DNA from: an archaeon | GTDB taxonomy: Archaea > Nanobdellota > Nanobdellia > Woesearchaeales > GCA-2686295 | Assembly: GCA_043817405.1 (NCBI GenBank) | Contig: JBDRGV010000036.1 | Span: 1-59,004 of the forward strand | Direction: 5' to 3' | DNA: 59,004 nucleotides | The notes under the pieces: generated by a model | What the model was told of the DNA's origin: nothing | The model's input: the letters and a program-made list of their open reading frames with translations, nothing else | The model's database searches: none | Shown here: positions 1 to 59,004 of the stretch, one piece after another | Layout: each line of letters opens with the position of its first letter | Numbering within the stretch: position 1 is the first letter of the stretch | Translations under genes and position numbers: made by a program

Positions 1-1208
1 CAGTAACCATAACCGTTGACTGTGAAGAAGATTTGGTTGAAGACAGCGGTGGTGGAAGCGGAGGCGGTGGAAGTTCTGCCATGTGTGTCTCTGAATGGGT
101 GTGCAGCCCTTGGACCAAATGTTCGTCGGATGGATTCACAACCAGAGTTTGTGAAGATATGAACAGATGCAATATGGATTATTACATACATGAAATGGAA
201 TTATCATGCATCTATGTTCCGCCCGTTGAATGTTTTGAAGATTGGACCTGCAAAGAATGGGGTCCTTGTATGCCTGGAGATAAAAAAACAAGAGATTGTA
301 AAGATCAAAACAATTGTGGAACCGAAGAAAGTAAACCTGAAATAGAAGAAGAATGCATCTACATACCAACCTGCACAGACAAGGTTCAAAATCAAGGAGA
401 AACCGGTGTTGACTGTGGCGGGCCCTGTTTACCTTGTAAAAAAATAGAAATTCCTGGTGTTATAAAAGAACAAAAAAATATTATTTCAGCAGCCATAATA
501 GGATCGATATTCTTAATTATGTCGCTTTTAATTGTTTACAAGTATTTCTACAAAGAAATAAACTCTACGGCTACAAAATTAAAATTAGCACTTATTAGAA
601 AGCATACTAAGAGAATTCTTTTATCTGACAAAGATAAAACCTATTTGTTGGATGAACTAGACAAACTTGAAAAAAGTCTTACTGGCAATAATAGTTTTCA
701 AAAAGCCATGGAGCTAACCGTTCTTTGTAGAGGTTATTTCTCCAGCATATTCAAAATACCCATAACCGCTGAGAAAGAATTAATTGAGAAGTATAATAAG
801 CAGTTAAAAATTAAAGAGTTATTATCAAATGTGTTCTTGTCTTTCTTTGATAAGACTGTTTTGGTTGAAACAAAGAAAACTCAGATGTTTAAAACCGATG
901 TGCTTGTTTTGATAGAAGAATTGCGAGAGATAATTCATCTAACGGCTAAATTTACAAAAACCGATATTCATAGTGAAATAAAGGAGATTGCTATTTTGAA
1001 GAACGACAACCCAATGTTGGCTTTGAAAAAACATTTATTTAACATATATATTGCTATGCATTTCGATGAGATTGAAGTAGTCAAACAAAAATATGCTGAG
1101 ATTCTAAAGAATTATGAATCTCTTTCTGAAGCTGATAAAGGTAAAGTTTACGATGATATGAATCGCCTCTTTTATGAAGTTGGTTATTTTCTTAGTATGT
1201 TCAAGTAA
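1..1208 (+). CDS. Cys-rich-repeat surface protein with one TM helix and a cytoplasmic helical tail (5' end cut by the window edge)
   Basis: The frame is open from nt 3 to the window edge, so the TTG at 33 in the ORF track is probably internal. The ectodomain has two CxxxWxCxxWxxC..RxCxDxNxC modules and a TGVDCGGPCLPC module. A TM helix (IISAAIIGSIFLIMSLLIVY) follows, then a ~200-aa helical tail that aligns with ORF 5541..6218. Confidence 0.7.
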   Translation, partial: VTITVDCEEDLVEDSGGGSGGGGSSAMCVSEWVCSPWTKCSSDGFTTRVCEDMNRCNMDYYIHEMELSCIYVPPVECFEDWTCKEWGPCMPGDKKTRDCKDQNNCGTEESKPEIEEECIYIPTCTDKVQNQGETGVDCGGPCLPCKKIEIPGVIKEQKNIISAAIIGSIFLIMSLLIVYKYFYKEINSTATKLKLALIRKHTKRILLSDKDKTYLLDELDKLEKSLTGNNSFQKAMELTVLCRGYFSSIFKIPITAEKELIEKYNKQLKIKELLSNVFLSFFDKTVLVETKKTQMFKTDVLVLIEELREIIHLTAKFTKTDIHSEIKEIAILKNDNPMLALKKHLFNIYIAMHFDEIEVVKQKYAEILKNYESLSEADKGKVYDDMNRLFYEVGYFLSMFK

Positions 1209-1263
1209 ATTCTTTTTTTAGTAACTATTTCTTTTAAAATCGCAATATTTATATAGGTTAAAA

Positions 1264-1331
1264 ATAAGTTACATATATAAACACAGTAACCTTAGTGAAA
1301 TAAGTTACATAAGCTAAATAAGTTAACTTAT
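1264..1331. promoter_or_regulatory. Three ATAAGTTA-type repeats (1264-1274, 1300-1310, 1318-1331); the third is a perfect 14-bp palindrome ATAAGTTAACTTAT. Putative operator upstream of the RHH genes
   Basis: Read directly: ATAAGTTACAT occurs twice, then ATAAGTTAACTTAT. Repeat starts are spaced 36 and 18 nt apart. The palindrome lies 17-30 nt upstream of the ATG at 1348, where a TATA/BRE would sit for a leaderless mRNA. A TTTATATA box is also present at 1248-1255. Confidence 0.45.
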
Positions 1332-1347
1332 TTGTCTGGTCGACGAA

Positions 1348-1485
1348 ATGACAAACATCAACATAGAAATACCAAATGACATACATAAGAAAATAAAGCT
1401 TAAAGCAGTTCTAAACGATTTAACAATAAAAGATCACATAATAAAAACTCTAGAAAAAAAATTCTCAAAGAAAAAATCGCAGTAA
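1348..1485 (+). CDS. Small ribbon-helix-helix (CopG/Arc/MetJ-like) DNA-binding protein, 45 aa
   Basis: Below the ORF-track length cutoff. My translation: MTNINIEIPNDIHKKIKLKAVLNDLTIKDHIIKTLEKKFSKKKSQ. It shows a short beta strand (INIEIP) followed by two helices. A paralog starts 1 nt after its stop. Confidence 0.6.
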   Translation: MTNINIEIPNDIHKKIKLKAVLNDLTIKDHIIKTLEKKFSKKKSQ

Positions 1486-1486
1486 A

Positions 1487-1612
1487 ATGACCAACATAAA
1501 CATAGAGCTACCGGACGAAATACATAAAATCATCAAACTAGAAGCCGTAAAACAAGATTCTACAATAAAAGAACTAGTAATCAAAACACTAAAAGAGGAT
1601 TTGAAAGGATGA
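1487..1612 (+). CDS. Small ribbon-helix-helix protein, 41 aa, paralog of 1348..1485
   Basis: MTNINIELPDEIHKIIKLEAVKQDSTIKELVIKTLKEDLKG. Its TGA stop (1610-1612) overlaps the ATG (1609-1611) of the 1311-aa gene, an ATGA coupling. Confidence 0.6.
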   Translation: MTNINIELPDEIHKIIKLEAVKQDSTIKELVIKTLKEDLKG

Positions 1613-4600
1613 AAAAAAACGCATTTAATAGACTAACATTGGCATTCATCCTAGTTCTAGTAATAATCATATCATCACAATCAGTTGACTTTTACAAACC
1701 AGTAACCCTGGGAGATTGGATTACCAATAACCTAACGGTTGCCAGATCAGATTCAGTAATAGTCTGTAGATGGAACGCAACAAAAGACACAACCTATACA
1801 ACAGTCACATGGTATCTAAATGGAAACTCAACACCTGCAGATCTTGGATTATATTACAACCCCATGAACACAAGCAGAAATTGGGAACCACTACCTTTAG
1901 AACTGGATGAAGAACAAACATGGAACTGCACAGTCAGATTACATAATTCAACCCACAATATAACCTCATCAGCAAAAATATATGTTGACTATGATCCACT
2001 AGTATACATTGGAGGTTCACAACTAAACAGAACCTACTCATTTTATGAAGACCAGCAATACACACTAACATGGAACACCACCAGAGATGCAACAGATTAT
2101 TTTTTGACAGGAGGATCAGGACTGTGCACAGAAACAACAGACGGAACTGCAACCTGCGCGCCAACAAATACCCATTTAGGAATTGACAAAGATACTTCAA
2201 ATTCTCTCACTGTAAAATTCCAATACGAAGATAGTGACGAAGACACACAAGGAAACACCATCACCTTCACAATCATACCTGTAAACGATGCACCAACATT
2301 CAACCTTCCAGAAACAACAACCATAAATGAAAGTGAAACAAAAATATTCACAATAACAGTATCTGACGAAGAAAATAATTTTCCAATAAACTTCACATAT
2401 GACACAACAGATTTCTGCACAGTAACCAACACATCAAACACCATAATATTCACTTGCACACCCGGTGCATCAGACGTTGGAAATTACACTTTGAACATGA
2501 GCGCATTAGACAATCCACCCTACAACGAAACCTATCCACTAACACCATTAAACTCTTCATTGGTCGGCTTTAAAATCGTAGTTCAAAAAGTAAACCACGA
2601 CCCAAACATAACCTATGTAAGCAATGATAACAGCACACAAGGACTGGCTCATACCATAAGAATGAATGCATCAGATATGCTTGACAACAACACAATGACC
2701 TTTGCAATAACGAGTGCTTGCAACATAACAAATCCATGGACAGGAACACAAACAACATCAAACATAATCTATGACGGAGAAAACATTTCCAGCTATGCAA
2801 ACGCCACCTGGACCGGAACACTAACAAACAACCACATAATATGTAGAGCCATAACCATAACAGTGACCGACCCATACGGTGGAACAAACTCAACAACACT
2901 AACATTAAACATATCAAACAAAAACGACCCACCAACCATACACAACATAAGCCACACAAACGGAGACGTTCTAGGAAACAGACAAATAGACAACCTAACG
3001 GCCTACACCGACTCACCATTCCTATACCAAGTAAACACTAGCGACATAGACCTGGATGTAACCTACAACTCGGCAATAGACTCATTCAACGAATCACTAA
3101 CCTATTCCAGCAACAGCACCTGGTTAAACTACTTCCTAAATAGCCTAACCGGACTCATAAACGTCGGTGCAGGCAATATGACCCTAACAACAGGAAACTA
3201 CTCCTATTTAATAAACGTCACAGACAACGGACCAGAACACTACAACAGAACAAAAATAATGAACCTGGAAGTACAACCAAACAGTCCACCAACATTCAAC
3301 CAAACACTAAACTTTTCATGCCAAGAATACGACGGAATAAACCATGTAGGTAATTGTAACCTAAATCTAAGTCCATATACAAATGATATAAATCCAGGAG
3401 ACTATGTTGCTAACTTCTCAGATAACTCACCACACATCAACATCAGCAACAGCGGAACAATCACATTAGTAGCATCGCAAGAACTAGTCAACAGCCACCG
3501 ATTCAACGTAACCATAACAGACACAAAAGGCGCAAATACAACCGTGGCAATGTACTATTACATATACAACACCAACAACAAACCAAACATCACAAACATA
3601 GCTGCGAGAACACCCCAAACAGGACTATTATATCTCAACGTACCACAAAACAATATCATACCAATAACAGTAAGCGATTTAGACGAAGAGTTGAATGAAA
3701 CAAACATCAACAGTCTAAGATACGCCTATGAAAACCTCTTCCTGAACTGGTCAAGCGGATACAGCGAGCTGACAGGACACATAACCATCAACCAAAGCAA
3801 TGACAAACTAATAATCGACACCTCACTAGGAATTGGAACATTCAAAATCAACATAACAGTCAAAGATAACTATGAAAACCACTCCGGAAATGGTTCAACA
3901 GAGGACTCGGACATATATGAATACTCATTCATAATCTATAATGGAACCGACCCGCCAGTAATCTCATTAATCTATCCATACGGAAAACCATGGTCAACCT
4001 ACACGAACTTTTCATGGAAAAATGTGACAAATGTAAATCCTGGAGAAACAGCCATAAACGTGACAGAAAACACAACCATATTCTTCAACCACACACCAAC
4101 AGATGATAATGTAAGTCAACTATCATACAAATGGTATTATGACGGAACAAAATTAAGTTTGACAAACAAACTAAACTATAACTCAACTGCAAGACTATTA
4201 AACGGCAACAGATCAGTAAACTTCACGTTTGGGTTCTTCGAAGCAACAGCGTTTAGCAACAAAAAACATAACCTGACATTGGTAGTAATTGATGGAGATG
4301 ACAAAACACTAAATGACACGTTCAAATGGAACATAACCGTAAGCGACAAAAACAGAGCACCAATACTCAACGAACCAATTCCAAACATAACAATGTCAGA
4401 CGGAAACAGACAAGTAAGCGAAAGCGACCTATGGAGCATATCATCCGCTTACGGATTCTACGATCCAGACTTTGACCTTGACGGAGATGGAAGCGTAGAA
4501 AAAGGCGAAATAAACAACTCACTAACATACAATGTTTCAGACTCCACATGCGGAGAACTAGCAACAATAGACGTTTCAAACCCATACTACCAACTAAAAG

Positions 4601-5544
4601 ACATAAATACAAACATCACATGGGTTTGGGGACACGGAATGATTGTAACAGGAAATTTCAACGGAACCTGCAACGTAACATTCACCGTAAGCGACGGACA
4701 ATACGAAGTAGAAAGCAACCCGGTATTTATCAACGTAAGCGTAGCAGGATCACAAAACACAGTGGTAATAACCACTTCATCAGGAGGCGGAGGAACCACA
4801 ACCGTAACAACAACAATCCCATACCCTGAAGAAGTAGAAAAACCAATACCCATAAACATCATTCTACCGGACATGGTAACAGTCTATGAAAACAACAGCA
4901 TAGACATACCGCTAACAATAACCAATACCTGGAATTCAAGCGTTTACGGAGTCACACTGGGCTATGAAATAAATGATACAAACGAATATGAAGTAAGCTT
5001 TGGCAAAAGATACTTCTACGAAATAAAACCAGGAGAAGAAACAAAAACAGTAATGACCATAACAGGCTATAGAATCGGAGGAATATACGAAATAACCATT
5101 ATTGCAAACGTAACAGACCCTCCATACATTGATCGCGCAAAAATATACTTGAATTCCATAGAACAAACATCCACCGGAGAAATGGTTCGAACATTAATAC
5201 GATTTGCGCGAGATTTATTACAAAGAAACAAAGAGTGTCAAGAAATTGCAGAAGTCCTGCAAAAAGCACAAGAAGCATCTGATAATAACAGATTAGACAC
5301 TGCATTGGAACTGGCCAACTCAGCCATAAATGGTTGCAAATACTTGATAAGTCAAGGACAACAAAATGAAGAAAATCCAACGAGGTTCAGAAGAATATAT
5401 TTGCCTTTGAAAAGAGAATATCTGACCTACCTACTGGCCATTGGAGCCATAGGCCTGCTGGGAGCAGGAGGCTACTTATTATTCAAAAGACCACCAAAAC
5501 CTAAAATAAATGAAACAACAACTGAGAACGAAACCAACTACTAA
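1609..5544 (+). CDS. Giant cadherin-like surface protein (1311 aa), predicted heavily N-glycosylated, C-terminal TM anchor
   Basis: ORF track. N-terminal signal/anchor (LTLAFILVLVIIISSQS). Recurrent cadherin-like domain borders: VNDAPTF, VNHDPNI, NKNDPPTI, PNSPPTF, NNKPNI, KNRAPIL. About 70 N-x-S/T sequons by my manual count. C-terminal TM (YLLAIGAIGLLGAGGYLLF). Confidence 0.85.
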   Translation: MKKNAFNRLTLAFILVLVIIISSQSVDFYKPVTLGDWITNNLTVARSDSVIVCRWNATKDTTYTTVTWYLNGNSTPADLGLYYNPMNTSRNWEPLPLELDEEQTWNCTVRLHNSTHNITSSAKIYVDYDPLVYIGGSQLNRTYSFYEDQQYTLTWNTTRDATDYFLTGGSGLCTETTDGTATCAPTNTHLGIDKDTSNSLTVKFQYEDSDEDTQGNTITFTIIPVNDAPTFNLPETTTINESETKIFTITVSDEENNFPINFTYDTTDFCTVTNTSNTIIFTCTPGASDVGNYTLNMSALDNPPYNETYPLTPLNSSLVGFKIVVQKVNHDPNITYVSNDNSTQGLAHTIRMNASDMLDNNTMTFAITSACNITNPWTGTQTTSNIIYDGENISSYANATWTGTLTNNHIICRAITITVTDPYGGTNSTTLTLNISNKNDPPTIHNISHTNGDVLGNRQIDNLTAYTDSPFLYQVNTSDIDLDVTYNSAIDSFNESLTYSSNSTWLNYFLNSLTGLINVGAGNMTLTTGNYSYLINVTDNGPEHYNRTKIMNLEVQPNSPPTFNQTLNFSCQEYDGINHVGNCNLNLSPYTNDINPGDYVANFSDNSPHINISNSGTITLVASQELVNSHRFNVTITDTKGANTTVAMYYYIYNTNNKPNITNIAARTPQTGLLYLNVPQNNIIPITVSDLDEELNETNINSLRYAYENLFLNWSSGYSELTGHITINQSNDKLIIDTSLGIGTFKINITVKDNYENHSGNGSTEDSDIYEYSFIIYNGTDPPVISLIYPYGKPWSTYTNFSWKNVTNVNPGETAINVTENTTIFFNHTPTDDNVSQLSYKWYYDGTKLSLTNKLNYNSTARLLNGNRSVNFTFGFFEATAFSNKKHNLTLVVIDGDDKTLNDTFKWNITVSDKNRAPILNEPIPNITMSDGNRQVSESDLWSISSAYGFYDPDFDLDGDGSVEKGEINNSLTYNVSDSTCGELATIDVSNPYYQLKDINTNITWVWGHGMIVTGNFNGTCNVTFTVSDGQYEVESNPVFINVSVAGSQNTVVITTSSGGGGTTTVTTTIPYPEEVEKPIPINIILPDMVTVYENNSIDIPLTITNTWNSSVYGVTLGYEINDTNEYEVSFGKRYFYEIKPGEETKTVMTITGYRIGGIYEITIIANVTDPPYIDRAKIYLNSIEQTSTGEMVRTLIRFARDLLQRNKECQEIAEVLQKAQEASDNNRLDTALELANSAINGCKYLISQGQQNEENPTRFRRIYLPLKREYLTYLLAIGAIGLLGAGGYLLFKRPPKPKINETTTENETNY

Positions 5545-6218
5545 GAATTTTCTATTGATTGATAAACAGAATTAAGAGTTTCATAGTAAGCCATTTTTTC
5601 ATCATCGGAAAGAGCACTATATTCTTGAAGAACCTGTTTGTAAAGTTCTACGGCGCTATCAACATCACTGTTGTAAAGACTGTAGTATATTTTTTCCAAC
5701 AAACTATTAATCTCGACATGCCCGGCTTTTTTAGGATCCAGGTTTTCAAGCGGAAGTAAAACCGCCGATTGTACATCAACAACATTCACTTTTTCTCGTT
5801 TCTTTGAAAGTTTCTTTCGCCAATTGCGAAAAATAATGCTTCCGACACGTGCACTCTTCTCAATGGTCGTCGGAACAAGCAAATAATCTAAGAAATTCTT
5901 AAATTCATTGAGAAAACTCCTCAATTCATCCTCAGAATAAATAACCTGAGAATATTCAAACATAAACACTTTTTCTATGAATTTAAAAAAATCTGCGCGA
6001 ATACTAAAAGGAATGTAAATATTTTTTAATTCTAAAAAAAGCTCGTCTTTGGTAAATTCATATTTAAGGTTCAAATAATCCTTCAAAAAACTCTTAATAA
6101 GATAGTAAACTTCATTGCCCGTTAACAATCCTTTTGATATTAAATAATTAGTATCTCTCAGAATATTACGTCTCAATACAGCTTTCGCTTCTACCTCACC
6201 TACTTTTCCCTCTTCCAT
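5541..6218 (-). CDS. Soluble helical protein, stand-alone paralog of the cytoplasmic tail of ORF 1..1208
   Basis: ORF track. The C-terminal LLEKIYYSLYNSDVDSAVELYKQVLQEYSALSDDEKMAYYETLNSVY aligns with LKKHLFNIYIAMHFDEIEVVKQKYAEILKNYESLSEADKGKVYDDMNRLF of ORF 1..1208. The stop codons of this gene and of 1609..5544 overlap convergently. Confidence 0.65.
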   Translation of the reverse strand: MEEGKVGEVEAKAVLRRNILRDTNYLISKGLLTGNEVYYLIKSFLKDYLNLKYEFTKDELFLELKNIYIPFSIRADFFKFIEKVFMFEYSQVIYSEDELRSFLNEFKNFLDYLLVPTTIEKSARVGSIIFRNWRKKLSKKREKVNVVDVQSAVLLPLENLDPKKAGHVEINSLLEKIYYSLYNSDVDSAVELYKQVLQEYSALSDDEKMAYYETLNSVYQSIENS

Positions 6219-6327
6219 TATTAGAAACCTATAACTCTAAGAATATTTAAAATATTCGTTTTTAACAGTTACTCTTCGAAAGTGGGCTAAAAAAGTTTTT
6301 ATAGGATAAATGAAATAAACTACACAT

Positions 6328-7341
6328 ATGACAGATATAGCTATAAAAAACACCCATAAAAATCCTGAAGTAGAAAAAGAAGTCAAAGAACTTAATATTA
6401 AAATCAACAAAGTAAAAGAAGAAATAAGACGAGTGCTGGTAGGACAAGAAGAAGTCTTGAATTCTCTATTCGAAGCATTACTCTCAAACGGACACGTACT
6501 AGTAGAGGGAATCCCTGGAATAGGAAAAACTTTGCTTGTAAGAGCACTATCCCAAGCAGCCGGAAGCGTATTCTCAAGAATACAATTCACACCGGACCTA
6601 CTGCCAACAGACATCCTGGGAATAACAACCTATGAAGAAGGAAAAGGATTCTACACAGTAAAAGGACCTATTTTCACGAATTTCCTACTGGCAGACGAGA
6701 TAAACCGATCACCACCAAAAGTACAATCAGCGCTACTAGAAGGAATGCAGGAAAGACAAGTAACAATTGGAAAAGAAACATTCATACTACCACACCCATT
6801 CCTAGTAATGGCCACCCAAAACCCATTAGAACAACTAGGAACCTATAAACTGCCAGAAGCGCAGGTCGACCGATTCCTATACAAAGTAATCATAACCTAT
6901 CCAAAACCCGATGAAGAAAAACAAATCCTAAAGAAAAACATAACAACATCAAAATTTGAAGATTACTCAATCAAACCAATACTATCACCACAGGAAATAA
7001 TAACTGCACAGGAAACAGTTAAAAAAGTGTATTTAGACGATAAAATCGAGAATTACATAATCAAACTAATAGACGCCACCAGACATCCAAAGAAATACAA
7101 TGTTGAAACAGGAAAATACATTGAATATGGAGCCTCACCAAGATCAAGCATTAGTTTATTCATAGCCTCAAAAGCACGCGCAGTTATGAAACAAAGATCC
7201 TACGTCACACAACAAGATATTAAAGACATAGCCCATAATGTTCTAAGACACAGAATAATTGTAAACTTCGAAGGAGAAGCGGAAAACATAAAATCCGAAG
7301 ACATAATTACAGAGATACTCAAAAAAGTACCAATATTATAA
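6328..7341 (+). CDS. MoxR-type AAA+ ATPase
   Basis: Walker A GIPGIGKT, Walker B LLADEINR, and the SPPKVQSALLEGMQERQVTI segment are typical of the MoxR/RavA subfamily. Confidence 0.9.
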   Translation: MTDIAIKNTHKNPEVEKEVKELNIKINKVKEEIRRVLVGQEEVLNSLFEALLSNGHVLVEGIPGIGKTLLVRALSQAAGSVFSRIQFTPDLLPTDILGITTYEEGKGFYTVKGPIFTNFLLADEINRSPPKVQSALLEGMQERQVTIGKETFILPHPFLVMATQNPLEQLGTYKLPEAQVDRFLYKVIITYPKPDEEKQILKKNITTSKFEDYSIKPILSPQEIITAQETVKKVYLDDKIENYIIKLIDATRHPKKYNVETGKYIEYGASPRSSISLFIASKARAVMKQRSYVTQQDIKDIAHNVLRHRIIVNFEGEAENIKSEDIITEILKKVPIL

Positions 7342-7345
7342 GACA

Positions 7346-8248
7346 ATGGCTATAAAAGAGTTAAAGCTGAATCTAAAAAGAAAACTAAAGAAACCAGAAT
7401 TCCAAGTCAGAAGAAAGATTCTTAGCAAAATATTAGAAGGAGAATTGGCCGCATCATCAAAAGGACGAGGAATAGAATTCACAGGTTTCAGAAACTATGT
7501 ATATGGAGACGATGCAAGCACCATTGATTGGCCCGCCAGTCTGAGAGCAAAAGAAACACTTATTCGAGAATACGAAGAATACAGACACTTCCAAATATTC
7601 GTGTTAATGGATGTAAGCAACAGCATGCTATTCTCATCAACAAATAAATTAAAATGTGAATACGCCGCAGACCTGGTGTTTTCATTAGTATACTCAATCG
7701 TAAACTCCGGAAACAAAATAGGCCTTGGACTATTCACCGACGGATTAGTAACAAGACAGGTTCCACAAAACGGAACCAATAATTATTATCGAATGCTGGA
7801 AGATTTAACAAACCCAAATAACTATGGTGGAAATTTCAACCTGAAAAAAACATTGATGCAAACAAGATCATTATTAGGAGAAAAAAGTTTAATAATCATA
7901 GTCTCAGATTTCATAGGATTAGAAAAAGGATGGGAACATTATATTAGAATGCTCACACCAAACTTCGACATACTAGGAATAATGATAAGAGACCCTAGAG
8001 ACAGAGAACTACCAGAAGATGCAGGACAATTCCTAGTGGAAGATCCCTATACTAAAGAAAGAATACAAATAGACACTAAAGACTATGCAGAACTGTATAA
8101 AAAACAAGTTTTAAAAGAAGAAGAAATAAAACATAAATTCCAAGCATCAAGAGCAGGGTTTGTCAGTGTTTCAACAACCGAAGACTTCCTGAAACCATTG
8201 CTCAAATATATAAAAATGAGAGCGAAAATGCTTGCAAAAATATCATAA
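7346..8248 (+). CDS. DUF58-family (vWA-like) protein, MoxR partner
   Basis: YVYGDDASTIDW motif and an MDVSNS MIDAS-like motif. Starts 4 nt after the MoxR stop. Confidence 0.8.
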   Translation: MAIKELKLNLKRKLKKPEFQVRRKILSKILEGELAASSKGRGIEFTGFRNYVYGDDASTIDWPASLRAKETLIREYEEYRHFQIFVLMDVSNSMLFSSTNKLKCEYAADLVFSLVYSIVNSGNKIGLGLFTDGLVTRQVPQNGTNNYYRMLEDLTNPNNYGGNFNLKKTLMQTRSLLGEKSLIIIVSDFIGLEKGWEHYIRMLTPNFDILGIMIRDPRDRELPEDAGQFLVEDPYTKERIQIDTKDYAELYKKQVLKEEEIKHKFQASRAGFVSVSTTEDFLKPLLKYIKMRAKMLAKIS

Positions 8249-8262
8249 AAAAGAGTAATAAA

Positions 8263-9225
8263 ATGGCTGAAATCACGTTTGTACACCCAATGTATCTATG
8301 GTTCCTATTAACCATCCCTCTATTCATAGTCACACACTTCTACCTGCTAAAACATTCAAAGAAAAAAGCCTTCAAATTCGCGAATTTCGAAACAATAAAA
8401 AGAGTGACCGGCGATAAAATAATAACAAAAAACATGACCGTTCTGTTTTCAAGAATAGTAATACTAATACTAGTAATTTTTGCAGTGTCAGGAGCGGTTC
8501 TATGGTATGAAGGCGAAAGCAACAAAAACGATTTCATCATAGCAATTGACACAAGTGCATCCATGAGTGCAGAAGATTTAGAACCAACAAGATTAGATGC
8601 TGCAAAAGAGCATGCAAAACAATTCATAGACTTGCTAAGAACAGACGCCAGAGTTGGAATAGTAACATTCTCGGGGGTTACGTTCATTAACCAGGTTCCC
8701 ACCAATAGCAAGCTCGAACAAAAAAGCTCACTCAACGACATTGACATAGTGCAGGCAGGAGGAACAGATATTCCAGGCGCAATAATAACCGCCGCAAACC
8801 TACTGGCAGATTCAAAAAAAGGAAGAACATTAATACTAATAACAGACGGCAGCAGCACCATAGGAGCGTTCCTAGATAATTCAATCGATGAAGGAATCGC
8901 TTATGCTCTAGATCAACATTTAATAGTACACACAATAGGAACCGGAGGTGTAGGCGAACAACCAATAGGTTACATTCCAGAATACTACAACATAAGCGCT
9001 GTTTACAATGAAAAAAACCTTAAAAGAATAAGTTCAGCAACGGGTGGAAACTATTATCATGCATTCGATAATCAAGCATTAATAGATGCATTCAGAGACA
9101 TATCATCTGACTCTGACAAAGCAATACTACAGGTAGATTTAAGCCTTGGACTAATGCTAATGGTCATGATAATGTTGTTCTTTGAATGGGGACTAATAAA
9201 CATAAGATTTAAAAATATTCCCTGA
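8263..9225 (+). CDS. BatA-like membrane-anchored von Willebrand factor A protein
   Basis: N-terminal BatA-type TM (YLWFLLTIPLFIV), a second TM, vWA MIDAS motif IAIDTSASMS, and a C-terminal TM. Confidence 0.85.
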   Translation: MAEITFVHPMYLWFLLTIPLFIVTHFYLLKHSKKKAFKFANFETIKRVTGDKIITKNMTVLFSRIVILILVIFAVSGAVLWYEGESNKNDFIIAIDTSASMSAEDLEPTRLDAAKEHAKQFIDLLRTDARVGIVTFSGVTFINQVPTNSKLEQKSSLNDIDIVQAGGTDIPGAIITAANLLADSKKGRTLILITDGSSTIGAFLDNSIDEGIAYALDQHLIVHTIGTGGVGEQPIGYIPEYYNISAVYNEKNLKRISSATGGNYYHAFDNQALIDAFRDISSDSDKAILQVDLSLGLMLMVMIMLFFEWGLINIRFKNIP

Positions 9226-9253
9226 TAATAAAACATGATAAAGGTAAAATAAA

Positions 9254-9682
9254 ATGGCAGAAGAAGAAATATTAAAAATTGTGTTAAGCATTCTGTTGGC
9301 ATTTCTAATAGCACAAACATCAAAAGTAATTATTGATTACCAAAAAAATGGTCAATTTGATTGGAGATTATATTTCAAAAATGGAGGAATGCCCTCATCA
9401 CATACTTCAAGCGTGATGGCATTAACAACTGCTATACTAATAGAAACCGGGCTCTCATACTACTTCATAATATGCCTGGTATTCGCAATAATAATCATGA
9501 ACGACGCAATAATGGTTCGAAGAGAAGTTGGTCTGGAAGCAGAAATGATAAACAAAGTACTAGCCAAAGAAAACATTATACACCACAAACTAACTGAAAG
9601 CGTTGGTCACACACCACTACAAGTAACAATCGGATTCTTTGTTGGAATCATCTGCGCACTAGCAGTTTACGCATTCTTTTAG
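9254..9682 (+). CDS. Divergent PAP2 / DUF212 (YuiD-like) membrane phosphatase-family protein
   Basis: GGMPSSHTS, NDAIMVRREVG and GHTPLQV motifs set in a 4-TM scaffold. Confidence 0.7.
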   Translation: MAEEEILKIVLSILLAFLIAQTSKVIIDYQKNGQFDWRLYFKNGGMPSSHTSSVMALTTAILIETGLSYYFIICLVFAIIIMNDAIMVRREVGLEAEMINKVLAKENIIHHKLTESVGHTPLQVTIGFFVGIICALAVYAFF

Positions 9683-9728
9683 AAGTAATTTAGAAAACTT
9701 TTTTAAATGAACTGTGAATATCTGACTC

Positions 9729-9799
9729 TATGCCTCCGCAAACAAAAATCAGAAAAGATTTTTGGGCGTCGCCATTTTTTGCGGAAAAAGGCAAAATAT
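9729..9799. repeat. Copy of the tRNA-Thr 5' end (TATGCCTCCG) plus a palindromic hairpin insert with a GGGCGTCGCC core, directly upstream of tRNA-Thr
   Basis: TATGCCTCCG occurs at 9729-9738 and again at 9797-9806. Between the copies lie 58 nt with outer stem CCGCAAA/TTTGCGG, inner hairpin AAAAATC-AGAAAA-GATTTTT, and GGGCGTCGCC. This is related to the elements at 45941 and 51936. Confidence 0.6.
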
Positions 9800-9872
9800 G
9801 CCTCCGTAGCATAGTAGCTATTGCGGCAGCCTTGTAAGCTGCAGGTCGTGGGTGCAATTCTCATCGGAGGCT
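9800..9872 (+). tRNA. tRNA-Thr (anticodon UGU), with non-canonical T and D loops
   Basis: Hand fold: acceptor GCCTCCG/CGGAGGC, anticodon arm GCAGC-CTTGTAA-GCTGC, T arm GTGGG-TGCAATT-CTCAT, discriminator T. A T6 run follows. The T loop reads TGC where TTC is expected, and the D loop lacks the GG pair. Confidence 0.7.
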
Positions 9873-9873
9873 C

Positions 9874-9879
9874 TTTTTT
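9874..9879 (+). terminator. Oligo-T tract after tRNA-Thr
   Basis: TTTTTT begins 2 nt after the discriminator base. Archaeal RNA polymerase commonly terminates at oligo-T. Confidence 0.4.
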
Positions 9880-9887
9880 CTAATAAT

Positions 9888-10208
9888 TTATAATGACTTT
9901 TGTTGAGTTTTTTTATCCAATTGTTTCTCTATTTGTTTTACTCGCCTTCTTATTTTACGAACATATTTGTGTTTATCCATTTCGCTCCACAAATCATTCG
10001 CTAACTTGCTATTACCGAGAACTTCATCTATCCATCTGGCAAAATCATTTTTTTGATGATCCTCATTGACATGATAACAAAAATCTTTATCTTCGAGAAC
10101 TTCAATAGTGTTGACTAACTCATAAATATTTCTGGCTATGGTTCCGTCTGTGAACCAAAAACTCCAGTCATATCTCACATCCGTTAGAAACTTCTCAGCA
10201 TCGATCAT
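9888..10208 (-). CDS. Small conserved protein with an F-x-F...NDF(A/S)xW domain, paralog of 21756..22121
   Basis: FWFTDGTIARNIYELVNTIEVLEDKDFCYHVNEDHQKNDFARWIDEVLG aligns with FFAVHGKEAETLSDLKEALLTMSENDFKHHTHNKNDFSKWTRDILH. Confidence 0.6.
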   Translation of the reverse strand: MIDAEKFLTDVRYDWSFWFTDGTIARNIYELVNTIEVLEDKDFCYHVNEDHQKNDFARWIDEVLGNSKLANDLWSEMDKHKYVRKIRRRVKQIEKQLDKKTQQKSL

Positions 10209-10351
10209 TATTCACCTCTTTAATGCATAAAGATATTTCAATATAAAAATATTGTGAAAATTACAAAAACTATCAAAAGTTTTTGAAAATTCAAAAAATC
10301 ATGCTTTTTGAAAATACAGTATATCGTTTCCGCTATATCGAAACCGATACA

Positions 10352-10359
10352 TTTATATA
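10352..10359 (+). promoter_or_regulatory. TATA box (TTTATATA) 25 nt upstream of the PadR ATG; likely leaderless mRNA
   Basis: TTTATATA at 10352-10359, ATG at 10384. The same box and spacing recur at other first-in-operon genes. Confidence 0.5.
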
Positions 10360-10383
10360 TTATTTGTTCATAATAATTCTAAA

Positions 10384-10896
10384 ATGATGAGGGGCTACCT
10401 GAAAACACTTACTTTGAAAGCGCTAGAGGAAAGTCCTAAAACAGGTTATGCACTTGTAAAAGACATAACCGAACACACCGGAACCAAACCAAGCTTCGGC
10501 TCAATATATCCTCTTCTAGAAAATCTATTAAAATGTGGATGCGTAACTTTCAAAGAAAAAGACAAGAAAAAAACATATTCAATTACAAAACAAGGAAAAA
10601 ATGAACTTGAAGAACTTCTAAATAATAAAAATAAAATGCTTGAAAAAATGGAAGAAGGCATGAAAGTCTTTGAATCAATGTGTGATCAAGAACACTCAGA
10701 AGCTTTCAAACTTCAAAAACAAGCAATTCAGATGATGAAAGAAGGAAAAATAAGCTTTGAAGAAGGACCTCACGAAATGCACGAATTGACACATATAATT
10801 ACACAATTAATGGTTCAAGGAAAAATGAAAGAACATAAAAAAGAAATTAGTAAAATATTAAAAAGAGCAAATAGAGAATTAAGACAACTAACATGA
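10384..10896 (+). CDS. PadR-family winged-helix transcriptional regulator
   Basis: GYALVKDITEHTG..SFGSIYPLLENLLKCGCV..KKKTYSITKQGKNEL. The stop overlaps the next ATG (ATGA at 10893-10896). Confidence 0.75.
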   Translation: MMRGYLKTLTLKALEESPKTGYALVKDITEHTGTKPSFGSIYPLLENLLKCGCVTFKEKDKKKTYSITKQGKNELEELLNNKNKMLEKMEEGMKVFESMCDQEHSEAFKLQKQAIQMMKEGKISFEEGPHEMHELTHIITQLMVQGKMKEHKKEISKILKRANRELRQLT

Positions 10897-11585
10897 AACA
10901 AAAAAACGATATTATAATAGAACTAAAAGATGTGTGGAAAACCTATAAAATGGGAGACGTGGAAGTTCACGCACTAAGAGGCCTTTCACTACAGGTTCGC
11001 AAAGGAGAGTTCCTGGCCATAATGGGGCCTTCTGGAAGTGGAAAATCAACCGCCATGAATATGATTGGATGCTTAGACGTGCCAAGCAAAGGAACAATTT
11101 TTCTATCGGAAGAAAACATATCCTTAATGACAGAATCTAATTTATCACAAATTAGAGGGAAAAAAATAGGATTTATATTTCAAACATTTAATCTCTTAAA
11201 TACACTCACAGCCAAAGAAAATGTCAAGTTACCAATGACCTTTCAAGACGTTCCCGCAGAAGAAAGAGAGAGAAAAGCTTTGGAACTATTGAAACTGGTT
11301 GATCTTGACAATAGAATGGACCACACACCAAACGAGCTGAGTGGTGGACAACAACAAAGAGTTGCAATTGCAAGATCACTAGCAAATTCCCCTGAAGTAA
11401 TCCTAGCAGACGAACCAACGGGCAATCTTGATAGTGAAACAGGATTAAGAGTCATGGATTTCTTAAAAAAACTACACAAAGAAAAAGGAACAACAATAGT
11501 AATGGTAACCCATGACCGAAGAGTAGCAGAACAGGCTCAAAGAACAGAATATCTAAAAGATGGAGTAATAGTAAAACAACTATAG
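10893..11585 (+). CDS. ABC transporter ATP-binding protein (MacB/LolD type)
   Basis: Walker A GPSGSGKST, signature LSGGQQQRVAIAR, Walker B ILADEPTGNLD. Confidence 0.95.
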   Translation: MKQKNDIIIELKDVWKTYKMGDVEVHALRGLSLQVRKGEFLAIMGPSGSGKSTAMNMIGCLDVPSKGTIFLSEENISLMTESNLSQIRGKKIGFIFQTFNLLNTLTAKENVKLPMTFQDVPAEERERKALELLKLVDLDNRMDHTPNELSGGQQQRVAIARSLANSPEVILADEPTGNLDSETGLRVMDFLKKLHKEKGTTIVMVTHDRRVAEQAQRTEYLKDGVIVKQL

Positions 11586-11595
11586 GTGAATACAA

Positions 11596-12804
11596 ATGAA
11601 AAAAATATTAATTTTAGTTTTGTTCATTTTTTTAATGAACATAGTTAGCGCGGCAGATACACCGTCACTTACAACGACAATCATGAAATACGAACCACAA
11701 CCTGCAGAACCAGACCAATACATGAATGCATTCATAAAATTAGAGAATGTTGGAACCGGAACTGCAAAAAATGTTGTGTTAAAAGTGGTTCCTGAATTTC
11801 CATTCAGTCTCGACGAAGGTCAAGAAGATGAAAAATACATTGGTTCATTGAGTGGAGGCGGAAGCTTTTACATAGCTGAATTCAAATTAAAAATAAGTCC
11901 AGACGCAGTTGAAGGAACAAACAAACTAAAAGTCAGATACAACATCGATGAAAATCAGAACACCTGGGTTGAACAAGAATTAGACATCAGCATACAAACA
12001 GGAGATGCACTACTTTCAATTGAAGAAATATTAACAGAACCAACAGAGCTTGTTCCGGGAAACACTGGAAAAATAAAACTAACAGTGAAAAACCTTGCAG
12101 ATTCAACTTTGACAAATATGAAAGTGAGCCTTGATTTATCGGATGAAGACCTGCCTTTTGCACCCTACAATTCTGCAACTGAAAAAAGCATTTATCAACT
12201 AAACGCAGGACAGAGCCAAGAATTCGTATTTGATATAATCACCTATCCAAACGCTGAAGCTCAAGTATACAAAATTCCAATTGACATAACCTACAATGAT
12301 AATGTTGGAAACGAGTATGCAAAAGAAAACTTGATTGGAATCATTGTTAACAGCGAACCAGATATCAAAGTTACAATTGATAATACTGACCTGTTGAAAG
12401 GAAAAAACATTGGAACAATCACTTTGAAAATTGTAAACAAAGGTTTCAACGATGTAAAATTTCTGAACCTAAAATTAACAGAGACCGATGATTTTGAAGT
12501 CGTCTCAACTTCAAACGAAGAATACATTGGAAATTTAGATTCAGACGATTTCGAAACCGCCGAGTTTACCATATTAATCAAAAATGGTAACGAAGTTGAA
12601 ATTCCATTGGAATTAGAATACAAAGACATGAACAATAATCCCTATACAGAGAACCTAATGGTTAAGCTGAAAATATACAGCGCAGATGAACTTGGACAAA
12701 AAAGTAGTAGCGGAGCCATTTGGTTTGTAATAATTATTCTTGCTGTCGCCGGATTCTTTGTATACAAGAAATGGAAAAAGAATAAAAAGAAGAAATCTGC
12801 CTAA
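11596..12804 (+). CDS. Secreted CARDB/COG1361-like multi-domain protein with a C-terminal TM anchor
   Basis: Signal peptide ILILVLFIFLMNIVSA. CARDB-like strands LENVGTGTAKNVVLKV, VKNLADSTLTNMKVSL and IVNKGFNDVKFLNLKL. C-terminal TM followed by KKWKKNKKKKSA. Confidence 0.75.
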   Translation: MKKILILVLFIFLMNIVSAADTPSLTTTIMKYEPQPAEPDQYMNAFIKLENVGTGTAKNVVLKVVPEFPFSLDEGQEDEKYIGSLSGGGSFYIAEFKLKISPDAVEGTNKLKVRYNIDENQNTWVEQELDISIQTGDALLSIEEILTEPTELVPGNTGKIKLTVKNLADSTLTNMKVSLDLSDEDLPFAPYNSATEKSIYQLNAGQSQEFVFDIITYPNAEAQVYKIPIDITYNDNVGNEYAKENLIGIIVNSEPDIKVTIDNTDLLKGKNIGTITLKIVNKGFNDVKFLNLKLTETDDFEVVSTSNEEYIGNLDSDDFETAEFTILIKNGNEVEIPLELEYKDMNNNPYTENLMVKLKIYSADELGQKSSSGAIWFVIIILAVAGFFVYKKWKKNKKKKSA

Positions 12805-12805
12805 A

Positions 12806-14026
12806 ATGTTTTTTGATTTCCTTAGAATAGCCGTGAGGAGTCTTCGTAGAAGGGGGCTTCGATCATGGCTTACAATGGTTGGAATATTCATCGGTATAGC
12901 TACAGTTGTAGCGCTCATAAGTCTGGGCGATGGATTACAAACAGCCGTTGTTGAGGAATTTGAAAAACTAGGAACCGATAAGATATTCATAATGCCAGGA
13001 TCGAGTATGATGAGTGTTCCTGGTTCTTTAAAAAATGCTTTAACAGAATATGATGTAGATATCATAAAAAAAGTTAGAGGAGTTGATACTGCTGGCAGTA
13101 TGGTTTTCAAAGTTGCAAGAGTTGAGTTCAAAGATGAATCAGTTTACACCTATGTTATAGGACTTCCAACAAGCGGTGATGAAGCAAAAATGTTTGAGGA
13201 GATCCAAAGCTGGGTGGTTGATGAAGGAAGATTCTTTGAATCGAGCGACAAATATAACATAGTAATTGGTTCTCTTGTTGCTGAAGAAAACCAACTCTTT
13301 GAAAACAAAGCCGGTTTAAGAAACACAATCATCATTGAAGGAGTACCTTTCAAAGTCATAGGAATTCTAGAACCTGTAGGAAACCCTGACGACGATAAAT
13401 CCATTTTTATGCCTCTAAGCACCGCCAGAGAATTGTTCAATGAACCAACAAGCGCAGATTATATAATGGCCAAAGTAGCCAAAGGATATGACCCTGAAAA
13501 AGTCGCCGAAGACATAACCAGAAAACTTCGGAATGTGAAAGATGTAAATGAAGGAGAAGAAAACTTCAACGTTCAAACATCCACTCAAATGCTTGAAACA
13601 GCAGGAACAGTTCTGAGCGTGATAACAGCGGTCTTAATAGGTCTTGCAGCCATAAGCATAATCGTTGGAGGAGTGGGAATTACAAACACAATGTACACTT
13701 CTGTTCTTGAAAGAACCAAAGAAGTTGGTATAATGAAAGCAATAGGTGCAAAAAACTCCGATGTTCTGCAGATATTTTTGATAGAAGCCGGACTGCTTGG
13801 AATGGCAGGCGGAGCCATAGGAATATTGATTGGGGCAGGACTTGCAAAGATTGTAGAGATTGCAGCAACACAGACTTTAAGAGTTGAGTATATCGTTGCA
13901 AACGTATCACCACAATTAGTAATAGGAGCGCTATTATTCACATTCATTATAGGTGCGGTTGCCGGAACAACACCTGCAATACAGGCAAGCAAAATGAGCC
14001 CAGTAGATGCATTGAGAGGAAAATAA
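12806..14026 (+). CDS. MacB-type ABC permease (extracytoplasmic domain plus FtsX domain)
   Basis: The ORF-track start at 12740 overlaps the upstream gene. The ATG at 12806, 1 nt after the upstream stop, gives MFFDFLRIAVRSLRRRGLRSWLTMVGIFIG, which is colinear with the paralog at 14027. Confidence 0.85.
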   Translation: MFFDFLRIAVRSLRRRGLRSWLTMVGIFIGIATVVALISLGDGLQTAVVEEFEKLGTDKIFIMPGSSMMSVPGSLKNALTEYDVDIIKKVRGVDTAGSMVFKVARVEFKDESVYTYVIGLPTSGDEAKMFEEIQSWVVDEGRFFESSDKYNIVIGSLVAEENQLFENKAGLRNTIIIEGVPFKVIGILEPVGNPDDDKSIFMPLSTARELFNEPTSADYIMAKVAKGYDPEKVAEDITRKLRNVKDVNEGEENFNVQTSTQMLETAGTVLSVITAVLIGLAAISIIVGGVGITNTMYTSVLERTKEVGIMKAIGAKNSDVLQIFLIEAGLLGMAGGAIGILIGAGLAKIVEIAATQTLRVEYIVANVSPQLVIGALLFTFIIGAVAGTTPAIQASKMSPVDALRGK

Positions 14027-15244
14027 ATGTTAAGAGATTATTTTAAAATTGCAGTAAACAACCTCATACATAGAAAAATGAGATCATGGCTCACCATGAT
14101 TGGAATATTCATAGGAATAGCTGCAGTTGTGGCTTTAATAAGTCTGGGACAGGGTATGCAACAGGCCGTTAATGCTCAATTTGGAAAAGTAGGAGCAAAT
14201 AGGATAATGGTTTCTCCAGGAGGGGCAATTGCAGGGCCAATGTCCGAAGGACTTGCAGCAGGATTACTTTATAATGATGATGTGGAAATCATTAAAAAAG
14301 TCAAAGGAGTAGAATTTGCCACAGGCACAATCGCAGATATGCCTGAAGTAAAATTCAATGATCAAACAAAGTACATCTCTGTGATGAGTTTTGATACTGA
14401 TACTGAAACCACGCGATTCATGGAACAGTTAGGATTTTTTGAGATAGAATTTGGAAGACAAATAAAACCAGGTGCAGAAAGCGAAGCAGTGGTGGGATAC
14501 TTGGTTGCAAAAAATTCATTTGACAAAAAAATAGGTGTAGGAAATAATATTTACATTGATGGAAAAAAATTCAGCGTTATAGGTGTTCAAGCAGATGCAG
14601 GTACTGGAATGCACGATGCAATCATAAGAATTCCAAAAGCTACAGCAGAAGAATTATTTGAAAAAGAAAATCCTTCCACAATATTTGTGAAAGTCAGAGA
14701 CGGATACGAGCCTCAAGCAGTTGCAGATGACATAAGTAAAGATCTTAGAAAAGAACATGATGTAGAAGAAGGCAAAGAAGATTTTGCAGTTGAACTGGCT
14801 TCAGATGTAATCGCATCATTCAATTCAATTTTAATTGCCATTCAAATTGTAATAATTGGAATCGCAGGAATAAGCATAGTTGTAGGAGCAGTTGGAATTA
14901 CGAACACCATGTACACCTCTGTCCTCGAAAGAACCAAAGAGATTGGCATAATGAAAGCAATAGGAGCCAGAAACTCAAGCATACTGAAAATTTTCTTAAT
15001 TGAATCCGGGCTGCTGGGTTTAGTGGGTGGAGCCATCGGAATATTAATAGGTATGGGCCTTGCAAAAGCAGTTGAGATTATAGCTGCACAAGCACTCGGA
15101 ACAGACATTCTCAAAGCATACTTCCCATGGTATTTAATCGTTGGAGCACTCTTATTCAGCTTCCTAATGGGCGCACTGGCCGGAACAACACCAGCAAAAC
15201 AGGCAAGCAAGATGAATCCAACGGATGCTTTACGTTACGAATGA
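14027..15244 (+). CDS. MacB-type ABC permease, second paralog
   Basis: MLRDYFKIAVNNLIHRKMRSWLTMIGIFIG and the FtsX-domain segment TNTMYTSVLERTKEIGIMKAIGA. It starts immediately after the previous stop. Confidence 0.9.
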   Translation: MLRDYFKIAVNNLIHRKMRSWLTMIGIFIGIAAVVALISLGQGMQQAVNAQFGKVGANRIMVSPGGAIAGPMSEGLAAGLLYNDDVEIIKKVKGVEFATGTIADMPEVKFNDQTKYISVMSFDTDTETTRFMEQLGFFEIEFGRQIKPGAESEAVVGYLVAKNSFDKKIGVGNNIYIDGKKFSVIGVQADAGTGMHDAIIRIPKATAEELFEKENPSTIFVKVRDGYEPQAVADDISKDLRKEHDVEEGKEDFAVELASDVIASFNSILIAIQIVIIGIAGISIVVGAVGITNTMYTSVLERTKEIGIMKAIGARNSSILKIFLIESGLLGLVGGAIGILIGMGLAKAVEIIAAQALGTDILKAYFPWYLIVGALLFSFLMGALAGTTPAKQASKMNPTDALRYE

Positions 15245-15261
15245 AATGAGGAACTAAAGCC

Positions 15262-15279
15262 CAAAAAACTTGTTTTTTG
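15262..15279 (+). terminator. A/T hairpin CAAAAAAC-TT-GTTTTTTG after the ABC operon
   Basis: Perfect 8-bp inverted repeat ending in a T6 run, 18 nt after the stop at 15244. Confidence 0.4.
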
Positions 15280-15333
15280 ATTGCACTTCGTTATGAGTAA
15301 ACCTTTATATTCTTAGTTTGATTCCTTTTTTGA

Positions 15334-15732
15334 ATGACTGAATTAGAATTAAAAGTGTATATCAACAGTTCCAAAATGGAATTTTACACAGATCAACTCG
15401 CCATGCTAGAATTAATGCTAGATGAAGATGATTTCCCTAAACTACACATTCGAAAAGAAGAAAAACAATATCTAAAAACTTTGCCTGCTGATTACGACTT
15501 ATACATAATCCATTTATCAGATGTAAGCTTAGATGAAATAAAACGAATTAGAGAAAAACAACCCTATAGTAAAGTATTTGGAATATCCGGATCATACATT
15601 AGTGGATATTTGTGTGAATATGATGCGCCACGCTTTTCGCTTAAAGATATTTGTGATGATGGTGATAATTATCTGAATTTCAAAAAAGTAAAAAGATTAA
15701 TCAAAGATTCATGGGTTACTAAAACAGAGTAA
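15334..15732 (+). CDS. Hypothetical protein
   Basis: ORF track. TTTATATT at 15304-15311 lies 23 nt upstream of the ATG. I recognise no motif. Confidence 0.55.
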   Translation: MTELELKVYINSSKMEFYTDQLAMLELMLDEDDFPKLHIRKEEKQYLKTLPADYDLYIIHLSDVSLDEIKRIREKQPYSKVFGISGSYISGYLCEYDAPRFSLKDICDDGDNYLNFKKVKRLIKDSWVTKTE

Positions 15733-15820
15733 ATATTAAATACTAATCAATTCTAAGAATATAGATGAAGCAACAAAAATCGAAGAATTTTGTGATCCAT
15801 AAAATCATCGAGGTGATTTT

Positions 15821-16441
15821 ATGAAGAAAGAATTCAGCAAAAATAATATGTTTAGTTATAATCTTACTAAGAAAAGATTTTTTTTACTCATAGTGACCAT
15901 TATTCTAATTGCTTTAGCAGCGTTTGTCGTAGTTTACCTTACAGTCTTACGAGAATCAGATTTCATTGTCATAACGATTTTGAAAGCTTTTTTCAATCAC
16001 ATTATTCTAAATATTAAAAGCGGTGGACTTCTTGGAGCGTTCTATACTTCTTTGTTTGGGGGTTTGTTCTTTGTTTTCATGCCAATGGAAGTCGCATTCA
16101 TTGCATTTATCAAATCAGGAAGTTATCCTGCTTTAGTCATAGCGCTCTACGTTTTAGGAATGTTTTTTTCGTTCACAATCAACTATTACATCGGAATGAA
16201 GCTCACAGATATTTCCAAGAAAATTATTACTCCAAGGAAGTTTTACAAGATAAAAACAGTCATAAATAAATACGGGGCGTTGGCAATCTTTGTTTTCAAT
16301 GTCCTGCCATTGCCTGCCCAGCCACTTTCAGCTATACTGGGAGTTTTCAAATATAACAAAGCAAGATTCTACTTTTTTTTCATTTTAGGACAAACTATAA
16401 AATATACATTCATCACAATTGGATATTTTTATATAATATAA
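15821..16441 (+). CDS. DedA/YqaA-like (VTT domain) membrane protein
   Basis: Multi-TM protein with a YGALAIFVFNVLPLPAQPLSAILGVFKYNKARF segment resembling VTT-domain proteins. GAGGTGA lies upstream of the ATG. Confidence 0.55.
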   Translation: MKKEFSKNNMFSYNLTKKRFFLLIVTIILIALAAFVVVYLTVLRESDFIVITILKAFFNHIILNIKSGGLLGAFYTSLFGGLFFVFMPMEVAFIAFIKSGSYPALVIALYVLGMFFSFTINYYIGMKLTDISKKIITPRKFYKIKTVINKYGALAIFVFNVLPLPAQPLSAILGVFKYNKARFYFFFILGQTIKYTFITIGYFYII

Positions 16442-16467
16442 GTGATTAATCAAAGGAAGGTGTTAAA

Positions 16468-16926
16468 ATGTTAACCAAAAGAACAAAAATATTATCGAGC
16501 AAAATTACGAATCAGACTATTCTTGTAGGAGCACGTTCGTTTCTTGGAAGAAAAGTTTTTTCAAAATCAGGGAACAAAGTTGGAAGAGTGAAAGACTTAA
16601 TTCTGAAAAAAGATAAACTTGTCGGATTCCTTGTAAAAGGAAAAAAGAAAATATTCATTGATATGGAATACGTTGCTTCAGACTCAGAAAAAGCAATCAT
16701 GCTATCAACGGATCCCGTGATTGATTTTATTGGAAAACAGGTGTTTGACTCTGAAGGTAAGAAAATTGGTAAAGTCACAGATTTAGATAGAAAAACAAAT
16801 GCAAATAACTTTAATGCATTAATTGTAAAACACAAATTTTATTCACGACCAATAATCATTCCTAAGAAAGATGTTGATGTTTCACAGGAAAACATTATAC
16901 TGAATAAAAAGTTTGAGAAAAAATGA
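16468..16926 (+). CDS. PRC-barrel domain protein (two modules)
   Basis: GRKVFSKSGNKVGRVKDLIL and GKQVFDSEGKKIGKVTDLD match the PRC-barrel G-x-x-V-x-x-x-G-x-x-x-G-x-V-x-D pattern. Confidence 0.7.
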   Translation: MLTKRTKILSSKITNQTILVGARSFLGRKVFSKSGNKVGRVKDLILKKDKLVGFLVKGKKKIFIDMEYVASDSEKAIMLSTDPVIDFIGKQVFDSEGKKIGKVTDLDRKTNANNFNALIVKHKFYSRPIIIPKKDVDVSQENIILNKKFEKK

Positions 16927-16978
16927 TACATAAAAAATTGAGAATTTTTGATGAACATAAATTCAGAAAGGTGAATTT

Positions 16979-17416
16979 ATGACTGATATAATAACAACCG
17001 ATGATATTCTTGGAAAGGAAGCCGTTGATCCTACTGGTCAAGTTCTTGGAACAGTTGTAAAGCTTCATGTCAATAAATTAACAAAAGAAATTGTGGGCTT
17101 GACAATAGACTTAGGATTTATGAAACCAGATTTGTTTGTCGGAACAGAGTTCATCAAACAATTTGGAGTTGACGCAATTCTTTTGAGTAGAGTTCCAACT
17201 GATAAACTCAAAGGATTAGATGTTTTAACATTCGAAGGTCAAGAGATTGGAACAGTAAACAAAGTCATACTTTTCAGAACCAACATCAAAGAGATCATAG
17301 TGACTTCAAAAGAAGGATTCTTTACAAAAGAGCACATCCACATTGCTGCCAACCAGATTGATAAAATTGGCGGAAGCATTATTCTAAAGAAAGGATACAA
17401 GTTGAAGAAGTACTAA
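16979..17416 (+). CDS. PRC-barrel domain protein (two modules)
   Basis: ILGKEAVDPTGQVLGTVVKLHV and GLDVLTFEGQEIGTVNKVIL. Confidence 0.7.
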   Translation: MTDIITTDDILGKEAVDPTGQVLGTVVKLHVNKLTKEIVGLTIDLGFMKPDLFVGTEFIKQFGVDAILLSRVPTDKLKGLDVLTFEGQEIGTVNKVILFRTNIKEIIVTSKEGFFTKEHIHIAANQIDKIGGSIILKKGYKLKKY

Positions 17417-17458
17417 TTGCACTATATCTTTATATAACTATCTTCATTTCCATTCTTT

Positions 17459-17773
17459 ATGGCAAAGGAAAAAGAAGGATTTTTTAGTGGCTTCCTGAAA
17501 AAAGATTTACTACCATTATTTTCAAACTATGTAAAAAGAGTTTTAGATTCTGAAATCAAGGGTTTTAAACAAGCCATTGAAAGAAAAATCGATTTCAAAA
17601 TGAAAAAAATGCATTTGACAATGATGATGTACGCTGGAGCAACCATTTTAATGGTTGGTTTTGCCATGTTCATAGAAAATTTAGTTTCATTTCCAAGGGG
17701 TTCGGGGTTTATTATTGTTGGTGCAATAGTCCTGTTGGCTGCTTTTATTATCAGATCATTGATCAGAGAATAG
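17459..17773 (+). CDS. Small membrane protein (two TM helices)
   Basis: ORF track. TTTATATA at 17429-17436 lies 23 nt upstream of the ATG. Hydrophobic segments MMMYAGATILMVGFAMFI and GFIIVGAIVLLAAFII. Confidence 0.55.
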   Translation: MAKEKEGFFSGFLKKDLLPLFSNYVKRVLDSEIKGFKQAIERKIDFKMKKMHLTMMMYAGATILMVGFAMFIENLVSFPRGSGFIIVGAIVLLAAFIIRSLIRE

Positions 17774-17809
17774 AAAACTATTTAAAATTACTAACTAATT
17801 TTTCTTATA

Positions 17810-18868
17810 ATGAGGTCTATACTTTCACTATCTGAGTACGTGAAGAGGCTTCCTAAGAAAAAGAGGGAGATCTTCTTAAGACTATTCTCTATTAGCGATT
17901 CTATTGGAAAATCAGTTGTTCCTGAAGAAATGAAACCTTGGATTACAAAAACTTTTGGTTCTGTTAAAGCTGTTGAGACTCAAAAAATTGTGAGAATTGA
18001 TAATAATATCACTTGTGTCACTGCTTTGTTTAATGAGTTAAGAGCCAAAAGACCTATCGATGCCAAGAACAAAAGCAATGCTAAAGAAGTCATAAAAGAA
18101 AATAAAGGAAAAGATTTCTGCAACCCTTTGACCCACACTACAGAAGATTACTTTGGTAGAATCAAAGGCAAGAAATCAATAACTGCCAGTAATGTTGCCA
18201 AATACGGTGCTTTTCACGGAGTAATAATCTTTAAAGAACATGATCCTTTAAAATTCAATGCTGCAGATGTTAAAGATCATCTGGAGACTGCTGAAAAATG
18301 GATTGAAAAAGTTCATGAAAAACATCCTTTAAGGATATATCCATTCATTCTTTGGAATTGTCTTTGGAAAGCTGGAGCAAGCATTGTTCACGGTCATATG
18401 CAAGTGCTTATTGGACGAAGCAAACATTATGGTGAAATTGAAAGACTGAGAAGATTCGCAAGTGGTTATGGGAGAGTTTATGGCTCTGATTACTTCAAAG
18501 ATTTGTATGAAAGTCATAAATCTGTTGGTTTGGGCTTTGAACAAAAAAACAATAGAATTATGGCTCATTTGACACCTAGAAAAGAGAAAGAGGTCATCAT
18601 CATGGCCAAGACGCTAAACAACGCTTCAGAAGCCCTGTATAAGGCCCTGAACGCATATAGAAAGATGGGTGTGGAAAGTTTTAATGTTGGAATATATCTG
18701 CAACCATTGGATGGCTCCTGGAAAATGCCAGTAATCATAAGAATTGTAGACCGAGGAAGCCTTGCAAACAACACAACAGACATCGCAGGAATGGAACTAT
18801 TTGCAGGTGCAAGCGTTGTAGCATCGGACCCCTACAAGGTAATTGAAAAAATTAAGAAAGAGTTCTGA
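17810..18868 (+). CDS. GalT-branch HIT-superfamily nucleotidyltransferase-like protein
   Basis: The pattern FCNP...WNCLWKAGASIVHGHMQV (an HxHxQ-type active-site motif) resembles galactose-1-phosphate uridylyltransferase / ADP-glucose phosphorylase. Confidence 0.55.
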   Translation: MRSILSLSEYVKRLPKKKREIFLRLFSISDSIGKSVVPEEMKPWITKTFGSVKAVETQKIVRIDNNITCVTALFNELRAKRPIDAKNKSNAKEVIKENKGKDFCNPLTHTTEDYFGRIKGKKSITASNVAKYGAFHGVIIFKEHDPLKFNAADVKDHLETAEKWIEKVHEKHPLRIYPFILWNCLWKAGASIVHGHMQVLIGRSKHYGEIERLRRFASGYGRVYGSDYFKDLYESHKSVGLGFEQKNNRIMAHLTPRKEKEVIIMAKTLNNASEALYKALNAYRKMGVESFNVGIYLQPLDGSWKMPVIIRIVDRGSLANNTTDIAGMELFAGASVVASDPYKVIEKIKKEF

Positions 18869-18908
18869 AACAGAAAAAAATATATTAACTTGCGCATTTG
18901 TTATTATA

Positions 18909-19517
18909 ATGGATTTAAAACTTGGTTTTCTCGCATCACACGAAGGAAGTAATGTGAAAGCAATTCTGAATAATATAAATAATGGTTCATTAATAGCAGA
19001 ACCAAAAATCATTATTTCTAATAATCCTGATGCAAATGTTCTAAATATAGCAAAAAAGAAAAATGTGCCTGGTTATTGTATGAATACAAAAAACTATCCT
19101 AAAAAATATTCGTCTTTGGAAAAAGCTATTTTAAACAATTTCATAGAGAATGATGTTAACATTATCGTTCTCGCAGGATACCTAAAACCAATTGGAAAAA
19201 ATATCCTTTCACATTATCATAATCATATTCTAAACATTCATCCGTCCTTACTGCCAAAATATGGTGGAAAAGGAATGTATGGCTCTGTAATTCACAAAGC
19301 AGTTATAGATTCCGATGATAAAGAAAGCGGAGCAACAATTCATATTGTAACTCAAGAGTATGATCAAGGGCCCATAATAGCCCAATGTAAAGTTCCAAGA
19401 TATAAAAATGACACCGTAGAGACATTGGCAGCTAGAGTTTTAAAGTTCGAACATGTTTTTTATTCACAAACATTAAGAGATATACAACAAGATTTGATTA
19501 ATTTAGAAGAGTTCTAA
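18909..19517 (+). CDS. purN: PurN-type formyltransferase (phosphoribosylglycinamide formyltransferase-like)
   Basis: The ORF-track start at 18843 overlaps the upstream gene. The ATG at 18909 gives MDLKLGFLASHEGSN. Motifs IIVLAGY, NIHPSLLPKYGG and GATIHIV..D. Confidence 0.75.
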   Translation: MDLKLGFLASHEGSNVKAILNNINNGSLIAEPKIIISNNPDANVLNIAKKKNVPGYCMNTKNYPKKYSSLEKAILNNFIENDVNIIVLAGYLKPIGKNILSHYHNHILNIHPSLLPKYGGKGMYGSVIHKAVIDSDDKESGATIHIVTQEYDQGPIIAQCKVPRYKNDTVETLAARVLKFEHVFYSQTLRDIQQDLINLEEF

Positions 19518-19930
19518 TCAATATAACTTAACAAACCTTCTGAATAAGTAACCCACACATCAACCATTCCCATCAAAGCATGTGCCTGCCCTGGATTATC
19601 AACATTATGAGAATAATAATTTATGCTGTAATCCAAAGTATTCTTTAACAGACTATTTCTTTCATGACGGTCAGTTGCCAACCAAACACCATTTCCATAG
19701 ATGTAAAATCCTGAAATAAAAGCTGTGTCTTCATAGAAATCAAGTGGAGTTGGATAATTGAAATATTTTTTTTTCAAATATTCAGAAATCTTCTCATACA
19801 TGGCATGCTGAGCTTCAGGACCTACCTTCGCATTAATCATCTTAAAAGCAAAGTCCTTATCAAGATCAACTCCAAACTCATAACCATCATTCATTAGTCT
19901 TTTCGGTTGCCAAATAACTTTCTCATCCAT
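19514..19930 (-). CDS. Hypothetical protein
   Basis: ORF track, with convergent 4-nt overlap with the purN-like gene. I recognise no motif. Confidence 0.55.
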   Translation of the reverse strand: MDEKVIWQPKRLMNDGYEFGVDLDKDFAFKMINAKVGPEAQHAMYEKISEYLKKKYFNYPTPLDFYEDTAFISGFYIYGNGVWLATDRHERNSLLKNTLDYSINYYSHNVDNPGQAHALMGMVDVWVTYSEGLLSYID

Positions 19931-19972
19931 AAAAAAAAGTAATTTATAGAACTATAAAAAACTTAGCTTTAA

Positions 19973-21754
19973 TCACTTCTCAAAGCATCTATTGTGTGCT
20001 TCTATATAGTTTCCTACGAAGTTAGCCCAATCACAGGTATTGGCTAAGCTCTTTGCAATTACTTTGCTTTTTACTCTGTCTTCATGTGATAGCATTGCAA
20101 AAGAATACATTTCTTTGTACATATCTTCAACAACTTCGTCTTCTGTTCTGTTGAATCGTTTCAAAATATAAATTCCTTTATTCTTATCTTTTGGAATTTT
20201 ATCTGTTATGAATCTTCCGAAGCCGGCCAAATCAGTTGTTAATGAAACAACTCCCATGGCAGCTGTTTCCAAAGGAGTATAGCCCCATGGTTCGTAATAG
20301 CTAGGAAACAATCCCAAGTGACTGCCTGCAATTGCATCATAATAGGACAAATTTATCAAGCTATCATTTCCATCCAAGTAAACAGGATAGACTATGACTT
20401 TAACTTTGTCATCTTCTTTATTATCCAAACCTTCTGTGTATAAGGCTTTCAGCATAGGATCATTCTTCTCATTGGAGATGTTGTGAGTTAGTACCGATGG
20501 CACTCCCAATCTTTTGAAACGAATCAAATCTTTCTCTAAATCTTTCAAAAACGTTTTTGTAAACATTGTTCTGACGGATGGTGTTTTTGAACTAACAATG
20601 TCCATGACTATTTTTTTCAATATATCATTGGAATGCCATTGCACATAGTTCTTTATGTGTCTGTAATAGTTCTTGTTTTCCAACACATCTATCTTTACGC
20701 CTTGAGCATCCAGAGGTATCCAGAAGAAGGTTGATATTGTTCTCTTGGATTTGTCTTTTTTTAATCGTTCATTTAATTTTCCAAGAGCTTTAATCATCAC
20801 ATCTATTCCTTTGTTTTTGAACTCATATCTTCCCACAATAAAAAACACTAAATTATGGTCAAGATCAATGTTATAATAGGGGTAAAACTGAAATGTCAAG
20901 AACTCCCTTATTTTTTCTCTGGCTAACAAATGCTTGACAGAGGTTTCTTCGATTGTTGGAAACTTTCTCATGGTCAAACCATTGTTTAAAATCACTTCTG
21001 GTTTTCTCCCGAGAATTTTTTCAGCTTCAATGGCAGTTATTTCTGAAACCGTTGTGAAAATATCTGCTTTTTGAGCCGAGGCTCTTTCGGTTAAGAATTT
21101 ATCTTGAACATTATACTGGTAGGCTTTCTCTTCTGGATTTATATTGTCAAGAATTCCATACAAATCCTCTCCATTGCCTGCCAATGTTCTTCCAAGCATT
21201 GTTGCATGTGTTGTAAAGACCTTTTTAACGCTTGAATTAATTGAGTTTAAATAGAATATTGAGAATCCTGCGAGCCATTCATGAAAATGACCAACGATTT
21301 TTTTACCGGGTAAATATTTCTCAACAGCACCCAATAACATTCCTACAGCCCATGACCAAAGCATTGGCTCTTCAAACTCCCAGTGAGCGTTTAATGAATC
21401 GATTTTTTCCTGCTCCCATAGAAGCTTCTTGATATCATTTTTTTTAGTCATCAAACCTTTAAAATCGATTAGAATCGTGTCCGGTGAACCATCAACATCC
21501 CAACTGCCATAGTAACAGTCAATTCCATCTTTTTTTAAATCATCAAAAGCTTTTTGCAGATAATCAGGAACTTCTTTCTCATCCAGTTCAACCATTGCTT
21601 TTCTTTGAAAATAAGGACCTATCAAGAAGTAATTGTTGTAGAATTTTCTCATCACATAGGCCTTGCTTTTCACAACCGTATAAATACCTCCTACTTTGTT
21701 GCAAACCTCCCACGAGGATTCAAACAAATAATCTACTTTTATTTTGTCATCCAT
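19973..21754 (-). CDS. Eukaryote-type (GT3 family) glycogen synthase
   Basis: The N-terminus FESSWEVCNKVGGIYTVVKSKA...NYFLIGPYF matches the hallmark N-terminal motif of animal/fungal glycogen synthases (FE.xWEVANKVGGIYTV...NYFLVGPY). Confidence 0.85.
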   Translation of the reverse strand: MDDKIKVDYLFESSWEVCNKVGGIYTVVKSKAYVMRKFYNNYFLIGPYFQRKAMVELDEKEVPDYLQKAFDDLKKDGIDCYYGSWDVDGSPDTILIDFKGLMTKKNDIKKLLWEQEKIDSLNAHWEFEEPMLWSWAVGMLLGAVEKYLPGKKIVGHFHEWLAGFSIFYLNSINSSVKKVFTTHATMLGRTLAGNGEDLYGILDNINPEEKAYQYNVQDKFLTERASAQKADIFTTVSEITAIEAEKILGRKPEVILNNGLTMRKFPTIEETSVKHLLAREKIREFLTFQFYPYYNIDLDHNLVFFIVGRYEFKNKGIDVMIKALGKLNERLKKDKSKRTISTFFWIPLDAQGVKIDVLENKNYYRHIKNYVQWHSNDILKKIVMDIVSSKTPSVRTMFTKTFLKDLEKDLIRFKRLGVPSVLTHNISNEKNDPMLKALYTEGLDNKEDDKVKVIVYPVYLDGNDSLINLSYYDAIAGSHLGLFPSYYEPWGYTPLETAAMGVVSLTTDLAGFGRFITDKIPKDKNKGIYILKRFNRTEDEVVEDMYKEMYSFAMLSHEDRVKSKVIAKSLANTCDWANFVGNYIEAHNRCFEK

Positions 21755-21755
21755 T

Positions 21756-22121
21756 TTATATCAACCTAGCAATTATCACACCTATCAAAATTCCTATTAT
21801 GAATCCGTAAAGAAATTCTCTAACCATAAATCTTTTGAATTCATCAGAGTCAGTATCATATTCTCTGTCTTTTCTTAATTCATCTGCTATGAGTTCAATC
21901 ATATCTTCTCGAGAATTAGTTTTATCCAATCTTGCAGCCAAGGTGTCTCTATGAAGAATATCCCTTGTCCATTTAGAAAAATCATTTTTGTTGTGAGTGT
22001 GATGTTTGAAATCGTTCTCAGACATGGTCAACAAAGCTTCCTTTAAATCGCTCAGTGTTTCTGCTTCTTTGCCATGCACTGCAAAAAACTTCTTATGCGG
22101 CGGTAATCTTATCTTTCTCAC
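21756..22121 (-). CDS. Small protein with the F-x-F...NDF(A/S)xW domain plus a C-terminal TM; paralog of 9888..10208
   Basis: Alignment given at 9888..10208. C-terminal TM FLYGFIIGILIGVIIARLI. Its stop lies 1 nt upstream of the GT3 start codon. Confidence 0.6.
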   Translation of the reverse strand: MRKIRLPPHKKFFAVHGKEAETLSDLKEALLTMSENDFKHHTHNKNDFSKWTRDILHRDTLAARLDKTNSREDMIELIADELRKDREYDTDSDEFKRFMVREFLYGFIIGILIGVIIARLI

Positions 22122-22151
22122 CTCTCTCCTCTTTCCTATATGTTCTCTTTT

Positions 22152-23381
22152 TTAGTTGAATATTGCACTAGGAGTCTCACTTATTGAAAACTTCGGTTCA
22201 ACTCCATTTATTTGACCTTTGATTCTGTGAGTTATGTCGTTAAGTATGTTCATGAAAGCAATAAATGCTTCATAGGGCGTTTCGTATGGATTAAAGTATT
22301 TGTGCACATCTCCATCGTTGAAAAATTTAGTACACATGTAGTAAAAATGATCTGAAGTATTCATTTTTCTCCAATCATCCAATAGTTTTGGATCGTTGGT
22401 TTCTTTGACTTTTCGTTCTAATTTGTAAAGTTCTTCTATGGCTGATTTTTGAATTTTATTGCCTAACCAGGCACTCAAGTCTCTTTCAACATCTGCCCAT
22501 GACATGAAACTATGAACATCCAATTCATCCTTGATTTCATGATCCAAGAGATTTGATGGATTTACAAATTCCATTTCATTTTTTATGGCTTCTTCCGGAA
22601 ATTTATCCAAGAACTGGAATATTCCTGTAACATCCCATTGATGCTCTCCAAATGTTTCGTAGTCCATAAACAAGTTAATTATTTCACCGGGACTTTCCTT
22701 CATCCAACGAACATATTTCTCGACCGTTAATGGATGATCCTTCCAGGTATGTTGACTGAACCTAAAAGCAACGTCATCGCTTAGCTTATAGTTTTTCAAG
22801 AGTAATTTGAGTTTGTCAGTGGTTTTTGATTTGTAAACATAATTCGGTGATCTCCAGTCAAGAATATGATCTGCTCCTTCTGCCAGAATTCCTTCATAAC
22901 CCAGTCCTTCTATGTAGTTAGCCAGTTCATTATTGAATATGAGTTCAGTGTTTCTGAATATTCTTGGTTCCTGATTGAAAAGTTCCTTCATTTTTTTTCG
23001 GTGCATCTCAACCTGTTCTTTGAACTCTTCTTTAGAATAGATGAACGCCAACGAATGATAATAGGTTTCTGATAAGAATTCAACACAACCAGTATCCGCT
23101 AACTCTTTGAATAAATCAAGTACTTCTGGAGCGTATTTCTCAAATTGTTCTATGGCTGTACCAGTGATGCTAAACGCAACTTTGAATTTGCCTTTATGTC
23201 TTTTTATTAAATCCAATAAATGTTTATTTGTTGGAACATAGCATTTTCTGGCCACCTTCTCCATTACTTCCTTGTTCTTTTGGTGATCAAAATAATCAGA
23301 GTTATGACCTATTTCAAACACTTTATAGTTTCTTAGCCTGAATGGCTGGTGAACTTGGAAATACAAACAAATTTTCTTCAT
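22152..23381 (-). CDS. GH57-family alpha-glucan-active enzyme (amylase / glucanotransferase-like)
   Basis: MKKICLYFQVHQPFRLRNY matches the GH57 N-terminal HQP motif. About 400 aa of catalytic-domain length. Confidence 0.8.
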   Translation of the reverse strand: MKKICLYFQVHQPFRLRNYKVFEIGHNSDYFDHQKNKEVMEKVARKCYVPTNKHLLDLIKRHKGKFKVAFSITGTAIEQFEKYAPEVLDLFKELADTGCVEFLSETYYHSLAFIYSKEEFKEQVEMHRKKMKELFNQEPRIFRNTELIFNNELANYIEGLGYEGILAEGADHILDWRSPNYVYKSKTTDKLKLLLKNYKLSDDVAFRFSQHTWKDHPLTVEKYVRWMKESPGEIINLFMDYETFGEHQWDVTGIFQFLDKFPEEAIKNEMEFVNPSNLLDHEIKDELDVHSFMSWADVERDLSAWLGNKIQKSAIEELYKLERKVKETNDPKLLDDWRKMNTSDHFYYMCTKFFNDGDVHKYFNPYETPYEAFIAFMNILNDITHRIKGQINGVEPKFSISETPSAIFN

Positions 23382-23382
23382 T

Positions 23383-24603
23383 TTAGTTTCTCTTCAATTG
23401 TGATTCATATACTCGTAAACATTTTTCAGCAGGTATGTCCCAGTTGAATTTTTTTACTTCCAATGAACCGTGATGTTTCAGCTCACTGTTCAAAGTTCGG
23501 TAATGGAGTACTGCCAAAATTTTACTGGCTGTGTCTTCCACATCCCAAAAATCAATTTTTAGGACATGGTTTATTACTTCACTGACACCTGATTGTTTTG
23601 ATATTATGACTGGTGTGCCTGATTTCATTGCTTCCAGGGGAGTTATGCCAAATGGTTCGCTTACTGATGGCATCACATAAACATCTGCCATTTGATAGGC
23701 TTTACTTACGTCATCTCCTGTTAGGAACCCTGCGAACAATACTTGCTTGGCAATTCCTAGTTCGGCTGCTCTTTCTATCATGCTTGCTTCCATGTCTCCG
23801 CTGCCTGCAAATATAAATTTCACATCAGGATCCTTATCAAGGACTCTTTTTGCTGCCGCAAGGAAATAATCAGGTCCTTTTTGAAGTGTTATTCTTCCAA
23901 GAAACAAAACAATTTTGTCTCTTTTTTCAATGTGATAGACTGGTTCTTCTTTGAACTCGACTGCGTTGTGTACAACCGTAATCTTTTCTGGTGGAACTCC
24001 ATAGTGTCTCACCAATAGGCTTTTGGTGTAGTTACTCACAGCCATTATGTGGTCTGCTTTGTGAAAGCCCATTCTTTCAATGTCGTAAACGTATTGGTTT
24101 AATCCATGTCCGCCTGTTCTGTCGAACTCCGTTGCATGTATGTGGATTACCAGTGGTTTTCCTGATACTTCTTTGGCTTTGATGCCTGCTTGGTAGGTCA
24201 TCCAATCGTGAGCGTGAATTATGTCGAATTCTTCTGACATGGCTATGAATTTTACTCTGTGTGAGTATCTTTGTACTTCATCGAACAGGTTTCGTCCATA
24301 AAGTATTCCTGAATTTAGATCGCTGCTTTGTGCCAGTGCAAATTCTTCTGCATATGAGTTTGAGGTTTGGTATGGTACCAGTAGGCTTTCAATTTTTTTG
24401 ATTGTGATGTTTTTGTTTTTGAAAACTTTGTCTGCCACCATTAGTTTGACATATTCACCTGTTACGTTTCCAGGTCCTGTTGGCATGATAAATGTTACTT
24501 TAACGCCATGATGACTTAGGCCTTTTGTCAACCCGTAACAAGCTGTTCCTAATCCCCCTGAGTAGACCGGTGGAAATTCCCAGCCTAGCATTAATACTTT
24601 CAT
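23383..24603 (-). CDS. GT-B glycosyltransferase (GT4/GT5), archaeal glycogen-synthase-like
   Basis: MKVLMLGWEFPPVYSGGLGTACYGL at the N-terminus and SEPFGITPLEAMKSGTPVI at the C-terminus. Its stop lies 1 nt upstream of the GH57 start codon. Confidence 0.8.
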   Translation of the reverse strand: MKVLMLGWEFPPVYSGGLGTACYGLTKGLSHHGVKVTFIMPTGPGNVTGEYVKLMVADKVFKNKNITIKKIESLLVPYQTSNSYAEEFALAQSSDLNSGILYGRNLFDEVQRYSHRVKFIAMSEEFDIIHAHDWMTYQAGIKAKEVSGKPLVIHIHATEFDRTGGHGLNQYVYDIERMGFHKADHIMAVSNYTKSLLVRHYGVPPEKITVVHNAVEFKEEPVYHIEKRDKIVLFLGRITLQKGPDYFLAAAKRVLDKDPDVKFIFAGSGDMEASMIERAAELGIAKQVLFAGFLTGDDVSKAYQMADVYVMPSVSEPFGITPLEAMKSGTPVIISKQSGVSEVINHVLKIDFWDVEDTASKILAVLHYRTLNSELKHHGSLEVKKFNWDIPAEKCLRVYESQLKRN

Positions 24604-24747
24604 AATCCCCCCTGAGGAATTATGAAGTTCAAAAATACTAGTATTTTTGTAACCTTCATTCTCGCCCCTTTTTCATTCTAAATTAAACTACTATGGTTTA
24701 TGATGTGAGCATTCATTTATATAATTTCCTATATAAATTCATTTAGT

Positions 24748-24792
24748 TAATTAAGTAAAATAATTAATAACTAAATTATATAATTAAGTAAA
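24748..24792. promoter_or_regulatory. Direct repeat TAATTAAGTAAA (24748-24759 and 24781-24792) upstream of the wHTH regulator gene
   Basis: Read directly. The copies are 33 nt apart. TTTATATA at 24809-24816 lies 22 nt before the ATG at 24839. Confidence 0.3.
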
Positions 24793-24838
24793 CCATAAAA
24801 TAGAAAGGTTTATATAGGACCTGAATCACACTACAAAT

Positions 24839-25513
24839 ATGGACTACGGAACACTGTTAACAGATTCTAAATGGAACATAATTCAAGAATTAGCCAAACA
24901 CAACCAAACACCAACAGATCTAGCCAATAAAACAAAAACCAGTCTAGCAAACATAAGCCAACAATTAAGACTACTGGAAGCCTATGGACTAGTGAAAAAA
25001 GAGCGCAGAATTAGCACAAACGAACCAGGCAAACCAAAAACCTTATTCTCATTAGGAAAAGAAGTGAACCACTTAACATTCATAACTAAACAACTGGCAG
25101 TAAAAAAAGAACTCGAACTAGACTACCTACAAAAAGCCATTTTAAAACTGTGGCTAACACAAAAAAAAGAAGACGTTTACTTCCTAGAAAAATTTCTCAT
25201 TACAAACGAAGAAATTCCTAAGAAATGCGACGCCATAGGAATTGTTAAAACCACATCCGATAAAATAGAGCTACTGTTAATCACAAAACACATAGTAGAC
25301 ATAAGATCAAAATACAGCAATCAAACAATCACAAATATTGAAGATCAAAAAAAGGAAATAATCTGCTGGACCCACACCATAGAAGAAATGGAGGAAGGAC
25401 TAGCAAACAACAACGAATACTTCAAAGGACTGGTTACAAATCTACAACCATTCCTTGAGAAAGACGGATTGATAAATCGAATAATAAAATCTAAAAATGG
25501 AAAAAATCAATAA
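24839..25513 (+). CDS. ArsR/TrmB-like winged-helix regulator with an uncharacterised C-terminal domain
   Basis: WNIIQELAKHNQTPTDLANKTKTSLANISQQLRLLEAYGLVKKER has the HTH-plus-wing pattern. Confidence 0.65.
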   Translation: MDYGTLLTDSKWNIIQELAKHNQTPTDLANKTKTSLANISQQLRLLEAYGLVKKERRISTNEPGKPKTLFSLGKEVNHLTFITKQLAVKKELELDYLQKAILKLWLTQKKEDVYFLEKFLITNEEIPKKCDAIGIVKTTSDKIELLLITKHIVDIRSKYSNQTITNIEDQKKEIICWTHTIEEMEEGLANNNEYFKGLVTNLQPFLEKDGLINRIIKSKNGKNQ

Positions 25514-25763
25514 AATACTTGGAAAACTCTCTTTTGAAGAGCTAAAGGAATTAAAAGAAACACTGCAAAAAGGAGAAGCCATAGAAGCCATAGAAGAAAG
25601 TTTAGAAAGATTTAAAAATTCAAACAAAGTATGTCCAGTTTGTAACACACCAGTAGGGGATGAGGGATTTGTACTTATATTCGGACCAAACGGTTTCAAG
25701 AAAAAAGCGACTTTCGACGGCACAGACTGTTTAGAATACTTCATATACAACATGAGAAAATGA
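25497..25763 (+). CDS. Small CxxC zinc-ribbon / TRASH-like protein
   Basis: CPVCNTPV...ATFDGTDCLEYF. Overlaps the upstream gene by 17 nt and the downstream gene by ATGA. Confidence 0.45.
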   Translation: MEKINKILGKLSFEELKELKETLQKGEAIEAIEESLERFKNSNKVCPVCNTPVGDEGFVLIFGPNGFKKKATFDGTDCLEYFIYNMRK

Positions 25764-26050
25764 CATTTGTAGAAATAAAAAGGATTTTTGAAAAAAGAAA
25801 GTTTAATCTGATAAAGACTCTGGAAAACGAACGAGAAGACATAGAACTATCCAAACAACATCAAATCTATGGCGCAATAAAAGAACTAGAAAACATTCTA
25901 AAAACAATTGATTATTATCAAGAAATTGAAGTTCAGAATCATTTTGAAATGCGTTTAGTCAACGAACAAAACCAGTCATTAATACAAAAAATAGGCTTGA
26001 AACTGAGAAACAGAAACACAGAAACAAAAAGGCAGAAAATTAACCAATAA
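25760..26050 (+). CDS. Small coiled-coil protein
   Basis: ORF track, with ATGA coupling to 25497..25763. Confidence 0.45.
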   Translation: MTFVEIKRIFEKRKFNLIKTLENEREDIELSKQHQIYGAIKELENILKTIDYYQEIEVQNHFEMRLVNEQNQSLIQKIGLKLRNRNTETKRQKINQ

Positions 26051-26224
26051 GTCTTCTTTTTTTAGACCTCATAAAAATTAATCCATTTCTATATTCAATC
26101 TGCTTATGAACCATAACACCTTTGTTAAAAGAGACATTATTATTAAAGCCAGATTCATTAATGGTTTTTTGAAATAATATTGTTTTCACAACGATCCCCC
26201 AAACAAAGGAGATGATACTTCTCT

Positions 26225-27673
26225 TTAAAAAGCTTTGTTTAAGGTTCGCTCATAGAGAAAAACTATTGCAAAATATAGCGGAGTAGCGACGAGAACTAAG
26301 GTAGCTATAAGAATCTTAAATAACAATACCAAACCAAACACCTGAGCTATATAAGCGCCAACGGGCACCAAAACCAATAATGGCAATGAAACAGCAACGC
26401 CCACAAATGAGAAATAAACTTTCCTCTCAGCATCAGACAATAGCTTACCAGTGAAAAAACCCTGAGCCATACCAAGGATTGAAGCACCAATTATGGACAA
26501 AGCAGACGCAACACTAACAACAATTAAATTAGGATTGTAGGCTAAAGACAAAGGAAGCATGGCCGTCAGCAAAGCTCCAAACACCAACATTGGTGAAATA
26601 CCTATATGTTTTTGGAGATTCCTAGTGAACCAAGGACCAATGAATGAGAATATCGCTGCAATTGAAAAAACCACTGCAACATTTAGAAAACCTCCAAGGA
26701 ATTGGTTTTTAAAATGATCATAAATAAAAATTCCATAGAAAGAATTTCCCAGTATCTGCACCAGACCTGTAACGATTGAAGTCAAAGTCAAAAAAAGAAC
26801 TATTTTATTCCTAGAAAACAATGAAGAATGTAACTTCATCCTTTTAGTAAATTCACTTAAAAAAGAAGACATTTTTACCTGAGCAGCCTCTGACTTCTGC
26901 TTTATGTGGGCAAGCACATAGCCTGAAAGTATAAATGCAAAAGCAGTAATCTCAAAAGATATTAGGTAACCATAAACCGTCAGGCTAAATGTTTTGCCTA
27001 AAAAAGACAAAGACACAACCTTTCCAGCCAAAGGAAACAAGTCCATTACAAAACCCGATATGAGCATCGAAATTATGGTTATTAAAAGCCCATAACTCGC
27101 TATCTTTGAAAGAAAAACTCCCATGTTCTCTCTTTTCAAATGAGATCCGATAAATTTAACATACAACTCACCATGAGCAACAACGCCTAACGCACCTACA
27201 AGAAAAGCCAAGGCGAATAGCCAAGGCTTTCTAGCAACAACTGCAAAAGACATTATTAAGAACGAAAAACCATAAATAATTCCCGCCCTACTGATAAGAT
27301 TCTTTTTTAGTATATGAACTCTGGAGAATTCCTTAAGAAAAGACGAGTAAAGCAACGATAAAATAGTTCTCAAACCATTAATCAAACCTATCAAGAAAAA
27401 AGAAGCACCAGAGAACCAAAATAAAATGTTAAGGAACGGATGTGAAACAAAACCATAACCGACTCTATCCATTATTTCCTTCCAAGCAAACTTTTTCTTC
27501 AAAGACCCGTCAGAACTCACCTTTTCCATTCTTAAGTTGGCAGCAGCCTTCTCAATGGCCAAATCAACATCATCCTCAAGAAAACCATGTTTAGCAAGTT
27601 TTATCTTGATATCTTCAAAAGAAACATTGTCCTGCAATAAATCCTTAACCAAACCCAAGAGTTGTCCATCCAT
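26225..27673 (-). CDS. Polytopic membrane protein (MFS-like) with a ~45-aa N-terminal soluble helical domain
   Basis: About 12 hydrophobic segments. The N-terminal LVKDLLQDNVSFEDIKIKLAKHGFLEDDVDLAIEKA resembles the N-terminus of 40040..40720. Confidence 0.6.
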   Translation of the reverse strand: MDGQLLGLVKDLLQDNVSFEDIKIKLAKHGFLEDDVDLAIEKAAANLRMEKVSSDGSLKKKFAWKEIMDRVGYGFVSHPFLNILFWFSGASFFLIGLINGLRTILSLLYSSFLKEFSRVHILKKNLISRAGIIYGFSFLIMSFAVVARKPWLFALAFLVGALGVVAHGELYVKFIGSHLKRENMGVFLSKIASYGLLITIISMLISGFVMDLFPLAGKVVSLSFLGKTFSLTVYGYLISFEITAFAFILSGYVLAHIKQKSEAAQVKMSSFLSEFTKRMKLHSSLFSRNKIVLFLTLTSIVTGLVQILGNSFYGIFIYDHFKNQFLGGFLNVAVVFSIAAIFSFIGPWFTRNLQKHIGISPMLVFGALLTAMLPLSLAYNPNLIVVSVASALSIIGASILGMAQGFFTGKLLSDAERKVYFSFVGVAVSLPLLVLVPVGAYIAQVFGLVLLFKILIATLVLVATPLYFAIVFLYERTLNKAF

Positions 27674-27827
27674 GAAACTATCTAAGAGCTAAGCGATATT
27701 TAAATTTAATGGAAAAGAAATTTTAAAAAAATAACAACATACCAAAACTAAAATACGTTTTTGAACTTTTATTTTCTTCGAAAACAAAAAGTTTTTTAAA
27801 ATCCATCATAAACAATATTCTTTAAGA

Positions 27828-29078
27828 GTGGCTTTAGGACTAAATCTCTTTAAAACAAAAAAAAGAGGGATGATAAAAGAGAAATGGAAATTTGATATAG
27901 GCAGTTCTCTATTGTCTCCACCAATCATTTGTGACCTTACAAATACAGGCCACCACAGCATTTTAACAGCCACAAAAGATGGAAAAGTTTTCTTATTAGA
28001 TTTTGAAGGCAATGAAAAATGGGTTTTTGACGCAAAAGAACATGTTGACACTACTGAAAGCATGTTCTTTGACTCTGAAAGTGCAAACAGCATCTTGTCA
28101 ACACCTCAAATATGCGATATAACAGGCAATAAACGCAAAGAAGTTATTTTTGGAACAGAAATGGGCGTTGTTTACGCTTTAGATGCATACGGTCATCCAC
28201 TATGGAAATTTCATGCTGGCGGCTCCGTTAGAGGCGCTTTAGCAGTTGGAGATGTTAATGGTGATGGACAACAGGAAATAATATTTGGATCAGGCGATAA
28301 ACATTTGTACATACTCAACACCAATGGCAGATTAATTAGAAAAATTGAAGTCGGATGCAAAATAGAATCAACTCCCGAAACTATGGGTGATAAAATCATA
28401 TTTGGCTGTGACGATGGAACAATCAGATGCATCAACTATGAAGGTCATGAACTATGGCGATTTGAAACAGATGCAAAAGTCATTGCAAAACCAGTCATCA
28501 CTAGATTCACAGAGGGTGGAACAATTCACATACTAATAGGTTCAATGGATCATTATTTGTACGCACTGGATGAATACGGAGAACTAATATGGAAATTCAA
28601 AACAGAAGGCGCGATTTATTCAAGAGTTACACTGGCAGATATTAACAGAGACAAAAAATTAGAGATTTTGTTCGGTTCCTGCGATAACAATGTGTATGCT
28701 TTGAAAAACACAGGCGACAAAATATGGTCCTTTGAAACAGGATTCTGGGTTGTGGCTCCGATAGTAATTAATGATATCGATGAAGACGGTCGCTTAGAAG
28801 TTATTGCGTGCTCATTTGACCACAACATATATATACTTGATGCACGTGGTAATTATGTATTGGATTACGTCCCTGGACTCGCAGGAGTAATGCAACAAAC
28901 AGGTTCATACAGCGACGTAATGACTTCAGACCCTGGAAAAATAACTGCTAAGAAACTATGGCAATTCCAAACGGACGGAGTCGTTGTCGGTTGTGAATAC
29001 ACAAAAGAAGGTAAAAATATTATTGTCAATACAAGAAGAGGTATAATCAGTAATCTTGGACATGTAAGAGGTGATTAA
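27828..29078 (+). CDS. PQQ/FG-GAP-like beta-propeller repeat protein, no signal peptide seen
   Basis: Repeated ..FG(S/T)..(H/N).(Y/V)Y(A/I)L(D/N)..G..(I/L)W(K/R)F(E/K)T.. blades, and GDVNGDGQQEIIFGSGD. GTG start as given in the ORF track; an ATG at 27870 is an alternative. Confidence 0.7.
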   Translation: MALGLNLFKTKKRGMIKEKWKFDIGSSLLSPPIICDLTNTGHHSILTATKDGKVFLLDFEGNEKWVFDAKEHVDTTESMFFDSESANSILSTPQICDITGNKRKEVIFGTEMGVVYALDAYGHPLWKFHAGGSVRGALAVGDVNGDGQQEIIFGSGDKHLYILNTNGRLIRKIEVGCKIESTPETMGDKIIFGCDDGTIRCINYEGHELWRFETDAKVIAKPVITRFTEGGTIHILIGSMDHYLYALDEYGELIWKFKTEGAIYSRVTLADINRDKKLEILFGSCDNNVYALKNTGDKIWSFETGFWVVAPIVINDIDEDGRLEVIACSFDHNIYILDARGNYVLDYVPGLAGVMQQTGSYSDVMTSDPGKITAKKLWQFQTDGVVVGCEYTKEGKNIIVNTRRGIISNLGHVRGD

Positions 29079-29079
29079 G

Positions 29080-29874
29080 ATGGTTGAACAGATTGAAAGA
29101 GTAAAAACTTATATTCAAGGATTTGACGAAGCAATGCAAGGAGGAATTCCTAAAGGGCACGTGGTTCTAGTAAGTGGAACTGCCGGTTCCATGAAATCTT
29201 CTATTTGCTTCAACATAGCATACAATGAAGCATTGGCCGGAAAGAATAGTCTATACATTTCTCTTGAACAATCTACAGATTCATTATACCAACATTTGGA
29301 AAACATGAATATTGATCTTGAAAAAATTCACCTTGTCTCTCTTAAGGATTTAGCCAAAATTGATGAAGTCGTACGATCAGTCAAAAACTCCACCAAAGGA
29401 TCAATCATAGTAGTAGACATCGGTTGCATTAGAAAAGAAATAAAAGACGTTAAAGTAGGTGACAATAAGAGCTGGATGAATGTAATAAAAAACATTGTTA
29501 AAAAGATAAAAATGGAAACTCCATGTTCTCTTTTCGTTCTGGATTCATTGTCAGCTCTATACACTCTGTCAAGCTTTGAAAATCCAAGAGTCGAACTGTT
29601 CTACATTTTCGAGTTCCTAAGAGACACCGGGTTAACAACCTACCTTATATCAGAAATGCCTCTGGATGGAAGCAAATACTCAGAGTATGAAATAGAGGAT
29701 TTCTTGGCCGATGGAATAATCTTGTTAAAATTGACTCCTTTCAGAAGAAACATAATTAGAGAAATTTCTATTGTCAAAATGAGAGCAACAAAATGTAACA
29801 ACGACGTATTCAGCCTAGAATTCAAAAACGGCAAATTCAACGCATTATACGGCGGACAAAATCCATTGTTGTAG
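29080..29874 (+). CDS. KaiC/RecA-superfamily ATPase-like protein with an atypical P-loop
   Basis: YIQGFDEAMQGGIPKGHVVLVSGTAGSMKSS, with Met where the usual Gly precedes the P-loop Lys. The ATG at 29080 is preceded by GAGGTGA; the ORF-track GTG at 29071 is also possible. Confidence 0.7.
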   Translation: MVEQIERVKTYIQGFDEAMQGGIPKGHVVLVSGTAGSMKSSICFNIAYNEALAGKNSLYISLEQSTDSLYQHLENMNIDLEKIHLVSLKDLAKIDEVVRSVKNSTKGSIIVVDIGCIRKEIKDVKVGDNKSWMNVIKNIVKKIKMETPCSLFVLDSLSALYTLSSFENPRVELFYIFEFLRDTGLTTYLISEMPLDGSKYSEYEIEDFLADGIILLKLTPFRRNIIREISIVKMRATKCNNDVFSLEFKNGKFNALYGGQNPLL

Positions 29875-29927
29875 AATCATTTGAAACCATCGACAACTTT
29901 AAATATGACTTTTGTTAGAGATGAAGT

Positions 29928-30605
29928 ATGAATAAAATATTGTTAGTTGTTCTGATTGTTTTAGGGGTTCTAGTTGTAAGTGTTGCAGCAATAGGAATAA
30001 TGTCAGCATCAAGGGTGAAGTTTGAAAAGCCCGCTGTTTACTTATATCCAGAATCAGATTCTATAATTGATGTAAAAATTGAAACAACCGGAGATATTAT
30101 TGTAAGCGAGCCAGATTATAACAATGGATGGAATGTGTTTGTAACCCGGGAAGGAGAGATTGAAGGAACATATGATTATTTGTTCTACGAAGTTGAATTT
30201 AAAAAGAAAATAGAGTTAGAAAATGAAGGATGGGTTGTTCCATACAATGAACTAGAAGAGTGGATGGACACAGTCTTGTTTGACCTGGGTTTAAATGAGA
30301 AAGAACAAAGTCAGTTCAAAGAATACTGGATAAACAGATTACCAAAAGCAAATTATTACGAGATAAAACTATTGAGTCAGGAATTCTTAAAAGAAGAAAT
30401 GGATTTAATAATAACTCCAGAGCCAGACACGATTTTAAGATTAAATTTCTACTTCAAAGCTTTGAAAGAAACGCTCAGCAGTGAAACTGCTGGCGCGCCC
30501 AAAGATGAACTTTTGAGCGAAACAAGCCTTGAAGAACCAAAAATAAACACTCCAAGCAGAGAAGGATTCACAGTTGTCGAATGGGGCGGAGTATTAGAAA
30601 AGTAA
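29928..30605 (+). CDS. N-terminally anchored extracytoplasmic hypothetical protein
   Basis: N-terminal TM ILLVVLIVLGVLVVSVAAIGI. I recognise no catalytic motif. Confidence 0.55.
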   Translation: MNKILLVVLIVLGVLVVSVAAIGIMSASRVKFEKPAVYLYPESDSIIDVKIETTGDIIVSEPDYNNGWNVFVTREGEIEGTYDYLFYEVEFKKKIELENEGWVVPYNELEEWMDTVLFDLGLNEKEQSQFKEYWINRLPKANYYEIKLLSQEFLKEEMDLIITPEPDTILRLNFYFKALKETLSSETAGAPKDELLSETSLEEPKINTPSREGFTVVEWGGVLEK

Positions 30606-31076
30606 CTATTCTCTTAATTTTTCTTCAATTTTCTTTATTTTAAGTTGATCTTTATCACGATTTAGCTTCTTGTAATCTTCAAGTTCATCTTCTAGAGAAG
30701 CAATAGAAATCTCAAAACCATTCAGTTTCCAAGAAATCGCATTATCAAATTCATTAACATAAGAAGATGTCCATTCTCCGTCGATTAGTTCTTCTAATTC
30801 ACCCATTACTTCGACTTCAATACCATTAATTTCAAATAATCCGTAATACGAACGAAAAATGTATTTCTCACCAAAAGCCACTGGTTTGACTTCGAATTCT
30901 TTCAATAACTCACCGACTTTAAATGCATCTTCTTTATCAGTCAATACATCAATATCGTTCGCTTCAACATCAACACCTTGAAGAACAAGATTGGTACTGC
31001 CAATTAAAACCCATTTCACAGATTTTAATTTCTCAGATAAAATTCTCAAAACTTCGATGTATTTTTTATTAATCAT
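30606..31076 (-). CDS. Minimal nucleotidyltransferase-fold protein
   Basis: VLIGSTNLVLQGVDVEANDIDVL matches the G[ST]...DxD pattern of pol-beta-type NTases. Confidence 0.55.
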   Translation of the reverse strand: MINKKYIEVLRILSEKLKSVKWVLIGSTNLVLQGVDVEANDIDVLTDKEDAFKVGELLKEFEVKPVAFGEKYIFRSYYGLFEINGIEVEVMGELEELIDGEWTSSYVNEFDNAISWKLNGFEISIASLEDELEDYKKLNRDKDQLKIKKIEEKLRE

Positions 31077-31173
31077 GATTTTCCATGACTCGGCTCTTTA
31101 TTTAAACTTTTTCGATAATCAAACAAAAACATTTTTAACTTCTTCACGTTTCTTTTAGTATGAGGTAAAACTT

Positions 31174-31593
31174 ATGAAAATTATAAAACTCGCCCTAATG
31201 TTTTTCTATAATAAAGAAAAAAAAGTATTGCTTCAGGACAGAAGAGACATTTCAAAACGAGGTGAAGAATGGGGATTTTTTGGCGGACACATAGAGGAAG
31301 GAGAAACTCCTGAGCAGGCGATTATTAGAGAAATAAAAGAAGAACTTTCTTTTGACCTAAAAGAATTCAAATTCATCAATCATTTTAAAAATCCTGTAAA
31401 AGAATTTGACACTCTTTTAGACACACATATTTTTATTGCTCCATTAAGAGATAATCTAAAGAAATTCAAGCAAATTGAAGGACAAGGAATGAAAATGTTT
31501 TCCTTCGAAGAAACAAAAAAACTTAAAATGGTTTCAGGCGATGATAAAATAATCAGAATTGCTTTGGAAGCCATCAAACAAAAACATTTTTAA
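31174..31593 (+). CDS. Nudix hydrolase
   Basis: Nudix box GGHIEEGETPEQAIIREIKEEL. Confidence 0.85.
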   Translation: MKIIKLALMFFYNKEKKVLLQDRRDISKRGEEWGFFGGHIEEGETPEQAIIREIKEELSFDLKEFKFINHFKNPVKEFDTLLDTHIFIAPLRDNLKKFKQIEGQGMKMFSFEETKKLKMVSGDDKIIRIALEAIKQKHF

Positions 31594-31626
31594 CCGCTTT
31601 CTTTTTCTTCATATTAGGGGATTAAC

Positions 31627-31995
31627 ATGAAGGAAGCCATAATTGAACTTTACGATTTCATAAAGCTATGTGATAAGAGATCTGAATGGATGAAGCAAAT
31701 GTCTGTTCGAGATAGAATTCAAGAGCTTAAAAAAGAGACTGAAGAACTAATTGAAGCTTTCGATAACAATGATGTGGAGAACGTCAAAGAAGAGCTTGGA
31801 GACGTTCTATGGGACGCATTATCATTGATGGTCATGGCTGAGAGAGACGAAATCATCAAAGGTAATAAAGCCATAAGAGAAAACATTCAAAAAATCAAAG
31901 ATAGAATGCCATGGCTTGCTGAAGACAGACATGTAAGCGTTGAAGAAGAACTAAGAGTTTGGAATGAAATTAAGAAGGAGCAAAAAAACAAATGA
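31627..31995 (+). CDS. MazG-like nucleoside triphosphate pyrophosphohydrolase
   Basis: EELIEAF...EELGDVLWDAL, the EExxE/D metal-binding helices of all-alpha NTP-PPases. Confidence 0.75.
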   Translation: MKEAIIELYDFIKLCDKRSEWMKQMSVRDRIQELKKETEELIEAFDNNDVENVKEELGDVLWDALSLMVMAERDEIIKGNKAIRENIQKIKDRMPWLAEDRHVSVEEELRVWNEIKKEQKNK

Positions 31996-32345
31996 GTGTG
32001 AAAGAAATATCTGGATGTCGCATAGAAAAAAACGAAAAACTGTTGTTATTACATCGCATCGATAAAAATCATTGGGAATTACCAGGCGGAAAAATAAAGT
32101 TCGGAGAAACGCCAGAACAAGCAGCCAAAAGAGAAGCAGAAGAAGAAATTGGTTGTGAAGTAGAACTTATTAAATATGCTGGGTTTGTTGATTTCGAAAT
32201 AAAGAAAGAAAAAATAAGAAGTCATCAATTTAACGCAAAAATAACAAGTGGAGAACCAAAAATTAGAGAAACAAAAACATTTGATAAAATTGATTATATT
32301 AATATAAACGATCTAAATATAATACTAGCTAAAAACATAAAATGA
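31992..32345 (+). CDS. Nudix hydrolase
   Basis: Nudix box GGKIKFGETPEQAAKREAEEEIG. ATGA overlaps at both ends. Confidence 0.85.
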   Translation: MSVKEISGCRIEKNEKLLLLHRIDKNHWELPGGKIKFGETPEQAAKREAEEEIGCEVELIKYAGFVDFEIKKEKIRSHQFNAKITSGEPKIRETKTFDKIDYININDLNIILAKNIK

Positions 32346-33547
32346 AATTCGCACACTTGGCTGATTGCCATATCGGAGCTTGGAGGGATCCAAAGTTAAA
32401 GGACCTTAGTATGCAGGCTTTCATTAAAGCAATCAATATTTCTGTCGAAAAAAAAGTTGACTTCATTCTCATCTCTGGAGATTTATTCAACACTTCAATG
32501 CCCGGCATTGATTATCTTAAGGAAACCACCAAAAAACTCAAGCAGCTCAAAGAACAAGACATTCCAGTTTACATCATTCCAGGTAGTCATGACCAGAGTC
32601 CGAGCGGTAAAACAATGCTTGACGTCTTAGAAGAGGCTGGTCTTTTAATTAATGTTTTCAAGGGTCATATAAAAGACAAAAAGCTCGTGTTGGAATTCAC
32701 AAGAGATAAGAAAACCAGTACTCTAATAACTGGAATTCTGGGCAGGAGAGGAATGCTTGAAAAAAATATCTATGAAGAATTGGACACTTCAAATCTTGAA
32801 AAAACTCAAGGCACTAAAATTTTCATGTTTCACACTGCTTTAACAGAATTAAAACCTGAAGAACTTGAAAAAATGGACTCCAGTCCTATTTCATTTCTAC
32901 CTAAAGGCTTTGAATACTATGCAGGCGGTCATGTTCACATCGTAAGAAATGAAACATTGGAAGGCTACAAAAATGTTGTTTTCCCAGGACCTTTGATGCC
33001 CACTAGTTTTGCTGAGCTAGAGAAATTGAAGAGAGGTAGTTTTTATATTTATAATCATGGAAAATTAGAAATGATTCCAATAGAGTTAGTTAAAGTTTAT
33101 CCTATCCAAATTGATGCTGAGAATGAAACTCCTGAAAGCGTTTATGAAATTATTGAACAGGCAATTCGTGAAAAAGATTTTCGCAACACAATTGTTTTAA
33201 TAAGGGTTTTTGGAAAGCTAAAGCACGGCAAACCAACGGATATCAATTTCAAGGATATTTCTAACAAGTTGCATGAGCAAAAAGCTTTCTTTTTCATGAA
33301 GAGTACAACCAAACTTTCTAGCGAAGAGTTTGAAGAAATAAAAATTAATGCTGCATCTGTAGAAGATGCTGAAAACGCAATTTTGAAAGAACATCTTGGC
33401 CAAATAAAAACTGATTTCTCCGACAAAGAAGAAGAGATTGCTAAGAAGCTCTTGAAAATTTTATCCGAAGAAAAGCATGAAGGCGAAAAAGTTTATGAAT
33501 ATGATGAAAGAATTAAGAAAGAAATGGATGATTCGCTAGGATTATAG
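32342..33547 (+). CDS. mre11: Mre11-type DNA double-strand-break repair nuclease
   Basis: MKFAHLADCHIG (motif I), ISGDLFN (II), PGSHD (III), FMFH (IV), GGHVH (V). The N-terminus is colinear with archaeal Mre11. Confidence 0.8.
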   Translation: MKFAHLADCHIGAWRDPKLKDLSMQAFIKAINISVEKKVDFILISGDLFNTSMPGIDYLKETTKKLKQLKEQDIPVYIIPGSHDQSPSGKTMLDVLEEAGLLINVFKGHIKDKKLVLEFTRDKKTSTLITGILGRRGMLEKNIYEELDTSNLEKTQGTKIFMFHTALTELKPEELEKMDSSPISFLPKGFEYYAGGHVHIVRNETLEGYKNVVFPGPLMPTSFAELEKLKRGSFYIYNHGKLEMIPIELVKVYPIQIDAENETPESVYEIIEQAIREKDFRNTIVLIRVFGKLKHGKPTDINFKDISNKLHEQKAFFFMKSTTKLSSEEFEEIKINAASVEDAENAILKEHLGQIKTDFSDKEEEIAKKLLKILSEEKHEGEKVYEYDERIKKEMDDSLGL

Positions 33548-34120
33548 TTTCTTAACAGCCAATTCTAACTTTTTTATTTTATCCCATGTGCTCTCCATTT
33601 TTTTATTACTTTCTTCAACCAGCACTTTGAGATATTTTTCATCAACCAATAATTCACCATGTCTCATGATAATAGTCTCCAACTTTTCTGTGGCTATTAA
33701 TTCCATTAAGAAATGTTTTTTCACTTCAAATAGTCCGCTTCTTTTGAAACCAACTGCTCTTGCAACTCTCAAAAACTTAGATGCGTCATTCAATGTTCTT
33801 GAAGCTATGTGAAGTATTGCTGCTTCCTGTCTGAACCAAACAGCATTCGAACCCTTAATTTTTTTTATTGCCGCCAGAACATCTTTCAATTTAGCTTTAG
33901 AATGGGTTCTATAAAGAAATTCAGCCTCCTGCTTCCGACCTGATTTTGGTATTTGTATGAGTATTATTCTGCCGGAGCATGAACTGGTGGAGTAATGGTT
34001 CTTTGTCCTGTTGATATTGTTCAGAAGTTTTTTTATCGGCTTATCAACACTACCTTTATTGCTCTGATCATTGGAAACCATCTTCTTCAGGGTTTGTTCC
34101 TTTTCATGGTCAAAATTCAT
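33542..34120 (-). CDS. taw3: tRNA wyosine-derivative methyltransferase Taw3/TYW3
   Basis: NKGSVDKPIKKLLNNIN...HYSTSSCSGRI is the hallmark of the TYW3 family. Confidence 0.75.
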   Translation of the reverse strand: MNFDHEKEQTLKKMVSNDQSNKGSVDKPIKKLLNNINRTKNHYSTSSCSGRIILIQIPKSGRKQEAEFLYRTHSKAKLKDVLAAIKKIKGSNAVWFRQEAAILHIASRTLNDASKFLRVARAVGFKRSGLFEVKKHFLMELIATEKLETIIMRHGELLVDEKYLKVLVEESNKKMESTWDKIKKLELAVKKL

Positions 34121-34154
34121 TTTATATTATCCTATTTATAATTTTAATGATACG

Positions 34155-35093
34155 TCACAACCAATCTATTTTTTTGAAAACCACAAAAAAAACGCTCGCT
34201 ATAAAAATCATTAGACCAACTATGAAAGCAAATGCCCAATCACTCTCTGCAAATGGAATTTTCACATTCATTCCAAATAAACCTGTGATGAATGTCGGTA
34301 CCATGATAATTAGCGCTAAAGAAGTTAATTTCTTCATAAAAGTGTTCAGCCTGTGTGTTGCTACAACCGTTTGGAAATTAAAAAGATTAGCTATAACTTC
34401 TCGCTGTATTTTTTCTGTATCCAGTATTTGAAGTTTATCATAATAAAGTTCTGAAAATAATCGTAAATCCTCTTTTTTAAATTTCTTGAAGTAGCTTTTT
34501 CTTAATCCAACTAAAACTTCGAGATTCGCAATGATTGCTTGATTAAAATATGTCAATGTAACATTGTAGTTATATAGTTTCATCAACTGCTCATTAGACA
34601 CATGTTCTTTTTTACTTTCAAGTACATCTGTTAGGTTAGTAATTCTATCAATGGAAATCAAGAAATCATCGTTTATTTCATCCAAAAAGTAGTGGAGCAT
34701 GTTTCCAACTGATTTTTTGAATAGAAATTTTAATTTCTTTTTCCTCATGGAATCCGCCATTTGTTCAAAAACTTTGGTTTTGGCTCTCTCAACTGTTATG
34801 AGTAAATTATTTACTATGAAAATATTTATGGGAGTTGTTTCTATATCGCCTTTATCTCTGAAAGGCGTTTGATAGGTTAATTCTAAATAGTCTCCCTGTT
34901 CAAGTCTTGATCTTTCTTCTGTTTCAAAGAATTCCTTAAACTCTTCAGCAGGGATGCCTGAAAATTTTGAGAACTCCGTAATGTTCTCATCATTCTGATC
35001 TAGAAATCTTATCCAAGTTAACTTATTTTTTTTAATGGTTTCTAGTTTATCGGTTGATACGACTTCTTTTCCATTAAAGTAGAATATCTCCAT
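34155..35093 (-). CDS. corA: CorA magnesium/cobalt transporter
   Basis: GLFGMNV (GMN motif) lies between the two C-terminal TM helices. Confidence 0.9.
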   Translation of the reverse strand: MEIFYFNGKEVVSTDKLETIKKNKLTWIRFLDQNDENITEFSKFSGIPAEEFKEFFETEERSRLEQGDYLELTYQTPFRDKGDIETTPINIFIVNNLLITVERAKTKVFEQMADSMRKKKLKFLFKKSVGNMLHYFLDEINDDFLISIDRITNLTDVLESKKEHVSNEQLMKLYNYNVTLTYFNQAIIANLEVLVGLRKSYFKKFKKEDLRLFSELYYDKLQILDTEKIQREVIANLFNFQTVVATHRLNTFMKKLTSLALIIMVPTFITGLFGMNVKIPFAESDWAFAFIVGLMIFIASVFFVVFKKIDWL

Positions 35094-35136
35094 AATTTAA
35101 AAAGAAAGATTAATGCTTTAAAAAGTTACTTAAAAA

Positions 35137-36432
35137 TTACGGAGACCATCTAAGCATTGTTCTTGGAAATGCAATTGCATCTTTTATATTGTCAAGTTTG
35201 CATATCCATTGTAAGACTCTTTCCAAACCAACTCCATATCCTGAGTGAGGAACACTGCCATATTTTCTTAGATCAAAATAGAACTGATAATCTTTTGGAT
35301 CTTCGCCGTCTCTTTTCAAATTCTCGCTCATTTCTTTTATGTCAAGACTTCGCTGACTTCCGCCAACTATCTCGCTTCCTATTTCTGGGCAAAGCATGTC
35401 AAAACATAGTGCTTCATCTGATTTATTCGGGTCTTTTGGCTTGTAGAAAGCCATGACTTCTTGAGGATAATGAGTTACAACAACGGGTGTATCGAAATGT
35501 TTCATCAAAGTTTCTTCCTCTATGGTTCTGAGGTCTTTTCCAAAAGTAACTTTCATGCCGTCTTTTTCTTTTAATATTTTTAGAGCTTCTCGATACTTGA
35601 TTGTAGGCCACTTTTTCTTTGTCATTGCAATTAACCCTTTTGTATCTCTTCCTAATAATTTGAATTCTTCTACACATTCTTCTGCAACTGCTTTTATGCA
35701 ATATTTTAACTCTTTTTTTGCAAACTCAGTTATTTCTTCTAGTTTCCACCATGCAACTTCTGTTTCAACCATCCAAAATTCAGATAGATGTCTTGAAGTC
35801 TTACTTTTCTCAGCCCTAAATGTTGGGCCTGTATTGTAGACTTTTTCCAGTGCAAATATTGCTGCTTCACCATATAATTGCCATGTTTGAGCCAAATAGA
35901 GTTTTTGTTTGTAATACTTGACTTCAAAAACCGTACTTCCACCTTCTGATTGGGTTGGTTGCAGTACTGGTGTGTCAAACCTATAGAATCCTTCTTTTTT
36001 AAAGAATTCTTCTCTTGCCTGTCCATATGCAGATCTTATTTTCATGATTGCAACCATTTTTCTGCTTCTAATCCATAGATGTCTTTGGTCAAGTAGAAAT
36101 TCTGAACTTTGGTCTTTTGTTATTGGATAGGAATCTGATTCACCAATTATTTTGAAGTCCTTAACGGTTACTTCATAGCCCGTTGGTGCTCTGTCGTCTT
36201 TTTTTATCGTGCCTGTTATTTCCATTGATGCTTCTACTTGTAATTTGTCTGCATCAACCCACTTTTTTTCTGAAAAATCATCTTTTTTAACTACACATTG
36301 AATTATGTCTGTGCTGTCTCTCAAGACGATGAATTTGATTTTATTGGATCCTCTTTCACGATAAACCCATCCTCTTATGGCTACCGCTCCTGTGCCTTTC
36401 TTCATTGCTTCTTTTATTGATATGAATTCCAT
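35137..36432 (-). CDS. asnS: Asparaginyl-tRNA synthetase
   Basis: Class IIb N-terminal OB domain (IRGWVYRERGSNKIKFIVLRD), PTFRAEKS motif 2 region, GYGVGLERVLQWI and a C-terminal AFPRTMLRWSP. Confidence 0.9.
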   Translation of the reverse strand: MEFISIKEAMKKGTGAVAIRGWVYRERGSNKIKFIVLRDSTDIIQCVVKKDDFSEKKWVDADKLQVEASMEITGTIKKDDRAPTGYEVTVKDFKIIGESDSYPITKDQSSEFLLDQRHLWIRSRKMVAIMKIRSAYGQAREEFFKKEGFYRFDTPVLQPTQSEGGSTVFEVKYYKQKLYLAQTWQLYGEAAIFALEKVYNTGPTFRAEKSKTSRHLSEFWMVETEVAWWKLEEITEFAKKELKYCIKAVAEECVEEFKLLGRDTKGLIAMTKKKWPTIKYREALKILKEKDGMKVTFGKDLRTIEEETLMKHFDTPVVVTHYPQEVMAFYKPKDPNKSDEALCFDMLCPEIGSEIVGGSQRSLDIKEMSENLKRDGEDPKDYQFYFDLRKYGSVPHSGYGVGLERVLQWICKLDNIKDAIAFPRTMLRWSP

Positions 36433-36595
36433 GCATTACTAATTCTCTCGTGGTTTTAAAAGTTTTATTGAATAAAAGTAATAAATATAATAAAGTAGGT
36501 AGAAAATTATTTAAATAATAAATGTTCTTATACATTGTATGAAAGATATCAAAAATTGAAAATTTTTGGGATCTTCAAAATTTAAAGGTGAAATT

Positions 36596-36745
36596 TTGAA
36601 AGACATAAACATCGAACTAAATGATAAAACCCACTCACTGGCAAAGGTCTGTGCAGTTCTGAAAAATATTACAATGCGAGAGTATCTTCAGAAAGCCATA
36701 GAGAAAGCAGTGGAAAAAGATAAAGAAGTTCTTAAAAACTTATGA
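36596..36745 (+). CDS. Small ribbon-helix-helix protein, third member of the family seen at 1348 and 1487
   Basis: TTG start 5 nt after AAAGGTG. The product LKDINIELNDKTHSLAKVCAVLKNITMREYLQKAIEKAVEKDKEVLKNL is colinear with MTNINIELPDEIHK... It is below the ORF-track cutoff. Confidence 0.5.
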   Translation: MKDINIELNDKTHSLAKVCAVLKNITMREYLQKAIEKAVEKDKEVLKNL

Positions 36746-36747
36746 AG

Positions 36748-38151
36748 CTATTTCTTCTTTAAAGAAATACCTAATTCGTCTAACTGAGCTTTATCAACAA
36801 CAGAAGGTGCATCCATGGTAACATCTCTGGCATCTTTGTTTTTTGGAAAAGCAATTATCTCTCTAATGCTTGGCTCGTTCATTAACAACATCAATAGTCT
36901 GTCAACACCCAGAGCTATTCCGCCATGAGGCGGGACTCCATAAGAAAACGCTTCAATCATATGTTTGAATTCGTTGGCCTGTTGTTTTGAAAATCCAATT
37001 AAATCAAAAATTTTCTGCTGAATTTTAGGATCATGAATTCTGATGCTTCCCCCACCAACTTCCATTCCATTCAAAACAAGATCGTGCTGATAACTTCTGA
37101 CTTTACCAGGATCAGAATCAAGCAATTTCAAATCTTCTTCATGAGGCATGGTAAACATGTGATGACTAGGACCCCATTCCTGTCCAGCTCCATGAAAAAA
37201 ATCTTCCTTGGATTGTTTAACAAACAAAGGAAAGTTAACTACAAAACAAAAACCTAATTCATTAACATCTTTTTTGTTCTTTCTAATATCAGGACTATCA
37301 CAACCATATTTTTTCATGACATCATCATACTTTAATCGTGGAAAAGGAATTTGAGTTATTTTCTTCTCAGGAAATAATTCTTTAACAACATCTATCATTA
37401 AATTTTCAATTAAATTAAGAATATCTTCCTGATGAACAAAACTCATTTCAACGTCTAACTGATAGAACTCACCGGGAGCCCTGTTTGCTCTCGCATTTTC
37501 ATCTCTAAAGCAAGGTGCTATTTGAAAATATCTATCCAACCCACCAACCATCAACAATTGTTTGTACTGCTGCGGAGCCTGTGGCAAAGCATAAAATTTT
37601 CCAGGATGAAGTCTTGCGGGAACTAAATAATCTCTAGCCCCTTCAGGACTACTCTTAGTCAATATGGGAGTTGTGATTTCTAAAAAATCTTTTTTGCTCA
37701 TATGATTTCTAACGTATTGAATTAATTTATGCCTCATGGTAAGATTATTAACCATTGAAGGTCTTCTTAAATCTAAATATCTATACTTTAATCTTGTATC
37801 TTCACTTGTATCAACCGTATCATTCATATCAAAAGGCAAAGGTTTACATTCTGAAAGAATCTTTAATTCTGAAACAGAAACTTCAATTTCACCAGTGGGT
37901 TCGGGTCTTTTTTGATTATCGGGCCTTTCTTTAACCATGCCAACAATTTGAACCACTGATTCTTTTCTGATTTCGCCATGTTTTTCAATAATATCTTTTC
38001 CCAAGAAACATTGAGTTTTTCCAAATCTATCGCGCAGAATTAAAAAACCAATTTTACCACTTATCCTCATGGAATCAACCCAGCCGGATAGTGTTACTTC
38101 TTTGTTAGCATGTTTTTTACTCAATTCCCCACAGGTGTGTGTTCGTAGCAT
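36748..38151 (-). CDS. aspS: Aspartyl-tRNA synthetase, bacterial type but lacking the GAD insertion domain
   Basis: RLKYRYLDLRRP, SPEGARDYLVPAR..GKFYALPQAPQQYKQLLM and AFPKNKDARDVTMDAPS align with bacterial AspRS. The segment between YGCDSPDIR and FVVNFPLF is only about 15 aa where bacterial enzymes carry ~130 aa. Confidence 0.85.
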   Translation of the reverse strand: MLRTHTCGELSKKHANKEVTLSGWVDSMRISGKIGFLILRDRFGKTQCFLGKDIIEKHGEIRKESVVQIVGMVKERPDNQKRPEPTGEIEVSVSELKILSECKPLPFDMNDTVDTSEDTRLKYRYLDLRRPSMVNNLTMRHKLIQYVRNHMSKKDFLEITTPILTKSSPEGARDYLVPARLHPGKFYALPQAPQQYKQLLMVGGLDRYFQIAPCFRDENARANRAPGEFYQLDVEMSFVHQEDILNLIENLMIDVVKELFPEKKITQIPFPRLKYDDVMKKYGCDSPDIRKNKKDVNELGFCFVVNFPLFVKQSKEDFFHGAGQEWGPSHHMFTMPHEEDLKLLDSDPGKVRSYQHDLVLNGMEVGGGSIRIHDPKIQQKIFDLIGFSKQQANEFKHMIEAFSYGVPPHGGIALGVDRLLMLLMNEPSIREIIAFPKNKDARDVTMDAPSVVDKAQLDELGISLKKK

Positions 38152-38240
38152 AAAAATAACATAAACAGGGTGAGTTTTTATTCTTTTTGGTTATTTTTCA
38201 TCTTTTGCTAATTAAAACAAAAACCATCATAATCAAAACA

Positions 38241-38248
38241 TTTATATA
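38241..38248 (+). promoter_or_regulatory. TATA box (TTTATATA) 26 nt upstream of the ATG at 38274
   Basis: Read directly. This supports the ATG at 38274 as a leaderless start rather than the ORF-track start at 38187. Confidence 0.5.
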
Positions 38249-38273
38249 TTATTCAGACAATAAATTCTATACA

Positions 38274-38831
38274 ATGGCAGAGACTATGCTACGAGGAACT
38301 CTATCTTTTTTGAACGACCTAGGTATGTTCGATGTTATTCTACCTTTTCTGCTGACATTCACAATTGTTTTTGCAATACTTGAAAAAACAAAAATATTTG
38401 GAGTGGAAGAAGTCGATGGCGTAAAAATAACTAGAAAAAACATGAACGCAATGACTGCGTTTGTCATGGGTTTCTTCGTCGTGGCATCAACAAAATTAGT
38501 CGGTTTGATTAATGCAATTGCGAGTCAGGCATTCTTGTTGTTTTTGCTAGTTGTCATGTTCTTGATGTTGGCAGGAATTATGATGAAAGAAGGAGAGTTT
38601 CAACTTAGCTCAGGATGGAGAACGGGATTCATGACCGTAGGAGCAATAGTTTTAGTACTAATATTCCTACACGCAACTGGATGGTTAGAACAAATATATG
38701 AATTCCTTGTGGGAAGTTGGGATACTGAAGCAGTCTCAGCAGTAATACTGCTAATTTTTATAGTGATATTCATCGCTTGGATTTCATCAAGCGGATCAAA
38801 AAAATCTAAAAAAAAGGACGAAGGTGATTAA
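38274..38831 (+). CDS. Multi-TM (about 5 helices) membrane protein, paralog 1 of 3
   Basis: Shares the N-terminal signature LGMFDVILPFLLTFTIVFAILEKTKIFG with the next two genes. Confidence 0.7.
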   Translation: MAETMLRGTLSFLNDLGMFDVILPFLLTFTIVFAILEKTKIFGVEEVDGVKITRKNMNAMTAFVMGFFVVASTKLVGLINAIASQAFLLFLLVVMFLMLAGIMMKEGEFQLSSGWRTGFMTVGAIVLVLIFLHATGWLEQIYEFLVGSWDTEAVSAVILLIFIVIFIAWISSSGSKKSKKKDEGD

Positions 38832-38833
38832 GT

Positions 38834-39427
38834 ATGATTTTAAACTTTGAATATATGATACGTTCGCTTGAACAAATGGGTGTTGTAGATGTTATTTTAC
38901 CTTTCATCATCATTTTTGCAGTAGTATTTGCGGCTCTTCAGAAATCCAAGATACTGGGTAAAGATAGCCGAAAATTCAACATAGTCATATCATTGGTTAT
39001 GGGTATGGCAGTTGTAGTTCCACACGTACTGGGAACCTATCCGCTTAATGCAGATGTCGTCGATATTATGAATCGAGCTCTGCCGAATGTATCATTAATC
39101 GCAGTCGCAATCATAATGGTCATGCTATTACTGGGAATCATTGGCGGTGACATCAACTTCGCGGGTACAAGCTTAGGAGGAATAGCTATTTTTGTATCAA
39201 TCGCCGCAGTTGTAGTGATCTTCTTAGCCGCAGGAAATGTGTTTACAAATCTTCCACGCTGGCTGTATTGGGTAAGAGACACCCAGGTCAAAGAATTAGT
39301 CTTAGTCATACTGGTGTTTGGAATTATAATCTGGTTTATAACCAAAGAAGACAAAACAAACCAAACTGACAATATAAAGAATTTCCTTCAAGATAGTACC
39401 AGAATATTTGGTGGAAAAAAAGAATAA
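38834..39427 (+). CDS. Multi-TM membrane protein, paralog 2 of 3
   Basis: MGVVDVILPFIIIFAVVFAALQKSKILG. The ATG lies 2 nt after the upstream stop, with GAAGGTGA upstream. Confidence 0.7.
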   Translation: MILNFEYMIRSLEQMGVVDVILPFIIIFAVVFAALQKSKILGKDSRKFNIVISLVMGMAVVVPHVLGTYPLNADVVDIMNRALPNVSLIAVAIIMVMLLLGIIGGDINFAGTSLGGIAIFVSIAAVVVIFLAAGNVFTNLPRWLYWVRDTQVKELVLVILVFGIIIWFITKEDKTNQTDNIKNFLQDSTRIFGGKKE

Positions 39428-39435
39428 ACTAAAAA

Positions 39436-40023
39436 ATGGCTACATTCATGGATATTGGTATATTGAGTAATTTCTCAATTATTTTTGTATTCCTACTAAT
39501 ATTTGCAGTCATGTTTGCAGTTCTAGAAAAAAGCAGTCCTTTTGGTAAAGATAAGAAAGGATTGCACGGAATAATTGCTTTAGCAATTGCATTTTTAATA
39601 ATTATTTCGGATGTGGCCGTGTCCATGATTAATGTTTTAACACCATGGTTCGTGGTTTTATTCATATTCATCTTCTTTGTATTGTTTGCTCTGAGAATGT
39701 TTGGAGCTTCGGAAAGTGATACTATTGCGTTAATAAAAAGTAGACAATTCTTCCCATATCTAATAATTATTATTGTACTAATTGTAATCGGCGCTCTCTC
39801 ATCAACTTTCGGACAACAACTCTTAGAAAAAGGAACAGGAATTGATGGCGAAGATATTGAACCAGGAATTGTTCTTCCAGGCGATATAGAAGGTGGTTCA
39901 ACAAAAACCACCAGCTTTGGAGAAAACGTCTTAAACACACTTATTCATCCTAAAGTACTTGGTTTAATAGCCATTATGTTGATAGGATTGTTCACCATTG
40001 TTTTCTTAACAAAACTAGCATAG
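39436..40023 (+). CDS. Multi-TM membrane protein, paralog 3 of 3
   Basis: IGILSNFSIIFVFLLIFAVMFAVLEKSSPFG, with the same length class and hydrophobicity layout as the other two. Confidence 0.7.
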   Translation: MATFMDIGILSNFSIIFVFLLIFAVMFAVLEKSSPFGKDKKGLHGIIALAIAFLIIISDVAVSMINVLTPWFVVLFIFIFFVLFALRMFGASESDTIALIKSRQFFPYLIIIIVLIVIGALSSTFGQQLLEKGTGIDGEDIEPGIVLPGDIEGGSTKTTSFGENVLNTLIHPKVLGLIAIMLIGLFTIVFLTKLA

Positions 40024-40039
40024 AATAAATAAATCAAAA

Positions 40040-40720
40040 TTATTTTTTCTTATTCATATTATCAGTTATCCTTGATAAATCATTAACCTTCTCTGTAAAA
40101 ACAGGTAGAACTTTAGAAAACACTTTTTCCATGGCTTTAATTTCCGCGCCCACATTTAAAATGTTTTTATCGTATTCGCCTATTTTTCCAATAACAGCCT
40201 GGTGCAATTTATTGAATTCATCTTTTAAAGTGGAAAACTCATGGGTTAAAGAGTTTATTTGAGCTTCAGTTTGGTTCTTCCAATCAATTATTTTACCTAT
40301 ATCTTTGGACAAATCTTTCCATTTCTCTTCAATTATTGTTTCAATCATTTCTTCTACTTCAGGTGATTTTTCTTGATAAGGAGGAATATCAGGTATTGAT
40401 CCATGAGGCTGTCTGAAAGATGTTTCTTTATAACTGGGCTGAGAAATAGATACCTTGGCCCGAACGGGTTTCGTTGGTTGTCGCATTTGTTCTTGTGGTT
40501 GTTCAAAATCTTCTTGTTGTTGAGTTTGCTCTTCATCCTGTGATCCTGTTGAATTCAAATCAGCCTGGTTCATGGCTTCAAATATTAATGATGATGAATA
40601 ACCATCTCTTTGTAGAGTTTGTATTATTCTATTATTATCAATTCCTTGCTCTCTCATAGAAAGTACTTGATTAAGCGGTATGTCTGTCTTTGATTGTTTT
40701 TTGCTGCCGAATAAAGCCAT
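40040..40720 (-). CDS. Protein with a small N-terminal helical domain, a Q/E-rich linker and a C-terminal coiled coil (possibly FlaC-like accessory protein)
   Basis: N-terminus IPLNQVLSMREQGIDNNRIIQTLQRDGYSSSLIFEAMNQA. C-terminal heptad-rich INSLTHEFSTLKDEFNKLHQAV...AEIKAMEKVF. Confidence 0.55.
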   Translation of the reverse strand: MALFGSKKQSKTDIPLNQVLSMREQGIDNNRIIQTLQRDGYSSSLIFEAMNQADLNSTGSQDEEQTQQQEDFEQPQEQMRQPTKPVRAKVSISQPSYKETSFRQPHGSIPDIPPYQEKSPEVEEMIETIIEEKWKDLSKDIGKIIDWKNQTEAQINSLTHEFSTLKDEFNKLHQAVIGKIGEYDKNILNVGAEIKAMEKVFSKVLPVFTEKVNDLSRITDNMNKKK

Positions 40721-40826
40721 TTTAACCTCTTCTCACTCTCTTTAATATCAAAGTTGCTATATAAACTTTATGTTTAAATAAAGTTTATGTTCAAAAAAAG
40801 TGTTTTTTGTTATATAAATTTATTGT

Positions 40827-41246
40827 TTATTTTGAAAGTTTTTTATCTTCTAAATACTTATTGAATTGATCTTTAGTAACAAAATCCATTGGTTGCCACA
40901 TATCAACATATTTCTCTACGACTCGAAACTCTGATTGACGAACAGATATTTTCAATTCAGAAGCCATTTGCATCATTTTTTCATTAATCTCACTAATGGA
41001 CCTCTTTATCTCAAGTAAGTCTTCATTCAATGATCTTATATCAATTCGGATATCTTTCTCAAATTCTAAAAGATTCTGATCAGTCATTTGAGTTTTTTTT
41101 CGAACATTAGTATATCTCTCTTCAAGAACTCTCAGTCTAGAACCCATTCCTGTAACACTACCGGATAGCGCTTCAAAAGGCGAACTATTCTTTTCATCAT
41201 TCCTTTTCACAGATTGATCAGGTTTTGAAAGCGTTTCTTGAGTCAT
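40827..41246 (-). CDS. Coiled-coil protein (139 aa)
   Basis: The ORF-track start at 41372 would overlap the divergent ATPase gene and adds a Cys/Tyr-rich non-protein-like leader. The ATG at 41246 gives MTQETLSKPDQS.., followed by RLRVLEERYTNVRKK... coiled coil. Confidence 0.6.
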   Translation of the reverse strand: MTQETLSKPDQSVKRNDEKNSSPFEALSGSVTGMGSRLRVLEERYTNVRKKTQMTDQNLLEFEKDIRIDIRSLNEDLLEIKRSISEINEKMMQMASELKISVRQSEFRVVEKYVDMWQPMDFVTKDQFNKYLEDKKLSK

Positions 41247-41336
41247 TTTATGTCTAGTATAACAAAGTTTATATAGTATTTTGTATAGAGAACATTCGTA
41301 GAGGGTAATATAAATTTTTCGGCTAGAGGTGAGTAT

Positions 41337-43613
41337 TTGACAAATAAAGACACGTTCTCTTATGAGACACAAAGAGAGGGAGAAGATAAGGTTCTAAGAG
41401 TTAATTGTGAAGGTGTAATTAGAGTTCCTTCAATAGAGGATGATGAACTCTACATGGCTAAAGCTTCAGAGTTCTTAATTGAAAATCCTGGAACCACAAA
41501 AATAGTGTTCACTCAAAAAAGAGATTATGAATATGACTATGCTCAAACGATGATGTTAACGGAAACAGCGCATTTGTACAACGAACTTCTAAAAAACAAA
41601 GATGTGTTCAGTTATGATTCTTTCAGAAACTATGATGACGGAGGATCACAGGATTCAAAATATAATGAAATCAGAAATAGTATTTTCAATTTGTTAAAAA
41701 AAGACCCAATGGGTTGTTATATTACTTTAAAGAGAATTCACCGACGAGAAAATATTCTATTGGATAAAACTATCAACAAGAAAAACATTGTAGCAATAAA
41801 AAAATATGTTCAATTATTAGATTACCTAATACAATTATTAGAAAACACTAAATTAATAACCATTCTCAAAGTCTACGCCGCAGGCCATAAAGTAGGTTCC
41901 AGAGAAATTTACAGAAAAGTTTTCAGTCCCACCATAAAACCTGATTTCATGTTTACAAAACTAATGGCTTCTTATCCTAAAGATGCAATAGAATTAGATA
42001 ATTATGATGTTGGAAATACAGAAGTCGTTATATTTGAACTGAAAGACAACATCCAATATCTTTATCACATCACTCCGCCCGAGTTCAAATTAGAAGAAGA
42101 CCAATATGAAATTCTTGATTTGGCAAGAAGCATACTGGCAGAGCATAAACCTGAAAGAAAAGATTTTGTCGACCCTGAACGAATGAGAGAAGTTTTCTAC
42201 AATGTAGGTCATGATTTAATTGAAGAATTGGCTAATTATCGAAACATAAAATTAGCTAAGAAAGACGTTGAAGAATTAACACAAATTTTGATAAGATACA
42301 CCGTTGGATTTGGTCTCATTGAAGTTTTACTGCAGGATCCTAAGATTCAAGACATAACAATAAACAGTCCAATCGGACAAATACCTATGTTCATAGTTCA
42401 CCAGGATTTTGGAGAATGTAGAACCAACATAATTCCAACTTTAAATGATGGAGAATCATGGGCTTCGAAGTTAAGATTAATATCTGCCAGACCACTAGAT
42501 GAAGCAAATCCTATTCTTGATACTGAAATTGAAATTCCTAGAATTGCAAATGCCAGAGTCGGAGTTATTGCACCACCTCTAAACCCTTCAGGCATAGCCT
42601 ATGCTTTCAGAAGACACAGAGATAAACCATGGACTCTACCATTATTCATTAAAAACGGAATGATTGATACTGTGGCTGCAGGCATATTGAGCTTTTTGAT
42701 CGATGGAAACCGTACACTCCTCATAGCCGGGACCAGGAGCGCAGGTAAAACTTCGCTCCTAGGAGCCCTCATGATAGAAATCATGAGAAAATACAGAATT
42801 ATAACAATTGAAGATACTTTAGAACTTCCGACTAATTCTCTTAGGCAACTAGGCTATAATATTCAGGCAATGAAAGTTGCATCTGCTCTTTCGAAAGGAA
42901 CAACTGAAGTTCCTGCAGAAGATGGTATTAGAACCACTCTGAGAATGGGTGATTCTTCTCTGATTGTTGGAGAGGTTAGAAGTACTGAAGCAAAAGCTCT
43001 CTATGAAGCCATGAGAGTGGGAGCATTAGCAAATGTGGTTGCAGGAACAATTCACGGTGATAGTCCCTACGGAGTATTTGACCGTGTAGTTAATGATTTA
43101 GAAGTTCCCAGAACCAGTTTTAAAGCCACAGATATAATTGTTGTGACCAACCCCATAAAAAGTGCAGACGGATTACATAGTTGGAGAAGAGTTACCAGCA
43201 TCACAGAAGTCAGAAAACAATGGGAAATCGATCCCCTGAGAGAAGGAGGATTTGTAGATTTAATGAAGTACAGCTCTCAAAACGACAAATTAGAAGTTAG
43301 TGATGATTTAATTAGTGGAGATTCTGAAATTTTGAAAGCCATCGCTGGCAATGTGAAAGAATGGGCTGGAGATTGGGATGCTGTTTGGGATAATATCATG
43401 CTAAGAGCAAATACTAAAGATGCATTGGTTAAAATAGCTGAGAAAGAGAAAAATGCTAATCTATTGGAAGCACCATTTGTTATCAAATGTAATGATGAAT
43501 TTCATAGGATTAGTGAGAGAGTGAAAAACAAGGTTGGAAAATTAGATTCTAAAATGATTTTCTTTGAATGGAATGAATGGTTAAAAAAAGAGGTCCGAAA
43601 AAGTAAGAAGTAA
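41337..43613 (+). CDS. FlaI/GspE/VirB11-type secretion/pilus assembly ATPase with a ~330-aa N-terminal extension
   Basis: Walker A GTRSAGKTS, Asp/Walker B box SSLIVGEVRSTEA, His box AGTIHGDSP. TTG start preceded by GAGGTGA; the exact start is uncertain. Confidence 0.85.
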   Translation: MTNKDTFSYETQREGEDKVLRVNCEGVIRVPSIEDDELYMAKASEFLIENPGTTKIVFTQKRDYEYDYAQTMMLTETAHLYNELLKNKDVFSYDSFRNYDDGGSQDSKYNEIRNSIFNLLKKDPMGCYITLKRIHRRENILLDKTINKKNIVAIKKYVQLLDYLIQLLENTKLITILKVYAAGHKVGSREIYRKVFSPTIKPDFMFTKLMASYPKDAIELDNYDVGNTEVVIFELKDNIQYLYHITPPEFKLEEDQYEILDLARSILAEHKPERKDFVDPERMREVFYNVGHDLIEELANYRNIKLAKKDVEELTQILIRYTVGFGLIEVLLQDPKIQDITINSPIGQIPMFIVHQDFGECRTNIIPTLNDGESWASKLRLISARPLDEANPILDTEIEIPRIANARVGVIAPPLNPSGIAYAFRRHRDKPWTLPLFIKNGMIDTVAAGILSFLIDGNRTLLIAGTRSAGKTSLLGALMIEIMRKYRIITIEDTLELPTNSLRQLGYNIQAMKVASALSKGTTEVPAEDGIRTTLRMGDSSLIVGEVRSTEAKALYEAMRVGALANVVAGTIHGDSPYGVFDRVVNDLEVPRTSFKATDIIVVTNPIKSADGLHSWRRVTSITEVRKQWEIDPLREGGFVDLMKYSSQNDKLEVSDDLISGDSEILKAIAGNVKEWAGDWDAVWDNIMLRANTKDALVKIAEKEKNANLLEAPFVIKCNDEFHRISERVKNKVGKLDSKMIFFEWNEWLKKEVRKSKK

Positions 43614-43615
43614 AA

Positions 43616-45814
43616 ATGGACTACAGAAGCTTTGAAGACATCAAAAAGAAATACGAGAATAGAATTAGAAATGAAATAGGCGATAGCCCTGAAGAAATAA
43701 AACCTATAATCAGCAAGGATTATGATACTTTCAAAAAAGAATACTTACCAAAACACCTGTCTTTCTATGAAAAAGCATGTAATTTTTCAGAACGATTATT
43801 CAACATAAAACCAGATAAAAAGAAAATCCCTGATTATAACGAAGCATTAAGCATTTGTCATTTGAATATGACCCCTACGGGTGCCACAAGTTTTCCAATA
43901 CTTATGTTTTTTGTTCTGCTGCTAACGGGTGCTTTTTTTGGTTTCATTTTGCCAACCATTACCGGTGGCGACATAACAATGTTCCCAATCATAATTGCAC
44001 TGCTAGCAGGTATTGGTTTGATTATTCCTCTGGGCAATATTCCTTTCATGCTATCTAATAATTGGCGAATGAAAGCAAGCAATCAAATGGTTATTTGTAT
44101 TTTCTACATAGTTACATACATGCGACACACTTCAAACTTTGAAATGGCCATTGACTTTGCGTCGGCTCATTTATCACCTCCATTATCACTTGATATGAAA
44201 AAGATTATTTGGAATATTGAAACTGAAAAATTTTTTTCAATAAAAGAATCCGTCGAGGATTATTTAGAAACTTGGAGAAAATGGAATCTTGAGTTCATTG
44301 AGAGTATGCATTTAATTGAATCATCATTATATGAGGCATCCGAAGATAGACGAATGAATGCTTTGGATAAATCTTTGACAGTTATATTGGATGAAACCTA
44401 TGAAAAAATGCTTCATTATGCTCAAGAATTAAAATCTCCTCTTACAACACTTCACATGCTTGGAATAATCCTGCCAATTCTTGGATTGGTTATTCTGCCA
44501 TTGGTCGTGAGTTTCATGCCCGAAGTTAAATGGTATCATTTATTCACCATCTACAACGTCATTTTACCGGCGGGAGTGTTTTATCTTGGAAAAATAATAT
44601 TATCAAAGAGACCCTCGGGCTACGGAGAACTGGATATTTCAGAGGCAAATCCAGAAATAAAGAAGTATCGCAATATTCTCGTAAACATTGGAAAGGTTCA
44701 GTTAAAAATAAACCCTTTATTCTTATCAATAACCATAATAATTCTGCTTTTATTCATCGGATTTATACCCCTAATAATGCATTTATTGCTTCCGACTTTT
44801 GATTGCAGTTACGGGGATGGAATTAAATGTATGGATTCATTGACACATGAAGGTGCCAAGCATTATTTCTTAGGCTATAGGGAAGACATTAGAGATGGAA
44901 TAAAGACAGGCGAATTTATAGGTCCATATGGTTTAGGTTCTACATTGATAAGTTTAGCTGTTCCGCTAGCATTCGGTCTTGGGATAGGACTTTATTATCG
45001 TATACGGTCAAAGAACGTTATTAAGATCCGTGAGCAAACTAAGAGGCTTGAGCAGGAGTTTGCATCCGCATTATTTCAATTGGGAAATAGATTGGGAGAT
45101 GGATTGCCTGCAGAAATTGCTTTTAGCAAGGTTTCTCGCGTCATGTCAGGCACCATATCTGCTGATTTCTTTGACACTGTGAGCGTTAATATTCGAAAGC
45201 TCGGTTTTAGTGTTGAACAAGCAATATTTGATAAAAAAAGAGGAGCCATTAATTACTTTGCATCACCCATAATTGAAAGTTCTATGAAAGTTCTAATTGA
45301 AAGCAGTAAAAAAGGTCCAATGGTTGCCAGTAGTGCCATAATTAATGTTTCTAATTATATAAAAGAAATGCATAGAGTTGATGAAAGATTACGTGATTTA
45401 ATGGCTGAAGTTATTAGCAGCATGAAATCTCAAATATCATTTTTAACACCTGCGATCACTGGAATAGTTATTGGTATTACAAGCATGATAACAGCCATTC
45501 TGGGTGGACTGGGTGAAAAGCTTGGTGCACTATCTTCTGAAACCGATGTGGCCGGATCAGGCATATTGACCATGTTTGGCAATGGAGTTCCCACCTATTT
45601 CTTTCAAATAATAGTCGGAGTATACGTCGTACAAATTGTTTTCTTATTAACGGTTTTAATCAATGGTATTGAGAATGGTGCTGATAAGTTAAATGAAAGG
45701 TATATGCTTGGACAAAATCTTGTTAAAACAACCATTACCTACAGCGCAATTGCATTCATCATAGTTCTTCTGTTTAACATAATTGCAAGAACCATAATGG
45801 AAGGTGCGGTTTAG
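43616..45814 (+). CDS. FlaJ/TadC-type (T2SSF-like) polytopic platform protein, 732 aa
   Basis: Starts 2 nt after the ATPase stop. It has many hydrophobic segments. A cytoplasmic helical region (REQTKRLEQEFASALFQLGNRLGDGLPAEIAF...) is typical of T2SSF domains. Confidence 0.75.
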   Translation: MDYRSFEDIKKKYENRIRNEIGDSPEEIKPIISKDYDTFKKEYLPKHLSFYEKACNFSERLFNIKPDKKKIPDYNEALSICHLNMTPTGATSFPILMFFVLLLTGAFFGFILPTITGGDITMFPIIIALLAGIGLIIPLGNIPFMLSNNWRMKASNQMVICIFYIVTYMRHTSNFEMAIDFASAHLSPPLSLDMKKIIWNIETEKFFSIKESVEDYLETWRKWNLEFIESMHLIESSLYEASEDRRMNALDKSLTVILDETYEKMLHYAQELKSPLTTLHMLGIILPILGLVILPLVVSFMPEVKWYHLFTIYNVILPAGVFYLGKIILSKRPSGYGELDISEANPEIKKYRNILVNIGKVQLKINPLFLSITIIILLLFIGFIPLIMHLLLPTFDCSYGDGIKCMDSLTHEGAKHYFLGYREDIRDGIKTGEFIGPYGLGSTLISLAVPLAFGLGIGLYYRIRSKNVIKIREQTKRLEQEFASALFQLGNRLGDGLPAEIAFSKVSRVMSGTISADFFDTVSVNIRKLGFSVEQAIFDKKRGAINYFASPIIESSMKVLIESSKKGPMVASSAIINVSNYIKEMHRVDERLRDLMAEVISSMKSQISFLTPAITGIVIGITSMITAILGGLGEKLGALSSETDVAGSGILTMFGNGVPTYFFQIIVGVYVVQIVFLLTVLINGIENGADKLNERYMLGQNLVKTTITYSAIAFIIVLLFNIIARTIMEGAV

Positions 45815-45940
45815 AAACGACGGTCACAACAAAATGCAAAGCATTTTGAGTTCCAAAAACCTTTCGGTTTTTGTTATTTCCGTCGAGACCATTGTGCTCC
45901 CTTCGGTCACAATGCAAAAGCATCAAAAGATAATCTGTAG
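45815..45940. other. Structured intergenic region with several hairpins and an internal direct repeat
   Basis: CGACGG (45818-45823) can pair with CCGTCG (45880-45885), enclosing hairpins AAAATGC-AAA-GCATTTT and CAAAAACC-TTTC-GGTTTTTG. CATTGTG-(11 nt)-CACAATG follows. The motif CGGTCACAA..AATGCAAAGCAT occurs twice. Confidence 0.3.
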
Positions 45941-46053
45941 AAGAAAATATGGGGACGCCGGGACGCTCAAAACGTTTTTCGTTTTGGCGCGCCAAAAATG
46001 TTTCATTTTTGAGCGTTTGAAAAATCCCTAGTCCAATATTTTCAAAGAAAATA
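45941..46053. repeat. Copy of the tRNA-Phe 3' end and flank (23 nt), a 52-nt GGCGCGCC-centred palindrome and a degenerate T-arm remnant, directly next to tRNA-Phe
   Basis: AAGAAAATATGGGGACGCCGGGA occurs at 45941-45963 and 46045-46067. The palindrome CGCTCAAAACGTTTTTCGTTTTGGCGCGCCAAAAATGTTTCATTTTTGAGCG is at 45964-46015. TTTGAAAAATCCC follows, then the hairpin ATATTTTC-AAA-GAAAATAT. Confidence 0.7.
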
Positions 46054-46127
46054 TGGGGACGCCGGGATTTGAACCCGGGACCACTAGATCTTCAGTCTAG
46101 TGCTCTCCCAGTCTGAGCTACGTCCCC
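46054..46127 (-). tRNA. tRNA-Phe (anticodon GAA)
   Basis: Hand fold of the reverse complement: GGGGACG TA GCTC AGACTGGGA GAGC A CTAGA CTGAAGA TCTAG TGGTC CCGGG TTCAAAT CCCGG CGTCCCC A. All stems are Watson-Crick, G37 is present, and CCA is not encoded. Confidence 0.95.
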
Positions 46128-46152
46128 AAATAAACAAAAAAATATGAAAAAA

Positions 46153-46437
46153 TTATAATTTTGTAAGAGTGCCGTTTCTACCGGTGGTAACCTGCATATC
46201 TCCTTGCCACTCGTTAACAAAACCATCTTTTATTTCGATTTTATCGCCTGCTTTAACCAGGTCAATTTGTTCATTCCAAAGAGTCAAAGTCATTTGTCCT
46301 GAATCGTCTTTAATGGTTGCATTTGCTACTCTGCCAGATTTTCCAAATTTTTGGAATTCTCTAACCGGGCTTATTTCGATGATCTCAGCTTGTATCTCAA
46401 CATTTCCTTGTTTTGGTTTTAATTCGCTTATTTTCAT
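46153..46437 (-). CDS. Single OB-fold nucleic-acid-binding protein (short SSB/RPA-like)
   Basis: 94 aa. SGRVANATIKDDSGQMTLTLWNEQIDLVKAGDKIEIKDG is typical of RPA-like OB folds. Confidence 0.65.
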   Translation of the reverse strand: MKISELKPKQGNVEIQAEIIEISPVREFQKFGKSGRVANATIKDDSGQMTLTLWNEQIDLVKAGDKIEIKDGFVNEWQGDMQVTTGRNGTLTKL

Positions 46438-46458
46438 TTTCAGAAGGAAAAAACAGCT

Positions 46459-47970
46459 CTATTTAAAGGTTTTCTTTGCAATATCTTTAAACTTCACATC
46501 TTGAAGAATTAATGAGTCTACGACTGTTTTTAAGTGTTTTAGTGGAATTCTAACTTGTTTTTCTGTGTCACGGTCTCTGATTGTAACGTCTTTCTTCTCT
46601 AAGGAATCAAAGTCAATTGTTATTGCATAGGGTGTTCCTTCTTCTGCAGCTCTCAGATATCGTTTACCAATTGAAGCTGTTTCATCATACTTACACATCC
46701 AATCCTCACTTAATTCATCATAGACTTTTTTAGCAATCTTGATTAAAGGTGGCTTTCTTAATAGTGGAAAAACAGCTATTTTTATTGGAGCCATGCTCAC
46801 AGGCAATGTTAATATGCTTTTGCCTTCATCTTCTTTTCTTTTCTTATAGTAGATGTCTAAAAGTGAAAATACTAATCTGCCTGTTCCGAAAGCTATCTCT
46901 AATACATGAGGGATTTGTTTATTTCCATCCTCATCCAATACTTCCATGTTTGTTTTTGAATACTTGGCATGCTGAGTTAAATCATAATCTGTTCTGTCAT
47001 GAACTCCGCAGATTTCTATCCATCCGAAACTTTCTAATTGAATTTCAATATCCCAAGCATCTTCTGCATAGAATGCTTTCTCGGCTGGAGAATGTTGCAC
47101 TATTCTTATTTTGTCTTTTGGAATTTCTAACTCTAAGAACATGTCATAGGTTAAGTTCAAAAAGTAAGCATAGGCCTGATTTTTCAATAGTTTCTTATTA
47201 ATGGCGTCTTTCAATGAAACCATGCTGTGCTTTTTGTTTTTTTCATGATCTTTCCAAGGAAGTAAAGGTATTTTCTTAGCCTGTATTTTTTTGAAAGGTG
47301 CAAAGTCTTGTTTTTGATGTTTGAATATGAACATTTGCGCTTCTGCTTGAGTAAACTCTCTGGTCCTTAATAGGTGTTGTCTTGGACTTATCTCGTTTCT
47401 GAAAGCATTTCCTATTTGAAACAATCCAAAAGGAAGTTTTTTTCTAAAGAAGTCGTAGTATCTTAAGAATTGTAAATAAGTTGTTGTGGCTGTTTCAGGT
47501 CTGTTATAGGCCACGGTACCCATTCCTACGGTTGTCTTCATCATTAAATCATAGTCTTTTATGTCTGAGCCCAAGAAAGCTTTACAGCCAGGACATTCAA
47601 CCTTGTTTTCTGTCAAGAATTTTTTGAAATCAGTTATTTTCTTGTTGGGAAATAATTCTTCCAGAATTTGTTCTACTTTGAATGATGATTTACATTTTTT
47701 ACATTCAATCATTGAGTCTGTGAAGCCACTTAGATGTCCTGAAGCTTCCCATACCTGCTTGGGCATTATAATTGGGAATTCTACTTCATAAAAATCATTG
47801 TTTGAAAAAACTCTTCTTATGGTATTCTCCACATTATTCTTTAGAAGTTTTCCAAGTGGTGCAAAGCTATAGAACCCTGCAGAGCCACCATATATCTCTG
47901 GTTCAGGTCCCCATACAAAACCTTTCTGTTGCATGAACGCTATTAGTTCGTTCAAAAACTGTTGAGTCAT
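46459..47970 (-). CDS. glyS: Glycyl-tRNA synthetase (archaeal/eukaryal alpha2 type)
   Basis: GFVWGPEPEIYGGSAGFYSFAPLGKLLKNNV at the N-terminus, FRNEISPR motif 2, and a C-terminal anticodon-binding domain (PIKIAVFPL). Confidence 0.9.
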   Translation of the reverse strand: MTQQFLNELIAFMQQKGFVWGPEPEIYGGSAGFYSFAPLGKLLKNNVENTIRRVFSNNDFYEVEFPIIMPKQVWEASGHLSGFTDSMIECKKCKSSFKVEQILEELFPNKKITDFKKFLTENKVECPGCKAFLGSDIKDYDLMMKTTVGMGTVAYNRPETATTTYLQFLRYYDFFRKKLPFGLFQIGNAFRNEISPRQHLLRTREFTQAEAQMFIFKHQKQDFAPFKKIQAKKIPLLPWKDHEKNKKHSMVSLKDAINKKLLKNQAYAYFLNLTYDMFLELEIPKDKIRIVQHSPAEKAFYAEDAWDIEIQLESFGWIEICGVHDRTDYDLTQHAKYSKTNMEVLDEDGNKQIPHVLEIAFGTGRLVFSLLDIYYKKRKEDEGKSILTLPVSMAPIKIAVFPLLRKPPLIKIAKKVYDELSEDWMCKYDETASIGKRYLRAAEEGTPYAITIDFDSLEKKDVTIRDRDTEKQVRIPLKHLKTVVDSLILQDVKFKDIAKKTFK

Positions 47971-48009
47971 GTTTAATTAGAGAAGTTTATTATTTAAAAA
48001 ACTTTGCGT

Positions 48010-49209
48010 TTATCGACTCAGCCACTCAATTTCTTCTTTGTCTAACTCGTAAAAAGAAGCTAATTTCTTTGATTCTGCTTTGTTTTTCTTAAATACTTGT
48101 TTCAACAATAGAACCTCATCCATAACTCTTTTTGCACTTGTGTGACTTTTGGCAGCTATTTTTTGAGCTATGGCTTTTTTCTTGACATTTTTCTGATTGG
48201 CCATCCATATTTTTAGTATTCTGGTGGTTGGTTTATAACTTGTGAATCCAGGATATTTTTCGCCTTTAGAAAGTGCTATTCCTGCTGACAATAAATCATA
48301 GCAGTAGACATAGAATCTATAGTGCTGCCATTTTCTTATTCTACCTCTGAAAACATCTGCCAAGGCTATGTTTGTGAATGCTTCTGCTAAATCTTCTACT
48401 TTAGTGTATTCTCGGGGAATATTCTCTTCAATCCACAGAAAAATCTGGTCAAGGTCTTCATCCACATCTTGAAAAGCTGAAATTGCAACATCTGCACTTA
48501 AAGTTTTGAATATTCTAACTAAAGCACTAACTATTTTTTCAGTGTGATCCCTGCTATATGCCAGGTCCAGGTCCTTAACGGTTAATTTTTTATTGTAAGA
48601 AAAACTCTGCAAATCATTTATCGCAGCTCTTAAATCTCCACCCACTGATCTGGCCAGAGATGTTAATGCCTCGTCATTGGTATCAATTTGTTCCAGTTGA
48701 CATATTTCTTTTAGATGAGAAACAATTGAATTGTAAGCCAATCCATGAAATTCTTGTAATTCACACTTTTTTCTCAGGGTGACAATGTTTTTCTTATAGG
48801 GATCATTTGCCACCAACACGATTGGAAACGAACTGTCTGCAATTAACTTGTTTATAGCTGCAACTCCTCCTCTATCTTCACGTCCTGCTAATCCATCAAT
48901 TTCATCTACTAATATGAGTTTTTTCTTTGCAAATAATGATTGTTGGTTAATCGCAGCTCCCAATACTGAATTTATGCTGTCTGCATTTCTAAGGTCTGAA
49001 GCATTAACTTCTATGATTTCATAATTCATTTCATTAGCGAGCGCGTGAACAGAAGATGTTTTACCAACACCTTGAGGTCCATGTAGAAGCAAAGGCTTCA
49101 TTCCTTTTTTATAGTTCTCGACGTAGGATTTCAGTCTAGCAACAGCAGTGTTCTGTGCTTTCACCTCTGAAAGTTTCTTCGGAGCATACTTTCTTATCCA
49201 TACAGCCAT
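48010..49209 (-). CDS. rfcL: Replication factor C large subunit
   Basis: WIRKYAPKKLSEV, Walker A GPQGVGKTS, Walker B LILVDEIDG, and a sensor region GGDLRAAINDLQ. Confidence 0.85.
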   Translation of the reverse strand: MAVWIRKYAPKKLSEVKAQNTAVARLKSYVENYKKGMKPLLLHGPQGVGKTSSVHALANEMNYEIIEVNASDLRNADSINSVLGAAINQQSLFAKKKLILVDEIDGLAGREDRGGVAAINKLIADSSFPIVLVANDPYKKNIVTLRKKCELQEFHGLAYNSIVSHLKEICQLEQIDTNDEALTSLARSVGGDLRAAINDLQSFSYNKKLTVKDLDLAYSRDHTEKIVSALVRIFKTLSADVAISAFQDVDEDLDQIFLWIEENIPREYTKVEDLAEAFTNIALADVFRGRIRKWQHYRFYVYCYDLLSAGIALSKGEKYPGFTSYKPTTRILKIWMANQKNVKKKAIAQKIAAKSHTSAKRVMDEVLLLKQVFKKNKAESKKLASFYELDKEEIEWLSR

Positions 49210-49285
49210 ACTTGGTGGAAAGAAATAGGGTTTTAAAAGGTTGCGTTCCGATAACTTTTTAACTTCTCAAACCACACCTTACTCT

Positions 49286-49798
49286 ATGGGGGTTAAGCAG
49301 TTATTTGTTATCTTGACATTGTTTTTAGCAGCTTGCTCACAGAATGAGGTGATTGTTATGGATGAATTACAAATATCAAGCTCTGCTTTTGAGCATAATG
49401 AGATGATACCTTCCAAATATACTTGTGATGGAGAAAATGTAAACCCACCTATCAATATCGAGGGCATTCCTAAAGAAACCGTCAGTTTGGTTCTTATCTG
49501 TGATGATCCTGATGCTCCCATGGGTATATGGGTTCATTGGGTTGTTTGGAATATCAAACCAACAAATAAAATTGAAGAGGACAGTGTGCCAGGAACTGAA
49601 GGAATGAATGATTTTAAAAAGAATTCTTATGGTGGACCATGTCCTCCAAGTGGAACTCACAGATATTATTTCAAAGTATATGCACTTGATATTAAACTTG
49701 ATATCAAAGAAAGCTCCACTAAAGAAGACGTTGAAAATGCTATGGTAGATCATATTTTATCGGCAGGAGAATTGATAGGCCTATACAAGCGAACTTGA
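49286..49798 (+). CDS. PEBP/YbhB-family protein with a lipobox-like signal
   Basis: The ATG at 49286 gives MGVKQLFVILTLFLAACSQ. PEBP motifs CDDPDAP, WVHWVVWNI and GPCPPSGTHRYYFKVYALD. Confidence 0.85.
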   Translation: MGVKQLFVILTLFLAACSQNEVIVMDELQISSSAFEHNEMIPSKYTCDGENVNPPINIEGIPKETVSLVLICDDPDAPMGIWVHWVVWNIKPTNKIEEDSVPGTEGMNDFKKNSYGGPCPPSGTHRYYFKVYALDIKLDIKESSTKEDVENAMVDHILSAGELIGLYKRT

Positions 49799-49836
49799 AC
49801 AAAACCTTTTTATAATCAATTTAGTTTTCTCAGTGT

Positions 49837-51036
49837 ATGTTAGTGGGGGTTGTCGGTAAGGCAAATGTCGGAAAGAGTACTTTCTTCAAAGCTTTGACTT
49901 TGGCAGATGTAGAAATAGCTAATTATCCATTCGCAACCATTAAACCAAATCATGGCATTGGTTTTGTAAGGGTTGAATGTGCTGACAAAGACTTTGGAGT
50001 TCAATGTAACCCTCGAGAGGGGTTCTGCATTAACCATATAAGATTTGTACCTATAGATGTTATTGACGTTGCAGGGCTTGTTCCTGGCGCCCATGAAGGC
50101 AAAGGTATGGGTAGTCAGTTCTTGAATGATTTAAATCAGGCCAACGCATTAATTCATGTTATTGATTGTGCAGGCACCACCAATGAAAGAGGCGAAACAG
50201 TTGAAGCAGGTAGTTATGATCCTATTAACGATGTTAAGTTTCTAGAAGAAGAACTCGATTACTGGTATCAAGGAATATTAAAAAAAGGTTGGGAAAAATT
50301 TGCCAGACAAATACAACAAGAACAGCAGGCCATTGAGAAGGCTTTAGGAAAACAATTATCAGGATTAGGTGTTAGTGAAGATATGAGTAAAGAAACCATA
50401 AAAGAGCTTGGTTTGAATAAAGACCTGCCATCTTCTTGGACTGAAGACGAACTTTTAAAATTAGCATCTGCTTTTAGAAAGAAAACAAAGCCTTTGATAA
50501 TCGCAGCCAATAAAATTGATATTCCTGGAGCCTATGACAACTTTGAGCGATTAAAAAAAGCGTTTCCAGATCAATTGATTATTCCCTGTAGTGCAGAATC
50601 AGAATTGGCTTTAAAGGAAGCCGCCAAGCATAAACTAATTGATTATATTCCTGGAAGTGAAGATTTCTCCATCCACCCGAATGCAACATTATCAGAACAA
50701 CAAAAGAAAGGCCTTGATTTCCTAAAAAGTAATGTGTTACAGAAATTCAAAACAACCGGAGTTCAAACTGTTATTGAAGAAGTTGTTTTCAAGCTTTTAA
50801 AACACATAGCTATTTTTCCAGGCGGAATAGGTAAACTAGCAGATCAACACGGTAATATTATGCCTGATTGTTTTTTGATTCCTGAAAATTCAACTGCGCT
50901 GGATTTCGCCTATAAGATTCATTCTGATCTCGGAGACCGTTTTATTAGAGCCATCGATGCCAAAACTAAGATGACTGTTGGTAAAGAACATGTTTTAAAA
51001 CATAGAGATGTTGTGGAAATAGTAAGTGATAAATAG
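49837..51036 (+). CDS. OBG-family (YchF/DRG-like) GTPase with a C-terminal TGS-like domain
   Basis: G1 GKANVGKST, G3 DVAGLV, G4 AANKID. TTTATAAT at 49809-49816 lies 21 nt upstream of the ATG. Confidence 0.85.
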   Translation: MLVGVVGKANVGKSTFFKALTLADVEIANYPFATIKPNHGIGFVRVECADKDFGVQCNPREGFCINHIRFVPIDVIDVAGLVPGAHEGKGMGSQFLNDLNQANALIHVIDCAGTTNERGETVEAGSYDPINDVKFLEEELDYWYQGILKKGWEKFARQIQQEQQAIEKALGKQLSGLGVSEDMSKETIKELGLNKDLPSSWTEDELLKLASAFRKKTKPLIIAANKIDIPGAYDNFERLKKAFPDQLIIPCSAESELALKEAAKHKLIDYIPGSEDFSIHPNATLSEQQKKGLDFLKSNVLQKFKTTGVQTVIEEVVFKLLKHIAIFPGGIGKLADQHGNIMPDCFLIPENSTALDFAYKIHSDLGDRFIRAIDAKTKMTVGKEHVLKHRDVVEIVSDK

Positions 51037-51051
51037 GTTTAAAGAATAATT

Positions 51052-51786
51052 TTATTTCTTCTTAACAGATTTTTTAAGAGTATTAGATACTTTTTTCTCT
51101 TCCACTTCTTCGCCCACTTCCTCAATGGAAATCTCTTCTATTTTGGGTTTTAATTGAACCTGCGGTTGTGACATAGAATCTCCTTTTTCTTTCACTAAAC
51201 CGTATTTCATAAGAATTTCTTTGTATTTAACAAAATCATCTGAATTTTTGAAAGCGTTTTTCTTTACAGGAGATAAATGCCCTATCCAACTATGCGCTAT
51301 CTTCAATACTTCTTTAACGTCTTCGTCCAACACAGGGTTTTTAGTTAGCTCACTAACACTAAAATCTTCTTCTCCGTAGTTATCAACCGGTCGTCTTTCA
51401 AAAAGTTTTATGTTCTGCCACAGTCTGGATAATAATCCTTGTCTTTTTTCTTCTAGCTCTTCTTCCATTTCTTCAATGGCTGTTTCTTCTTCTTCAATGG
51501 CTTCAATTTCACCTTCTACACTATTCAATTTAGCCATTTGTTCTTCTGTTAAATCTTCTTCGGCTTCGCTTATTTTTTCTTGCCTTCGCCATGCAAAAAG
51601 TTTTCTAAAGAATGAAGGTTCTTTGTATTCTATGTGAACTTCTGAATTTGACATATCCGGAACTTCTTTATCATTGAATCGTCCTAGAAATTTAAATCCA
51701 CCAAAACCTGACGATTTACTTTTTCGGATACCTGTGAGATAATTATCCATGTCCATGTTAAATTGTTTTTGATTAATAGTAACCAC
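51052..51786 (-). CDS. Acidic hypothetical protein (start uncertain: GTG 51786, ATG 51756 or ATG 51750)
   Basis: ORF track. E-rich central region (IEAIEEEETAIEEMEEELEEK). No motif recognised. Confidence 0.5.
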   Translation of the reverse strand: MVTINQKQFNMDMDNYLTGIRKSKSSGFGGFKFLGRFNDKEVPDMSNSEVHIEYKEPSFFRKLFAWRRQEKISEAEEDLTEEQMAKLNSVEGEIEAIEEEETAIEEMEEELEEKRQGLLSRLWQNIKLFERRPVDNYGEEDFSVSELTKNPVLDEDVKEVLKIAHSWIGHLSPVKKNAFKNSDDFVKYKEILMKYGLVKEKGDSMSQPQVQLKPKIEEISIEEVGEEVEEKKVSNTLKKSVKKK

Positions 51787-51935
51787 CTGTAAACTCGTTA
51801 GTTACTTTATAAGGTATTACTATATAAATTTTTTTATTATAGAATGATAAATACCCTGACAAAAAAGATAGTATTACAATATTTAGAACAAAGGAATGTT
51901 TATTTTAAAACTATTGAGAAGAAAAAAAAGAAAAG

Positions 51936-52043
51936 TGGAGATGCTGAGACGCTCAAAAATCAAAGATTTTTGGCGCGCCAAAAATAAGAAATATTTTTGA
52001 GCGTTCGAAGAATCTCAAGTCACAATTTTTTCTAAAGAAAAAA
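51936..52043. repeat. Copy of the tRNA-Trp 3' end (14 nt, 1 mismatch), a 54-nt GGCGCGCC-centred palindrome and a degenerate T-arm remnant, directly next to tRNA-Trp
   Basis: TGGAGATGCTGAGA at 51936-51949 matches TGGGGATGCTGAGA at 52044-52057. The palindrome CGCTCAAAAATCAAAGATTTTTGGCGCGCCAAAAATAAGAAATATTTTTGAGCG is at 51950-52003. TTCGAAGAATCTC follows, then the hairpin ATTTTTTC-TAAA-GAAAAAAT. Confidence 0.7.
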
Positions 52044-52166
52044 TGGGGATGCTGAGATTCGAACTCAGATCGGCCGGTATCACCAAATAGTGAAAGTCAT
52101 TGGACGGAGTCCTCATCGCTCCATTTTTTGGAGCCGGCAATTCTGGCCAGGTTATACTACATCCCC
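52044..52166 (-). tRNA. tRNA-Trp (anticodon CCA) with a ~49-nt intron at the canonical 37/38 position
   Basis: Hand fold: acceptor GGGGATG/CATCCCC, anticodon stem GCCGG...CCGGC, loop CTCCAA|intron|A, T arm CTGAG-TTCGAAT-CTCAG, discriminator A. The intron (about 52079-52127) starts AAAATGGAGC, and TGGAGC pairs with the anticodon region GCTCCA. The D stem has one mismatch. Confidence 0.8.
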
Positions 52167-52217
52167 AAATTAACTAAAATGTAAAACATAGAAAAAGTTG
52201 TGATATTTAAAGTTAAC

Positions 52218-54491
52218 CTATCTTTTTTTCTTTTTGACCTTCTTATTCACCCTTTTATTCATTGGAGGATTTCTTATTTTCTTCCAAGCAATAATTGTTA
52301 AGAATATGAAACCTAAGAAAACCAGTAATAGGTTCCAGTACCAACATATCTTACTGTAAACATTGAATAAAGTTAGTTTTTCTCTGTGTACAACTTCTAA
52401 TGTTATAGCGGGACTGCGAGCGAATGATCCTTTATCATCGGTTGCTATGAGCACAACGCTAGTTGTTCCATACCAATCTTCGGCAGGTGTAAATACTATT
52501 TGTCTGTTTTCAACGGTCATTTCAACATACTCATTTTCTCTAAGTAAACTTAGTTTAACTTCATCTTCAGAGTCAGGATCCGAAACAAAAGCATCCATTT
52601 CAACCTGGTGTTGTTTTCCTTCCAGCCATATGAAATGAGTGGCGTTTTCTTCTGAGTAATCTGTTGGTTCGTGTAGATGTGGTGGTCCGGTGTAAATAAA
52701 CACTAGGAATGCCAGACCTATGAAAAGCAATAGCATAATCAATATTGATATCCAAAATGGTATTTTCTTTAATTTTCTTGGAGTTTTTTTAAGGAACACT
52801 GCAAACAATAATATTACAAACACTCCTATGACTAATATGATTGTTGCTAATTGACATGGTTTTCCTGAGAAATAATTATATGTTTTCAAACACAATGGTT
52901 TATCTTTCAATGAAACCGTTAGCTCGTGTGAATAAACTAAATCACCCATTATAATGTTAATATTGGTTGGGTAATCTCCAAATGCGATTTCATCTGAGTG
53001 AGAAGACAGTATTGCTACTGATTTTGTTTCTCCTGAACCAAGAGTTATTCTTGTTTGATTAAGTTCTAACCATGGCTCGGATTCTAATTCTAATTTGTAA
53101 GTGTTCTCGTTTCTTCCTTTATTTGTTAATTCAATTATTGGGTTGTCTTGTAAATCTCTTCTTATGGAGTATTTCTTTTTTGCAATGTCCACATAATTAC
53201 AGGTTCCCTGTGATACAACTTTAACGGTTGTGTGGTCACTAAAAGAAACACCAGTTTCCAAAGTGGCTGTTATTAACAATTCATATTCTGCATCTAAATC
53301 TTCAGGCTGCATGGTTATTTTATTAATTCCTTCATCGCCCGACTCCAGGTAAAAAGTATCTCTCCAAAGATTCATCCAATCAGGTGATATTTCAAAATTT
53401 ATCGTTTCTGCATTTCGACCCAAGTTTTTAACCGTTACTTCAATCTCTTTTTTTTGACTGCAGAATTCCAATTCTTTCTCCATTATTTCAATTTCAATGT
53501 TATAACAATCAGACACCTTCAAAGTCACTTCTTGTTCTTGAGATAGGTCTCCATAGGCTGTTTTTGAAACAATTGTAAAATTATACTCACCTGTGTGCTG
53601 GCCTTCTTTAATATCAAAAGTTAAGTTCAGATAATCTACGGCGTTACCTTCTAATTCAAATATGTTTTGACTTAGCTTTACAAAAGAAGGTGCACCTACT
53701 AATTCTAAATAATAATAATTAGGGGTTTCAACGTTATTCTCTAAAACCATTTGTACAGGTTCAAAATTTTCTTCACATAGTTCAATATCTTCTTCAATAT
53801 CTAAAGTGTATCCGTAGTATTGATTAATCATAAGGTCATGTTCAAGCTTTGCTCTAAGCTGGTTATTCTCAGCTGTTACAAAAAAAGATACTTGTGTTTC
53901 ACCATAAACATCACAAGTCAATAGTAGTTCTGCGTCCACGTTTATCTTTTCGTCTGCTTCTAATTTGACTTCCGTGGTTGAAAAGTTAATGAATTCTTCT
54001 AAATCTGAAATGATAGTGTATGTTTCTGTAAATGTCCCTGTGTTTTCTATGGATATAGTATAATCTACAGGCTTGCAAGGGTTTACTTCTTCACCATCAA
54101 CATATAGTTTAGTATCAATGTTCAAACATTGTCCAGCAATAATTTCTTTAGTGAATTCCTTATTGTCACCTTTATCGCTTTTAATTTCTATTTTAAGAGT
54201 TTTTGTAAAGCTATCACAGGGAGAATTTATTAATAATCCCACTTCTTTAATCTCTCCTGGTGCTAATGAAAATTTAGAATCTTTTATTTCAACAAACTTC
54301 AGATTAGATAATAAAGTGTAGGTTGTTTTATCTGATCCAGTGTTCTTTATTTGAAATGAATCTTCCAATGTTGAACATCTGCAAAGACTTATAACATCTT
54401 CACCTGGTTGTATTGCGAATTCTGCGCTTACAAAATTAACCAAGTATAGAAATGTAAATAGAATAATTGCTAGTTTTAATATGTGTTTCAT
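52218..54491 (-). CDS. Large surface protein: signal peptide, ~540-aa Ig-like/CARDB-like ectodomain, two central TM helices, a second small ectodomain, and a terminal TM
   Basis: Signal LAIILFTFLYLVNFVSA. TM helices LATIILVIGVFVILLFAVFL, IPFWISILIMLLLFIGLAFLVFIY and WNLLLVFLGFIFLTIIAW. The second ectodomain FVSDPDSEDEV...TPAEDWYGTTSVVLIATDDKG is cadherin/Big-like. Confidence 0.75.
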   Translation of the reverse strand: MKHILKLAIILFTFLYLVNFVSAEFAIQPGEDVISLCRCSTLEDSFQIKNTGSDKTTYTLLSNLKFVEIKDSKFSLAPGEIKEVGLLINSPCDSFTKTLKIEIKSDKGDNKEFTKEIIAGQCLNIDTKLYVDGEEVNPCKPVDYTISIENTGTFTETYTIISDLEEFINFSTTEVKLEADEKINVDAELLLTCDVYGETQVSFFVTAENNQLRAKLEHDLMINQYYGYTLDIEEDIELCEENFEPVQMVLENNVETPNYYYLELVGAPSFVKLSQNIFELEGNAVDYLNLTFDIKEGQHTGEYNFTIVSKTAYGDLSQEQEVTLKVSDCYNIEIEIMEKELEFCSQKKEIEVTVKNLGRNAETINFEISPDWMNLWRDTFYLESGDEGINKITMQPEDLDAEYELLITATLETGVSFSDHTTVKVVSQGTCNYVDIAKKKYSIRRDLQDNPIIELTNKGRNENTYKLELESEPWLELNQTRITLGSGETKSVAILSSHSDEIAFGDYPTNINIIMGDLVYSHELTVSLKDKPLCLKTYNYFSGKPCQLATIILVIGVFVILLFAVFLKKTPRKLKKIPFWISILIMLLLFIGLAFLVFIYTGPPHLHEPTDYSEENATHFIWLEGKQHQVEMDAFVSDPDSEDEVKLSLLRENEYVEMTVENRQIVFTPAEDWYGTTSVVLIATDDKGSFARSPAITLEVVHREKLTLFNVYSKICWYWNLLLVFLGFIFLTIIAWKKIRNPPMNKRVNKKVKKKKR

Positions 54492-54548
54492 CTTACCTCA
54501 GCGTCCCCAACGCCTTTTAAAAAAAAATAAGAAAAAAAAGAAAAAAAA

Positions 54549-55817
54549 TTAGTAATAGGTTTGTGTTCCTTCGTCGTCATGACTTCTTAGCTTGTTGAAG
54601 CCAATTATCAATCCGATTATGATAAGGATTATCACAAGCACAACAAGTGCAATTTCTAATCCTTTCTTTAGACCATCGTTATTTTCTAAAGCCGTAACGT
54701 TTGCGGTCAAAGGAATACTTTCTGAGTCTGCTCCTGAAGAAACTGTTGCAATAAATATTTTTTCTCCTGAAGCGTCTTCGTCAGCTTTCACATACAAGAA
54801 CACTGTTTTTGTTTCGCCAGCTGGTACTACTACAACTGATGATGGTGAAACTCTGCTAGTGCCCCAATCTTCAACTCCTGAGATTGTTACTGTGAAAATC
54901 TTTGAAGCTGCACCTTCGTTTGAAATAACGATTGGGTATGCAATTTCATTTCCTGCGGTAACTTCTTGTTTCCCTGGAACTGTGACAACTGTTTTGTCTT
55001 TGTCATCATTTTTAGCGCTGACTGAACATGAATCACCTTCTAGAACTATTATTGAAGTTCTTTCTGTGGTTGACTCGTACTCATCAAATTCTGCTGTTAT
55101 CTCAACATCATAGACGCCTGGTTTTGTACATTCAGGTACTCTAAGTAAGAATTCTTCTAGTGTTTCCTTTTCGTCTGCATCTAGTGAATCCAAATACTCT
55201 GAGTCTCTAACGTTTAAATCAGGTATGGCTATGGTGACTTTAACGTCATCCAAGTCTTTATCTCCGATGTTTTGAACTCTAACCATTGCGGTAAATGCTC
55301 TTCCTGCATTAATCATTGATGAAGGACTGAATGAGTAATCTTTAATAATTACTGCACTGGCTTCGTCAACGCCGACAACGTGAAGTTGGTAAATATATTC
55401 TTGTGAGATACCATCTTCATCTCCAACTCTGATTCTTAACAAGGTATACTTCTTATCCATTTTTAATGGAATTTGAAGATCCAAGTCAATACTATCAACA
55501 TCTCCTGTTGACATATCAAAAGTTTTTGATGTTGCGGAAACAAGTTCAGATTCTCTATCTGCATACTCATATCCGTAGATGTCTGCTTCTACTTGTACAT
55601 TAGACAAATCATCCAATGCTTTAACCCTGACTTTTATTTCAAGGTTTTCTCCTTTCTCAACTTGCAAGTTGTTGTCATGAATACCGACTGCTGCTTGATC
55701 AAATTCTTCGCCGTTAATCTTAACATACAAAACATCCAAGTCACTTGTGCTTGCACTAACAATATTAAATGCTAGTAAAGCGACAATCATCAAAACAAAT
55801 AGTTTTGTTACGTTCAT
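54549..55817 (-). CDS. Secreted CARDB/COG1361-like multi-domain protein with a C-terminal TM anchor
   Basis: Signal LFVLMIVALLAFNIVSA. VQNIGDKDLDDVKVTI and ISNEGAASKIFTVTI strands. C-terminal TM IALVVLVIILIIIGLIIGF. Confidence 0.75.
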   Translation of the reverse strand: MNVTKLFVLMIVALLAFNIVSASTSDLDVLYVKINGEEFDQAAVGIHDNNLQVEKGENLEIKVRVKALDDLSNVQVEADIYGYEYADRESELVSATSKTFDMSTGDVDSIDLDLQIPLKMDKKYTLLRIRVGDEDGISQEYIYQLHVVGVDEASAVIIKDYSFSPSSMINAGRAFTAMVRVQNIGDKDLDDVKVTIAIPDLNVRDSEYLDSLDADEKETLEEFLLRVPECTKPGVYDVEITAEFDEYESTTERTSIIVLEGDSCSVSAKNDDKDKTVVTVPGKQEVTAGNEIAYPIVISNEGAASKIFTVTISGVEDWGTSRVSPSSVVVVPAGETKTVFLYVKADEDASGEKIFIATVSSGADSESIPLTANVTALENNDGLKKGLEIALVVLVIILIIIGLIIGFNKLRSHDDEGTQTYY

Positions 55818-56002
55818 TTTTTTCTACCCCCGTTGGTGGTTTTTTATCAAAAAGAAAAGTTTCTTGACGAAGCTTTTCATTTGAATATGAAAACAAACCA
55901 AATATATAAAGGTTTCGCTTGTTTTTTCACTCTTGAATGAAAACTTTTTGAAATCCTCTTAATTTAGCAACTCTCATCTAATTTTTAGCAGTCGCATCCT
56001 GT

Positions 56003-58459
56003 TTATGAATCTTTTATCATAACAGGTACATATTTAGTTTTTCTCAGGTCTTTGTTACTCGCGTAGATGTTCAGATAATACTCATCTGGATCTACATCTT
56101 CTGGAATATACATATAACTTTGGACAGTTTTTCTTTTGCCCGCATTAATATCAATTATACTAAATCTTTGATCAATCCCTAATTCAGGAAACATTGCTCC
56201 AACAACTAAATTATTTATTTTTTTGTTACCAATGTTTTCGAAAGTTATACTAACCAACATTTCTTCTCCTGAAAGGACTCCATAATAATCATATCCAAAA
56301 ATATCTACTTTTGTGATTTTTAATGCCAAATCATTGCCATCATCATCTTCTGTGAATTCTGTTTCATCGTTTGGTCCATCACAACCTTTATCTCTTGGAT
56401 AATCTATGTAACCATTATTATCATTATCAATTCCGTCTCGACACTCTGGAACATGAACATAGTTATACTCATCATCATCAGTCAAACTATCACAACCAGG
56501 ATCAGAAGGAAAATCAATCAAACCATCACCATCATTATCAATGCCATCACTACACTGATAAACTATAATTGGATCATTGTATTCATCGTCATCTTCTGTG
56601 CTTTCACAACCAGGATCATTAGGATAATCAATTAACCCATCATTATCATTATCAATTCCGTCTCGACACTCTGGAACATGAACATAGTTATACTCATCAT
56701 CATCAGTCAAACTATCACAACCAGGATCAGAAGGAAAATCAATCAAACCATCACCATCATTATCCAAACCATCACTACACTGATAAACTATAATTGGATC
56801 ATTGTATTCATCGTCATCTTCTGTGCTTTCACAACCAGGATCATTAGGATAATCAATCAAACCATCATTATCATTATCAATGCCATCTGAACATTCGTAA
56901 ATTGGTTGCTCATACTCGATTGCGTTGAATGCAATACAGTAGTAGGTTTCTCCTTCTTCTAATGGATTAATAAAATCATAATTATCATATACTCCAACAT
57001 CATCATGACAGTACATTTCTGCACTTCTGGAACCGAGTTGAGTTCCTGTGAATGTGACATATCTGTCTTGGAAAGCTTCTCTCACCCAAATTTTATTGTT
57101 TTCTTCAAAATCGATTTCGACAGAAGTCATTCCATATCTGTTTGTTGGTCCGAATGTATGCCAGTTTCCACCGTTTACTTCGCCAACGTTGTTTCCTGGA
57201 TTAGTTACTTCGCCTTGAAATCCCCATTGAAACTTCCAATCTTCTTCCAACCAGCAGTCATCAGAATTCGCATTTACAAAATCCTGTGCGGTTGTTGAAG
57301 TAATATCAGGTCCGAAGAATCCCCAGTTAGGTAAACTTGTTTCATAATCACAAACTACTTTGTGAGCTATAATTGTAATTGGTTCTTTTGGTTCTGGGTC
57401 TACACAAGCACCTGCTTGACATATTCTGTCCGGACCACAATTATAATCATAATCAACTATTTTACCTTCTTCACAATTGTACTCATGCAAAACAGTACCA
57501 CTTACACAATAGTCGGTTCCAAAATAACTTGAGTCCCAGATATTTGGTAAATAAGGATTCGGGTTAAGGTCACAATCTTTTATACAAATAGTTCCTTTTG
57601 TTCCATGGTTTCTTCCACCATCATCATAACCTGGTATGTCTGCACATTCAGGTTCTGGTTCAGGTGTTACACAAGCACCATTATCACAAATCATCCCATA
57701 TTCAGAACAATCATAAACATATTCTGCATATTCTTCATTAACACAAATAAACTCTTGCAAATGATAGTCGCCAATACAAAAATCAGTTCCTAATAATCTT
57801 TCATTATTGTAAACTTGACCTTTAGTACCTTTATTAGCACCTGAGTCAGTATCTAAAGTACACTCTGGTTCAGGTTCTGGTTGTCCTTCAGGAACATTGA
57901 AACCAATGCAATGATATATTTCTCCTGCTTCTTGATTAATAAGTCCTTCATAATTATCATAATTCATAACGTCTGTCTGACAGTAGAATTCTGCACTAAC
58001 ATCGTCTAGTTCAGCAGATGTGGACCATCCGCCTGTTGATGAGAACGGTAAATAATCGCCCTTCATTACTTGTCTTATCCAGACTTGTGTTGTTGGATTT
58101 TGAACAACCATTAAAGTTCTTCCATAGACATTTGTTGGATTGGAAATTGTCCAATCAGGTACATGTGCTCTGTTGTCATAAGGGTTAGTCATTCCTGCTT
58201 CTAATAATTTCCATTCAAACTGCCAATTAGCTGCAAAATCACATCCTTCTGTTGTATCAACAAATGTTTGTGCAGTAGTGCCATCAATATTATGTCTGTT
58301 TATTCCCCAGTTAGGTAGCAAGTTCTCGTTTTCACACACAATTGCGTGAGCGATTATTGTTATTTCTCCTGTTGCATTAACAGGCGCTGTTAGTATTACT
58401 AATAATAGAATCAAGACTATCATGCTTGAAATTGTTCTTTTCAGGAAGGTCATATTCAT
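56003..58459 (-). CDS. Secreted modular protein: duplicated N-terminal domain, Cys-rich EPEPEC modules, five Asp-rich CxDGxDNDxDGxxD (MopE/thrombospondin-type-3-like) modules, CARDB-like C-terminus
   Basis: The ATG at 58459 gives MNMTFLKRTISSMIVLILLLVILTAPVNA, a signal peptide; the ORF-track start at 58525 adds 22 aa with no signal-like character. Repeats include CSDGIDNDNDGLIDYPNDPGCESTEDDDEYN. Confidence 0.75.
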   Translation of the reverse strand: MNMTFLKRTISSMIVLILLLVILTAPVNATGEITIIAHAIVCENENLLPNWGINRHNIDGTTAQTFVDTTEGCDFAANWQFEWKLLEAGMTNPYDNRAHVPDWTISNPTNVYGRTLMVVQNPTTQVWIRQVMKGDYLPFSSTGGWSTSAELDDVSAEFYCQTDVMNYDNYEGLINQEAGEIYHCIGFNVPEGQPEPEPECTLDTDSGANKGTKGQVYNNERLLGTDFCIGDYHLQEFICVNEEYAEYVYDCSEYGMICDNGACVTPEPEPECADIPGYDDGGRNHGTKGTICIKDCDLNPNPYLPNIWDSSYFGTDYCVSGTVLHEYNCEEGKIVDYDYNCGPDRICQAGACVDPEPKEPITIIAHKVVCDYETSLPNWGFFGPDITSTTAQDFVNANSDDCWLEEDWKFQWGFQGEVTNPGNNVGEVNGGNWHTFGPTNRYGMTSVEIDFEENNKIWVREAFQDRYVTFTGTQLGSRSAEMYCHDDVGVYDNYDFINPLEEGETYYCIAFNAIEYEQPIYECSDGIDNDNDGLIDYPNDPGCESTEDDDEYNDPIIVYQCSDGLDNDGDGLIDFPSDPGCDSLTDDDEYNYVHVPECRDGIDNDNDGLIDYPNDPGCESTEDDDEYNDPIIVYQCSDGIDNDGDGLIDFPSDPGCDSLTDDDEYNYVHVPECRDGIDNDNNGYIDYPRDKGCDGPNDETEFTEDDDGNDLALKITKVDIFGYDYYGVLSGEEMLVSITFENIGNKKINNLVVGAMFPELGIDQRFSIIDINAGKRKTVQSYMYIPEDVDPDEYYLNIYASNKDLRKTKYVPVMIKDS
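56410..56890. repeat. Near-perfect 225-nt tandem repeat (about 2.1 copies) inside the 56003..58459 gene
   Basis: TTCCGTCTCG occurs at 56431-56440 and 56656-56665, a period of 225 nt. The flanking ~200 nt are almost identical. The spurious + strand ORFs at 56453 and 56678 share their first 29 residues. Confidence 0.85.
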
Positions 58460-58624
58460 TTTTTGTTGCCTCTCTTTACTTGAAATTTTATTATCATATC
58501 TTAAACGATTACAAATAGAAATCAAATTAACTTTATAAACCTTTACTTTTTTACTATTGTTTAGTGATAACCAATAATAATTGTTTCAGACAAACTTTAA
58601 ATACAAACAAACATTAACACAAAT

Positions 58625-59004
58625 ATGATTACAATAATAGGCGGCGGACCAATTGGTTGCTACTCGGCTGCGTTGTTGGCAAAAAACAACGAAGTCAAAC
58701 TATATGAAGAAAACGAAGAAATAGGTAAACCAATACAATGCACGGGCATCCTGAGTCAAACAATCAATGAAATAATGAAAATAAAAAAAGATTTTGTAGC
58801 CAATAAAGTTTATGGAACAAGAATATATTCTCCAAACAAAAAAAGCATAAGAGTGAATTTCAAAAAGCCCAATATAATAGTATATAGAAACAAATTTGAT
58901 CAACATTTTCGAGATCTTGCACTGAATCAAGGCGTTGAAATATTTCACAACCAAAGATTCGTTGGTAAAAAAGAAATTCTGAATCTTAAAACAAGAAGAA
59001 AAAA
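58625..59004 (+). CDS. FAD-dependent geranylgeranyl-reductase-family oxidoreductase (3' end beyond the window)
   Basis: The ATG at 58625 gives MITIIGGGPIGCYSAALLAKNNEVKLYEENEEIGKPIQCTGIL, a GxGxxG Rossmann motif. The frame is open to the window end. It is absent from the ORF track because it has no stop. Confidence 0.65.
   Translation, partial: MITIIGGGPIGCYSAALLAKNNEVKLYEENEEIGKPIQCTGILSQTINEIMKIKKDFVANKVYGTRIYSPNKKSIRVNFKKPNIIVYRNKFDQHFRDLALNQGVEIFHNQRFVGKKEILNLKTRRK

What the first reader, a model, noticed from the sequence alone, without database searches (positions are those of the whole stretch)
9729..9806. A related hairpin element inserted between the promoter and tRNA-Thr, flanked by a 10-bp direct repeat of the tRNA 5' end
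TATGCCTCCG occurs at 9729-9738 and 9797-9806. The second copy contains the first 7 nt of tRNA-Thr.

The 58 nt in between contain an outer stem CCGCAAA/TTTGCGG, which borrows the CCG of the duplicated acceptor strand. They also contain the inner hairpin AAAAATC-AGAAAA-GATTTTT and then GGGCGTCGCC. The stretch AAAAATCAGAAAAGATTTTTGGGCGTCGCCA is close to AAAAATCAAAGATTTTTGGCGCGCCA of the Trp-linked element.

A TATA-like TTTTAAAT (9701-9708) sits 24 nt upstream of the upstream copy, not of the real 5' end. Transcription therefore probably starts at the duplicated copy and gives a ~68-nt structured leader that RNase P must remove.

The layout looks like an insertion with a 10-bp target duplication. 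On the + strand the element lies to the left of the tRNA at all three loci, irrespective of tRNA orientation, which hints at a DNA-level, strand-specific process.
Basis: partly seen in the sequence, partly recalled or inferred. Interest (0 to 1): 0.68.

Follow-up and report, generated by a model that had tools for sequence, protein, structure and literature searches.

The report
Hairpin repeat copying RNA-gene ends
The hairpin in front of tRNA-Thr is a worn, half-size copy of an apparently undescribed small repeat of DPANN archaea that sits at the ends of tRNA and rRNA genes inside a direct-inverted-direct copy of the gene's last 10-27 bases, and in one relative the same layout has become a tRNA intron.

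Summary
TATGCCTCCG occurs exactly twice (9729-9738, 9797-9806), and the 58 nt between hold a hairpin related to those beside tRNA-Trp and tRNA-Phe.

The window comes from a DPANN (Woesearchaeota-like) archaeon. The shared core is a ~26-nt hairpin unit: C-R-C, a bulged T, C, A5, a variable tip, T5, G, G-Y-G. It usually occurs as a head-to-head doublet of 48-60 nt, here called M. Covariation supports two hairpins.

M occurs in many DPANN assemblies, often several times per genome. It has no Rfam family and no IMG/VR match. A third of the unique copies lie at stable-RNA gene ends in one layout: gene end T, imperfect inverted copy T', M, direct copy T. This holds for several tRNA 3' ends, two tRNA 5' ends and a 16S 3' end.

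Related genomes show filled and empty sites. One M is an in-frame 16-codon insertion in a protein gene. In one relative the layout interrupts the tRNA-Phe T-loop, with a predicted bulge-helix-bulge motif.

The Thr copy has one good unit. Two of three relatives share it, always 23 nt after the conserved TATA box, so a structured 5' leader is likely.

The "always left on + strand" rule fails. The mechanism is unresolved.

The parts
9695..9708 (+). Archaeal promoter-like AAAACTTTTTTAAAT (TATA box at 9701-9708).
   Evidence: Read. The same motif is conserved in orthologous loci L072, L073 and L075. It lies 23 nt before the displaced 5'-end copy, or 25 nt before the tRNA where no element is present.
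9729..9738 (+). Distal direct copy (T) of the tRNA-Thr 5' end: TAT plus GCCTCCG.
   Evidence: Exact 10-bp repeat. L073 and L075 carry GCCTTCG and GCCTCTG at the same place.
9737..9768 (+). One hairpin unit of the family: CGC-AAA-C-AAAAATC-(AGAAAA)-GATTTTT-G-G-GCG.
   Evidence: Compared with the 66 half-units. Partial CM match at 9737-9783. Compensatory stem changes in L073 (AAAAAT/ATTTTT) and L075 (AAAAAGC/GCTTTTT).
9769..9781 (+). Degenerate remnant of a second unit: TCGCCATTTTTTG, with foot and T-run but no A-run or loop.
   Evidence: By eye against the doublet consensus. Low CM score.
9782..9796 (+). T', read by eye as an imperfect inverted copy of the duplicated segment: CGGA-AAAA-GGCA-AAA(-TA). 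It pairs with the distal copy.
   Evidence: RNAfold pairs GCCU:AGGC and CCGCAAA:UUUGCGG. L073 and L075 have CGCAGGC and CGTAGGC. The alignment is not significant for this locus alone (p = 0.39). The family-wide test is significant.
9797..9806 (+). Proximal direct copy (T): 3 nt of flank plus the first 7 nt of the functional tRNA.
9800..9873 (+). tRNA-Thr(UGU).
   Evidence: ARAGORN. Rfam tRNA at 59.2 bits.
45941..45963 (-). Phe locus, distal copy T: the last 14 nt of tRNA-Phe plus 9 nt of trailer.
   Evidence: 23/23 direct repeat.
45964..46015 (.). Phe locus, full hairpin doublet M.
   Evidence: CM R1 at 71.3 bits, E = 4e-18.
46016..46044 (-). Phe locus. Read on the tRNA strand: inverted copy T' (GAAAATATTGGACTAGGGATTT), then a direct copy of T-loop nt 54-59 (TTCAAA).
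   Evidence: Alignment to rc(T), p = 0.0005. The orthologue L001/L020 keeps it and co-varies (GAAC vs GGAC).
46045..46128 (-). Proximal T (46045-46067) overlapping intact tRNA-Phe(GAA) at 46053-46128.
51926..51949 (-). Trp locus, distal copy T (83% identical to the gene end).
51950..52003 (.). Trp locus, full hairpin doublet M.
   Evidence: CM R1 at 72.4 bits.
52004..52033 (-). Trp locus. Inverted copy T' (AGAAAAAATTGTGACTTGAGATTC), then a direct copy of T-loop nt 54-59 (TTCGAA).
   Evidence: p = 0.0005. The element is absent at the orthologous Trp loci of L001 and L002.
52034..52166 (-). Proximal T (52034-52057) overlapping intron-containing tRNA-Trp(CCA), about 52044-52166.
   Evidence: aragorn -i on the identical contig L050. 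Sequence read.
30472..30519 (.). M doublet (GC-richer stems) inside ORF 29928-30605, in frame.
   Evidence: CM at 38 bits, E = 1e-8. A 16-aa insertion absent from 9 homologues.
45827..45873 (.). Degenerate doublet next to the Phe element, enclosed by the inverted repeat CGACGG...CCGTCG.
   Evidence: CM at 26.8 bits. Inverted repeat I1.
36549..36602 (.). Degenerate intergenic doublet that lacks the GC feet.
   Evidence: CM at 36 bits.

Best explanation
The Thr element is a decayed, one-unit member of a lineage-specific family of small hairpin repeats of DPANN archaea. I read the family as non-autonomous mobile DNA, resembling REPINs or MITEs.

**Basic module (shown).** The unit is a ~26-nt imperfect hairpin with a GC foot, one bulged base and an A5:T5 stem. 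It usually occurs as a head-to-head doublet, M.

**Mobility (shown).** M can insert on its own.

**Layout at stable-RNA gene ends (shown).** The order is: functional gene end T, an imperfect inverted copy T', M, then a displaced direct copy T. An intact gene survives. M sits at the tip of a long T':T hairpin.

**At tRNA-Thr (inferred).**
- The displaced copy keeps the original promoter spacing.
- The gene is therefore transcribed with a leader of about 68 nt. In that leader, T' sequesters the decoy acceptor strand.
- RNase P then has to remove the leader.

**Origin of the direct-inverted-direct copies (inferred).** They arise at the DNA level during insertion or repair, by strand switching at hairpins (the module itself and the T-arm). 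The enzyme that moves M acts in trans and is unknown.

**Link to introns (shown for L078, inferred more generally).** Either T copy can become the functional one. When the distal copy is kept, the intervening piece becomes a T-loop intron.
For: **Family and structure**
- 33 unique doublets were collected from DPANN MAGs and metagenome contigs.
- The two-hairpin fold gives 96.4% paired cells and 96 double-change cells. The covariation score is 0.343 against 0.100 for shuffles (0 of 500 reach it), and slid controls score 0.036 or less.
- Foot pair 2 is G-C 39 times, A-T 25 times, with 2 exceptions.
- No G-U cells occur at all. This fits a constraint on DNA, or on both strands.

**Mobility**
- The Trp element is in the window but absent at the orthologous sites of L001 and L002.
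- The Phe element is in the window and L001 but absent in L002 and L079.
- One M is an exact 16-codon in-frame insertion in a conserved protein.
- L041 carries two tandem 99-nt units and a 561-bp version with cargo.
- Several genomes carry multiple copies, some at contig ends.

**Layout**
- Direct repeats of 10-27 nt are spaced 99-111 nt apart in 8 loci.
- The inverted copy is significant in 9 of 10 loci, with Fisher p about 1e-13.
- M lies 32-40 nt beyond the tRNA 3' end in 7 loci.
- 11-12 of 33 unique copies lie at stable-RNA gene ends, including a 16S 3' end.

**Thr locus**
- The promoter spacing is conserved, and related leaders occur in L073 and L075.

**Intron link**
- In L078, tRNA-Phe is interrupted at positions 59/60 by an M-bearing insert. 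Only the distal T complements the 5' acceptor strand. The predicted motif is bulge, 4-bp helix, bulge.

**Other**
- No Rfam family matches.
Against: - No transposase, integrase or HUH (single-strand DNA nuclease) gene was found. Among 150 neighbouring ORFs there is no recurrent recombinase. Mobility is inferred from distribution only.
- The Thr leader persists in lineages whose neighbouring proteins are only 67-69% identical, with compensatory stem changes. In the Phe element of L001, T and T' both changed together with that genome's acceptor stem. Both facts fit selection on a function as well as they fit recurrent insertion.
- The regular geometry (32-40 nt) argues for a defined mechanism, which I cannot name.
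- The proposed strand switching needs several steps.
- The Thr copy itself matches the family model only weakly (E about 0.07). Its inverted copy is not significant on its own (p = 0.39).
- T5 and T6 runs inside the leader could terminate archaeal RNA polymerase.
Confidence: 0.55

Rival explanations
1. A functional cis-acting RNA structure. On this view the leader and trailer hairpins are selected parts of pre-tRNA and pre-rRNA. They could act as a processing or quality-control signal, an end-protecting hairpin, an attenuator, or a switch in which T' pairs with either T. They would not be selfish DNA.
For: - The leader is conserved at the same place in L073 and L075, with compensatory stem changes.
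- In the Phe element, T and T' track the lineage-specific acceptor change.
- Spacing is regular.
- The outer edge of the repeat coincides with the likely transcript ends.
- All 3 tRNAs in the window, and both tRNAs examined on L041, carry one.
Against: - Close relatives have empty sites.
- The same module occurs inside ORFs and scattered in intergenic DNA, far from RNA genes.
- There are no G-U pairs in 702 cells, and the design is identical on both strands.
- The module lies on the 5' side of some genes and the 3' side of others.
- No Rfam family matches.
Confidence: 0.2
2. Attachment-site scars or miniature integrative elements. On this view a tyrosine integrase of a virus or plasmid recombined within the tRNA (T-arm class). 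This duplicated the tRNA end. M would be the attP arm left after deletion of the element, or a cis-mobilisable mini-element.
For: - There are direct repeats of tRNA 3' ends that begin in the T-loop.
- One version carries 480 bp of cargo between 25-nt repeats.
- Tandem units occur.
- Archaeal integrative elements are known to leave partial tRNA copies (PMC3293823).
Against: - No integrase lies in any flank.
- There are no IMG/VR matches.
- The units are about 100 bp and uniform in size.
- Targets include a 16S 3' end and tRNA 5' ends.
- An inverted copy of the target is not expected from integrase chemistry.
- M also inserts with no repeat at all.
Confidence: 0.12
3. Intron-derived. On this view M-bearing sequences are primarily bulge-helix-bulge introns that spread among tRNA genes. 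The window's three elements would be leftovers after an intron-free gene end was regenerated.
For: - In L078, tRNA-Phe carries the module as a T-loop intervening sequence with a predicted BHB-like motif.
- Relatives are rich in non-canonical introns.
- In the window, M sits exactly at position 59/60 of the displaced T-arm copies.
Against: - The window copies lie outside the mature tRNAs and show no BHB at their junctions (and by eye).
- M occurs in protein genes and at a 16S end.
- Only one interrupted gene was found.
Confidence: 0.1
4. A chance repeat plus an ordinary AT-rich hairpin.
For: A single 10-bp repeat in AT-rich DNA is weak on its own. The repeat finder itself warns that short two-copy families are often chance.
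Against: - The core motif has 0 matches expected by chance.
- The other two tRNAs carry 23- and 24-nt repeats.
- The layout recurs in other genomes.
Confidence: 0.01

Closest known systems
REP / REPIN elements of bacteria (mobilised by RAYT, an IS200/IS605-like HUH transposase)
   Same: - Short imperfect palindromes with an extrahelical base.
- Units paired head-to-head into a doublet of about 50-100 nt.
- Many copies per genome, mostly extragenic.
- Structure is conserved by compensatory change, and persistence is long (PMC3116915, PMC3337134, listed).
   Different: - The host is archaeal (DPANN).
- There is no GTAG or CGTC tag; the foot is CRC...GYG.
- No RAYT or TnpA gene was seen.
- To my knowledge, REPINs are not reported to sit in direct-inverted-direct copies of tRNA or rRNA gene ends, nor to become tRNA introns.
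Integration of archaeal viruses and plasmids into tRNA genes (SSV- and pNOB8-type integrases), which leaves partial tRNA copies
   Same: - Direct repeats of the tRNA end flank the inserted DNA.
- The repeat often starts in the T-arm.
- The gene is reconstituted.
- This has been proposed as a route to tRNA fragments and introns (PMC3293823).
   Different: - The insert is about 80 nt with no genes.
- An inverted copy of the target is present.
- 16S rRNA ends and tRNA 5' ends are also hit.
- No integrase was found.
Non-canonical archaeal tRNA introns (bulge-helix-bulge) and their proposed transposition
   Same: - Position 59/60 in the T-loop.
- Similar intervening sequences occur at different tRNAs.
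- The L078 copy has a predicted BHB-like motif.
- DPANN archaea are known to have broad-specificity splicing endonucleases (PMC3239211, PMC3488258; abstracts listed).
   Different: In the window the elements lie outside the mature tRNA, so they need no splicing. The module also occurs in protein genes.
Structured 5' leaders of pre-tRNAs removed by RNase P
   Same: It lies between the promoter and the tRNA 5' end, so it must be removed to give a mature 5' end.
   Different: The leader starts with a copy of the acceptor 5' strand, which is paired to its own complement. It also shares a module with elements on the 3' side of other genes.

Membership tests
REP/REPIN | Short imperfect palindrome that forms a hairpin, with structure kept by compensatory change | tested here: met
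   66 half-units all fold the same way. Covariation is 0.343 against 0.100 for shuffles.
REP/REPIN | Two units in inverted orientation forming the mobile doublet | tested here: met
   33 unique head-to-head doublets. The Thr copy has only one good unit.
REP/REPIN | Many copies per genome, mostly extragenic | tested here: inconclusive
   4-5 copies were seen per MAG in the fragments held, and 4-6 in this 59-kb window. No complete genome was available for a count. At least two copies lie inside ORFs.
REP/REPIN | Conserved GTAG or CGTC tetranucleotide at the foot | tested here: not met
   The foot is C-R-C...G-Y-G.
REP/REPIN | A cognate RAYT / IS200-type HUH transposase in the genome | tested here: inconclusive
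   None appears among the most frequent Pfam families of 150 neighbouring ORFs (which lists only the 25 most frequent families). Eight ORFs checked singly also lacked one. Whole genomes were not available.
MITE | Terminal inverted repeats and a fixed short target-site duplication | tested here: not met
   The ORF insertion is exactly the length of M, with no duplication. At RNA genes the repeats vary from 10 to 27 nt.
Integrase attL/attR pair at a tRNA gene | Direct repeats of the tRNA end flanking the inserted DNA | tested here: met
Integrase attL/attR pair at a tRNA gene | An integrase gene and element genes between the repeats, or such an element elsewhere | tested here: not met
   Inserts are 58-111 nt. 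The one 561-bp case holds only a small ORF. There are no IMG/VR matches and no integrase in the flanks.
Archaeal BHB intron | Interrupts the mature RNA sequence | tested here: not met
   The window's Thr, Phe and Trp genes are intact, with the element outside them. The feature is met only in L078.
Archaeal BHB intron | Bulge, 4-bp helix, bulge at the two junctions | tested here: inconclusive
   L078 has a predicted T-stem, a 3-nt bulge, a 4-bp UUCA:UGAA helix, a 5-nt bulge and a 9-bp helix. This rests on an energy model only. The window copies show no such motif.
Pre-tRNA 5' leader (RNase P substrate) | Transcribed from the tRNA promoter and removed at position +1 | not testable with these tools
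   Only the promoter position supports it. The TATA box is 23 nt before the displaced copy in three lineages.

The most novel reading that the evidence does not exclude
A new kind of archaeal mobile hairpin element homes to the termini of stable-RNA genes. It generates a direct-inverted-direct copy of the terminus by a defined mechanism that is not yet known. Possibilities include single-strand hairpin recombination or snap-back synthesis, perhaps using the reverse transcriptases common in these genomes. By leaving two usable gene ends, the element seeds non-canonical T-loop tRNA introns. That would be a directly observable route of archaeal tRNA intron gain.
Probability: 0.3. Interest if true: 0.85.

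Novelty: new variant of a known kind. Interest (0 to 1): 0.66.

Why it matters
**tRNA intron origin.** How archaeal tRNA genes acquire introns at odd positions, and how split or fragmented tRNA genes arise, is a long-standing open question. Here, closely related genomes show three states of one tRNA-Phe locus:
- empty;
- intact gene plus a displaced end carrying the hairpin module;
- gene interrupted in the T-loop by the same module.

That makes the question testable by comparative genomics and by in-vitro splicing.

**Repeats in a streamlined genome.** It would also be a structure-conserved, REPIN-like repeat family in DPANN archaea, whose genomes are thought to be streamlined.

**Annotation.** tRNA 5' and 3' ends, promoters and small "tRNA fragments" in these genomes will be misread unless the layout is known.

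Tried and rejected
- **Rfam.** Gathering and E-value searches of the window and of three loci gave only tRNAs.
- **IMG/VR.** A scan with the core pattern gave 0 hits.
Outer stem plus central palindrome has no covariation support: 0.061 against 0.069 for shuffles.
- **"Always left on the + strand".** Contradicted by L041 and by the 3'-side rule.
- **Recombinase next door.** Eight ORFs checked singly, and the most frequent Pfam families of 150 ORFs, are all housekeeping. Only the 25 most frequent families are listed, so a single-copy gene could be missed.
- **tRNA minihelix mimic with a free 3' end.** Rejected, because T':T pairing runs on into the trailer and the same layout occurs at a 16S end.
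- **Retroviral-type primer-binding site.** Rejected. There is no complement of CCA (by eye).
- **DGR-type adenine mutagenesis between repeat copies.** Differences between copies are not A-specific (by eye). A DGR-like reverse transcriptase does occur on L040, with M inserted in its RT-16 RNA. This shows only that the enzyme exists in such genomes.
- **Weaker CM hits at 10260, 15771, 16929 and 24597.** These are AT-rich hairpin pairs without the GC feet. In two of them the second hairpin holds the ribosome-binding site and the start codon. They are probably a different thing.
- **Literature.** Four of the six full-text searches targeted such an element and found no description of it. The other two retrieved background on REPINs and RNase P.
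- **Source contig.** An exact-protein lookup of the window's GlyRS found no record.

Full report
**1. The observation**

The sequence is as described.
- TATGCCTCCG occurs at 9729-9738 and 9797-9806 and nowhere else exactly.
- tRNA-Thr(UGU) is at 9800-9873.
- The 58 nt between the copies fold far better than shuffles.
- The core AAAAATC..GATTTTTGG recurs only at the Trp-linked element, against 0 expected.

A 10-bp repeat alone would be weak evidence. However, the other two tRNAs in the window show the same thing with longer repeats. Phe has 23/23 nt and Trp has 24 nt at 83%. ARAGORN and Rfam missed tRNA-Trp because of its intron. It was found with the intron option on an identical metagenome contig.

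**2. The organism**

Glycyl-tRNA synthetase and its neighbours place the window in DPANN archaea of the Woesearchaeota/Nanoarchaeota type. The best hit is 81% identical, on a 155-kb MAG contig with conserved gene order.

**3. What the shared module is**

A pattern scan of 185,579 species genomes gave 28 loci, about 20 of them in Woese-, Pace- or Nanoarchaeota MAGs. Several MAGs had 4-5 copies each, some at contig ends. A metagenome scan gave 40 more loci. IMG/VR gave none.

From these I took 33 unique full-length copies. Each is two hairpins of about 26 nt placed head-to-head. The unit is C-R-C, a bulged T, C, A5, 1-4 variable pairs, a 3-5-nt loop, T5, G, G-Y-G. I call the doublet M.

On an alignment of 32 copies the two candidate folds differ clearly.

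| Fold | Covariation score | Shuffled | Other |
|---|---|---|---|
| Two hairpins | 0.343 | 0.100 (0 of 500 reach it) | 96.4% paired cells; 96 double-change cells; slid controls 0.036 or less |

Not one of 702 cells is a G-U pair, and both DNA strands have the same design. That points to a constraint on DNA, or on both strands, rather than on a single RNA.

A covariance model scores the window's copies as follows.

| Copy | Coordinates | Score |
|---|---|---|
| Trp | 51950-52003 | 72 bits |
| Phe | 45964-46015 | 71 bits |
| Inside an ORF | 30472-30519 | 38 bits |
| Degenerate, intergenic | 36549-36602 | 36 bits |
| Degenerate, beside the Phe element | 45827-45873 | 27 bits |
| Thr | 9737-9783 | 14 bits, E about 0.07 |

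The Thr element has one good unit (9737-9768) and a stump of a second.

**4. The layout at RNA-gene ends**

Read outward from the gene, every linked copy shows the same order:
- the functional gene end T;
- an imperfect inverted copy T', starting 0-3 nt after T;
- often a short direct copy of the few bases just inside T (T-loop nt 54-59);
- M;
- a displaced direct copy of T.

This holds for these loci:

| Locus | Gene end |
|---|---|
| window | tRNA-Phe 3', tRNA-Trp 3', tRNA-Thr 5' |
| L001/L020 | tRNA-Phe 3' |
| L021 | tRNA-Gln 3' |
| L031 | tRNA-Ala 3' |
| L038 | tRNA-Tyr 3' |
| L041 | tRNA-Ser 3' |
| L006/L037 | tRNA-Gly 3' (a variant) |
| L049 | tRNA-Ile 5' |
| L040 | 16S rRNA 3' |

- Repeat spacing is 99-111 nt in eight loci.
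- The inverted copy is significant in 9 of 10 loci, with combined p about 1e-13. It runs from the end of the trailer back to T-loop nt 57. That explains the "GGGATTT" and "GAGATTC" seen before the direct TTCAAA or TTCGAA.
- For Thr alone the test is not significant (p = 0.39). By eye the segment reads CGGA(AAAA)GGCA(AAA)TA, which is rc(T) with A-runs inserted.
- M lies 32-40 nt past the tRNA 3' end in seven loci.
- 11-12 of 33 unique copies sit at stable-RNA gene ends.

**5. Evidence for insertion and mobility**

*Trp.* The element is present in the window and absent at the orthologous site of the 81% relative (L001) and of L002. The sequence downstream of the displaced copy matches L001's tRNA-flanking sequence.

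*Phe.* The element is present in the window and L001. It is absent in L002 and L079.

*ORF insertion.* The copy at 30472-30519 is in frame. It equals a 16-aa insertion absent from nine homologues, so M can insert alone with no duplication.

*L041.*
- It carries two tandem 99-nt units after one tRNA.
- At another tRNA it carries a 561-bp version, with about 480 bp of cargo between 25-nt repeats.
- It also shows elements on the right of a + strand tRNA and on the left of a - strand tRNA.

*In other genomes.* M sits at the tip of longer, multi-copy hairpin repeats.

No recombinase was found nearby.

**6. The Thr locus in relatives**

| Locus | Neighbour-protein identity | State |
|---|---|---|
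| L072 | 74% | No element. The TATA box is 25 nt before a rather different tRNA-Thr. |
| L073 | 67% | TATA box, 23 nt, pseudo-acceptor GCCTTCG, one A/T hairpin with compensatory changes, inverted copy CGCAGGC, 9-11 nt, tRNA. |
| L075 | 69% | The same layout, with GCCTCTG and CGTAGGC. |

The window has the same 23-nt spacing. So the promoter fires at the displaced copy, and the tRNA must be made with a structured leader.

This is either an old insertion kept in place or a recurrent one. An old insertion could persist because only a precise deletion between the short repeats would be tolerated. In either case the inverted copy would keep the decoy acceptor strand from competing in tRNA folding. 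Both points are inference. The T5 and T6 runs inside the leader may cost some termination.

**7. Link to introns**

In L078 (GlyRS 66%), tRNA-Phe is interrupted at T-loop position 59/60 by 118 nt that hold an M-like doublet (43 bits).
- The proximal T is degenerate there.
- Only the distal T complements the 5' acceptor strand.
- The predicted fold has the T-stem, a 3-nt bulge, a 4-bp helix UUCA:UGAA, a 5-nt bulge and a 9-bp helix. The two junctions needed for a normal T-loop fall inside the bulges.

So the same T-T'-T scaffold exists with either T in use, and with M in either loop. This looks like a route to T-loop intron gain. It rests on one locus and on an energy-model fold.

**8. Mechanism**

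*Shown.* There is a structure-conserved, multi-copy, insertion-polymorphic hairpin doublet, and a regular direct-inverted-direct layout at gene ends.

*Inferred.*
- DNA-level mobility in trans.
- Strand switching at hairpins as the source of the copies.
- RNase P removal of the Thr leader.

The regular geometry suggests a defined enzymatic process that I could not identify.

One genome (L040) has a DGR-like reverse transcriptase whose RT-16 RNA carries an inserted M. This is only a lead.

**9. Comparison and verdict**

The module works most like bacterial REPINs, but it fails their tag feature and has no known transposase. The flanking repeats resemble integrase att sites. However, the size, the inverted copy and the 16S and 5'-end targets do not fit that. 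The L078 copy behaves like a BHB intron, whereas the window copies are not introns.

No description of such an element turned up in the four literature searches aimed at it. Two further searches retrieved background on REPINs and on RNase P.

I file it as a new variant of known kinds (palindromic repeat plus tRNA-end duplication), of fairly high interest. The main reason is the three-state tRNA-Phe series.

Noticed in passing
window 30472-30519 (ORF 29928-30605): A hairpin doublet lies in frame inside a conserved DPANN protein and adds 16 residues (about LSSETAGAPKDELLSE) that nine homologues lack. Its A5:T5 stems are replaced by GC-richer pairs, but the fold is kept.
   Followed up: yes
window 16929-16985 and 15771-15828: There are pairs of AT-rich hairpins just upstream of genes. 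The second hairpin contains GGTGA and the ATG start codon, so it may mask translation initiation. They lack the GC feet of the family.
   Followed up: partly
window ~52044-52166 (-): tRNA-Trp(CCA) has a 49-nt anticodon-loop intron. Default ARAGORN and Rfam gathering thresholds both missed it.
   Followed up: partly
L040 6831-7038 (-) and 5046-6848 (-): An Rfam RT-16 RNA (60.7 bits) has an M doublet inserted in one of its loops. It lies next to a reverse transcriptase ORF (RVT_1 + HTH_40) preceded by an AAC-rich stretch, so it looks like a diversity-generating retroelement (DGR). The same contig has M at the 16S 3' end.
   Followed up: partly
L002 11812-11908; L079 4832-4947; L073 7461-7612; L075 7407-7500: Relatives carry assorted tRNA introns. 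There is a D-loop insert in tRNA-Phe (L002), an anticodon-loop intron in tRNA-Phe (L079), and long introns in tRNA-Thr (L073, L075).
   Followed up: no
L072 7270-7342 and 7345-8109: The element-free tRNA-Thr of the closest relative differs strongly from the window's, with a canonical T-loop. It is followed by an ORF with a faint LAGLIDADG hit. This may be a replaced gene.
   Followed up: no
L007, L012, L019, L026 (MAG Zod_Metabat.825); L008, L014-L016, L022 (MAG NC_groundwater_1235): These MAGs carry longer multi-copy repeats (about 180 nt and about 280 nt) with M at the tip of a long outer stem and, in the first, a variable 3' hairpin. Several end contigs, so they break assemblies.
   Followed up: partly
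L058 2300-2490 and L059 880-1045: There are clusters of nested or adjacent hairpin units, mixed with other small hairpins. In one case a doublet appears to be inserted at the centre of another.
   Followed up: no
L029 / L045 (Methanobacterium sp. MAG and a soil metagenome contig): Weaker doublet matches (37 and 30 bits) occur outside DPANN. They may be a related family in a methanogen.
   Followed up: no

What the first reader, a model, noticed from the sequence alone, without database searches (positions are those of the whole stretch)
45941..46067. The tRNA-Phe 3' end is duplicated 104 nt away, with a 52-nt GGCGCGCC-centred palindrome inserted in a degenerate T-loop copy
The 23-nt string AAGAAAATATGGGGACGCCGGGA occurs at 45941-45963 and again at 46045-46067. 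The second copy is the real tRNA-Phe 3' end on the minus strand: T-stem 3' strand, acceptor 3' strand, discriminator, and 9 nt of flank.

The first copy is followed directly by CGCTCAAAACGTTTTTCGTTTTGGCGCGCCAAAAATGTTTCATTTTTGAGCG. This has a 9-bp outer stem, two inner A/T hairpins, and an all-GC octamer at the centre of a very AT-rich locus. TTTGAAAAATCCC comes next. With the palindrome removed, the copy reads CCGGGA|TTTGAA..TCCC, which looks like a T arm whose loop carries the palindrome. An 8-bp hairpin ATATTTTC-AAA-GAAAATAT then abuts the tRNA end.

No gene model explains this, and the two ORF-track ORFs across it look spurious. The same layout occurs at tRNA-Trp and a related one at tRNA-Thr, so all three tRNAs in the window carry such an element.

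Possible explanations (inference):
- a miniature non-autonomous integrative element or att scar that uses tRNA 3' halves;
- a palindromic MITE-like element that targets the conserved T-loop sequence and survives only when a tRNA part is duplicated;
- a functional 3' trailer or processing structure.
Basis: partly seen in the sequence, partly recalled or inferred. Interest (0 to 1): 0.78.

Follow-up and report, generated by a model that had tools for sequence, protein, structure and literature searches.

The report
Mobile DNA hairpin beside archaeal tRNAs
A 52-base double-hairpin DNA element, apparently mobile and undescribed, from tiny DPANN archaea sits in a spare, folded-back copy of the tRNA-Phe gene's 3' end, so the real gene stays intact.

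Summary
The 23-nt repeat is exact and the GGCGCGCC palindrome is real. tRNA-Trp has the same layout. tRNA-Thr has a mirrored, degenerate version at its 5' end.

Three corrections apply.
- The palindrome folds as two tandem hairpins. 26 hairpins from 13 copies have different tips, all Watson-Crick.
- The "degenerate T arm" is a 23-nt inverted copy of the repeat. The layout is gene end, inverted copy, TTCAAA, palindrome, direct copy.
- The element is not specific to the T loop.

The window is a Woesearchaeota-like DPANN archaeon. The same element occurs in four other DPANN assemblies:
- behind tRNA-Tyr, tRNA-Ala and a tRNA called Gln;
- behind a 16S rRNA 3' end;
- inside tRNA introns;
- inside a tRNA-Gly-like gene at position 59/60 with no duplicate;
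- inside a ~270-nt repeat;
- alone in spacers.

In this window a 48-nt copy is an exact 16-codon in-frame insertion in a conserved protein. Orthologous sites in relatives are empty.

Best reading: a selfish palindromic insertion element of the REP/RPE kind. It survives at essential RNA genes only inside a fold-back duplicate of the gene end. How the duplication arises is inferred, not shown. A relative splices to the distal copy, which hints at a route to T-loop introns.

The parts
46054..46127 (-). tRNA-Phe(GAA), intact and without an intron; CCA is not encoded
   Evidence: ARAGORN 46053-46128; Rfam tRNA, 72.5 bits
46045..46067 (-). Repeat copy 1: tRNA positions T60-A73 plus 9 nt of native trailer (part of the real gene)
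   Evidence: Exact 23-mer; 0 expected by chance
46022..46044 (-). Inverted (reverse-complement) copy of the repeated unit A57..trailer. It forms a long hairpin with either direct copy
   Evidence: Local alignment to the reverse complement of the repeat: 19 identities over 24 columns, score 26 against 10.7 +/- 2.3 in 2000 shuffles; DNA fold
46016..46021 (-). Direct copy of T-loop positions 54-59 (TTCAAA), immediately 5' of the palindrome
   Evidence: Sequence; the same piece occurs in the Trp, Gln, Tyr and L036 Phe copies
45964..46015 (.). 52-nt double-hairpin palindromic element ('pal'), inserted at tRNA position 59/60 of the distal copy
   Evidence: Hairpins of 8 and 7 bp; 26 hairpins in 13 copies covary
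45941..45963 (-). Repeat copy 2 (distal): T60-A73 plus 9 nt, followed by the downstream flank
45830..45873 (.). Two single hairpins of the same CAAAA-tip-TTTTG type, in the spacer after the 732-aa gene
52043..52167 (-). tRNA-Trp(CCA) with a 49-nt intron
   Evidence: ARAGORN with introns allowed; sequence
52034..52060 (-). tRNA-Trp repeated unit, copy 1 (G57 to trailer +10)
52010..52033 (-). Inverted copy of the tRNA-Trp repeated unit
   Evidence: Score 31 against 11.9 +/- 2.7 in shuffles
51950..52003 (.). Second pal copy (54 nt). It is preceded in tRNA sense by TTCGAA (52004-52009), again at position 59/60
51928..51949 (-). Distal copy of the tRNA-Trp 3' end, with 2 mismatches in the 14-mer (decaying)
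9730..9792 (+). Mirror-image element in the tRNA-Thr 5' leader: outer copy of leader and acceptor 5' strand (9730-9738), degenerate half-pal (9737-9783), inverted piece GCGGAAAAAGGC (9781-9792, read by eye). The real tRNA is at 9800-9873
   Evidence: The inverted piece is not significant on alignment. Orthologous sites L048 and L050 lack it
30472..30519 (+). 48-nt pal-like copy: an exact 16-codon in-frame insertion (SSETAGAPKDELLSET) in the conserved protein encoded at 29928-30605

Best explanation
The GGCGCGCC-centred palindrome ('pal') is a small non-coding insertion element that acts at the DNA level. It consists of two inverted, REP-like hairpin units. It is shared by several DPANN archaeal lineages, and nothing like it turned up in four literature searches.

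It inserts without a target-site duplication, usually just 3' of an AAA. It persists wherever it does no harm: spacers, tRNA introns, a dispensable tRNA gene, and even in frame in a protein.

At essential single-copy RNA genes (tRNA-Phe and tRNA-Trp here; tRNA-Tyr, tRNA-Ala, a tRNA called Gln and 16S rRNA elsewhere) it is seen only in one stereotyped arrangement. In that arrangement the gene end is present three times: the real end, an inverted copy, and a distal direct copy that carries pal.

I infer that this direct-inverted-direct structure arises by hairpin-mediated template switching (fold-back synthesis) around the palindrome and the native hairpins (T arm and trailer). I also infer that only such rearranged alleles survive, because they keep an intact gene. 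The distal copy and pal then need no cellular function.

Shown: the element family, its hairpin structure, its insertion polymorphism, its copy inside a protein gene, and the anatomy of the triplication.
Inferred: the transposition enzyme, the order of events (duplication first or pal first), and the fold-back mechanism.
For: **It is a mobile DNA insertion.**
- The 48-nt copy at 30472-30519 equals a 16-residue insertion absent from all 11 aligned homologs of a conserved ~208-aa family.
- The tRNA-Phe element is present in the window and in the relative with 81% GlyRS identity (L036). It is absent at the syntenic site in L037, L042, L044 and L047.
- The tRNA-Trp element is absent in L036, L037, L039 and L043.
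- The tRNA-Thr element is absent in L048 and L050.

**It is a family shared across DPANN.** Copies occur in Woesearchaeota, Pacearchaeota and Nanobdellati assemblies and in metagenomes. One Woesearchaeota MAG carries it inside a ~270-nt repeat present on five contigs.

**Hairpin structure.**
- 26 hairpins have perfect Watson-Crick stems in 24 cases (7-9 bp) and 25 distinct tips.
- The variable parts hold 79 pairs against 10.5 +/- 3.6 in shuffles, with no G-T pairs seen.
- This pattern fits palindromy kept at the DNA level.

**Enrichment at stable-RNA gene ends.**
- 6 of 13 distinct canonical loci lie in a copy of a stable-RNA gene end. My rough estimate is that about 1% of a genome is such territory.
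- The tail 14-mer recurs 85-97 nt downstream in 7 distinct tRNA cases among the 24 ARAGORN calls in the held loci, and never upstream.

**The inverted copy is real.** It scores above all 2000 shuffles for window Phe, window Trp and L036 Phe. For the 16S case 0.006 of shuffles reach its score.

**pal can hit position 59/60 without a rescuing duplicate when the gene is dispensable.** This is seen in the L042 tRNA-Gly(CCC)-like gene, whose T stem keeps 3 of 5 pairs. The whole gene is missing in relatives.

**No partner genes nearby.** None of the 30 window ORFs scanned is an integrase or transposase, so the copies are non-autonomous.
Against: - No transposase was identified, so mobility rests on insertion polymorphism alone.
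- No pal-free direct-inverted-direct triplication was found. The order of events is therefore open, and 'duplication first, pal second' has no observed intermediate.
- The spacing between repeats is very uniform (about 100-110 nt). This holds even in two tRNA-Trp cases whose ~80-nt cargo is not pal and which have no inverted copy (L044, L045). That pattern hints at a more specific process than random template switching.
- The tRNA-Phe element is conserved between the window and L036 far better than the surrounding spacer. The change is compensated, and both extra copies track the tRNA's own acceptor substitution. That looks like constraint or gene conversion, which a purely junk element does not predict.
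- In the Gln, Tyr and Ala cases the inverted copy is only 7-9 nt long.
Confidence: 0.5

Rival explanations
1. Intermediate in intron turnover. The distal copy is an alternative 3' exon. The stretch from T-loop position 60 of the real gene to the end of pal can be removed by the archaeal splicing endonuclease. Loss of the proximal end turns the arrangement into a tRNA with a T-loop (59/60) intron, and loss of the distal part gives back an intron-less gene. Under this view pal belongs to the intron world rather than being a free transposon.
For: - In L039/L040 (66% GlyRS identity) the only good tRNA-Phe 3' end is the distal one. Removing 136 nt at 59/60 gives a perfect cloverleaf.
- The fold there shows T stem, 3-nt bulge, UUCA:UGAA helix and a further helix.
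- The removed piece starts with a decayed look-alike of the 3' end, which ARAGORN even calls as the end. It also contains a pal-like double hairpin.
- L046 has a pal-like module in its 37/38 intron and a second intron at 53/54.
- tRNA-Phe intron positions differ among close relatives.
- In the window, the pal end UGAG-CG|U60 could pair with U54-A57 next to the T stem.
Against: - Folding tRNA-Phe 1-59 + pal + 60-73 keeps pal's two hairpins. It forms neither the T stem nor a bulge-helix-bulge.
- The tRNA-Ala (56/57) and 16S cases offer no such pairing.
- The tRNA-Trp distal copy already has acceptor mismatches.
- This view does not explain the inverted copy, the copy in a protein gene, or the copies in spacers.
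Confidence: 0.2
2. Functional structured leader or trailer. The inverted copy, pal and the distal end form an RNA (or a DNA site for a conserved protein) that the cell uses. Possible roles are transcription termination, 3'/5' processing, masking the tRNA end, or production of a small RNA that mimics the tRNA end or the anti-Shine-Dalgarno sequence.
For: - The conserved arms are identical or nearly so across distant DPANN lineages, while the tips covary.
- The window and L036 tRNA-Phe elements are conserved although the neighbouring spacer is not. Both extra copies follow the tRNA's C>T acceptor change.
- In L009 the only long T run follows the distal copy.
- In tRNA-Thr the native TATA-like box lies upstream of the outer copy, so the module is transcribed in the leader.
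Against: - The element is absent from the same genes in close relatives.
- It is present in a protein-coding frame, in introns and in random spacers.
- The tRNA-Trp distal copy is decaying.
- No Rfam family matches at gathering score.
- No G-U pairs were seen in the hairpin stems, which is unusual for a selected RNA structure.
Confidence: 0.15
3. Integrase att scar, or a miniature integrative element. A tyrosine recombinase that uses the T arm as its core site integrated DNA carrying a tRNA 3' segment. The roughly 80 nt between the repeats is what remains of that DNA.
For: - The repeat begins inside the T loop and runs past the tRNA end. This is the classic signature of elements integrated in tRNA genes (PMC9897764; PMC3293823; the T-loop class of Williams 2002 is from my own knowledge).
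- L039/L040 carry about 7 kb of toxin-antitoxin, Bro-N and WYL genes downstream of tRNA-Phe.
- L044 and L045 show the same repeat geometry with other cargo.
Against: - There is no integrase and no ORF between the repeats.
- The same palindrome comes with six different gene-specific repeats, including a 16S end and a tRNA 5' end. A carried attP cannot provide that.
- The inverted copy is not a product of conservative site-specific recombination.
- No second copy of the tRNA end bounds the L039 island.
Confidence: 0.1

Closest known systems
Rickettsia palindromic elements (RPE; Ogata et al. 2000, from my own knowledge)
   Same: Short palindromic selfish DNA in a reduced, AT-rich genome. It inserts in frame into protein-coding genes as well as RNA genes and spacers, without destroying them.
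   Different: RPEs are 100-150 bp and bacterial, and they have no known link to duplicated gene ends. pal is 48-57 nt and archaeal. No sequence relation was tested.
REP / BIME / REPIN elements mobilised by RAYT (Y1 HUH) transposases, and IS200/IS605-derived palindrome-associated elements (from my own knowledge)
   Same: The unit is an imperfect palindromic hairpin, and the replicating unit is an inverted pair of such hairpins. There is no target-site duplication. There is a preferred short flanking motif (here AAA^). The elements are non-coding, multi-copy and intergenic.
   Different: No RAYT or TnpA gene was found in the window. The two hairpins abut through a shared GGCGCGCC. The association with triplicated RNA-gene ends is not a REP feature.
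GC-cluster mobile palindromes of yeast mitochondria (PMC4478555; only the title and abstract start were seen)
   Same: GC-rich palindromic mini-elements scattered in a very AT-rich genome.
   Different: They are eukaryotic organelle elements, reported with a short target duplication (from my own knowledge). No tRNA-end duplication is known for them.
Partial tRNA gene copies left by elements that integrate in tRNA genes (PMC9897764), and the mobile-element model of tRNA intron gain and fragmentation (Sugahara et al. 2012, PMC3293823)
   Same: A complete and a partial tRNA copy lie in direct orientation. The repeat starts inside the tRNA and runs to or beyond its 3' end. One of the copies may carry an intron-like insert.
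   Different: Those repeats flank 2-120 kb of element DNA with a recombinase. Here they flank 81 nt with no gene, plus an inverted copy.
Inverted-repeat-mediated direct-inverted-direct triplications and palindrome-driven fold-back duplications (DUP-TRP/INV-DUP; hairpin-capped breaks; from my own knowledge)
   Same: The topology is A - A' - A, with turn-arounds at pre-existing hairpins or inverted repeats.
   Different: These are known at kb-Mb scale in eukaryotes. Here the scale is about 25 nt, the structure recurs at RNA gene ends, and the mechanism was not tested.
Non-canonical archaeal tRNA introns (bulge-helix-bulge, for example at position 59/60; PMC3239211, PMC4090602)
   Same: The position in the T loop is the same. 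A relative (L039) appears to splice there.
   Different: In the window pal lies in a non-functional copy and is not predicted to form the motif.

Membership tests
tRNA-integrating element (att duplication) | Direct repeat made of a tRNA 3' segment that starts in the T or anticodon loop and reaches or passes the 3' end | tested here: met
   23-nt repeat covering T60-A73 plus 9 nt; seven analogous cases
tRNA-integrating element (att duplication) | Element body with an integrase/recombinase gene between the repeats | tested here: not met
   81 nt lie between the repeats, with only spurious ORFs of 75 aa or less. No recombinase among 30 window ORFs
tRNA-integrating element (att duplication) | The element carries its own copy of one specific tRNA segment (attP) | tested here: not met
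   The same palindrome is paired with the host gene's own sequence at Phe, Trp, Tyr, Ala, a tRNA called Gln, and 16S
MITE | Short non-coding element that is present or absent at orthologous sites | tested here: met
MITE | Target-site duplication flanking terminal inverted repeats | tested here: not met
   The in-frame insertion is exactly the element's 48 nt. No flanking duplication in L042 or at the other copies
REP/REPIN or IS200/IS605-derived palindromic element | Hairpin-forming imperfect palindromes, often as inverted pairs, with no target duplication | tested here: met
   Two inverted hairpin units; covariation; no target duplication
REP/REPIN or IS200/IS605-derived palindromic element | Conserved short motif at the insertion or cleavage site | tested here: inconclusive
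   By my count on the flanks printed and the later sequence calls, one flank reads [C/G/A]AAA^ in 10 of 13 copies. The genome is AT-rich and the orientation of a palindrome is ambiguous
REP/REPIN or IS200/IS605-derived palindromic element | Cognate Y1 HUH transposase (RAYT/TnpA) in the genome | not testable with these tools
   None among 30 ORFs of the 59-kb window. The rest of the genome is not available
Archaeal bulge-helix-bulge intron | Lies in a functional RNA gene, and its removal restores the mature RNA | tested here: not met
   In the window pal lies in the distal copy, and the real tRNA-Phe is intact. The feature is met only for the 136-nt insert of the relative L039
Archaeal bulge-helix-bulge intron | Helix, 3-nt bulge, 4-bp helix, 3-nt bulge, helix at the borders | tested here: not met
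   The fold of tRNA 1-59 + pal + 60-73 shows only pal's own hairpins. A partial motif (T stem / CGU / UUCA:UGAG) can only be drawn by hand
Rickettsia-type palindromic element (by behaviour) | In-frame insertion in a conserved protein gene that leaves the reading frame open | tested here: met
   16 extra residues in ORF 29928-30605 compared with 11 homologs
Split or permuted tRNA gene | Separate 5' and 3' pieces whose leader and trailer pair to form a splice motif, with no intact gene | tested here: not met
   Intact tRNA-Phe and tRNA-Trp genes are present
Any described RNA family (Rfam 15) | Match at gathering score | tested here: not met
   Only tRNA and rRNA matches (plus one RT-16 RNA in L019) in the window and 15 loci

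The most novel reading that the evidence does not exclude
The direct-inverted-direct triplication of an RNA gene end around a mobile palindrome may be a DNA-level birthplace of archaeal T-loop introns. Once a distal 3' exon exists, transcripts can mature either at the proximal end or by endonuclease splicing to the distal one. Decay of the proximal end would then fix a new intron at 59/60, as in L039. Loss of the distal part would restore an intron-less gene. If so, a selfish hairpin element drives the very fast intron turnover seen in DPANN tRNA genes. This would be a third mechanism of tRNA intron gain, beside integration of mobile elements and intron transposition.
Probability: 0.2. Interest if true: 0.8.

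Novelty: new variant of a known kind. Interest (0 to 1): 0.6.

Why it matters
Small palindromic selfish elements are well known in bacteria and organelles. I found no description of one shared by DPANN archaea (four literature searches).

This family is short, easy to recognise and conserved across lineages, so it could serve as a marker of gene flow among these uncultured symbionts.

It has practical consequences for annotation:
- It breaks assemblies.
- It creates false ORFs.
- It hides tRNA genes from standard finders.
- It adds 16 residues to a real protein.

The stereotyped triplication of tRNA and 16S rRNA ends shows how a tiny genome with single-copy essential RNA genes can tolerate insertions into them.

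Together with the relative that splices to the distal copy, it offers a concrete and testable route by which archaeal tRNA introns at non-canonical positions could arise and disappear. That is a long-standing open question.

Tried and rejected
**Bulge-helix-bulge intron at the pal borders.** I drew this by hand for Phe, Trp, Ala and 16S. Only a partial motif is possible, and only in the 59/60 cases. The fold of the hypothetical interrupted tRNA does not form it.

**Other RNA classes.** I considered a ribozyme or riboswitch-like three-way junction, a K-turn, and an integron attC site. The joining strands are not conserved, there are no consensus motifs, and Rfam finds nothing.

**Primer-binding site for a retroelement.** The copy lacks the TGG needed to pair with CCA, and it includes gene flank, so it derives from DNA or pre-tRNA rather than mature tRNA.

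**tRNA-like minihelix formed by the distal copy.** A 4-bp acceptor-like pairing exists for Phe but not for Trp.

**CRISPR-like or casposon-like duplication.** The repeat is interrupted by pal in the 16S case, and there are no terminal inverted repeats of that kind.

**Simple tandem duplication.** The sequences after the two copies differ beyond about 9 nt, and the cargo is not repeated.

**Viral origin.** The scan of viral contigs gave only two chance matches.

**Bacterial hits.** Those from the genome and metagenome scans are chance matches in GC-rich or unrelated contexts.

**Assembly artefact.** The same layout occurs in independent assemblies from different studies. The repeat is also far shorter than the k=141 suggested by some contig names.

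**Repeats bounding the L039 island or following the 23S end.** I searched for a second copy of the tRNA-Phe end bounding the 7-kb island in L039, and for a duplicate of the 23S 3' end in L019. Neither exists.

**Inverted copy in the non-pal cases.** None is present in L044 or L045.
Full report
**1. What is in the window**

The 23-mer AAGAAAATATGGGGACGCCGGGA occurs exactly twice, at 45941-45963 and 46045-46067. Shuffles give none by chance. ARAGORN and Rfam place tRNA-Phe(GAA) at 46053-46128 on the minus strand. The second copy is therefore tRNA positions T60-A73 plus 9 nt of trailer.

Between the copies, in tRNA sense, lie:
- a 23-nt stretch (46022-46044);
- TTCAAA (46016-46021);
- the 52-nt palindrome 'pal' (45964-46015).

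GGCGCGCC occurs three times in this 35% G+C window against 0.04 expected.

The second full copy of the palindrome (51950-52003) lies behind a tRNA-Trp that carries a 49-nt intron. Only an intron-aware run finds this tRNA. The intron marks the organism as an archaeon. GlyRS homologs place it among Woesearchaeota/Nanoarchaeota-type DPANN.

**2. Anatomy, corrected**

*Two hairpins, not one long stem.* The palindrome is two tandem hairpins, CGC(T)CAAAA-tip-TTTTGGCG and CGCCAAAA-tip-TTTTG(A)GCG.
- In 13 copies from different loci, 24 of the 26 hairpins have perfect 7-9-bp Watson-Crick stems. Two have a mutated closing base.
- 25 of the 26 tips are distinct.
- The variable parts hold 79 pairs against 10.5 +/- 3.6 in shuffles. 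No G-T pair was seen.
- The ortholog L036 changed CGC to CAC and GCG to GTG in hairpin 1. This keeps the two-hairpin fold but breaks the long cruciform.

- For window Phe, window Trp and L036 Phe it aligns to the reverse complement of the repeat with 19-21 identities over 23-26 columns.
- All three scores lie above every one of 2000 shuffles.
- The DNA fold shows the resulting long hairpin.

The layout is therefore: real gene end (A), inverted copy (A'), T-loop 54-59, pal, distal direct copy (A from position 60).

The inverted copy reads GGGATTT, the complement of an uninterrupted AAATCCC. It was therefore templated from a sequence without pal.

At tRNA-Thr the same topology appears at the 5' end, in mirror image: outer copy 9730-9738, a half-degenerate pal at 9737-9783, and an inverted piece at 9781-9792. 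The inverted piece was read by eye and is not significant on alignment.

**3. The element elsewhere**

One pattern scan each of species-representative genomes and of metagenomes found true copies only in DPANN archaea.

Five further cases show the same arrangement next to stable-RNA genes:
- a tRNA called Gln in a Nanobdellati MAG (L009);
- tRNA-Ala in Pacearchaeota UBA284 (L015, insertion at 56/57);
- tRNA-Tyr on a 1.07-Mb contig (L018);
- tRNA-Phe in L036;
- a 16S rRNA 3' end in a groundwater contig (L019).

In L019 pal splits a 34-nt duplicate of the 16S end 10 nt before its terminus. The spacer there is again an inverted copy (0.006 of shuffles reach its score).

Other copies are:
- solitary, in spacers (L016, L021, L023, L028; one search finds no convincing ORF across them);
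- in arrays (L025);
- inside a ~270-nt repeat present on five contigs of one Woesearchaeota MAG, often at contig ends.

Six of 13 distinct canonical loci lie in a copy of a stable-RNA gene end. My estimate is that such territory is about 1% of a 1-Mb genome. Among the 24 ARAGORN tRNA calls in the held loci (some loci repeat the same site), the 3'-terminal 14-mer recurs 85-97 nt downstream in seven distinct cases and never upstream.

**4. Evidence that pal is a DNA insertion**

*A copy inside a protein gene.* The third GGCGCGCC site (30472-30519) is a diverged 48-nt pal inside ORF 29928-30605. That ORF belongs to a conserved family of about 208 residues. Aligned with 11 homologs, the window protein has exactly 16 extra residues at this spot. 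This is an in-frame insertion of the element's own length, with no target duplication.

*Empty orthologous sites.* Synteny (GlyRS, SSB-like protein, tRNA-Phe, 738-aa gene) allowed comparison of orthologous sites.
- The tRNA-Phe element is shared with the 81% relative L036. It is absent in L037, L042, L044 and L047.
- The tRNA-Trp element is absent in L036, L037, L039 and L043.
- The tRNA-Thr element is absent in L048 and L050. In the window, the stretch that aligns by eye with L048's promoter region lies upstream of the outer copy.

*A hit without a duplicate.* In L042 a pal copy sits at 59/60 of a tRNA-Gly(CCC)-like gene with no duplicate. Removing it gives an ARAGORN call with a T stem of 3 of 5 pairs. 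The whole gene is missing at the same site in relatives. This looks like a hit on a dispensable gene.

*No partner gene.* None of the 30 window ORFs scanned is a transposase or integrase.

*Flank preference.* By my count on the printed flanks (and later sequence calls), one flank of pal reads [C/G/A]AAA in 10 of 13 copies.

**5. Links to introns**

- In L039/L040 the proximal tRNA-Phe 3' end is decayed, and a perfect one lies 136 nt further on.
- Removing that stretch at 59/60 gives a flawless cloverleaf.
- The fold shows T stem, 3-nt bulge, UUCA:UGAA and a further helix. The stretch contains a pal-like double hairpin.
- L046 has a pal-like module in its 37/38 intron and a second intron at 53/54.
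- Intron positions in tRNA-Phe differ among relatives: none, D loop, 37/38, 53/54, 59/60.

A duplicated end can therefore become the functional one, with the intervening DNA turned into an intron. In the window itself, however, pal is not predicted to form a splice motif, and the real genes are intact.

**6. Interpretation**

The best-supported reading is a selfish palindromic insertion element. Its closest relatives by behaviour are REP/REPIN and Rickettsia palindromic elements. At essential single-copy RNA genes it is seen only inside a direct-inverted-direct triplication of the gene end, which leaves an intact gene.

I infer that the triplication arises by hairpin-mediated template switching. 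My reasons are that its turn-arounds coincide with pre-existing hairpins (trailer hairpin, T arm, pal) and that the inverted copy accompanies pal but not the two non-pal cases. The order of events and the enzyme are unknown.

Several observations do not fit a pure-junk view:
- the strikingly uniform spacing of about 100-110 nt, also seen with unrelated ~80-nt cargo at tRNA-Trp in L044 and L045;
- the good conservation of the window and L036 tRNA-Phe elements, with compensated changes;
- the way both extra copies follow the tRNA's own acceptor substitution.

These points keep the functional-RNA and intron-turnover readings alive.

The integrase-scar reading explains the T-loop start of the repeat (PMC9897764, PMC3293823). 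It fails on the absence of a recombinase, on the gene-specific repeats at six different genes, and on the inverted copy.

**7. Novelty**

Four literature searches found no description of this element or of triplicated tRNA ends in DPANN. The nearest published idea is that mobile-element integration causes intron gain and tRNA fragments. I rate the finding as a new variant of a known kind. The intron-birth reading is the more novel possibility, and it remains unproven.

Noticed in passing
window 29928-30605 (insertion at 30472-30519): A conserved DPANN/CPR protein family of about 208 residues with no Pfam match. It carries a 16-residue in-frame insertion (SSETAGAPKDELLSET) encoded by a diverged pal copy. 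Hairpin 1 of that copy has changed to CAGCAGT/ACTGCTG and keeps full pairing.
   Followed up: yes
window 52043-52167 (-): tRNA-Trp(CCA) with a 49-nt intron is missed by default ARAGORN and by Rfam at gathering score. Relatives have 44-53-nt introns at the same place, and L039 has an extra insert in the D region.
   Followed up: partly
window 9743, 10264, 15262, 24630, 36550, 40792, 45830, 45854: Single hairpins CAAAA(A)-2-4 bp-loop-TTTT(T)G, all in spacers. Several lie 16-18 nt after a stop codon, but some lie between divergent genes. They look like monomers of the pal hairpin, or bidirectional T-run terminators.
   Followed up: partly
L007 3440-3720; L008, L010, L002, L006 contig ends (Woesearchaeota JACQMS01): A ~270-nt highly structured repeat (AATAAAGAAATTGCC...CCCAATTTTGAAATAA) that contains pal. 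It is present on at least five contigs with different flanks and often ends the contig. It is MITE-like or a multi-copy small-RNA gene.
   Followed up: partly
L044 3880-4040 and L045 3700-3860: tRNA-Trp in two relatives has an exact duplicate of its 3' end about 100-110 nt downstream. The cargo of roughly 80 nt is hairpin-rich but is not pal, and there is no inverted copy. The same geometry thus occurs with other inserts.
   Followed up: partly
L046 6700-7000: tRNA-Phe with two introns: one at 37/38 that holds a pal-like double hairpin, and a 32-nt one at 53/54. An array of pal-type hairpins lies upstream of the gene. ARAGORN finds no tRNA here.
   Followed up: partly
L039/L040 12050-19150: About 7 kb of ParE toxin, MazE, WYL, Bro-N and APH genes inserted between tRNA-Phe and the conserved 746-aa gene. 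It looks like an island at the tRNA, but no second copy of the tRNA end bounds it.
   Followed up: partly
L025 2290-2490: Three double-hairpin modules in tandem, two of them diverged (CGCTGAACAG...; AGCTCAGAAAC...). They lie in one spacer of a contig from the same metagenome (Ga0180007) as contigs L022 and L027, which are identical to the window.
   Followed up: no
L019 6831-7038 (-): Rfam RT-16 RNA (a motif associated with reverse transcriptases) lies on the same contig as the 16S-linked pal copy.
   Followed up: no
window 9690-9800: The TATA-like box of tRNA-Thr, identified by eye from comparison with L048, lies upstream of the outer 5' copy. The real tRNA would then have a structured leader of about 68 nt that RNase P must remove, unless a second promoter lies in the T-rich stretch at 9774-9780.
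   Followed up: partly

What the first reader, a model, noticed from the sequence alone, without database searches (positions are those of the whole stretch)
51936..52057. The same element architecture at tRNA-Trp, with compensatory changes that track the host tRNA
TGGAGATGCTGAGA (51936-51949) copies the tRNA-Trp 3' end TGGGGATGCTGAGA (52044-52057) at a 108-nt offset. The corresponding offset at Phe is 104 nt.

The copy is followed by the 54-nt palindrome CGCTCAAAAATCAAAGATTTTTGGCGCGCCAAAAATAAGAAATATTTTTGAGCG. Its outer stem, GGCGCGCC centre and two inner A/T hairpins match the Phe-linked copy.

The 4 nt before and the 13 nt after the palindrome form GAGA ... TTCGAAGAA TCTC here, against GGGA ... 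TTTGAAAAA TCCC at Phe. This is a 4-bp stem with a 9-nt bulge whose sequence changes in a compensatory way between loci. Each version derives from the T-stem of its own tRNA.

An A/T hairpin ATTTTTTC-TAAA-GAAAAAAT again abuts the tRNA 3' end. Two independent loci with the same geometry argue for a specific mechanism or function rather than chance.
Basis: seen in the sequence. Interest (0 to 1): 0.78.

Follow-up and report, generated by a model that had tools for sequence, protein, structure and literature searches.

The report
Palindromic insertion in a tRNA-end decoy
Next to an intact tRNA-Trp gene of a tiny DPANN archaeon lies a partial extra copy of the tRNA's end, split by a 54-bp palindromic insertion element that also sits beside tRNA-Phe and in frame inside a protein gene, so it looks like selfish DNA rather than part of the tRNA.

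Summary
I read the feature as two separate things, not one element.

(1) The 3' end of tRNA-Trp is locally triplicated in direct-inverted-direct order.

(2) A 54-bp palindrome, "pal", splits that second copy exactly between T-loop nucleotides 59 and 60.

pal belongs to a family of 48-57-bp elements found only in Woesearchaeota/Nanoarchaeota-type contigs. Their ends and centre are invariant. Covariation supports two adjacent hairpins, not one long hairpin.

pal behaves as an insertion element:
- A third copy in this window adds 16 amino acids in frame to a conserved protein, with no target duplication.
- A relative carries pal in the T-loop of a complete tRNA-Gly gene.
- Orthologous tRNA loci in relatives lack it.

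No Rfam family, integrase, transposase or reverse transcriptase was found. pal is not predicted to form a splicing (BHB) motif.

One relative has lost the proximal 3' end. It must use the distal copy across a 136-nt T-loop insert, which hints at a route to intron birth.

The mobilising mechanism is unknown. Interest is moderate to high.

The parts
52044..52166 (-). Intact tRNA-Trp(CCA) gene with a 49-nt intron at the canonical 37/38 site (about 52079-52127). Its last 14 nt (52044-52057) are the proximal direct copy, D1.
   Evidence: Intron-aware ARAGORN. Rfam tRNA 39.9 bits. Sequence.
52025..52043 (-). T-rich trailer (T6CT3) folded back on itself: ATTTTTTC-TTTA-GAAAAAAT on the tRNA strand. It is a likely terminator and the first turn-around of the direct-inverted-direct arrangement.
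   Evidence: Sequence. Folds.
52010..52032 (-). Inverted copy (I) of the tRNA-Trp 3' end plus trailer: GAAAAAATTGTGACTTGAGATTC against the expected GAAAAAATGGGGATGCTGAGATTC. It is perfect at both ends and decayed opposite the acceptor strand.
   Evidence: Local alignment beats 2000/2000 shuffles.
52004..52009 (-). Copy of T-loop nt 54-59 (TTCGAA). This is the start of the distal direct copy, D2.
   Evidence: Sequence.
51950..52003 (.). pal: a 54-bp twin-hairpin palindromic insertion element sitting between the equivalents of T-loop nt 59 and 60.
   Evidence: Model R1 scores 73.7 bits. Covariation.
51926..51949 (-). Rest of D2: tRNA nt 60-73 (TCTCAGCATCTCCA, one C-to-T change) followed by a T-rich trailer copy (CTTTTCTTTT).
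46054..46127 (-). Intact tRNA-Phe(GAA) gene. This is D1 of the sister module.
   Evidence: 72.5 bits.
45941..46053 (-). Sister module at tRNA-Phe:
- trailer hairpin plus inverted copy, 46022-46053
- T-loop copy TTCAAA, 46016-46021
- pal, 45964-46015
- D2 plus trailer copy, 45941-45963
   Evidence: R1 scores 72.3 bits. The region is 100% identical in a second strain whose flanking CDS is diverged.
30472..30519 (.). Third pal copy (48 bp), inserted in frame in ORF 29928-30605. It adds 16 residues that all homologues lack.
   Evidence: R1 scores 37.8 bits, E 1e-7. Translation. Protein alignment A3.
45827..45873 (.). Weaker pal-like twin hairpin flanked by CGACGG/CCGTCG, downstream of the Phe module. 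It may be an older, decayed copy.
   Evidence: R1 scores 27.4 bits, E 9e-5.
9729..9799 (+). Apparent mirror-image arrangement upstream of tRNA-Thr: a copy of the tRNA 5' end (TATGCCTCCG), one A/T hairpin plus GGGCGTCGCC, an inverted copy (TTTGCGGAaaaaGGC), then the tRNA. It is a weak family member.
   Evidence: Sequence. R1 scores only 10.7 bits, E 3.8.

Best explanation
The 122-nt feature is a composite of two independent things.

(1) A direct-inverted-direct triplication of the 3' end of the tRNA-Trp gene.
- After the intact gene and its T-rich trailer comes a reverse-complement copy of the last ~25 nt.
- Then comes a second direct copy running from T-loop nt 54 through the discriminator into the trailer.
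- The inverted copy and the second direct copy pair with each other.
- The layout fits two fold-back or template-switch events during replication. That origin is inferred, not shown.

(2) A 54-bp palindromic insertion element, pal, lodged in the second copy exactly between the equivalents of T-loop nt 59 and 60.
- pal belongs to a family of 48-57-bp elements in Woesearchaeota/Nanoarchaeota-type genomes.
- Each is two adjacent hairpins of about 10-12 bp: CGC-(T)-CAAAAA-nn-loop-nn-TTTTTG-GCG, followed by its mirror image.
- The ends and centre are invariant. The inner stems covary.
- It inserts without a detectable target duplication, just 3' of RAA, in or next to hairpin-forming DNA. The T-loop coding sequence TTCRAA^T is its recurrent target.

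tRNA-Trp is intact and is followed directly by a T-run. The module is therefore not needed to make the tRNA and is most likely selfish or neutral DNA.

How pal moves is not shown. I infer mobilisation in trans through single-stranded hairpin DNA (REP/RAYT- or IS200/IS605-like), or copying by template switching.

One evolutionary by-product is seen. Where the proximal 3' end decays, the distal copy becomes the only usable 3' exon and the intervening DNA becomes a T-loop intron.
For: pal as a distinct family:
- Apart from chance matches in two bacterial coding sequences, the pattern scans of species genomes and metagenomes found pal only in AT-rich DPANN-type contigs (those with a record title are called Woesearchaeota or Nanobdellati archaeon).
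- It is absent from viral contigs.
- It matches no Rfam family.

Fold:
- Twin-hairpin fold: 160/160 cells paired, 4 pairs and 11 cells with changes on both sides, covariation score 0.193 against 0.066 in shuffles (0/500).
- Single long hairpin: every variable position breaks a pair.
- Compensated changes at basal pairs occur in L022 (G2A with C28T) and in L046 (centre C-to-T with terminal G-to-A).

pal is an insertion and is not tRNA-specific:
- The copy at 30472-30519 adds exactly 16 codons that are absent from all 9 aligned homologues. The listed homologues are mostly 199-221 aa against 225 aa in the window. The reading frame and alignment length are restored by removing the 48 nt with no duplication.
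- It also lies in plain intergenic DNA (L008, L015) and inside a ~300-bp repeat present at least 5 times in one MAG.

T-loop 59/60 as target:
- Five modules share the junction TTCRAA|pal|T: window Trp, window Phe, L022 Phe, L006 Ser, L009 Tyr.
- L046 has pal at 59/60 of a complete tRNA-Gly(CCC) gene with no duplicated end.
- With pal removed, 8 of 10 sites fold as DNA into a hairpin that encloses or abuts the insertion point.

The triplication is separate from pal:
- The inverted copies beat 2000/2000 shuffles at window Phe, window Trp and L022 Phe.
- tRNA-Trp genes in L029 and L030 have a distal 3'-end repeat at +98 and +87 nt without pal.

Dispensability:
- Orthologous tRNA-Trp loci in L022, L023, L025 and L027 lack any module. 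So do the tRNA-Phe loci in L023, L046 and L029.

Intron by-product:
- In L025 the proximal 3' end is decayed (ACAACGGTTTCGCCCCA).
- Removing the 136-nt insert gives a canonical tRNA-Phe.
- The minimum-energy fold places T-stem, 3-nt bulge (AG|U60), a 4-bp helix (UUCA/UGAA) and the 5' splice site in a bulge-helix-bulge-like layout.
- That insert contains a pal homologue (42.1 bits, E 7e-9).
Against: - No transposase, integrase or reverse transcriptase lies in the 59-kb window (40 ORFs scanned). No autonomous partner is identified.
- Copy number can only be sampled: 3 strong copies in 59 kb, and a strict pattern found only 1-5 per genome in two species genomes.
- All five clear direct-inverted-direct hairpins carry pal. 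The two pal-less duplications lack a significant inverted copy. pal insertion and the inverted copy may therefore be mechanistically linked rather than independent.
- Signs of constraint or concerted evolution, which a purely neutral scar would not show:
  - In L022 the inverted and distal copies both follow a change at tRNA position 69, while keeping mismatches shared with the window.
  - In strain L019 the whole intergenic block is identical while the neighbouring CDS differs at 13 of ~220 aligned columns.
- The insertion-site preference rests on only 10 sites.
Confidence: 0.5

Rival explanations
1. The module is a functional cis-acting 3'-trailer structure of the pre-tRNA or its DNA. The inverted and distal copies would form a tRNA 'top-half' (acceptor/T-arm) mimic or terminator hairpin, with pal as two extra hairpins. 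It would act in termination, 3' processing, stability or regulation.
For: - The architecture is kept between the window and L022 (81% GlyRS identity) although other intergenic sequence is unalignable.
- There is a compensatory change in the inverted copy and matching change in the distal copy.
- A second strain has zero substitutions across 367 nt of tRNA plus module plus downstream hairpins, against 13 in the adjacent ~220 aligned CDS columns.
- The hairpin formed by the inverted and distal copies is followed by a T-run at every locus. In L006 the only T-run (T9) lies after the module, so the module must be co-transcribed there.
Against: - The same tRNAs lack it in several close relatives.
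- In the window a T6CT3 or T4CT3 run directly follows the tRNA.
- pal has exact two-fold symmetry and no G-U pairs in 160 cells. This fits DNA, or both strands, better than a one-strand RNA.
- pal also occurs in a coding sequence and in unrelated intergenic sites.
Confidence: 0.2
2. pal is a mobile archaeal tRNA intron removed by the splicing endonuclease. The module would be an intron-bearing spare 3' exon, so mature tRNA could be made either from the proximal end or by splicing to the distal copy.
For: - Position 59/60 in the T-arm is the structural equivalent of the canonical 37/38 site. It is a documented non-canonical intron position (PMC4090602).
- The pal 3' end, UGAG+CG|U60, is complementary to T-loop UUCA. 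This is the layout seen in L025.
- pal-like twin hairpins lie inside genuine interruptions: the L025 T-loop insert (42.1 bits), the L031 37/38 intron (19.4 bits) and L046 tRNA-Gly (70.8 bits).
- Distal copies are always intact from nt 60 onwards.
- DPANN endonucleases with the L3 loop are linked to more disrupted tRNA genes (PMC5829648).
Against: - Forcing the bulge-helix-bulge geometry costs 9.7 (Phe) and 12.0 (Trp) kcal/mol relative to pal folding on itself.
- Covariation supports pairing of pal's terminal bases, which the splicing motif needs unpaired.
- tRNA-Trp and tRNA-Phe are intact without splicing.
- The Trp and L006 distal copies carry substitutions.
- The L046 tRNA-Gly has two A.C mismatches in its T-stem and may be a pseudogene.
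- The pal-less distal copies in L029 and L030 have no sequence complementary to the T-loop at the right place (read by eye from the sequence).
Confidence: 0.15
3. The module is the scar or a miniature derivative of an integrase-driven element that integrates at the T-loop-to-3'-end att site of tRNA genes. The repeats would be attL/attR and pal a recombinase-binding palindrome.
For: - Direct repeats of the tRNA 3' part starting in the T-loop are the classic mark of integration (PMC9897764, PMC3293823).
- A ~7-kb island with toxin-antitoxin, WYL and Bro-N genes lies downstream of tRNA-Phe in L025/L026.
- pal consists of four copies of a 9-10-bp half-site in alternating orientation, as a multimeric DNA-binding protein might require.
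Against: - The insert between the repeats is only ~90 nt and encodes nothing.
- The repeats include host-specific trailer sequence and differ for each tRNA, so they were copied from the target rather than carried in.
- Integration does not explain the inverted copy.
- No integrase lies in the window. None was listed by Pfam in the syntenic loci.
- pal is absent from viral contigs.
- pal inserts in a coding sequence with no repeats.
Confidence: 0.1

Closest known systems
REP/REPIN elements (mobilised by RAYT) and IS200/IS605-derived palindrome-associated elements
   Same: - Tiny non-coding elements made of paired, inverted, imperfect palindromes that fold as hairpins.
- Several copies per genome, with conserved ends and variable covarying stems.
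- Insertion without target duplication next to a short motif, which fits single-strand hairpin transposition (REPINs: PMC3116915).
   Different: - pal is shorter (48-57 bp).
- It begins CGCTC rather than the GTAG or CGTC tags.
- It is in an archaeon, at low copy number.
- One copy lies inside a coding sequence.
- No Y1/HUH transposase was found in the window.
Rickettsia palindromic elements (RPEs)
   Same: - A palindromic repeat in a reduced, host-dependent genome.
- It inserts in frame into protein-coding genes and adds a tolerated peptide (PMC10969869). Compare the 16-residue insertion at 30472-30519.
   Different: - RPEs are ~150 bp and bacterial.
- There is no evident sequence relationship.
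- A preference for the tRNA T-loop is not, to my knowledge, a feature of RPEs.
Non-canonical archaeal tRNA introns (bulge-helix-bulge type, e.g. at 59/60) and 'intron transposition'
   Same: - Same position (59/60).
- Related sequences occur at different positions and in different tRNAs (37/38 in L031, the T-loop in L025 and L046). This matches what is described for Thermoproteales, where the mechanism is unknown (PMC4090602).
   Different: - At the window loci pal interrupts only a partial gene copy.
- It is not predicted to form the splicing motif.
- It also inserts outside tRNA genes.
tRNA gene fragments left by integrating mobile elements (attL/attR)
   Same: - One complete tRNA gene plus a displaced copy of its 3' part as a direct repeat (PMC9897764, PMC3293823).
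   Different: - Known cases flank 1.8-23 kb of element DNA carrying a recombinase.
- Here the interval is ~90 nt, contains an inverted copy of the same segment, and has no recombinase.
Template-switch (fold-back) mutations and tandem inversion duplications
   Same: - Direct-inverted-direct order.
- Perfect small hairpins with 3-4-nt loops at both turn-arounds (TATTTTC-TTT-GAAAATA; GGGATTT-TTC-AAATCCC).
- Template switching is known to create hairpins and apparent compensatory changes in one step (PMC8794818).
   Different: - The same junction positions recur at four or five different tRNA genes in several lineages.
- The copies stay matched to the tRNA over long divergence.
- Random replication errors do not predict either point.

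Membership tests
Archaeal bulge-helix-bulge tRNA intron | Interrupts the mature tRNA sequence | tested here: not met
   tRNA-Trp and tRNA-Phe are complete without it. pal splits only a downstream partial copy. The feature is met in relatives L046 (tRNA-Gly) and L025 (tRNA-Phe).
Archaeal bulge-helix-bulge tRNA intron | Two 3-nt bulges separated by a 4-bp helix at the exon-intron junctions | tested here: not met
   The constrained fold is 9.7-12.0 kcal/mol worse than pal's own fold. Covariation supports paired termini. A relaxed motif is predicted in L025, but non-pal sequence builds it.
Archaeal bulge-helix-bulge tRNA intron | Excised and exons ligated at the RNA level | not testable with these tools
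   No transcript data are available.
Integrative-element att duplication | Direct repeat of the tRNA 3' part on both sides of the insert | tested here: met
   14-29-nt repeats at offsets of 100-112 nt.
Integrative-element att duplication | Insert is a mobile element carrying a recombinase (kb scale) | tested here: not met
   The insert is ~90 nt of non-coding DNA. No integrase Pfam hit among 40 window ORFs.
MITE | Terminal inverted repeats | tested here: met
   The whole element is a palindrome: CGCTCAAAAA...TTTTTGAGCG.
MITE | Target-site duplication flanking the element | tested here: not met
   The flanks of 10 copies show no duplication. The empty site reconstructed from the protein alignment needs none.
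MITE | Multiple copies and a related autonomous element | tested here: inconclusive
   There are 3 strong and 3-4 weak copies in 59 kb, and at least 5 copies of a pal-bearing repeat in JACQMS01. No autonomous element was seen. Whole genomes were not available.
REP/REPIN or IS200/IS605-derived palindromic element | Pair of inverted imperfect palindromes forming hairpins | tested here: met
   The twin-hairpin fold has full pairing and covariation.
REP/REPIN or IS200/IS605-derived palindromic element | Conserved GTAG/CGTC end tag and a cognate Y1 (HUH) transposase in the genome | tested here: not met
   The ends are CGCTC/GAGCG. No Y1_Tnp hit in the window. The rest of the genome was not testable.
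REP/REPIN or IS200/IS605-derived palindromic element | Insertion without duplication 3' of a short specific sequence | tested here: inconclusive
   All 10 sites end in RAA^ (TTCAAA, TTCGAA, AAGAAA, GAGAAA, TAAAAA). The sample is small and the genome is A-rich.
Rickettsia-palindromic-element-like selfish DNA | Palindromic repeat inserted in frame in a conserved ORF | tested here: met
   A 48-nt insertion adds 16 aa absent from 9 homologues.
Any curated RNA family (Rfam 15) | Covariance-model match | tested here: not met
   Only tRNA reaches threshold. All other matches score far below the gathering scores.

The most novel reading that the evidence does not exclude
pal and the direct-inverted-direct modules may be snapshots of how non-canonical archaeal tRNA introns are born and moved. 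A fold-back triplication of a tRNA end supplies a spare exon plus an antisense strand that builds a bulge-helix-bulge-like helix with the T-loop. A mobile twin-hairpin element seeds the same 59/60 site. When the proximal end decays, as in L025, the interval becomes an obligatory intron. pal would then be a new kind of mobile, DNA-level proto-intron that can also enter protein genes.
Probability: 0.15. Interest if true: 0.85.

Novelty: new variant of a known kind. Interest (0 to 1): 0.62.

Why it matters
- It would add a very small palindromic insertion element to the few mobile elements known in DPANN archaea. The element prefers the tRNA T-loop sequence and is tolerated in frame in a protein.
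- It explains why tRNA finders miss or mis-call genes in these genomes. ARAGORN forced a false 3' end on the L025 tRNA-Phe and missed the L046 tRNA-Gly.
- The set of orthologous loci covers four states: no module, intact gene plus decoy, decayed proximal end with an obligatory T-loop insert, and pal inside a complete tRNA gene. The reviews I read say the mechanism of archaeal tRNA intron gain and transposition is still unknown (PMC4090602). These loci make that question testable.

Tried and rejected
- Rfam at gathering and lax thresholds on both modules and on the JACQMS repeat: nothing but tRNA.
- C/D-box or H/ACA guide RNA: no conserved boxes or ACA, and the internal loops are not conserved between copies (by eye).
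- pal as a bulge-helix-bulge intron: rejected on energy and covariation.
- One long 54-nt hairpin: rejected by covariation.
- Integrase, transposase, reverse transcriptase or Cas1 in the window: none in 40 ORFs.
- Viral origin: the strict pal pattern gave 0 hits. The 16-mer core gave 13 hits, none with the twin-hairpin context.
- 'Aromatic tRNAs only' (Phe, Trp, Tyr): rejected. By manual parse the L006 host is tRNA-Ser(GCU) with a 29/30 intron, and L046 is tRNA-Gly.
- Module as a degenerate whole tRNA copy lacking nt 8-48: rejected. The inverted copy extends into T-loop nt 57-60 and into the trailer.
- Island in L025 flanked by a further tRNA-Phe 3' repeat: none within 2 mismatches.
- The matches in L001, L010-L013 and L016 are chance hits in bacterial coding sequence.
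- I could not run second scans of the genome or metagenome collections, so looser pal patterns were not searched at scale.
Full report
**Check of the observation.**
- The 14-mer at 51936-51949 copies the tRNA-Trp 3' end at 52044-52057 with one mismatch, 108 nt away. These are the only two hits in the window, against 0.01 expected.
- The Phe pair is identical at a 104-nt offset.
- The palindromes at 51950-52003 and 45964-46015 are the only two matches to their core and to their ends. No shuffle reached this.
- tRNA-Trp is real. Default ARAGORN and Rfam gathering mode miss it because of a 49-nt intron. Intron-aware ARAGORN and Rfam with lax filters find it at 52044-52166 on the minus strand, 39.9 bits.
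- The genome is ~35% G+C. Its glycyl-tRNA synthetase is closest to proteins that sources name Woesearchaeota or Nanoarchaeota.

**Anatomy on the tRNA strand.**
- Trp: tRNA ...CTGAG TTCGAAT CTCAG CATCCCC A | TTTTTTC TTTA GAAAAAAT TGTGACTT GAGATTC | TTCGAA | pal | TCTCAGCATCTCCA CTTTTC...
- Phe...TTCAAAT CCCGG CGTCCCC A | TATTTTC TTT GAAAATA TTGGACTA GGGATTT | TTCAAA | pal | TCCCGGCGTCCCCA TATTTTCTT....
- The stretch between the tRNA and TTCRAA is a reverse-complement copy of the tRNA's own last ~25 nt including the trailer. It is perfect at both ends and decayed opposite the acceptor strand.
- That inverted copy beats 2000/2000 shuffles at window Phe, window Trp and L022 Phe, 9/2000 at L006 and 39/2000 at L009.
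- The arrangement is therefore direct (the gene), inverted, direct. pal splits the second direct copy exactly between the equivalents of T-loop nt 59 and 60.

**What pal is.**
- Pattern scans found real copies in two GTDB species genomes (a Woesearchaeota MAG, JACQMS01, five times, and Nanobdellati NIOZ-UU113). JGI metagenome contigs gave L008, L009, L015 and re-finds of NIOZ-UU113 and of the window organism. Viral contigs gave none.
- Eight distinct copies align with invariant CGCTCAAAA(A), GGCGCGCC and (T)TTTTGAGCG and variable inner arms.
- Counting pairs for two adjacent hairpins gives 160/160 cells paired, four pairs and 11 cells changed on both sides, and a covariation score of 0.193 against 0.066 in shuffles (0/500). 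Slid controls collapse to 32-63% paired.
- For one long hairpin, every variable position breaks a pair and covariation is zero.
- Two rare changes in the conserved base pairs are compensated in the twin-hairpin register only: L022 G2A with C28T, and L046 centre C-to-T with terminal G-to-A.
- There are no G-U pairs and the conserved parts are exactly two-fold symmetric. I read this as weak evidence for a DNA-level or both-strand constraint.
- No Rfam family matches.

**pal is an insertion element and is not tied to tRNA genes.** I built a covariance model from the eight copies and searched all held sequence. It recovered further members.
- A third copy in the window at 30472-30519 scores 37.8 bits (E 1e-7). 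It keeps the ends and centre but has quite different, still complementary arms.
- This copy lies in ORF 29928-30605 and is 48 nt long. The protein has a 16-residue block that none of nine aligned homologues has. The listed homologues are mostly 199-221 aa against 225 aa here.
- Removing exactly the 48 nt restores ...LKEK TSLEEP..., colinear with the family. No target duplication is needed.
- In L046, a 71%-GlyRS relative, a 70.8-bit copy sits between TTCAAA and TCCCGG of a complete tRNA-Gly(CCC) gene that has no duplicated end. ARAGORN calls the gene only after pal is removed. Its T-stem has two A.C mismatches, so it may be a pseudogene.
- L008 and L015 carry pal in ordinary intergenic DNA. 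In JACQMS01 it is part of a ~300-bp repeat present at least five times, often at contig ends.
- All ten sites have RAA immediately 5' of pal. With pal removed, eight of ten fold, with DNA parameters, into a hairpin that encloses or abuts the insertion point.

**The duplication exists without pal and the module is dispensable.** Syntenic loci of relatives were fetched through glycyl-tRNA synthetase.

tRNA-Trp:
- No module in L022 (81% GlyRS identity), L023, L025 or L027.
- L029 and L030 have a distal 3'-end repeat at +98 and +87 nt with unrelated intervening hairpins and no pal.

tRNA-Phe:
- L022 has the full module with a mutated pal.
- L023 and L046 have none; they carry a D-loop intron instead.
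- L029 has only a canonical intron.
- L031 has two introns. The 37/38 intron contains a weak pal-like twin hairpin (19.4 bits).

Overall:
- Seven of 18 ARAGORN-called tRNA genes in the held DPANN loci have a distal repeat 86-98 nt downstream. Two of those loci were fetched because of pal, so this sample is biased.

**Signs of constraint or concerted evolution.**
- The L022 tRNA-Phe differs from the window's at position 69 (GTTCCCA versus GTCCCCA). Both its distal copy and its inverted copy (GAAC versus GGAC) carry the matching change. They also share the same mismatches and 2-nt loop with the window's inverted copy.
- The window and L029 Trp modules share the decayed inverted 8-mer GTGACTTG.
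- A second strain (L019) is identical over 367 nt of tRNA-Phe, module and downstream hairpins. The adjacent CDS differs at 13 of ~220 aligned columns.
- These points keep a functional reading alive.

**Is pal an intron?**
- Position 59/60 is the T-arm equivalent of the canonical 37/38 site and is a known non-canonical intron site (PMC4090602).
- The pal 3' end, UGAG-CG|U, could pair with T-loop UUCA.
- Forcing that bulge-helix-bulge geometry costs 9.7 (Phe) and 12.0 (Trp) kcal/mol against pal's own fold. The covariation also requires pal's termini to be paired.
- L025 differs. Its proximal 3' end has decayed (ACAACGGTTTCGCCCCA), and only removal of a 136-nt insert yields a normal tRNA-Phe.
- The L025 minimum-energy fold has T-stem, bulge AG|U60, 4-bp helix UUCA/UGAA and the 5' site in the opposite loop. 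This is a relaxed bulge-helix-bulge built from an inverted-copy segment.
- The L025 insert contains a pal homologue (42.1 bits).
- DPANN endonucleases with the L3 loop have been linked to more disrupted tRNA genes (PMC5829648).

**Other rivals.**
- Integrase scar: direct repeats starting in the T-loop are typical of integration (PMC9897764, PMC3293823), and L025 has an island next to tRNA-Phe.
- Against that reading: the interval is ~90 nt, the repeats include each host's own trailer, integration does not explain the inverted copy, and no integrase was found.
- Chance is excluded.

**Verdict.**
- The finding is real and specific.
- It is best read as two layers. The first is a fold-back-type triplication of the tRNA 3' end; template switching is known to make such hairpins (PMC8794818). 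The second is a small palindromic insertion element with a taste for T-loop-like hairpins.
- In behaviour, pal is closest to REP/REPIN-type elements (PMC3116915) and to the in-frame Rickettsia palindromic elements (PMC10969869).
- Shown: the anatomy, the family, the fold, the insertion in a coding sequence, presence/absence among relatives, and the L025 state.
- Inferred: the template-switch origin, the hairpin-targeting rule, and mobilisation in trans.
- Unknown: the enzyme, whether any copy is removed from RNA, and whether the inverted copy precedes or accompanies pal.

Noticed in passing
window 30472-30519 (ORF 29928-30605): A diverged pal copy lies in frame in a conserved DPANN protein of unknown function. 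It adds 16 residues (TLSSETAGAPKDELLS) that no homologue has.
   Followed up: yes
window 45820-45935: Downstream of the Phe module lies a second, weaker twin hairpin flanked by CGACGG/CCGTCG, plus a hairpin CATTGTG..CACAATG. The motif TTGTGACCG occurs twice and resembles the decayed inverted copies of the tRNA end. These may be older layers of the same process. The region is 100% identical in strain L019.
   Followed up: partly
window 9729-9799: Upstream of tRNA-Thr there is a copy of the tRNA 5' end (TATGCCTCCG), one A/T hairpin followed by GGGCGTCGCC, and an inverted copy of the 5' end. It looks like a mirror image of the 3' modules.
   Followed up: partly
window 52079-52127: The tRNA-Trp intron (49 nt) carries box-like motifs (GAUGAG, AAUGAC, GUGAU). 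These recall the C/D-box guide RNA found in tRNA-Trp introns of other archaea. No Rfam C/D family reached threshold.
   Followed up: no
L046 227-348: A complete tRNA-Gly(CCC) gene is interrupted at T-loop 59/60 by pal. It has A1-U72 and two A.C mismatches in the T-stem. The gene is absent from the same intergenic space in L023.
   Followed up: partly
L025/L026 11832-12045 and 12086-19100: tRNA-Phe has a decayed proximal 3' end and a 136-nt T-loop insert, and ARAGORN mis-calls it using the decayed end. It is followed by a ~7-kb island with ParE-like toxins, WYL, Bro-N and APH genes, which holds further pal-like hits at 14915 and 15602.
   Followed up: partly
L031 6826-6990 and 6737-6793: tRNA-Phe has two introns: 48 nt at 37/38 and 32 nt at about 53/54. 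ARAGORN misses it. A 36-bit pal-like element lies just upstream of the gene.
   Followed up: partly
L023 11814-11908; L046 3446-3538: tRNA-Phe has a ~21-nt intron in the D-loop. ARAGORN calls it tRNA-His with an anticodon-loop intron.
   Followed up: no
L006 3618-3732: By manual parse the host tRNA of this pal module is tRNA-Ser(GCU), with an intron at 29/30 that contains a single pal-type hairpin (CAGAAAAAGA-TGAG-TCTTTTTTTGGCG). ARAGORN calls it Gln.
   Followed up: partly
L002-L005, L007 (JACQMS01): A ~300-bp repeat carrying pal occurs at least five times, often at contig ends. In L004 it is flanked by a 10-bp direct repeat, AATAAAGAAA. Next to pal it has a 3'-end-like 14-mer (GTTCGCGTAATACCA) and its partial complement, like the tRNA modules.
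   Followed up: partly
window 36549-36602 and 10264-10314: AT-only twin hairpins in intergenic DNA score 26-32 bits with the pal model but lack the CGCTC and GGCGCGCC signatures. They may be decayed copies or ordinary bidirectional terminators.
   Followed up: no
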